From Salpingoeca rosetta (Eukaryota; Protista; Choanoflagellata), in the NCBI GenBank assembly GCA_033442325.1, contig JAWQFM010000009.1, positions 1,229,863 to 1,272,959 of the forward strand: 43,097 bases of DNA, given 5' to 3'. The position numbers and the translations under genes are program-made. Each line of letters begins with the position of its first letter. Position 1 is the first letter of the stretch. The notes under the pieces were generated by a model. The model saw only the letters and a program-made list of their open reading frames with translations, was not told where the DNA came from and searched no databases. This document shows, one piece after another, positions 1-43,097 of this stretch.

Positions 1-949
1 ACACACACACACACACACACACGCACACACACACACACACACGCAGCACACACGCAGCACACACGCACACACACACGCAGCACACATCCACAACACACAT
101 ACACAACACCCATCATCATCCATCCTCCATCATCACCAACCAACCGAGCGAACCCAAAAATGCCCACTACACTTTATCGTGAATCTAGTATTGCTGACTC
201 ATCATCACGTCACAAAGCAAAACACAAAAACCGGTTTGCTTTTGTTTTGCTGAACGCGTGGCGCACTGGTGGATACGCCATGGCATTGCATAACTATTTT
301 TGGGTGTGTCTTCTGCGAGCAACGCGAACGTTCGCGCTTCTCCTCTCTTTCTTGCGTCTTCTTCTTTGCTTGCCTTTTTTTTCTCTCTTGTGCGCCTTTC
401 TCTCCTGCTTCACGCAGCCTCTGCGCACCTGTCATTTTCCTCACCAACCCTTTAACCCCAAACCTCACACAGCTCGCCTGCTTGCGTTGTTCGTCGCTGT
501 CGTTGGTGAGCCTCTGACAACTTGCGCGTCCTTGCTTGACATCACAACCCACACCTGCACCAAGTTGCAGCCCACACCCCACACCCCATACACAACATCC
601 ATCCGTCCATCAAGCAACGCAAAACACACCCACCATCGCCTTCTTCTCCTGTTTCAAACCTCCTTTTTTGTTCTCCTCACTTCTCTGTCCTCTCTGTTGC
701 TTGTGTTTCTGTGCATGAGCAAACCTTGTCATCAATTACTTTTGCTTGCTCTGTCGTCGTCGTCGCCCTTGCTCATCAAGATCTTCTTCACTTCTCTCTC
801 TCTCTCTCTATCCTTCTTCACAACAACCATCTCTCCCGCTTCCCACCACGACAACACACACACACACCACCCATTTTCCACACCACGATCACTTTGTTGA
901 TCGCGAACACCAATCCCAACACCAACGCCAAAGCAAACCACCACCCACC

Positions 950-3094
950 ATGTCGTCTTCTTCGTACCATGTGTCCCACTCATCACCAATGCACAACACT
1001 GACGATTGGTGGTGTTCCTCTGCACAACAGCGACTGGAACGCAGTGCCCGCCCATGCGCGGCCGTGAAGCTGGAATATCAAGAGGTGGAAGAGAAAGGAG
1101 TGGATGCTCCGGCATTGTCATCGCCAACCCCGTCTTCAGCCACAACCATGATGACGGCGGCTTACAACAACAACAACAACAACAACAACAAGCAGCACAA
1201 GGCCTCGGCCGCGCTTGCCTTTGATGACTACAGCAACAACGACAACGACAGAGCCGTTTCTCCGGACCTGGCGTTGTCCAGCTCCGGCCTGTCTCCGTCC
1301 ACGTTTGCTGACGACGCGTCGCCTCCACATGCCCCCTTTGGTGACAACAACAACAACGCTGGCGATGACAGGACGATGTGCATGCCGCTGCGCCAAACCG
1401 CCAAGCAGCAGCAGCAGCCACAGCCATCTCCCCACCACCTCCTCTTCCCCGTCTCTGCCGCCAATGCCCATGATGACTCGGGATTGGCGTGCAACGACAG
1501 CCTCTTGATGGATGATGGTGCTCGCTACACCTCCTCCACCTCCACCTCCAATTCCACGGCCCCGCTCTCTGGGCAAGTGCACAGCGCTTCTCGTGTTCCT
1601 CCGCCACAAGGTACAGCAGCTTCCACCACCATCATGGATGACGGTGTGTTGCGTGGCGCGCTCGTTCCCTTACCGCTTTCCACCACCCCTGCTTCCTCCT
1701 CCTCCTCCTCTTCCTCCCATTGTACACGCAACGCTGTCATTGACGCTACTGCACACCACCACCACCACCACCATTCTTCCCCCTCTTTCGCCTTTGCGTC
1801 TCCCCCGTGCTCTCCGTCAATGTCGTCGTCGTCGTCATCGGGCTTTGTGTCGTCGTTGACGCCGCCTCCATCGCCCACGCCACCCTTTTTCTTGGCCGAT
1901 GATGACGACGTGCTTGCGTCGTTCGACCTTGACACCGTCATGCGTGGCGTTGCGTTTGACAACGTCAACGACACCATTGTTGCCGATGGCGTTGCCCCCT
2001 CTTCACTTTGTCATTCCCCTTTCTCCTCCTCCTCCTCGTCCTTCCTTCCCACTCATCTTTCTTCTCCCCCGCACCACGACGCCACTCCATTCACAGCAGA
2101 GATGCACAAGAGTACCAACAACAACAACAACAACAGCCGCAGCAGCACCAGGATGACACGTTCCCTGATGTTTGCTGGGCACCCTGACGGTGCCCGCTTG
2201 GTTGGTCTCTTTGATACCCGTGAAGCGTCCCAGTGCTTTCACGGCGTCCCCGGACACGACCTCGAGTCCGACCCCGCGTCTGGCTCGCTGCTGTCGCTGT
2301 CCCCCTCTCCAACCGCCTCCACAGCGGACCACATGAGTGGCTTCTTCTCCTTCCCTGCCTCACCGTACGAGGGTAGCAACCAGCCGCGCGTCGATGGCTT
2401 TCTCCACGACGACAACTACGAAGACAACTTTGATGATGGCCTCAACCTCTTTGAAGACAACGATCAAGAGGAGCTGCCCACCAAGCGCGCCAAGACAGAG
2501 CCGTCGATGGTGACCCGCTCCAAGGTGCGCCGCCAGCAGCAGCACAAGCAACAGACCAAGAAGACCCGGGACGCCGCTGCTCCTGGTTCGCCCTCCTCCT
2601 CATCCTCCTCCAGCCGCGCGTCTCCTGCCTCAACCTGGACGTCATCCACCACCACAACAACGCAATCGCAATCGACCCGCTCGTCGGTGTACGATCGCCA
2701 GGCCGTGACGGGGCCCTCCACCCCAGCCAGCGGCAGTGGTGGCAGTACCAACGCCAACGCTAACGAGGACGACAACGACGAGGCTCTGGACCTCTCGCTG
2801 ATGCACGCGGACATCCGCAAGATGCTTGAGAAGAGCAAGGCGGAGGGCCGCGAGCTGACGGCGAGCGAGCGCAAGGCCGTGCGCAACGAGAAGGCGCGCA
2901 TCCGCTCCAAGCGCAACCGCCTCAAGCGCAAGAAGGAGGCCAACAACATGCGCATGCGCGTGTCGCACCTGGAGAGCGAGAACCGGCAGCTGCACAGCAA
3001 GAACTGCCAGCTGGAAGGCGAGAACCACCGCCTCAACGCCCTCGTCGCCCAGCTCCAAGAGCAGCTCAAGCAGCAGCAGCATCAGCAGCGCTAA
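950..3094 (+). CDS. bZIP transcription factor, single exon, long low-complexity N-terminus and C-terminal bZIP
   Basis: ATG at 950 (ccaccATG context) inside ORF 746-3094. The C-terminus has a basic region RKAVRNEKARIRSKRNRLKRKK followed by a heptad zipper M-L-L-L-L-L (MRMRVSHLESENRQLHSKNCQLEGENHRLNALVAQL). S/P/N/Q/H-rich tracts lie upstream. Confidence 0.85.
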   Translation: MSSSSYHVSHSSPMHNTDDWWCSSAQQRLERSARPCAAVKLEYQEVEEKGVDAPALSSPTPSSATTMMTAAYNNNNNNNNKQHKASAALAFDDYSNNDNDRAVSPDLALSSSGLSPSTFADDASPPHAPFGDNNNNAGDDRTMCMPLRQTAKQQQQPQPSPHHLLFPVSAANAHDDSGLACNDSLLMDDGARYTSSTSTSNSTAPLSGQVHSASRVPPPQGTAASTTIMDDGVLRGALVPLPLSTTPASSSSSSSSHCTRNAVIDATAHHHHHHHSSPSFAFASPPCSPSMSSSSSSGFVSSLTPPPSPTPPFFLADDDDVLASFDLDTVMRGVAFDNVNDTIVADGVAPSSLCHSPFSSSSSSFLPTHLSSPPHHDATPFTAEMHKSTNNNNNNSRSSTRMTRSLMFAGHPDGARLVGLFDTREASQCFHGVPGHDLESDPASGSLLSLSPSPTASTADHMSGFFSFPASPYEGSNQPRVDGFLHDDNYEDNFDDGLNLFEDNDQEELPTKRAKTEPSMVTRSKVRRQQQHKQQTKKTRDAAAPGSPSSSSSSSRASPASTWTSSTTTTTQSQSTRSSVYDRQAVTGPSTPASGSGGSTNANANEDDNDEALDLSLMHADIRKMLEKSKAEGRELTASERKAVRNEKARIRSKRNRLKRKKEANNMRMRVSHLESENRQLHSKNCQLEGENHRLNALVAQLQEQLKQQQHQQR

Positions 3095-3960
3095 ACGACA
3101 CGACCCCATCACACACGGCCGCTATAGCAAACAACACGTAAATGCAATTTCGCTTCACGATAACGACAACAGCCGCCATCACACGGAGACCGGGATATAC
3201 GATACAGGATGAACAAGGAGGGGATGTGACGTGTACTGCTCAGAGAGCGCCAGAGACATCGTCCCTGTCCTCTCCTTTTTTTTTTTCCCCACCCCCGTTC
3301 TCTGTCTGTCTTTCTCGATCCACGCCAGCAAACACATGCATGATATCTGTGGTTTGGCCTATCTACTTGACCTTTCTGAAAGCCCCGAAAACGACAACAC
3401 TCGTTTCCTTGCTTTTCCCCCAAATTGTCCATGCCATCCCCTTTGATTCGATTAGGCGATTCCACTCGCAGACAACAGCAGGCACATGCCTTGCTGATGA
3501 TGCTTCTGCCCTCTTATGCTATTTGACACTTTTTTTTTTTCGCACCTATGTGTGCACAGGTTGCACGACACAGTTTTTGTGTGTTGATCCACGCTCCCAA
3601 ACCATCATGATTTATGTTTGTGGTGGCGATGGTGCATCTCTACGGCTTCCCCTCTTTCTTTCTTTCTTTCTTTCTTTTTTTTTTTCCTGTTTGCCCTGTT
3701 GCTTCCTTTCTTCCTTCCTCTTCCATGCTTGTCGCTTGTTCTTGGCGGTTTCCCCGCCAACGCTCGTGTACATACAGATGACATGTTGCTCGCGTCTATC
3801 AAATAAACACAGCGCAAAGCAGTTTTATTGTAAAGTGTGAACCCTAAACACGATGGTGATGAGGCCTGAACGCGTTCGTTAAACGACACTCAGGATGATC
3901 GTGATTTGTCTGTTTGCGTGTGTTGTGTTGAGCTGTGAACACTGCACGAACCTGCGACAA

Positions 3961-4046
<86 letters not shown>

Positions 4047-4049
4047 TCT

Positions 4050-7328
<3,279 letters not shown>

Positions 7329-7546
7329 GGTGTGGTTGTTGGCGATTCGCAACAGCACCCACGACTTCTCTATTCGAGTCCTGCGGGCACTTCGAACGCC
7401 CCAAGCTTGTCGTTGCACAATCAAAAATGGCTCTTGCAGCGGCAAGGGCGAAACAGAGAGCATTCAGTTTATCAGTGCAAAGACACAGCAGCGACCGACC
7501 TTTTGTGTGAGTGAGACGACGTTGTTGTTGTTGTTGTTGTTGTTGT

Positions 7547-7579
<33 letters not shown>

Positions 7580-7967
7580 CAACGAGGGCGACGAGGATGG
7601 CAGTGCCACGGGCTGTACGCACGCTCACCCAAAGGTTCGTTGCACGTATGTGTGTGTGTGTGTGCGTTTGTGGTGTACCACTACAAAACACCGCATGTCA
7701 AAAGGCTGCCCAGCGCTTCAGCAAGGCGATTCAGCGCTCACAGAAGAAGAACCTGTGTCCACAACGTTGCGTTTCCCATTACCATCACCATCACCATCAT
7801 CACACCTCAATCTGAATGCACAACCTTCCCACACAACACTACGTGTGACACTTGAACACCATGCACACGCCATCCCTTACCCACACACCACTGACATGCA
7901 TACACATACACATCACGCACACATCACTGACATGCACACACTCACGCACACGCACTGGCGCACGCAG

Positions 7968-8940
7968 TGTACGATGCCTTTCCAGCGCCGGGCGCCTGCT
8001 GCAATCGCCGCCACCACCGCCATCACAGTCACAGAAGGAGCAGAAGCAGCTCATCACCCCAAGCACCGTGTACTTGAACGGGGAGTTTGTGCCGTCCGAC
8101 CAGGCCAAGGTGTCTGTGTTTGACCGCGGCTTCCTATTTGGAGACGCCATCTATGAGGTCGTGTCTGTGATCCACGGTGGCATCTTCGACGAAGTCCCAC
8201 ACATGGAGCGGCTGGAGCGCTCCCTGGCCAAGGTTGGCATGCCAATGCCCATGTCACAGGAGCAGTTTGTTCACACCATCCTCGAGGTCGTCGACCGCAA
8301 CGAGCTGGATGAGGGCGTTGTGTACATGCAGATCACCCGCGGGGCTGGGGACCGCACCTTCACCTACAACAGCCTTGTCGACGCCGGCATGACGCAGAAC
8401 ATTGTCATGTTCGCGCAGCATCTGAACCTCCTCAACGCCCCCGCCATCGAGTCGGGCCTCAGCATCAAGACGGTACCAGACATCCGCTGGCGCCGCTGCG
8501 ACATCAAGACCGTGCAGTTGCTCGGCGCCTCGCTCTCAAAGACAGCAGCTGCGCGCGAGGGCTACAACGGCATCTGGTTTGTGGACCCAGACACGCACAT
8601 GATCACGGAGGGCGACTCCAACAACACCTTCATCGTGCAGGGCAACACCGTCATCTCCCCAGGCCTGCACCGCAACGTGCTTCCCGGCATCACCCGCAAC
8701 GTCGTCAAGGAGATTGTCGAGGCTGCGGAGGGCCTTGAGTTTGAGGAGGCAGACTTTGGCGTTGATGCCGCGCTGGCTGCCGATGAAGCCTTTGCCACCT
8801 CCGCGGGCCTCTTTGTGACCGGCGTCACGTCCCTGGATGGCCGTCCCATCAGCGGTAGCAAGGTTGGCCCCATCACCAAGCGCCTGCGCAAGCTCTACAT
8901 TGAGCGCGCCCTGGAGCACCTCACCATCTCCGACAACTAA
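7968..8940 (+). CDS. dat: D-amino-acid (D-alanine) aminotransferase, PLP fold type IV; main exon (5' exon probably starts near 7597)
   Basis: Motifs TVYLNGEFV, DRGFLFGDAIYEV, YMQITRGAGDRTF, RWRRCDIKTVQLL (catalytic Lys), ITEGDSNN, LPGITR and DEAFATSA. The acceptor is cag|7968. The upstream exon MAVPRAVRTLTQRFVA plus RCLSS looks like a mitochondrial presequence, but the junction is unresolved. Confidence 0.85.
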
Positions 8941-9001
8941 CCCAACCACGACACAGAAGACGGCATCAAGCAAGTGTGCTGAATTGCTGACGTGCTGAGA
9001 T

Positions 9002-9066
<65 letters not shown>

Positions 9067-9471
9067 TTGTTTGTGTGCGTTTGCGTGCGTTTATTTGTTT
9101 GTGTGTGTTTGTTTGTTTGTGTCTGTGCATTTGTTTGTGTGTGTGTGTGTGTGTGTGTGCGTTTATTTGTTTGTGTGTGTTTGCTTGTTCATTCGTGTGT
9201 GTGCTTGCCACTGCGTGTTCCCCTGCCATAAACAGTTACCCTTTTCTTGGCTCAAACATGGTGGTCTGTGCTTTGTATCATGAGAACAAAAACCGAACAT
9301 CGCGCACACACGCGCAAGTCCCACGACAGGAAAAATGGTGTCAACGCGTGTGCTCCACCATGCCACGTCAAGCACATACACAATCATGTAAAGAAGATGC
9401 AAAGCTCCACCACCAACAAACAAAACAAAGACACACACGCACACACACACACGCTCACACGCTCACACAGG

Positions 9472-12686
<3,215 letters not shown>

Positions 12687-12914
12687 GCTTGTTGTTGCTT
12701 GCTTGCTTGCTTGCAAGCTTTTTTGTTGTCTTGTTGTTTGTGGGCGGTGTTTGTTGTCGTTTCGACAGCAAAATTGACGTTGATGGCAAAGGCAAATTTA
12801 CTTTCCCTCCACCACACCCAATACAGAGGCAGGCGGGGAGTGAACCTCACACACAAAGCAGACAGACAGAGAGACACAAGCACACAAGCACACAAGCACA
12901 CAAGCACACACACA

Positions 12915-12955
<41 letters not shown>

Positions 12956-12960
12956 GCAGG

Positions 12961-13303
12961 ATGCCGCGCGCAAAGTCAAGGCCTCGCCAGCGAGCGAGGC
13001 GAAACAGGGGCAGAACAAACAGGTGGAAGCTGGCGGCGCATCACAAGGAAGACCTCATGGCCGCGTTGGCCATCACAAACAAGGTCATCGAAGCCCTCAT
13101 GACCCTCCTCGCCATCTACCTTCTCACAGAACTTCACGCCATCCCGCTAGGCTGCAGGCACGTTGTGTTTGTATGTGCTTGTTTGTGTGTTGTGTGTGTG
13201 TTTGTTTGTGTGTTGTGTGTATGCTTGTGTGTGTTTGTGTTTGTATGTGCTTGTGTTTGTATGTGCTTGTGTGTGTGCTTGTGTGTATGTGCTTGTTTGC
13301 TTG

Positions 13304-13364
<61 letters not shown>

Positions 13365-14358
13365 GTGCACATGTGTCCAAGCCACACTTGCTACCGCTTC
13401 CATGGCAAGCGACTCTCCTTGTTGCTCCACACCCACACTCATGTGCGCACCCCCCACGCAACTTCTCGCAAACGCGTGTTGTACTACATGTAGGTTTTTC
13501 GACTGCTTACAAGTATGGGTGGAAAAAGGCGGTCAGGATGAGCCAGACTTCTTCGCACGTCCCGTGAGTTTACCATCCTTGGCCTTCACCCACATTCCGC
13601 TCATCATGGCTCTCTCCTCTTCCAGCCGTGCACACACATACGCCAACGATGTTTTTGAAACAAACTGCACCTTTGTTGCTTGAGGTTCCTGGCTGTTGCT
13701 TCTTCCTTGTATCCGCAACGCCCAAAGTGTGGGCCCCCCTCAACCCCACTTCCTCATCCCCAACTCTCCCCCCTTCCCAAACCAAATACGCACATTCATA
13801 AATCGTCTTACGCGACAACGCTGGTTGTGCCTCCAGTGCTCCATCCAGCGTGAGCTGTGCCACTTCTCATATGGCCGCCCAGACCTCTGGCGAGAGGACG
13901 CGATGGCTGGCGAACTCTCGCTGGAACTGAACCAGACCTACGGCGCCGTTGCCGCCTACTGCCAGTGCCTGCTGGAGCGCCGTGATTTCCCCATCTTCTG
14001 CGACTTCAACCTCAGCCGCGCAGTGTTCTTCATCTACGGCCTGCTGCTCGTGGCGCTGATGGAGGCCACGTCCACCGTCAAGGGGCTGCGACACTACTCC
14101 CTGCGAGCACTGGGCATCTTCATGGTCGTCGTGTTGTACATGTCCATCTACATCTACTTCAACGCCGCGCAGAGCACGTGCGACTCGTTTGAGCTGATGG
14201 TGTCGCTGCGCGTCATCAACGCCATCTGCTATTCGTCGTTCTTCATCCTGGCTGTCAGCGGGCTGCTTGAGCTGCACTTCTGGGTCAGGGCATTTAGGAA
14301 AGGGAAGACGGAGGAGCTCCTGCTGGACCTCCAATCCAACAAGGCCATCGCAAACTAG
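12961..14358 (+). CDS. Uncharacterised four-pass membrane protein with a Cys-rich first loop (exons 12961-13157, 13494-13563, 13837-14358)
   Basis: Hydrophobic segments IEALMTLLAIYLL, AVFFIYGLLLVALM, ALGIFMVVVLYMSIYIYF and VINAICYSSFFILAVSGLL, with GC3-rich codons. The first intron needs a GC donor (AG|GCACGT); the second is GT-AG. Confidence 0.65.
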
Positions 14359-14429
14359 TGCCGGCGGCCTGCGGTGGTGCACACGGCATCGTGACGCAGG
14401 CGATACAACGTCACCATTTCTTGCGTGCC

Positions 14430-14513
<84 letters not shown>

Positions 14514-15068
14514 TGCAAGTGTACGTGCATGTGTACGTGCATGTGTACGTGCAAGTGTGTGTGTGTGGCCTTTGGTGTGATTCTCATGTATGATTCTCAG
14601 GTGTCCGACTGCGTGTGAGGGTGGCTGTCGTATTGCCACCTTGTTGCATATGTAGATCCAAGCAAATAGCGTGCTTGATGCTGTCGTTGTGGTGTTGCGC
14701 CCCCTCCTCCTTCTTCCCCCCCCCCTATATCCCGCTGATTTTACGGCGTATGCCAATGAATGCCATCACTGCCTGTCCCCTCCCACTGCCTCCTCATGCT
14801 TCTCAAACCCCCCCCCCCCCCTTTTGTCGATTGCACGATTCTCGTGGTGCGTGACATGCTGCTCGCCCCTGTGCTGTTCGCCACGTGTCCACCCCTTCCG
14901 TCACATGCGTTTCACCAACGCTGCCTGGTCTCATGGGTAATGATGCTGATGTGACATTCATCATTGTATGTAGCTTGGAACCCATTACACGAACCCCCAT
15001 TTTCAACTGGTGCAAGCGAAGAGTACGTCGGAGGGAAAGAGGGGAAAGAGATAAGCGACGGACACATA

Positions 15069-15168
<100 letters not shown>

Positions 15169-15181
15169 CAATGGGCAGCGG

Positions 15182-20228
<5,047 letters not shown>

Positions 20229-20635
20229 CTCCGCTGTTGTTGATGACGAGGCGGACTTTGCGACAGCACATAAATCGCATGTCACCACCGAGGACAGCAG
20301 GAGGCATGGATCCTCTGGACGAACGGCAACAACATGAGCGGGTGAGCAGGTGAGCGAGTGAGTGTGAGCAGAGGCAGATGCAAGTGTGTCTGTGTGTGTG
20401 TGTGTCTGTGTCTGTGTGTTTGTGTGTGTGTGTATGTGTGTGTGTGTGTGTTTGTGTGAGCGCGTTGTGTGTGTGTGTGTGTGATTGTGTGTGTCTGTGT
20501 CTGTGTTTGTGTTTGTGCCGGAGTCTGTGTGAGCGCGCTCCTCGGTGTTGTGAGGCACTGTTGTTTCTCGCATCCACTTCGCGCATGAATGTTGCTTATC
20601 TCCTTCGCTTTTACCCGACGCAACTGTGACAGGAG

Positions 20636-20916
20636 ATGGAGGAGCTCCGGCACACCTTTCCCAAGGTGTTCAGGGCTGTTCCTCTCAAGGAGGCCGACGC
20701 CATGCCAGACACAAAGACGGTTCGTACGTGAAAGCAAAAGTGAGATTGGGCGTGGTGACGGGAAGTTGAGTTAACGTTGCTCATGGGCACGTCTCTCACT
20801 CACTCACACATACACACACGCACACACAAACGTACACACAAACACACACACACACACAAACAAACAAACCCATACAAATACACACACACAAACAAACAAA
20901 CAAACTCATACAAACA

Positions 20917-21004
<88 letters not shown>

Positions 21005-21785
21005 TGCGTATTTGCAGGTGGTGCTGATTCGCCATGGACAAGGGCATCACAACTTGGCGGCCATTGAAGCCGGGCACGGTTGCACGTGTAAATACGGCGT
21101 GCCAAGCAAAGAAACCCCGTGCCCATACATCAACGAAGACCTGGTTGACCCAGCACTGACAGAGAAGGGCAAGGCTGAGGCACAACACGGCGCACAGGCG
21201 CTGCAGCGTGCCATTGAGGAAGGCCACCACGCCCCACTGGACATGGTGTTCGTGTCCCCACTCAAACGCACGCTGCAGACTGCAAGCCTTGTGTTCCCTT
21301 CCGAGAAAGCCCGTCCCCGGATGGTCGCTGTGGAGCACCTTCGCGAGCAGCTCGGCGTCCACCACTGCGACATGCGCAGCCCCATCTCACACGTGTCGCA
21401 GCACTTCCCGCACATCGACTTCTCCCACATCCCCAGTGACCACGATGCCCTCTGGTCGCCTCGCCGCGAAACAAAGGCAGAGCTGGCCGAGCGCGCCACC
21501 ACCGCCATGCGTCGCGTCTTTGATATTGCCGACGCCAGCACCTCCCCTATTGGTATCGTGTCGCACTCCTCGTTTCTCGCAGCACTCGTCAACATCGTTG
21601 TCGACACCACCGCTTGCGAGCACGTTGCTGCCCCCTTCGCCACAGGGGAGGTGCGCTCCGTTGCGCTGCAGCTGCAAACCAGTTCCAACATCGTTCCACG
21701 CCCACTCCCTCACAACGACGATCACAATAACCACTGCGACAGCAAGGACGATGCCGACGGTGGTGGTGGTGGTGGAACCACGTAG
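20636..21785 (+). CDS. Histidine phosphatase / phosphoglycerate-mutase-like protein (exons 20636-20719, 21018-21785)
   Basis: Motifs VVLIRHGQGHHN, DPALTEKGKAEA, VSPLKRTLQTA, LREQLGVHHCDMR and IGIVSHSSFL; phase-0 GT-AG intron. Confidence 0.9.
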
Positions 21786-22519
21786 GCAATGTACAATCAA
21801 GCGTCTGGCTGCCAGCCTTCAGTTGCCTGTCGCACGTGTTTCTGTTGGCAGCTTCGCCAAACGAAGCGGGTTTCATCCTGTTTGTGTTCTTCATCACACA
21901 ACACGGCACATTCACTTTGTGCATCGTGTGCCGTTGTGCGCGGTTCGCATTTCAAGTAAACAACATCACATTGCGCGCGAAACGAAAGCGTACAACACCT
22001 CTGTTGTTATCTTCTTCGGTGCGTGCGGCGCTGTGTAGTTTGAACCGCCTCATAACAACCATCAGCCCAGATCCAGAGAAGCGATAAGCAGCATGCATGG
22101 GCTGGGAAAGAATGGTAACACAGAGGGTGCCACAGACGGTTGGCAAGGTGACAAAACTGAATGCTCGCAGGTAACACAATGGGGAGGGGCAAATTAACAA
22201 AACAAGGCAGTCGTGCGTGCGTGCCAAAGGGCAGCCAGCGTTGCAGGGAAAGGTAGGAGGCGGCGGAATAGAAACGTCGGGATACAGAACAGTTGCGAGA
22301 CTGCATGCATGCAGGCAAGAAAGAAAGGAAGAAAGAAAGAAAGAAAGAAAAGCGCGCCGGCAAACGAAAGAAAACAAGAGTGTTTGTTCGACTGAACAAC
22401 TGAAAGACGGTCAACCGGTGGGGTGCGAGCGATGATTGCCACAGTGTGACCATCACAAGCATCCACACTGCAAGTGCAGCATTGTGTCTCCACACACACA
22501 CACACACACACGCACACAC

Positions 22520-22606
<87 letters not shown>

Positions 22607-22666
22607 GTCACGCAGTCACACGTGCGGCTTGTGGGGTGCACGTCGTCAAGCCAACACACCCAAAAC

Positions 22667-23623
22667 TCAGAACTCCGAGAAGGGCTTGACGAAGATCTGG
22701 AGGTTTTTGTGGACGGGGTGGTCCACGCCCTGACCGCACGTGCACGAGCTGCCGGCAGAGAAGCAGCGATGAGATGTCGAGCGCTCGTTGGTGGAGTATG
22801 ATGAATTCATCTGGACGGCACCTGCAGAAGATAAGCAGATACTTGGCTGCCAAAGGGAGTGCACAGATAGCTTGGCTGACACACACAGGTACACACACAT
22901 ACGCACGTACGCACAATACGCACATATGCACGCAATGAGTTGACTCACTCGCGGTACTGGTAGCCAGCGCCGTGCAAGACCTTGAGCCAGCCACCGTCAG
23001 CCCCCGTCTGGTCGCAGAAGCCACGAAAGACATTGTCGCCAGCGCGAAGGTAGTATGCCTGGCTGCGTGTCAAGCCTGTTGAAAGGACAGTACTGCACGA
23101 CTGCGCTGGACTATCCGGAAGCAGACCATCCACAAGGTTCACAGTGGACTCGTCCAGGGGTTTCACCCAAATTGTGAAATCTGAAAATCACATAAAATGT
23201 AAAACACAAACAAACAAACAAACAAACAAACAAACAAACAAACATGTATTCTTGTGAGGTTGATTGTTGCGAATCAATCGAAGAGAAGGAAGATAAAAGT
23301 GTTCATGTGTGTGCGCACAACTGTGCGTATGCATGTGTGTATGTGTGTGAGACTGTTTGTGTGTGTGTGTGTGTGTGTTAGTGTGTGTGACTGAATGTGT
23401 GTATGTGCTCCTATGTACACTGGAGGTGGTGTTCGTTGCGACAGCTCACCCTTGTGTGGTGGATAGTTGGAGCTGCTGCCGCAGGTACATTGTGATCCTG
23501 TCGGCGTGACCATGGATTGGCAGAGTGAGCAGGAGTGCATCTCATTCGGGTGAAGTTAAGAATAATTCAGCCGTCATAACACCACACAGCGTACCAACAG
23601 AAGAATACAGAGCAGGAGCAGAA

Positions 23624-23679
<56 letters not shown>

Positions 23680-26352
23680 ACCTGCGCTCATGCAGCGACG
23701 GGAGTTGTCGCTTGGGCCATAGCACGTGTAGTGGTTGTCACTCCCGCGATGCCCGAAGAAGAACCGGTTGCACGATTGATCCAAGTCACCACTGACGTAA
23801 TACGTGTCAAGCAGGTTAAGGCCGCCGCCGTTGTCATACCCGCGCATGTCCCCCGTGTTCCAGTTACCATCACACTCGGCAAGCGTCGGTGCAAGGCAGT
23901 GAATGTGCACTGAAGCAAAAGCGGACGACAACAATGTACCAAAAGGAAACCCACAGGGTGTGATAGTGAGATTGAGCACAAAGCAAACACAAGGTATGCC
24001 ATGCGTACAAGCAGCTGCCAGCACACACACACACACACACACATATGCAACACTCACATGTACGCACACACACATACACTCTCACACACACATATTCAGG
24101 CACACTCACACACACACACGTACTCACATGTACGCACGCACACACCTACACTCACACTCTCACACACACATACTCAGACACACTCACAAGTACACAAGCA
24201 CACAAGTACACCCATGCAAACCAAGCGTGGTTCGACGCACCTTCATCCAGTGCGAGACCAAGGTCTATTCGCGTGTCCACATACGAGTGGGGCGTGATGA
24301 TGTACAAGTTGTTGTTTGTGCAGCCCGACTCGATCTTCCACACGCGAAAGTCAGAGGCTGACGACTTGATGCTGTTGATTTGCACGTCTGAGAGCTTGCT
24401 GAAGGATGACACGAGGTCCTTCGTGGCAATGTTGCCCACGGATCCTATTTCATGTATGACACACACGCGCGCAAACCAAGGTGAGGCGTTGCCGGGCAAT
24501 GACAGCCTCTTGTCCGAGGCCTTACTTCATTGTCTCCACATCGCTTCAGAGCAGCGCATGTGTACACACAGACTTCCAAGACCATTCTCGAAACAGCATC
24601 GTTATGGCCTTGGCCTCACCACTGCAAACACATATGCACACACAAACCTGTGCTGTCATCGGTCCAGCCCACGTAGTTCTGTCCCGGATACTGAAGCACC
24701 TTCGCCCACTTGCCGCCATCGCGCTGGAAGTCACAAAACGCCTGTGCTCCCAAAAGTGGCACATGACGAAGATACTCATCGTTGTCGTGAGCGCCACCGA
24801 TACAAAAACACAGTCACAGATGCACACACACTCTCTCTCACACACACAAATACACACACGCACTCATTCACTCACTCACTCACTCACTCACTCACTCACA
24901 AATTCAAACACACACACACACAAATACACACACGCACTCATTCACTCACTCACTCACTCACTCACTCACTCACAAATACACACACACACAAATACACACA
25001 CGCACTCACTCACTCACTCACTCACTCACTCACTCACTCACTCACAAATTCAAACACACACACACACAAATACACACACGCACTCATTCACTCACTCACT
25101 CACTCACTCACTCACTCACTCACAAATACAAACACACACACACACCGTGAAAACGCCGGTGGAGGTGGAAAAGTAGTAGACGCCGTCATCTTTCGATGTC
25201 ACTTCGCCGCAGGTGGATGCAGGGGAATCCGGAACAAGGCCACGGCTCGATGCCTGCAGGCAATAGCAACAGCAACACAGCACAAGAAAGAACAACGCAC
25301 ACGCACACACACGCACACACACGCACACACACGCACACACCATGAGCTCAGTCAAGCTCTTCTTGACACCATGCCTTGTCACTTAACGCAAATCTCGCCT
25401 GAGTGTTCAACCTCGCGTGTGAGAGACATTGACTGTCTACCTTTTGGAAAGCTGCAAAGTCTGCTTGCTTGGACAGGATGGTTGAGATCTGGCCTTGGAC
25501 TTGCAACAGCGTGTCTGCTTGGCTGGTCTGTGTTGATTCGCTTGCAGAGAGCTTTGACGTGAGCTCGCCCACGACGCCACCCATGCCCTCGAAGAGCGTG
25601 GATACCTCCTGGCTCAGCTCGCCGGTGGCCATGCTGGCCTCCGCGGCGGCTCGGTTCACATGCCGCTGCACATCTTGGATGCTGTCTGTGAGGCTGGCGT
25701 TGACGCCATCCAGGGACGACCACGTGGCGGCGAGAGACGCGTTGATGGCAGCGAAAGAGCGGGCAATGGCCGCCTCCATGGAGCTGAACCGCGGCACAAG
25801 CGCATCCGTCACCACCTCGCTGGTGGTGGAGATTTCGGTGCGCAGCGCGCCCTCCACGTCGGTCACGGTGTCGTTCACGCGCTGCACGTCGCCCCTTCAA
25901 AGCCAGCGTTGGCAGTGTTGACAAAAACGCCCTTGATGTCCGTGACGCTCACGGGATGGTCATTGTTGTTGCTGCTTGCCGTTTTTGGTCTGGAACACAA
26001 ATGTCGTTGCCAGCCCTGCAGGTACAGCGTGCCGTTTGCGGGCCCACATCTGCGGGGGCTCCATTTCCGTTGTCGCTGCCGGCAGTGCCGAAAGCATTTC
26101 CCGGCAGGTCTGCAATCACCCTGCGACACTGCCCGGGAACCCGAACTGACAGTTTGAGGGTGGCCGTGCCAGGCCGAGGAAGCCTGGTGAGGCCTGCACC
26201 ACGTTCGTCGGCACGGTGGCATTGCTGTTGGCAGCAGCATCGGTGTCACACGTGTCTGCCTCCCTGTGCATTTCACAACACCAAGAAAATTGCTCCCAGT
26301 ACCCCAGCACGAGTGCCAGCAGCACCGACACGCGCGCAGTCACGCCACACAT
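22667..26352 (-). CDS. Secreted multi-exon protein: signal peptide, cubilin-NTD-like segment, coiled coil and two fibrinogen/COLFI-like modules (copy 1; frameshifts in exon 1 as assembled)
   Basis: Signal peptide MCGVTARVSVLLALVL and NGTLYLQ segment, then a heptad region. Module 1 is PDSPASTCGEV..DGVYYF..AFCDFQRDGGKWAKVL...FTIWVKP. Module 2 is PDSPAQSCSTV..AYYL..GFCDQTGADGGWLKVL...LQIFVKP. Several indels relative to copy 2 lie at ~25890-26300. Confidence 0.65.
24850..25145. repeat. Compound (CACT)n/(CA)n minisatellite, longer here than in copy 2 (~35250-35408)
   Basis: Repeated cacacacaaatacacacacgcactcattcactcactc blocks. Confidence 0.85.
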
Positions 26353-26780
26353 TGTGTATGTGTCTGTGTCTGTGTCTGTCTGTGTCTGTGTGAGCAGCTG
26401 GTTGCGGTGGGGAAGGGGCAAACAACAAAACAACAGCTTGCTTCTTGCTTGCTTGCTTCTTGTGATTTGAAAACAAAACTGAAATCAGTTCAAATCGGGA
26501 GCTTTTGTCAGAATTGCATTTCCTGATCAGAGGCCACACAGAGCAACCTGCAGCAGCCAACACCAACATCATCAGCATCGGCACAAGCGTCTGTGCAGGC
26601 TGAGGTGCTGCAATCGTTGATGGCACTCGTGCGTCGCCACCATGCACTTGCTGCAGCTGGCAGGCACAACAGGGTGGTGATGGCGGCGATGGTGGTGATG
26701 GTGAAGTGGCATCGGTGCAGAAGAAGCAGCACGTGCAGCGGCAACAGGTGCCGCGTCGCAGGATGAGGGATTGGGGGTGG

Positions 26781-26856
<76 letters not shown>

Positions 26857-26870
26857 AGAGATGAACACAC

Positions 26871-28439
26871 CACGTGCGGGTAGCCGAGGCGTCAAAGGAA
26901 GCGACGGTCACGGCAACATTGAGGGAGGAGATGGTAGTGAGGCCAAGCTGGATGGTGTACTCGATCTGGCACCAGGGGCCGTGCAGCAATGGAGGGATGG
27001 TGTTGGCAGCAAGGCGCAACGAGGGAAGGCGCACACACAGAGGGGAAGGACGGAAACAAAGGGCGGAGAGAGAGACACGCGCATGCACACACAGCACATA
27101 CACACACAGAGGCACAGCACACAGACACGCAGCACACAGCAAAGAGACATACACGACACCTTTTGCACAGCGTTGATGCAGCGTTGGGTGGATGCGTTGT
27201 AACGGATGGTGCAATCACCATCACATCCACCTGTAAAGGCAAAGCAAGGGCGGGAAAATGTCATGCGGGGTCATGTGAGGTCATGTGAAGTCACAGACAA
27301 TGAGACACTCATACACACACACACACCAAACACTCCTCACACACACACCAAACACTCCTCACACAACACATCACACACACAGACACATACACACAAACAC
27401 TTCCTTACACTACACACACACACACCACACACAACACCACATCACTTCCCACTTCCTCCCTCCTCCTTCCCAAGGTCTCGACTGACTGTAAGAGATTTGG
27501 ATGTTGGTTGTGATGCCTGTGTATGTTGCAAGGACCGCGGCGTCTGCTGGGACCGGCACATCAAGGTCGCCACCAGGACTGCACATTGCCCAAACACGCT
27601 CGGCATCGTCTGCCGCTGGGATGATGCGGGTGCACGTGCCTGGCGCAGACGCAAAGAGGCGCGTTGGATTGCGTGGTGCACCCCCCTTCCTGCAGCGTGT
27701 CGGCGGGAAAAGGCAGCGGTGTGAGCGTCGTGCTGTCCTGCGTGATGTACACGATCGCGCCATACGTGACGTAAAAGGGGAAAGGGTCTTGGCGTGGGAT
27801 GGTGTTGCGTGGCGGAATGAAGATGGCCTCCTCCGGCGTGTACTGCAGCGTCTCGAGGCTGAAGGATATGGGGTGGGGGCGTGCAGCGTCTGCGAATGCC
27901 TGGAACGCGGCGTCATTGAGCGGCGTGCGCGGCTCCCTGAACGAGATGCGGTCATTTGTGTTGTCGACCAGCACGCACGCGATGCTGCTGCCCTCTGCTG
28001 CTTGGATGGCCTGGTTTCTGCCCTCGTTGGTGACGAAGAAGTCGTCGTACACGCACCTGCGCAAGGGCTTGATGTCTGGCGTGTTGCAGTAGGCAAAGCG
28101 CACTTTCACCAGCGTCGTGCATGACGGATCACAGCAGCAGTTTGCGTTGCACTCCGCCGTGAGATCGCATGGGCACTCGGCAAACGAGGATGCGCATGGA
28201 TCTCAGCTCCGCACCTGCGCAAACGCGGGCGGCGTTGTTGTTCAAGTTGCTGACAGTGCACTTGTTAAGTTGCTGTTACTGCAGCTGTTGTGGTGGTCGT
28301 CGTCGGAAGAGTGGTGGTGGTGGTGGGTGTTCTGGGAAGCTGCAGGTGCAGCCATGGGCACAGCAGCAGCAACAACAACAACAGCGACAAGAACAGCCAC
28401 CACAGCACCTCTGCGGCACATCGATGCACGTCGAACCAT
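26871..28439 (-). pseudogene. Tectonic (TCTN/DUF1619)-like 5' gene fragment, copy 1, disabled
   Basis: Signal peptide, then the tectonic Cys motif ECPCDLTAECNANCCCDPSC, followed by CVLVDN..F.EP, YGAIVYI..LPFP, NPTRLF..CTR and CINAVQK|IEYTIQL. The frame is broken upstream of the Cys motif (TGA at 28205-28203) and near 27685. No downstream tectonic exons are visible. Confidence 0.7.
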
Positions 28440-28940
28440 GGCCGTGCCCATACGGAGACAAGACAGAGACAGTCCGCCGACGACACAGCAAAGCAGACAA
28501 CTGCTGTTGCCGAGGAATCATGGAAATCATCTTCATTTTTCGGCCTGTGGTTTGCCATTTTCCCTCGCTCGGTTTTTCAAAAACGAAACACCACCAACAT
28601 CAACCACCACCCGCGACAAGACAACAAGACAATCGCAGACACTCAAGATGACAGCCGCGCAGGCTTCGACACCGGTGAGGCCATCTGACAAAGTGTGGTG
28701 GGCCATTGAGGGCTGAGCAAGCGATGGAGAGGGAGCCGTTCAACGTGCCTTGCAGCACGCAGCATGTGCAACGGTGACGGCCCAGCATCACTTGTTGTCG
28801 AAGCACTTGCCTGCTAGCACAAATGCGCGCGCTTTTTGAGTTGCTCACACATGTACGCCTGCACACACGCACACACACACACACACGCGCGCACATATGA
28901 TGGACGATGCAAGGGAGAGGATTCAAACAACAGTACCGCA

Positions 28941-29793
28941 ATGTCCACCTCTCAAAAGGGGAAAACCAAAGAGCCTGAGCTCATGACAAGCCTGTCGACA
29001 AACGACGTGAGTTATTGTTTGGGTTGTGTGCGAACGTGTGGCGATAGCCCGAGAGGGCGCGTGTATGAGTGTCTGGCTATGTGCATGTACATGTGCGCAC
29101 CTGTGTATGTGTGAGTGTGTGCACCTGTGTATGTGTGAGTGTGCACCTGTGTGTATGTTTACGTTTGTGTATATGTATGTGTGTGTGCATATGTGTGTGC
29201 ATGTGTGTGCGTTTGAGTGTGCATATGTGTGTGTGCGTGTGTGCACTCGGAAACCATCATCAACACGCTCTTGGCGCCAAAATTGTCTACGTGCACACCA
29301 GCCATAATCTCACTTTGTGGGCACCTGCTGTACTTCGTCCAATCGACCCGCCCTTCTTGCTTTCAGGCTGGCGTTCTTGCGCGCGCATATCTGCAAGCAG
29401 CAACAGACGAGTACAACAACCTTTTGGGGGACGCTCAGCTAGGCCCCGACTCAGACTACCAAACCTCTGTTGAGCAGATCAAAACAATCGCCGCCAAGTA
29501 CAAGCTCAAAGCCTTTCCTCTGTCACCGAAATCTGAGGCACAGCAATACGTCAAGAGCTTGCTGGAGAAGCCCTTCACCGACAACATCAAGGACCTGCTC
29601 CAGCAAGTCCGCAGTGTGCTGGATGAAACGACGCCGACGCCACAGGTGACCTTGAGGGTTGCAAAAGGGTTCCTGAAGAAGCTTGACAACGTGACACGCA
29701 AAGGGCTGTCCGAAGAGCAACGGCAGTTTCGACAAGGTGCGCCTGTCTCACTCTGCCTTGAATGTGCGGCTGTGTTACCAAATGAGCTGATGC

Positions 29794-29859
<66 letters not shown>

Positions 29860-32377
29860 ATCAGTGTTGTTAGATTACTGCGAGCAGCCCTGTGCATGAG
29901 CACCCTGGTTGACTGACACGTTGCTGGCAGATTGTTTTGAACTCATACTGGCTGTTTGGTGTGGTTCGTGGCAGATTTGGAGTCAAGCGTAACCCCCAGC
30001 AGCGCTGCCAAGGAGAAGGAGAAGAACAAGGATTCGGCCCACAGAACAGTCTATGCGCAGCCGTTCTCTGCCGAGCTTCTCTGCCCCAACTGGCACCTGC
30101 ACAACGAGGGGTTTCAACGGGCAGTCGATCAGGGCACAAAGAGGGGTAAGGTCGTTGTCGAGCATGTGTTTGCTTGCTGTGTACACGTGTACATGTGAGC
30201 GTCCTTTTCACGAGAGAACGTGGCATGTGTGTGTGTGTTTATGTGTCGGTGTTGATGCATGGTGGTTGGGTCTTTGGCACTCGTGCGCGGGTGTGCTGGC
30301 ACTGGAAGGGAATGTCTCTCTGTCGCTCACACCAACGCTGCACCATGCACGCCCACCGCACTGCAGGCTTTTCTGGCGTATTTTGCACGCCAGAGACGCG
30401 GTTCAACGACCGCATGAAGATACCTCTGCTCAAGGCTTGTGGTGATGCAAAAGTGGACGTCAAGAGCCATGCATCATTTGAGGCCGACACCGCTGTTGTC
30501 GCCGACTATGTTGTGCGTCTGATGTCAAACCTTGACTTCTACCCGCTGTTGCTTGAGCTCAAGACCGATGGCAGCCAGCCGACGCAGGATGCTGCCAAGG
30601 CGCAGGTGCTGGAGTACGCATCACGGGCCATCAAGTCTGCGGGGCCGCAATGGCGTAAGTTGAAGGGGTATTTGTTTCCCTTTGCCATCACCGTCTGCGG
30701 GCAGAACGTGTCCGTGTACGCGTGCACGCTGGGCGATGAGGTGCACGGCAAGGAGGCCTTTCCCAGCGTCCTCCACACAAAACTTTGCGACACCAAAGTG
30801 AGTTGCCACCGCATGTGCGAACAGAGAAGAAGGGTGTGCGTTGTGTGTGTGTGTGTGTGTGGCACACATGCTCCTGCGCGTGTGCATGTGCAGTTGCTAT
30901 CGACTGGCTGTCGCCTTGTATACTGCTAATTGTCGTTGGACATGGCGCTCACATTGGTTTCCTGTGCTGTGGACTGTAGTTGGAGAAACTCGGGAATGTC
31001 ATTGAGTGGCTGCTTGACAAAGAGCACATGGCGCATTACGAGAATATTGCCGCCATTGCCCAGGTAGCCGTCGCAGGAGTGATTTGATGCCCACTTACTC
31101 TGTTGCCTGCTTGTCTTCTTGCTGTCTTGCTCGCCTGCTGTCTTGGTATTCTGCCATCATGACACACCTCGCACACAAACGCATATGCACACACAAATCC
31201 TGTGTGCGTGCGTGTATCGTCTTTCTTTCGTTCAACAATCAACAATGATACTCACTTCCGCACTCGCACACACACACACACATACGCCATGGCACAGGGA
31301 AAAGGGAGCGGTCTCACCTCCATTCTGGAGCACAGAGTCTGCAATGTGTCATCTACAGCTGACGGTGGTGCGCGCAACAACAGTGGCAACGGCGACACCA
31401 ACGACAGCGCTGATGGGGATGTGCAGAATGAGGAAGAGCGCGACAAGGCAGCCACGCAGACCGACACAGCAGACAACGGCAAGGAGGGGCATCAGCGTCA
31501 GCAGCTTGCGGTCACCAAAGCAGCACGGGCGAGGTCTGCCAAAGTTGCCACGACATACGAAATGTGCGTCTACAAAGGCGATGAGGATACGGTCACGGTT
31601 GCATTGGTGAACGGCGAGGTGTTGAAGGTGTGCGGCGGCCACGAGATTGGCGCTGCCAAGGAGGCTAGCAACGAACGGAAAGGCTGGCAACACGTCTATC
31701 CAGAGGAAACGGTGAAAGTGCACGAGCGGTCACGCCCCGTGTTTGCCTGTCCCGACCTATCGAAGCATATAACGGGCGCGGGCACCGACGGCAAGAAGGC
31801 GCTTCTTGGCACGGGCATCAAGGACGAAGCGGGGCTTGCGGCCGCTGCTGAGTACCTCCTCCGCTTGTCGGAACGGGATCTATGTCACCGTGACATTCGC
31901 TCGCACAACATCCTGCGCAACGGCTGCATCGTCGACTTTGGTTTCCTCTGCAAGGCTCGCTCGCGGGATGAAGCACAGGCCCCCCCTTCGTCGCTTCCCG
32001 AATCTTACTCCACGCGGCTGCGGGAGCGCCCTCGCAAGTGGCTGCTGCATCACGACGCAGAAGCGATTCCTGCAGACGTTGTTCTGGATTGGGAATCGCT
32101 GCTGTTTGCATACGTATTCTCCTCCACTTCTCTCTCTGATGCCATGTACCGGTTGCTTGAGGGCAAGGCGTTCCTGTTGCAGTGGCTGGAGGCCAAGTTG
32201 GCCAAGTTGGACAAGGACGAGAAGCAGGCGACAGCAGCTCTGCAGGACAAGAGCGACTACGACAAGAAGAAGGAGACAGCAGCGCTGCAGGACAAGAGCG
32301 ACGACGACAAGAAGAAGGAGGAGACAGCAAAGCTGCTGCGCAACATTATGCAGCACATTGCTTGCGCGTACTTCTAA
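28941..32377 (+). CDS. PD-(D/E)XK nuclease + protein kinase fusion (Crinkler/CR-effector-like), copy 1 (exons 28941-29006, 29367-29736, 29975-30145, 30367-30797, 30980-31063, 31298-32377)
   Basis: Exon 4 has PETRF..VADYVV..LLLELK..AKAQVLEY (nuclease motifs D, ExK, QxxxY). The last exon has EVLKV, NERKG, HRDIRSHNIL, IVDFGF and DWESLLF (kinase). All introns are GT-AG and the spliced frame is open. Confidence 0.8.
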
Positions 32378-33454
32378 ATGGAGTGCGCTGCGTGTGTTTG
32401 TGTGTGTGCGTGTGGGTGGGTGGGTGTGGGTGTGGGTGTGGGTATGTGGGTGTGGGTGTTTGGCTTGGACAGAGTGGGAGAGCGCGCACGTGTGTGTATG
32501 AGTGCGAGAAGGTTCATGTGTGTGCGTTGTTTGAATGGATATGCGTGTGTGTGTGTGTGTGCGTGTGTTGTGGGGCTGGAGACGATGATGGTTGCTTCCC
32601 TCTCTTTAAAGCGACCCTCGAGCAGTGTGTTCTTCGTGTTATGTGTGTGAATTGTGCTGCATTAAATGGCCCTACGCCGTGAATCCTCCTACAATCAATC
32701 GCACACACATACACAACAACACAACAACAACAACAACGCCGCTCACCAACAGTGTTTACTCGGCCACCGTCACATCTGCTGCAAGTAGAGCAAGCACGTG
32801 TGCGAATGTATTGCCACACGTTCAAACGCGCACAACCCCCGACATTGAAGTGCGCTCGCTTGCTTTGACAACCCAGCGGGCGAGCGGGTCAAAGTGCTTG
32901 ACTGCAAGGCAAGACAGTGGTGCCGCTGTCGCTGTCGCGTCGTCGGGATGTTTGTGTGTGGTGTAGTTTTCTTACTGTTCCCCTCGAATTCAACCCGCCC
33001 CCTTTGCGCAAGTGTTTGGGCGTTTGTGCTCAATATTCAGCAGCGTTGGACTGCTGTCTTGGCGACGTAGTGTACTGTACACCGTTTCTTTTGTGTGGAT
33101 CTTCTCTGCCTTGCCATCAGCTTCCCAGCACGCTTGACTTGTGTTTTCAACCAACAGTGCAAACAAATCAACCACGCCAAAGACAGGCAAGGCCGTACGC
33201 AGCAAGGAACCACAACAAAATCACGTGCAATTATGTAAAATACAGACACGCACACCATCAGGCAATTCCAATGCACCCGTTTACAACGGCATTATCTGAT
33301 CCGAACCTAGCTGAATGCAACAACGCACACCTCACACAAACAAATACACGCACCACAGCGCATCAAACATGCAATCGCTCATCCAACACACGCGCACGCA
33401 AGCGTGCACCAGCATCACCACCAACAAACAAGCAAACAAGCTACACACGGCAGA

Positions 33455-33723
33455 TCAGTCGTCGAGACTGAAGGGAGGGTATTCGCCTGTGACGGTGTGT
33501 GGAGTTTCATCTTCATCGCCGCCACCAAGTGATGGGGGCAGGGGACTGCTGGGCTGGCGTGGCTGCCACGGTGACAGACCAAGATAGCTCTGTATGCCGC
33601 ACACGCCGTGCACATTCACACGAGATGTGTGAGAAGACAGCGCACAAACAGCGTATCAGACACGCAGACAGGGAAACATTGCACTGGGCACGACTGCAAG
33701 GCTGCACACAAAGGTACACGCGG

Positions 33724-33784
<61 letters not shown>

Positions 33785-33880
33785 ACACCACACCACACCA
33801 CACACACGTCTGGCTTGATGACGTGCACAGCGACGCTGAGCTCACGGTTGATAACGAGCATGGCAGCATCGTTCCCGAAT
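33455..33880 (-). other. Two orphan 3' exons (33880-33808, 33589-33455) of an unidentified gene in the spacer between the duplicates
   Basis: cag|...|gtgtgt and cag|...TGA, reading FGNDAAMLVINRELSVAVHVIKPD|SYLGLSPWQPRQPSSPLPPSLGGGDEDETPHTVTGEYPPFSLDD*. No counterpart in copy 1. Confidence 0.4.
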
Positions 33881-34004
33881 CTGAGAGGTAAAATACACGA
33901 AAACAAATGAACGCCCGTGAGGGGACGTGGGGTGGGTTGCACACGGGTATCAAAAGTTTCAGGCACCTGACAAAGAGCACACACACACACGCACACACAC
34001 ACAC

Positions 34005-34084
<80 letters not shown>

Positions 34085-34086
34085 AC

Positions 34087-36592
34087 CTGCGCTCATGCAG
34101 CGACGGGAGTTGTCGCTTGGGCCATAGCACGTGTAGTGGTTGTCACTCCCGCGATGCCCGAAGAAGAACCGGTTGCACGATTGATCCAAGTCACCACTGA
34201 CGTAATACGTGTCAAGCAGGTTAAGGCCGCCGCCGTTGTCATACCCGCGCATGTCCCCCGTGTTCCAGTTACCATCACACTCGGCAAGCGTCGGTGCAAG
34301 GCAGTGAATGTGCACTGAAGCAAAAGCGGACGACAACAATGTACCAAAAGGAAACCCACAGGGTGTGATAGTGAGATTGAGCACAAAGCAAACACAAGGT
34401 ATGCCATGCGTACAAGCAGCTGCCAGCACACACACACACACACACACATATGCAACACTCACATGTACGCACACACACATACACTCTCACACACACATAT
34501 TCAGGCACACTCACACACACACACGTACTCACATGTACGCACGCACACACCTACACTCACACTCTCACACACACATACTCAGACACACTCACAAGTACAC
34601 AAGCACACAAGTACACCCATGCAAACCAAGCGTGGTTCGACGCACCTTCATCCAGTGCGAGACCAAGGTCTATTCGCGTGTCCACATACGAGTGGGGCGT
34701 GATGATGTACAAGTTGTTGTTTGTGCAGCCCGACTCGATCTTCCACACGCGAAAGTCAGAGGCTGACGACTTGATGCTGTTGATTTGCACGTCTGAGAGC
34801 TTGCTGAAGGATGACACGAGGTCCTTCGTGGCAATGTTGCCCACGGATCCTATTTCATGTATGACACACACGCGCGCAAACCAAGGTGAGGCGTTGCCGG
34901 GCAATGACAGCCTCTTGTCCGAGGCCTTACTTCATTGTCTCCACATCGCTTCAGAGCAGCGCATGTGTACACACAGACTTCCAAGACCATTCTCGAAACA
35001 GCATCGTTATGGCCTTGGCCTCACCACTGCAAACACATATGCACACACAAACCTGTGCTGTCATCGGTCCAGCCCACGTAGTTCTGTCCCGGATACTGAA
35101 GCACCTTCGCCCACTTGCCGCCATCGCGCTGGAAGTCACAAAACGCCTGTGCTCCCAAAAGTGGCACATGACGAAGATACTCATCGTTGTCGTGAGCGGC
35201 CACCCGATACAAAAACACAGTCACAGGATGCACACACACTCTCTCTCACACACACAAATACACACACGCGCTCATTCACTCACTCACTCACTCACTCCAC
35301 TCAGTCACAAATTCAAACACACACACACACAAATACACACACGCACTCATTCACTCACTCACTCACTCACTCACTCACTCACTCACAAATACAAACACAC
35401 ACACACACCGTGAAAACGCCGGTGGAGGTGGAAAAGTAGTAGACGCCGTCATCTTTCGATGTCACTTCGCCGCAGGTGGATGCAGGGGAATCCGGAACAA
35501 GGCCACGGCTCGATGCCTGCAGGCAATAGCAACAGCAACACAGCACAAGAAAGAACAACGCACACGCACACACACGCACACACAAGCGCACACACGGAGG
35601 GGGAATGAGGCTAGCAAGCTCGTCTTGAAAGCATGCCTTGTCACTTAACGCAAATCTCGCCTGAGTGTTCAACCTCGCGTGTGAGAGACATTGACTGTCT
35701 ACCTTTTGGAAAGCTGCAAAGTCTGCTTGCTTGGACAGGATGGTTGAGATCTGGCCTTGGACTTGCAACAGCGTGTCTGCTTGGCTGGTCTGTGTTGATT
35801 CGCTTGCAGAGAGCTTTGACGTGAGCTCGCCCACGACGCCACCCATGCCCTCGAAGAGCGTGGATACCTCCTGGCTCAGCTCGCCGGTGGGCCATGCTGG
35901 CCTCCGCGGCGGCTCGGTTCACATGCCGCTGCACATCTTTGGGATGGCTGTCTGTGAGGCTGGCGTTGACGCCATCCAAGGGACGACCACGTGGCGGCGA
36001 GAGACGCGTTGATGGCAGCAAAAGAGCGGGCAATGGCCGCCTCCATGGAGCTGAACCGCGGCACAAGCGCATCCGTCACCACCTCGCTGGTGGTGGAGAT
36101 TTCGGTGCGCAGCGCGCCCTCCACGTCGCTCACGGTGTCGTTCACGCGCTGCACGTCGCCCTTCAAAGCCAGCGTTGGCAGTGTTGACAAAACGCCCTTG
36201 ATGTCCGTGACGCTCACGGGATGGTCATTGTTGTTGCTGCTTGCCGTTTTGGTCTGGAACACAATGTCGTTGCCAGCCTGCAGGTACAGCGTGCCGTTTG
36301 TGGTCCACATCTGCGGCGCTCCATTTCCGTTGTCGCTGCCGGCAGTGCCGAAGCATTCCCGCAGGTCTGCAATCACCTGCGACACTGCCGGATCCGACTG
36401 GCAGTTGAGGGTGGCCGTGCAGGCGAGGTAGCTGGTGAGGCCTGCACACGTCGTCGGCACGGTGCATTGCTGTTGCAGCAGCATCGTGTCACACGTGTCT
36501 GCTCCCTGTGCATTCACAACACCAAGAACATTGCTCCAGTACACCAGCACGAGTGCCAGCAGCACCGACACGCGCGCAGTCACGCCACACAT
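34087..36592 (-). pseudogene. Secreted cubilin-NTD-like/fibrinogen-like gene, copy 2, 3'-truncated by the duplication breakpoint
   Basis: Same exons as copy 1 down to ...RRCMSA|g (34087), but the last three exons are absent. Indels at ~35890-35990. Confidence 0.65.
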
Positions 36593-36627
36593 TGTGTATG
36601 TGTGTCTGTGTGTGTCTGTGTGTGTCT

Positions 36628-36659
<32 letters not shown>

Positions 36660-37066
36660 CTGTGTGTGTGTGTCTGTGTGAGCAGCTGGTTGCGGTGTGG
36701 AGGGGGCAACAACAAAACAACAGCTTGCTTGCTTGTTGCTTGCTTCTTGCTTGTTGTGATGTGATTATTGAAAACAAAACTGAAATCAGTTCAAATCGGG
36801 AGCTTTTGTCAGAATTGCATTTCCTGATCAGAGGCCACACAGAGCAGCAGCCAACACCAACATCATCAGCGTCGGCACAAGCGTCTGTGCAGGCTGAGGT
36901 GCTGCAATCGTTGATGGCACTCGTGCGTCGCCACCATGCACTTGCTGCAGCTGGCAGGCACAACAGGGTGGTGATGGCGGTGATGGTGAAGTGGCATCGG
37001 TGCAGAAGAAGCAGCACGTGCAGCGGCAACAGGTGGCCGCGTCGCAGGATGAGGGATTGGAGGTGG

Positions 37067-37139
<73 letters not shown>

Positions 37140-37148
37140 TGAACACAC

Positions 37149-38719
37149 CACGTGCGGGTAGCCGAGGCGGCAAAGGAAGCGACGGTCACGGCAACATTGA
37201 GGGAGGAGATGGTGGTGAGGCCAAGCTGGATGGTGTACTCGACCTGGCACCAGGGGCCGTGCAGCAATGGAGGGATGGTGTTGGCAGCAAGGCGCAACGA
37301 GGGAAGGCGCACACACAGAGGGGAAGGACGGAAACAAAGGGCGGAGAGAGAGACACGCGCATGCACACACAGCACATACACACACAGAGGCACAGCACAC
37401 AGACACGCAGCACACAGCACAGAGACATACACGACACCTTTTGCACAGCGTTGATGCAGTGTTGGGTGGATGCGTTGTAACGGATGGTGCAATCACCATC
37501 TCAACCACCTGTAAAGGCAAAGCAAGGGTGGGAAAATGCCATGCGAGGTCATGTGAGGTCATGTGAAGTCACAGACAATGAGACACACACACACACCAAA
37601 CACTCCTCACACACAACACCCACACCTCCCCACACACACACACACACAGACACAGACACAGACACAGACACAGACCCCCCCCCCACACACACACACAAAC
37701 ACTTCCATAAACACTTCCACACACTACACACACACAACACACAACACCACATCAGTTCCCACTTCCTCCCTCCTCCTTCCCAAGGTCTCGACTGACTGTA
37801 AGAGATTTGGATGTTGGTTGTGATGCCTGTGTATGTTGCAAGGACCGCGGCGTCTGCTGGGACCGGCACATCAAGGTCGCCGCCAGGGCTGCACATTGCC
37901 CGAACACGCTCGGCATCGTCTGCCGCTGGGATGATGCGGGTGCACGTGCCTGGCGCAGACGCAAAGAGGCGCGTTGGATTGCGTGGTGCGCACACCCCCT
38001 GCAGCGTGTCGGCGGGAAAAGGCAGCGGTGTGAGCGTCGTGCTGTCCTGCGTGATGTACACGATCGCGCCATACGTGACGTAAAAGGGGAAAGGGTCTTG
38101 GCGTGGGATGGTGTTGCGTGGCGGAATGAAGATGGCCTCCTCCGGCGTGTACTGCAGCGTCTCGAGGCTGAAGGATATGGGGTGGGGGCGTGCAGCGTCT
38201 GCGAATGCCTGGAACGCGGCGTCATTGAGCGGCGTGCGCGGCTCCCTGAAAGAGATGCGGTCATTTGTGTTGTCGACCAGCACGCACGCGATGCTGCTGC
38301 CCTCTGCTGCTTGGATGGCCTGGTTCCTGCCCTCGTTGGTGACGAAGAAGTCGTCGTACACGCACCTGCGCAAGGGCTTGATGTCTGGCGTGTTGCAGTA
38401 GGCAAAGCGCACTTTCACCAGCGTCGTGCATGACGGATCACAGCAGCAGCTTGCGTCACACTCCGCCGTTATACTCAGCAAACGAGGCTGCGCATGGATG
38501 TCGGCTCCGCACCTGCGCAAACGCGGGTGTTCTTGTTGTTGTTCAAGTTGCTGACAGTGCACTTGTTAAGTTGCTGGTCGTCGTCGGAAGAGTGATGGTG
38601 GTGGTGGTGTTCTGGGCAGTTGCGGGTTTAGCCATGAGCACAACAACAGCAGCAGCAGCAACAGCGACAAGAACAGCCACCACAGCACCTCTGCGGCACA
38701 TCGATGCACGTCGAACCAT
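37149..38719 (-). pseudogene. Tectonic-like 5' gene fragment, copy 2, disabled
   Basis: Signal and Thr-rich leader MVRRASMCRRGAVVAVLVAVAAAAVVVLMAKPATAQNTTTT. A small deletion removes CPCDL, leaving ITAECDASCCCDPSC. The remaining domain is open in ORF 37549-38562. Confidence 0.7.
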
Positions 38720-39238
38720 GACGCTATGACGAGCCCATACGGAGACAAGACAGAGACAGAGACAGACAGACCGCCAACGACAGTTACGCCCACAGCAAAG
38801 CAGACAACTGCTGTTGCCGAGGAATCATGTATATCATCATCATTTTTTCGCCTGTGGTTTGCCATTTTTCCTCGCTCGATTTTTCAAAAACGAAACACCA
38901 CCAGCCAGCAGCCAGCATCAACATCAACCACCGCCCGCGACAAGACAATCGCAGACACTCAAGATGACAGCCGGGCAGGCTTCGACACCGGTGAGGCCAT
39001 CTGACAAAGTGTGGTGGGCGATTGAGGGCTGAGCAAGCGATGTGGGGGGGGGGGGGAAGGGAGACACCCAACGTGCCTTGCAGCGCACGCAGCGTGTGCA
39101 ACGGTGACGGCCCAGCATCACTTGTTGTCGAAGCACTTGCCTGCTAGCACAAATGCGCGCGCTTTTTGTTTCTCACACGTGTACGCACACACACATGATG
39201 CACGATGCAAGGGAGAGGATTCAAACAACAGTACCGCA

Positions 39239-40082
39239 ATGTCCACCGCTCAAAAGAGGAAAACCAAAGAGTCTGAGCTCATGACAAGCCTGTCGACAAA
39301 CGACGTGAGTTATTGTTTGGGTTGTGTGCAAACGTGTGGCGATAGCTCGAGAGGGCGCGTGTATGAGTGTATGGTTATGTGGTGCATGTACATGTGCGCA
39401 CCTGTGTATGTGTGAGTGTGCACCTGTGTGTATGTTTACGTTTGTGTATATGTATGTGTGTGTGCATATGTGTGTGCATGTGTGTGCGTTTGAGTGTGCA
39501 TATGTGTGTGTGCGTGTGTGCACTCGGAAACCATCATCAACACCCTCTTGGCGCCAAAATTGTCTACGTGCACACCAGCCATAATCTCACTTTGTGGGCA
39601 CCTGCTGTACCTTGTTCAATCGACTCGCCCTCTTTCCTTTCAGGCTGGCGTTCTTGCGCGCGCATATTTGCAAGCAGCAATGAAAGAGTACGAGAGCCTT
39701 TTGGGGGGCACTCTGCAAGACTGCAAGCGATCATACCGCGCCTTCGCCGAGCAGATCAGCACAATTGCAGGCCGGCATGGGATCGAAATCGGTTCAACCG
39801 GCCCTCTCGACAACGCACCCAAGGCAAAGAATTATGTCGACAGCATGCTGAAGCAGCCCTACACGGAAAACATCAAGAACCTGCTCCAGCAAGTCCGCAG
39901 TGTGCTGGATGAGAAAAAGACGCCGACGCCACAGGTGCCCTTGAAGGTTGCGGAAGGGTTCCTTCTGGAGCTTGACAATGTGACACGCAAAGGGCTGTCC
40001 GAAGAGCAACGGCAGTTTCGACAAGGTGCGCCTGTCTCACTCAGCCTTTCATGTGCGGCTGCGTGACCAAATGGGCTGATGC

Positions 40083-40152
<70 letters not shown>

Positions 40153-41162
40153 ATCGGTGTTGTTAGATTACTGCGAGCAGCCCTGTGCATGAGCACCCTG
40201 GTTGACTGACACGTTGCTTGCGGGTTGTTTTGAACTCATACTTGCTGTTTGGTGTGGTTCGTGGCAGATTTGGAGTCAAGCGTAACCCCCAGCAGCGCTG
40301 CCAAGGAGAAGGAGAAGGACAAGGATTCGGCCCACAGAACAGTCTATGCGCAGCCGTTCTCTGCCGAGCTCTTCTGCCCCGACTGGCACCTGCACTACGA
40401 GGGGTTTCAATTGGCAGTCGACGAGGGGTTTCAATTGGCAGTCGACGAGGGCACAAACACGGGTAAGGTCATTGTCGAGCATGTGTTTGCTTGCTGTGTA
40501 CACGTGTACATGTGAGCGTCCTTTCCACGAGAGAACGTGACATGTGTGCGTGTGTGTGTTTGTGTGTCGGTGCTGATGCATGGTGGTTGAGTCTTTGGCG
40601 CTCGTGCGCGGGTGTGCTGGCACTGGAAGGGAATACCTCTCTGTCGCTCACACCGACGCTGCACCATGCACGCCCACCGCACTGCAGACTTTGACTTTCA
40701 CGTTCCGAAGCGAGAGACGCGGTTCAATGACAGGATGAACGTGCCCCTGATCAAGGCGTGTGCTGGCGCAGCAGTGTACGTCAAGAGCCACGCGTCCTTT
40801 GAGGCCGACACCGCTGTTGTCGCCGACTATGTTGTGCAAATGGCCTCAAATCTTGACTTCTATCCGCTGTTGCTTGAGCTCAAGATCGATGACAGCAAGC
40901 AGACGCAGGATGCTGCCAAGGCGCAGGTGCTGGAGTACGCATCACGGGCCATCAAGTCTGCGGGACCGAAGTGGCGTAAGTTGAAGGGGTATTTGTTTCC
41001 CTTTGCCATCACCGTCTGCGGGCAGAAGGTGTCCGTGTACGCGTGCACGCTGGGCGATGAGGTGCACGGCGACGAGGCCTTTCCCAGTATCCTCCACACA
41101 AAACTTGGCGACACCGACGTGAGTTGCCACCACATGTGCGAACAGTGAAGGAGGGTGTTTGC

Positions 41163-41215
<53 letters not shown>

Positions 41216-42983
41216 CACACATGATCCTGCACGTGCACCCGTGCAGTTGCTGTCGACTGGCTGCTGCCTTGTACACTGCTAGTTGTCGTTGGACGCTGCG
41301 CTCACATTGGGTTCCTCTGCTGTGAAATCCAGTTGAACCGGCTCGGGCATGTCATTAAGTGGCTGCTTGACGAAGAGCACATGGCGCATTACGAGAATAT
41401 TGCCGCCATTGCCCAGGTAGCCGTTGCAGGAGTGATTTGATGCCCACTTACTCTGTTGTCTGCTTGTCTTCTTGCTGTCTTGCTCGCCTGCTGTCTTGGT
41501 ATTCTGCCATCATGACACACCTCGCACACACACACACATACACGCACACATGTTGTGTACGTGTGTGTGTGTGTGTGCGGCGCCCTCGTGTACCGTCTTT
41601 CTTTCGTTCAACAATCAACAATGATACTCACCTCCACAATCGCACGTTATCATACACAATCACACAATCACACAATCACACAATCACACAATCACACAGG
41701 GCCGTCTCACCGTCATTGATGAGAACCCCGCCGGTCCCACACCACCAGCAGCAGCAGACAACGGCAAGGAGGAGCAGCGTCAGCGTGCAGACGCCGAAGC
41801 AGCACGGGCGAAGTCTGCCAAAGTTGCCACGAGATACGAGATGTGCGTCTACAAAGGCGGCAAGGAGACTGTGTCGGTTGCATTGGTGAACAACGAGGTG
41901 TTGAAAGTGTGCGGCGGCCACCGCATTGGCGCTCCTGAAGATGAGAAGGCTGCCAGCGATGAGGAGACTGCCAGGGATGAGGAGGCTACCAGCGATGAGG
42001 AGGCTGCCAGCGATGAGGAGGCTGCCAGCGATGAGGAGGCTGCCAGCGATGCGGAGGCTGCCAGCGATGCGGAGGCTGCCAGCGATGCGGAGGCTGCCAG
42101 CGATGAGGAGGCTGCCAGCGATGAGGAGGCTGCCTGGGAAGAGGAGGCTGCCAGGGAAGTGAAGGGCTGGCAACTGCTCTATCCACACAAGAAGGTGAAA
42201 GTGTACGAACGGTCACGCCCCGTCTTTGCCTGTCCCAATTTGTCACAGAAAAGGAGCAAGCGCAAGAGCAATTGCAAGAACAAGCGCAAGGGCACCAAGA
42301 GCAAGCGCATCAAGAGCAAGCGCACGGACATCAAGGGCACAGGCATCAAGGGCACGGGCATCAAGGGCACGGGCATCGACGACGGGCAGGCGCTTGAGGC
42401 TGCGGCTGAGCACCTCCTCCGCTTGTCGAAAAGGGATCTATGCCACTGCGACATCCGATCTCACAACATCCTGCGCAACGGCTGCATCGTCGACTTTGGT
42501 TTCCTCAGTGGCCCTGTCAGTGACCCTGAAAAGAAGAAGAAGAAGAAGAAGAAGAAGCTTCCTCCTTCCTATTACACAGCGCTGCGGGAGCGCCCTCGCA
42601 AGTGGCTGCTTGGAAAGGCAACGGACTATTATCCAGAAGTTGTTCTGGATTGGGAATCGCTGCTGTTTTCGTACGTGTTCTGGTATGATTCTGTTGCCAA
42701 CGCCATGTTCCGGCTGTTTCAGGGCAAGGTGATCCTGCTGGAGTGGCTTGACGCCAAGCTGGACAAGCTGGACAAGGACGACAAGAAGAAGGAGACAGCA
42801 GCGCTGCAGGACAAGAGCGACGACGACAAGAAGAAGGAGACAGCAGCGCTGCAGGACAAGAGCGACGACGACAAGAAGAAGGAGACAGCAGCGCTGCAGG
42901 ACAAGAGCGACGACGACAAGAAGAAGGAGACAGCAGCACTGCTGCGCAACATTATGCAGCACATTGCTTGCGCGTACTTCTAA
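39239..42983 (+). CDS. PD-(D/E)XK nuclease + protein kinase fusion, copy 2 (exons 39239-39304, 39644-40025, 40268-40462, 40688-41118, 41333-41416, 41700-42983)
   Basis: Same motifs as copy 1 (VADYVV, LLELK, AQVLEY; VLKV, HCDIRSHNIL, DFG, DWES). All indels versus copy 1 preserve the frame. Confidence 0.8.
41940..42155 (+). repeat. Coding 18-bp tandem repeat x12 (DEEAAS) inside the kinase N-lobe of copy 2
   Basis: gatgaggaggctgccagc units; absent from copy 1. Confidence 0.95.
42777..42943 (+). repeat. Coding 45-bp tandem repeat (ETAALQDKSDDDKKK), about 3.5 copies; about 2.5 copies in copy 1 (~32215-32335)
   Basis: Direct repeats are visible in both DNA and translation. Confidence 0.9.
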
Positions 42984-43097
42984 ATGGAGTGCGCTGCGTG
43001 TGGTTGTGTGTGTGTGTGTGCTGTGTGTGTGGGTGTGTGTGGGTGTGTGGGTGTGTGGGTGTGTGTGGGTGTGGGTGGGTGTGTGTGTGCTGTGTGT

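Follow-up and report, generated by a model that had tools for sequence, protein, structure and literature searches.

Interlocus gene conversion within a larger gene family is strongly supported as the source of the patches in which two tandem gene copies differ in a 43,097-nt stretch of the Salpingoeca rosetta genome (the window). Mosaic ancestry, rather than rewriting in place, follows from three observations: at synonymous sites the patches have diverged 6-8 times as much as the introns; the patches have twins on other contigs; and PHI, a GENECONV-style test, and segment trees all register recombination.

Tandem duplication and gene structure

Self-BLAST and MAFFT pair alignment revealed a ~10.3-kb tandem duplication in the window, with units designated A and B. 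These are recent tandem duplicates, and the flank that is free of family sequence differs by ~2-3%. The layout was as follows:

23624..32458, plus strand: unit A (self-BLAST and MAFFT pair alignment against B), right end between 32458 and 34028
34029..43067, plus strand: unit B (self-BLAST and MAFFT pair alignment against A), reaching the window end, past which the sequence is read as N
23683..24880, no strand assigned: 1.2-kb block outside the family, 100% identical to 34088-35288 in each 100-nt window and common to A and B only
26785..26853, no strand assigned: (CA)n microsatellite, left edge of a ~6-kb unit common to dispersed copies on contigs C8, C4, and C17

Homology of the A region to the dispersed loci L023, L025, and L027 begins at 26792-26880, and of the adjoining upstream DNA only fragments (25900-26530) recur elsewhere in the genome. 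A tRNA scan of 26000-38000, which spans the A/B junction, returned none.

Each unit contains one intact seven-exon gene (six introns), encoding in order a variable helical N-terminus, a nuclease of restriction-endonuclease (REase) fold, a low-complexity linker, and a compact kinase. Exons 1b to 6 of gene A were placed by exact mapping of the annotated protein P0003, supplemented by alignment for exons 1b and 2, the further 5' exon was taken from the annotation, and gene B was delimited by alignment:

28648-28675, plus strand: gene A, further 5' exon
28914..29006, plus strand: gene A exon 1b, with ATG at 28941 and a GTGAGT donor
29367..29736, plus strand: gene A exon 2, variable helical N-terminal module
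29972..30149, plus strand: gene A exon 3, N-terminal part of the nuclease domain (model residues 164-221)
30366..30797, plus strand: gene A exon 4, REase-fold nuclease core, with D at codon 40 and E-L-K at codons 63-65
30980..31063, plus strand: gene A exon 5, conserved 28-aa helix
31298..32377, plus strand: gene A exon 6, with a compact kinase between the low-complexity linker and a K/D-rich C-terminal repeat, ending in TAA
39212..39304, plus strand: gene B exon 1b
39644..40025, plus strand: gene B exon 2
40265..40466, plus strand: gene B exon 3, in which 8 codons are duplicated in tandem and in frame (EGFQLAVD occurs twice)
40687..41118, plus strand: gene B exon 4, nuclease core
41333..41416, plus strand: gene B exon 5
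41700..42983, plus strand: gene B exon 6, linker and kinase, into which acidic and basic repeats are inserted in frame

Exon 6 of gene A encodes the kinase motifs VLKV, HRDIRSHN, and DFG, and exon 6 of gene B is open from its acceptor (cacacag, followed by GGC) through to the stop.

A family restricted to S. rosetta

In the S. rosetta assembly the nuclease exon has nine distant copies besides 13 close ones, to which a 14th locus, broken by a run of N, can be added; the family thus comprises at least 14 paralogous loci, all drawn from one assembly. Exons were searched and aligned singly, and the full-length sequences used were the database proteins P0001-P0012. Of the 13 copies aligned, 12 had exons 2-5 open, the other (L027) having a frameshift in exon 2, and the kinase frame was open in all 12 copies (12/12). 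A 747-aa open frame in L026 was rejected as an intron-less copy, being a read-through of microsatellite introns. Across the family, the exon-2 patch falls into six or more types separated by deep divergence. When the nuclease profile was used for an exhaustive HMMER search, it recovered eight proteins, every named one of which was from S. rosetta and none of which was an oomycete or chytrid protein. The family is thus detectable only in S. rosetta.

Predicted nuclease and kinase domains

Searches of Pfam, NCBIfam, PADLOC, and PDB sequences with single exons and annotated proteins gave no match above cut-off, while the Atlas lead for the nuclease was BpuSI_N at 0.90. In an AF2 model of P0003, the nuclease domain (residues ~230-395) was resolved at pLDDT 83-91, with elements H230-245, E250-258, E261-272, E281-286, H291-311, and E323-331 that make up the alpha-beta-beta-beta-alpha-beta core of the PD-(D/E)XK fold. 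The domain matched the N-terminal nuclease of DrdV (PDB 7lvv/7lo5) at VIA Z 9.6-9.7, with ~125 residues superposed at rmsd 2.7 A, as well as the REase-like 3ijm (Z 8.4) and 6okh/9y1l (Z 7.0-7.5). Full-length P0003 was needed for this placement; the nuclease exon modeled alone reached pLDDT 51 and Z <= 6.2. The D...(E/D)xK motif lies on strands 2 and 3, with D40 invariant, E or D at position 63, and K65 replaced by R in one copy of 12 (L032), and it also occurs in the distant members P0009, P0010, and P0011. Non-catalytic mitoribosomal proteins of REase fold match the model equally well (Z 9-9.9), and hence the fold alone is no proof of activity.

The kinase motifs VLKV, LCH(R/C/M)DIRSHN, and VDFGF, corresponding to the beta-3 lysine, the catalytic loop (H-x-D-x4-N), and DFG, were conserved in the copies, apart from L032, which lacks the D of DFG. 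Between A and B, the motif regions had pN of 0.02-0.04 versus pS of 0.3-0.4. Pfam scores for the kinase were below gathering (APH, 14-15 bits; Pkinase_fungal and Pkinase, 17-19 bits in P0010), and VIA Z was ~5 to PRPK, DRAK2, IRAK4, and JAK for a region modeled at pLDDT 50-78. The hydrophilic N-terminus of P0003 (MSTSQKGKTKEPE...) was modeled as helices only.

Patchy divergence between the two copies

The original prediction had described discrete, sharply differing exon patches in otherwise near-identical copies, and these were borne out. The peptides it cited lie on the plus strand at 29403 (TDEYNNLLG), 39680 (MKEYESLLG), 30366 (GFSGVFCTPE), and 40687 (DFDFHVPKRE), and sliding-window identity was patchy rather than uniform. 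Mismatch between A and B reached 34% in the exon-2 patch 29396-29600 (70/205; Fisher versus introns, p = 5e-26), 32% in the first 97 nt of the nuclease exon (p = 7e-14), and 23% in the kinase exon. The accompanying claim that introns and neighboring DNA are close to identical was correct for the 100%-identical block at 23683-24880, for the upstream DNA (23683-28647, 3.0%), and for introns 1-3 (40/790, 5.1%), but it failed for introns 4 and 5, where mismatch was 14.3% and 12.4%. Since these two introns differ about as much as their adjoining exons, the predicted excess of exon over intron divergence is confined to the 5' half of the gene and does not extend to the rest.

The divergent tracts ignore exon borders, one shared by A and L023 starting 54 nt inside intron 3. 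Synonymous divergence between A and B in the patches was 0.30-0.42 versus 0.051 in introns 1-3, a 6-8-fold difference (Fisher p = 6e-7 to 3e-9).

Twins of the patches and tests for recombination

Sliding identity and Viterbi painting across loci showed that each A/B patch has a near-identical twin (96-100%) in a paralog located elsewhere, on contig C8, C17, C4, or C23. The painting used a low switch penalty and probably over-segments, for which reason the long tracts alone are secure. The tracts were as follows:

29396..29600, plus strand: A exon-2 hypervariable patch, cassette type 1; 94-97% identical to L025 (C4) and 88-89% to L024 (C8) in two 100-nt windows
30312..30552, plus strand: A tract, 241/241 identical to L023 (C8) by painting
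39669..40074, plus strand: B tract with the exon-2 patch, cassette type 2; 404/406 identical to L023 (C8) by painting
40675..40794, plus strand: B tract at the start of exon 4; 116/120 identical to L028 (C23), other copies 68-81%
42585..43000, plus strand: B kinase C-lobe and tail, with two successive twins, L025 and then L023

At the last of these, 42585-42768 was identical to L025 (C4) at 181 of 184 positions and 42769-43000 to L023 (C8) at 229 of 229. In addition, 31396-32400 in A, which takes in most of exon 6, was 97% identical to L023, and B 39687-39886 was 98-100% identical to both L023 and L027 (C17).

The recombination tests returned a mosaic signal throughout. The PHI statistic was 0.425, whereas permutation gave a mean of 0.506 (sd 0.0026; z = -31), and none of 1000 permutations was as low. 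A GENECONV-style permutation test identified 16 pair fragments at global p < 0.05, among them an A-L023 fragment at 30322-30570 that spans 141 polymorphic sites (global p < 0.0005) and B-L023 fragments with global p <= 0.001. Segment trees conflicted along the gene, in that B was placed with L023 and L027 (support 100/99), next with L028 (92/99), and next with L025 (90/91), while A was placed with L024 and L025 (100/99) and next with L023, to which it was identical (97/100). These results establish mosaic tracts without direction or timing of single conversion events.

Selection on the gene

Across three phylogenetically independent pairs, dN/dS was 1.3 in the exon-2 patch, rising to 2.0 in codon columns 12-32. 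Exons 3, 4, and 5 and the kinase cores had values of 0.44-0.62 with a significant deficit of replacements in the same kind of comparison; purifying selection acts on the catalytic cores of both nuclease and kinase. The ratio of nonsynonymous to synonymous changes was higher in the exon-2 patch than in the rest of the gene (OR 2.2, p = 2e-4). As regards the diversifying selection invoked in the original prediction, dN/dS in the exon-2 patch was ~1-2 and so not well below 1, but its excess over 1 was not significant alone (P = 0.11-0.21). Relaxed constraint fits the exon-2 patch as well as diversifying selection does, and selection may help to hold the cassette types apart.

Alternative explanations

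The prediction had offered either diversifying selection or patchwise conversion from a larger family, and the data separate the two. Selection acting in place would have fixed point mutations, after the duplication, only in certain exon patches, and the first 20 codons of the exon-2 patch (pN 0.45, pS 0.14 between A and B), like the dN/dS of 1.17 for exon 2 overall, agree with such a process. Yet divergence at synonymous sites in the patches matches that at replacement sites and far exceeds that of the adjoining introns, every patch has a near-identical counterpart in a paralog on a different contig, tracts run across exon-intron boundaries, and introns 4 and 5 diverged as much as their neighboring exons; we therefore consider in-place selection highly improbable. 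Conversion among the loci, by contrast, is backed by the existence of at least 14 of them, by the twins, and by the tests. It is also improbable, though a little less so, that reads from paralogs of 85-100% similarity were misjoined into chimeric copies or a false tandem duplicate. Long identical stretches among the copies are difficult to assemble, a single assembly was available, and N runs occur at 4707-4892 in the window and in L023, L027, L030-L032, and L036. Against misassembly, the tracts of 120-400 nt have copy-specific differences on both sides and are shorter than switches in chimeric reads, the interval between A and B is free of gaps, mosaics of the same type were present in 13 of 13 loci on 10 contigs, exons 2-5 retain their frames in nearly all copies, and A and B each have private differences in every segment.

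Purely neutral concerted evolution is a possibility of some weight, although we doubt it. Conversion would here homogenize the family except at patches too diverged for passage (heteroduplex rejection), with no selection for diversity, and this would accommodate the presence of introns 4 and 5 within mosaic tracts, a replacement excess that is not significant alone, and the family-wide dN/dS of ~0.5-0.9, which suggests weak constraint. However, the exon-2 patch has double the nonsynonymous-to-synonymous ratio seen in the remainder of the gene, the nuclease and kinase frames have been kept open, and the patch moves as a unit between backbones. The near-identity of B, L023, and L027 across it means that it is not refractory to conversion. 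Taken as a whole, a family made mosaic by interlocus conversion, whose products have putative roles as conflict proteins, is very probably the best explanation.

A model for diversification and its implications

Ectopic (interlocus) gene conversion or recombination has copied tracts of ~100-400 nt, and up to ~1 kb, between family members on different contigs, and every gene is therefore a mosaic. A and B appear heavily rewritten where their tracts came from different relatives, and nearly identical where the backbone from the duplication persisted or homogenization took place. The divergent versions of a patch are old alleles or cassettes circulating in the family (synonymous divergence 0.3-0.5), not new mutations. 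On the basis of fold and motifs, the REase-fold domain may be the effector and the kinase its regulator, with the variable N-terminal module setting specificity or regulation. Cassette shuffling would then generate combinatorial diversity in a conflict-related protein, whether immune-like or selfish.

Several features usual for conflict genes come together here: the N-terminal module is deeply polymorphic, the catalytic cores are conserved, the family has expanded recently, and some tracts are 100% identical between contigs. The likeness to arms-race genes drawn in the original prediction is an analogy, and the family may have such a function. A bolder version, which we think unlikely, is that these genes form a germline-encoded, choanoflagellate-specific recognition repertoire in which the N-terminal module senses a pathogen, non-self, or a selfish target, the nuclease executes, the kinase gates, and conversion among ~14 loci diversifies. 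More speculative still, the family's own nuclease might make the breaks that drive conversion. Were the recognition-repertoire reading true, immune-like diversification would be found in the closest unicellular relatives of animals; any defense or self/non-self system of this kind would place repertoire building via cassette shuffling near the animal root, while a selfish element would account for the set of segmental duplications bounded by microsatellites. S. rosetta is the main laboratory model for animal origins and is genetically tractable, and questions of function are therefore open to direct testing. More generally, where exons are more diverged than introns between paralogs, mosaic ancestry should be checked before selection is invoked.

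Comparison with known systems

The predicted nuclease shares its core fold and D...(E/D)xK motif with DrdV (type IIL) and the 3ijm PD-(D/E)XK nuclease, but differs from DrdV in sequence (~10% identity) and in its fusion partner, which is a kinase and not a methyltransferase. REase-fold and protein kinase domains are joined in one polypeptide, as in the S. rosetta family, in Crinkler (CRN/CR) effectors such as Phytophthora infestans CRN8. In the account given in PMC5289972, this pair occupies about one-sixth of CR C-termini, and toxicity was proposed to lie in the nuclease, with regulation by the kinase (Zhang et al. 2016, cited in PMC5289972). Crinklers likewise form a large, modular, recombining family. 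However, the S. rosetta proteins have neither the ubiquitin-like header nor the LxLFLAK N-terminus, their own N-terminus being modeled as all-helical, and their genes have six introns in a free-living bacterivore. No Pfam Crinkler match was obtained with exon 2 or full-length P0003, and the P0003 sequence had no LFLAK-like motif. Crinkler membership was therefore not supported, with no header, no Pfam match, and no relatives outside S. rosetta among the named HMMER matches.

Interlocus gene conversion is a familiar source of mosaic evolution. Plant NLR and Cf-type clusters, Plasmodium var, and Trypanosoma VSG are mosaic families diversified in this way, to which PHI, GENECONV, and segment trees have been applied. 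In S. rosetta, the family affected is an uncharacterized, species-restricted set of nuclease-kinase genes. The S. rosetta protein differs from those of the NLR, var, and VSG families in being a predicted intracellular nuclease-kinase and not a receptor or surface antigen, and its family had no sign of programmed (somatic) switching. Like those families, it consists of dispersed and tandem paralogs with short shared tracts, and a hypervariable module adjoins homogenized flanks and introns.

A tandemly duplicated nuclease-kinase gene

All results rest on one eukaryotic assembly (55.4 Mb, 68 contigs), gaps included. The window, G000:C9:1229863-1272959, has a G+C content of ~55% and many (CA)n/(TG)n microsatellites, and a 186-base N run between CA/TG microsatellites marks a scaffold gap at 4707-4892. 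Self-comparison exposed a tandem duplication that repeats at ~10.3 kb, the units of which each carry a seven-exon nuclease-kinase gene:

Unit A: 23624-32458
Unit B: 34029-43067, right end of the duplication masked by N

Past the window (G000:C9:1272960-1281999, window position 43098 onward), 8712 of 9040 bases are N, masking where unit B ends, along with a third copy if there is one. In global alignment the units were 100% identical at 23683-24880/34088-35288 and near-identical to ~29400, and substitution-rich patches were located at 29407-29600, 30363-30462, 31210-31500, and 31929-32200.

The annotated S. rosetta protein of copy A (P0003, 751 aa) mapped exactly onto it, with GT/AG at every exon border.

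Exons of gene A, from P0003 mapping
28648-28675: exon 1a, 5' exon
28914-29006: exon 1b, with ATG at 28941
29367-29736: exon 2, variable helical module
29972-30149: exon 3, start of nuclease domain
30366-30797: exon 4, nuclease core
30980-31063: exon 5, conserved helix
31298-32377: exon 6, linker and kinase

Copy B has the same exon structure and a frame open from end to end, its last exon starting at 41700. Within this exon, at 41850-42380, two repeat arrays missing from copy A are inserted in frame in the kinase: an acidic (AASDEE)n-like run past the alpha-C region and, ahead of the catalytic lobe, a basic run rich in K/R together with (KGTGI)n. Exon 3 of gene B also has an in-frame tandem duplication of eight codons (EGFQLAVD twice, 40410-40464), found in no other copy. 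Upstream of gene B lies a minus-strand open frame of 338 aa (37552-38565), which has a weak DUF1619_N match (25.9 bits versus a cut-off of 22) and is intact in B, while its counterpart in A (~27260-28264) is interrupted by stops. The frame occurs only beside young family copies on contigs C9, C8, C4, and C17, and hence belongs to the duplicating cassette.

Divergence between the two copies was concentrated in the patches, where the excess was far above chance (Fisher p = 5e-26 and 7e-14).

A/B mismatch by feature
Upstream: 3.0%
Introns 1-3: 5.1%
Exon 2: 21.9%, and 34% within the patch
Exon 3: 6.2%
Exon 4: 13.2%, and 32% in the first 97 nt
Intron 4: 14.3%
Exon 5: 9.5%
Intron 5: 12.4%
Exon 6: 23.2%

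The peptides quoted in the original prediction were all found where it had placed them, and its observation was confirmed with one correction: exons more divergent than near-identical introns are a feature of the 5' half of the gene, and the 3' introns 4 and 5 are not near-identical.

Domains and relatives of the encoded protein

Protein family searches, run with single exons and with annotated proteins, returned no curated match above cut-off, and PDB sequence searches no match. An exhaustive HMMER search with a nuclease-exon profile against 1.84 billion representatives recovered eight proteins, of which two were unnamed and came from Logan assemblies, while all named ones were from S. rosetta; across the protein searches, named relatives were exclusively from S. 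rosetta ATCC 50818. The isolated nuclease exon was modeled by AF2 at pLDDT 51, with weak fold matches enriched for PD-(D/E)XK nucleases. In the full-length AF2 model, built from the annotated protein and 10 family members, the nuclease domain (~residues 195-395, exons 3-5) reached pLDDT 83-91 and matched the N-terminal PD-(D/E)XK nuclease of DrdV (Z 9.6-9.7, rmsd 2.7 A over 124-125 residues), the REase-like protein 3ijm (Z 8.4), and REase-fold mitoribosomal proteins (Z 9-9.9). Its motif is complete, with an invariant Asp opening strand 2 and (E/D)-x-K on strand 3. The C-terminal domain has weak kinase fold matches (Z ~5) and retains the beta-3 Lys, H(R/C/M)D...N, and DFG motifs, and the N-terminal 190 residues, which contain the hypervariable patch, were modeled as low-confidence helices.

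A dispersed gene family

Searches of the assembly with the nuclease exon recovered 13 close copies at 70-100% aa identity (two each on C9, C8, and C24, and one each on C4, C29, C17, C23, C16, C22, and C2) and nine distant copies at 35-43% identity. A 14th close locus on C4 (L036, G000:C4:112000-121999) is broken by an N run where the nuclease and kinase exons are expected; exons 1-3 are present, and one further segment aligns with sequence downstream of gene copy A. When 10 kb around each close copy were compared, ~6 kb of DNA, introns included, proved common to A, B, and the loci L023 (C8), L025 (C4), and L027 (C17), starting on the left at a (CA)n microsatellite (26785-26853); the second C8 locus, L024, matches only from ~28726 onward.

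Exons 2-5 are open in the 13 copies, save for exon 2 of L027, where a frameshifting 1-nt deletion lies near the exon start (~5013-5040 of the locus) and the annotated protein (P0004) begins at an internal Met just past it. In L028 (G000:C23:800960-810959, minus strand) the kinase N-lobe is partly duplicated internally, one part of the query being matched twice, ~660 nt apart, with stops in between. The most divergent close copy, L032 on C22, has FGFGF for DFG in the kinase and E-L-R for E-L-K in the nuclease, and may be catalytically dead. The C24 pair, 198667-199119 (-) and 289315-289767 (+), is inverted and ~90 kb apart; both members align to the nuclease exon of copy A with equal score and identity, and long N runs occur at both loci. 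The distant copies (L014-L022) form a second nuclease-kinase subfamily in which the nuclease core is split by an intron, and two annotated proteins, P0012 and P0010, are matched by seven of the nine loci (L014, plus L015-L020 on six contigs).

Patches shared with paralogs on other contigs

Sliding identity of A and B against all paralogs gave every A/B patch a near-identical twin, located on a different contig.

Closest paralogs of the patches
A exon-2 patch (29396-29600): L025 and L024, 97/88% and 94/89% (A versus B, 75/57%)
B exon-2 patch: L023 and L027, 98-100% (A versus B, 60-63%)
A nuclease-exon start: L023, 100% (A versus B, 69%)
B nuclease-exon start: L028, 96% (A versus B, 69%)
A kinase and 3' flank: L023, 95-100%
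B kinase C-lobe: L025, 96-98%
B tail: L023, 100%

Tracts were assigned by copying-model painting, the fine segmentation of which is approximate.

Painted tracts
A 30312-30552: L023, 241/241
B 39669-40074: L023, 404/406
B 40675-40794: L028, 116/120
B 42585-42768: L025, 181/184
B 42769-43000: L023, 229/229

The tract shared by A and L023 begins within intron 3, so that tracts do not keep to exon borders.

Recombination was examined across 12 copies (2421 gap-free columns, 1380 polymorphic and 894 informative sites). The observed PHI of 0.425 lay below all 1000 permuted values (mean 0.506, sd 0.0026; z = -31). A GENECONV-style test, which scored each pair by its longest stretch of concordant polymorphic sites under 2000 column permutations with global correction, yielded 16 fragments at global p < 0.05, including L023-L027 at 29341-29629 (191 sites), A-L023 at 30322-30570 (141 sites), and B-L023 at 29597-29947 (126 sites) and 29393-29519 (89 sites). 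Single-segment maximum-likelihood trees were strongly supported and mutually conflicting.

Groupings in segment trees
Exon-2 patch: (A, L024, L025) 100/99; (B, L023, L027) 100/99
Nuclease start: A identical to L023; (B, L028) 92/99
Kinase C-lobe: (A, L023) 97/100; (B, L025) 90/91

The twins, the PHI statistic, the fragments, and the conflicting trees together strongly support the proposal of patchwise conversion from a larger family. In its evolution the family follows the pattern of mosaic multigene families shaped by interlocus gene conversion.

Selection on the patches

The prediction had also offered diversifying selection as a source of the A/B patches. Nei-Gojobori dN/dS between A and B was 1.17 in exon 2, 0.61 in exon 4, and 0.67 in the kinase. 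The deciding figure was synonymous divergence within the patches, which stood at 0.32 for the patch in exon 2, 0.42 for exon 4 over its first 30 codons, and 0.30 for the stretch between activation loop and C-lobe, versus 0.051 in introns 1-3 (Fisher p = 6e-7 to 3e-9). The patches are therefore older sequence set next to a young backbone and were not rewritten in place, and in-place diversifying selection is rejected as an explanation of how A and B came to differ.

Family-wide pooled dN/dS was 0.87 in exon 2, with a local window up to ~2, and 0.44-0.61 in the remaining exons. Among three phylogenetically independent pairs, dN/dS was 1.29 in the exon-2 patch and 2.0 in codon columns 12-32, neither replacement excess being significant (P = 0.21 and 0.115, respectively), and replacement deficits were significant in the exon-2 tail, exon 3, the rest of exon 4, exon 5, and the kinase catalytic region and C-lobe. 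The ratio of nonsynonymous to synonymous changes was higher in the exon-2 patch (142:32) than elsewhere in the gene (388:190; OR 2.2, p = 2e-4), and the HRD...N...DFG stretch had a pN of 0.02-0.04 and a pS of 0.3-0.4 between A and B. The exon-2 patch is thus either relaxed or diversifying, and the nuclease and kinase catalytic cores are constrained. It is plausible that selection helps keep the exon-2 cassettes, the sequence types of the patch, diverse. An arms-race function is putative.

Comparison with known systems

The REase and kinase architecture of the family resembles the C-termini of Crinkler/CR effectors, in which, according to PMC5289972, citing Zhang et al. 2016, toxicity is proposed to reside in the nuclease and its regulation in the kinase; reports of Crinkler relatives extend to free-living eukaryotes (PMC12957317). 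Crinkler membership is not supported: the S. rosetta proteins have no ubiquitin-like or LxLFLAK header, and the family and profile searches detected no sequence relation. Mosaic families formed by interlocus gene conversion are already known, and the S. rosetta nuclease-kinase family is newly added to them.
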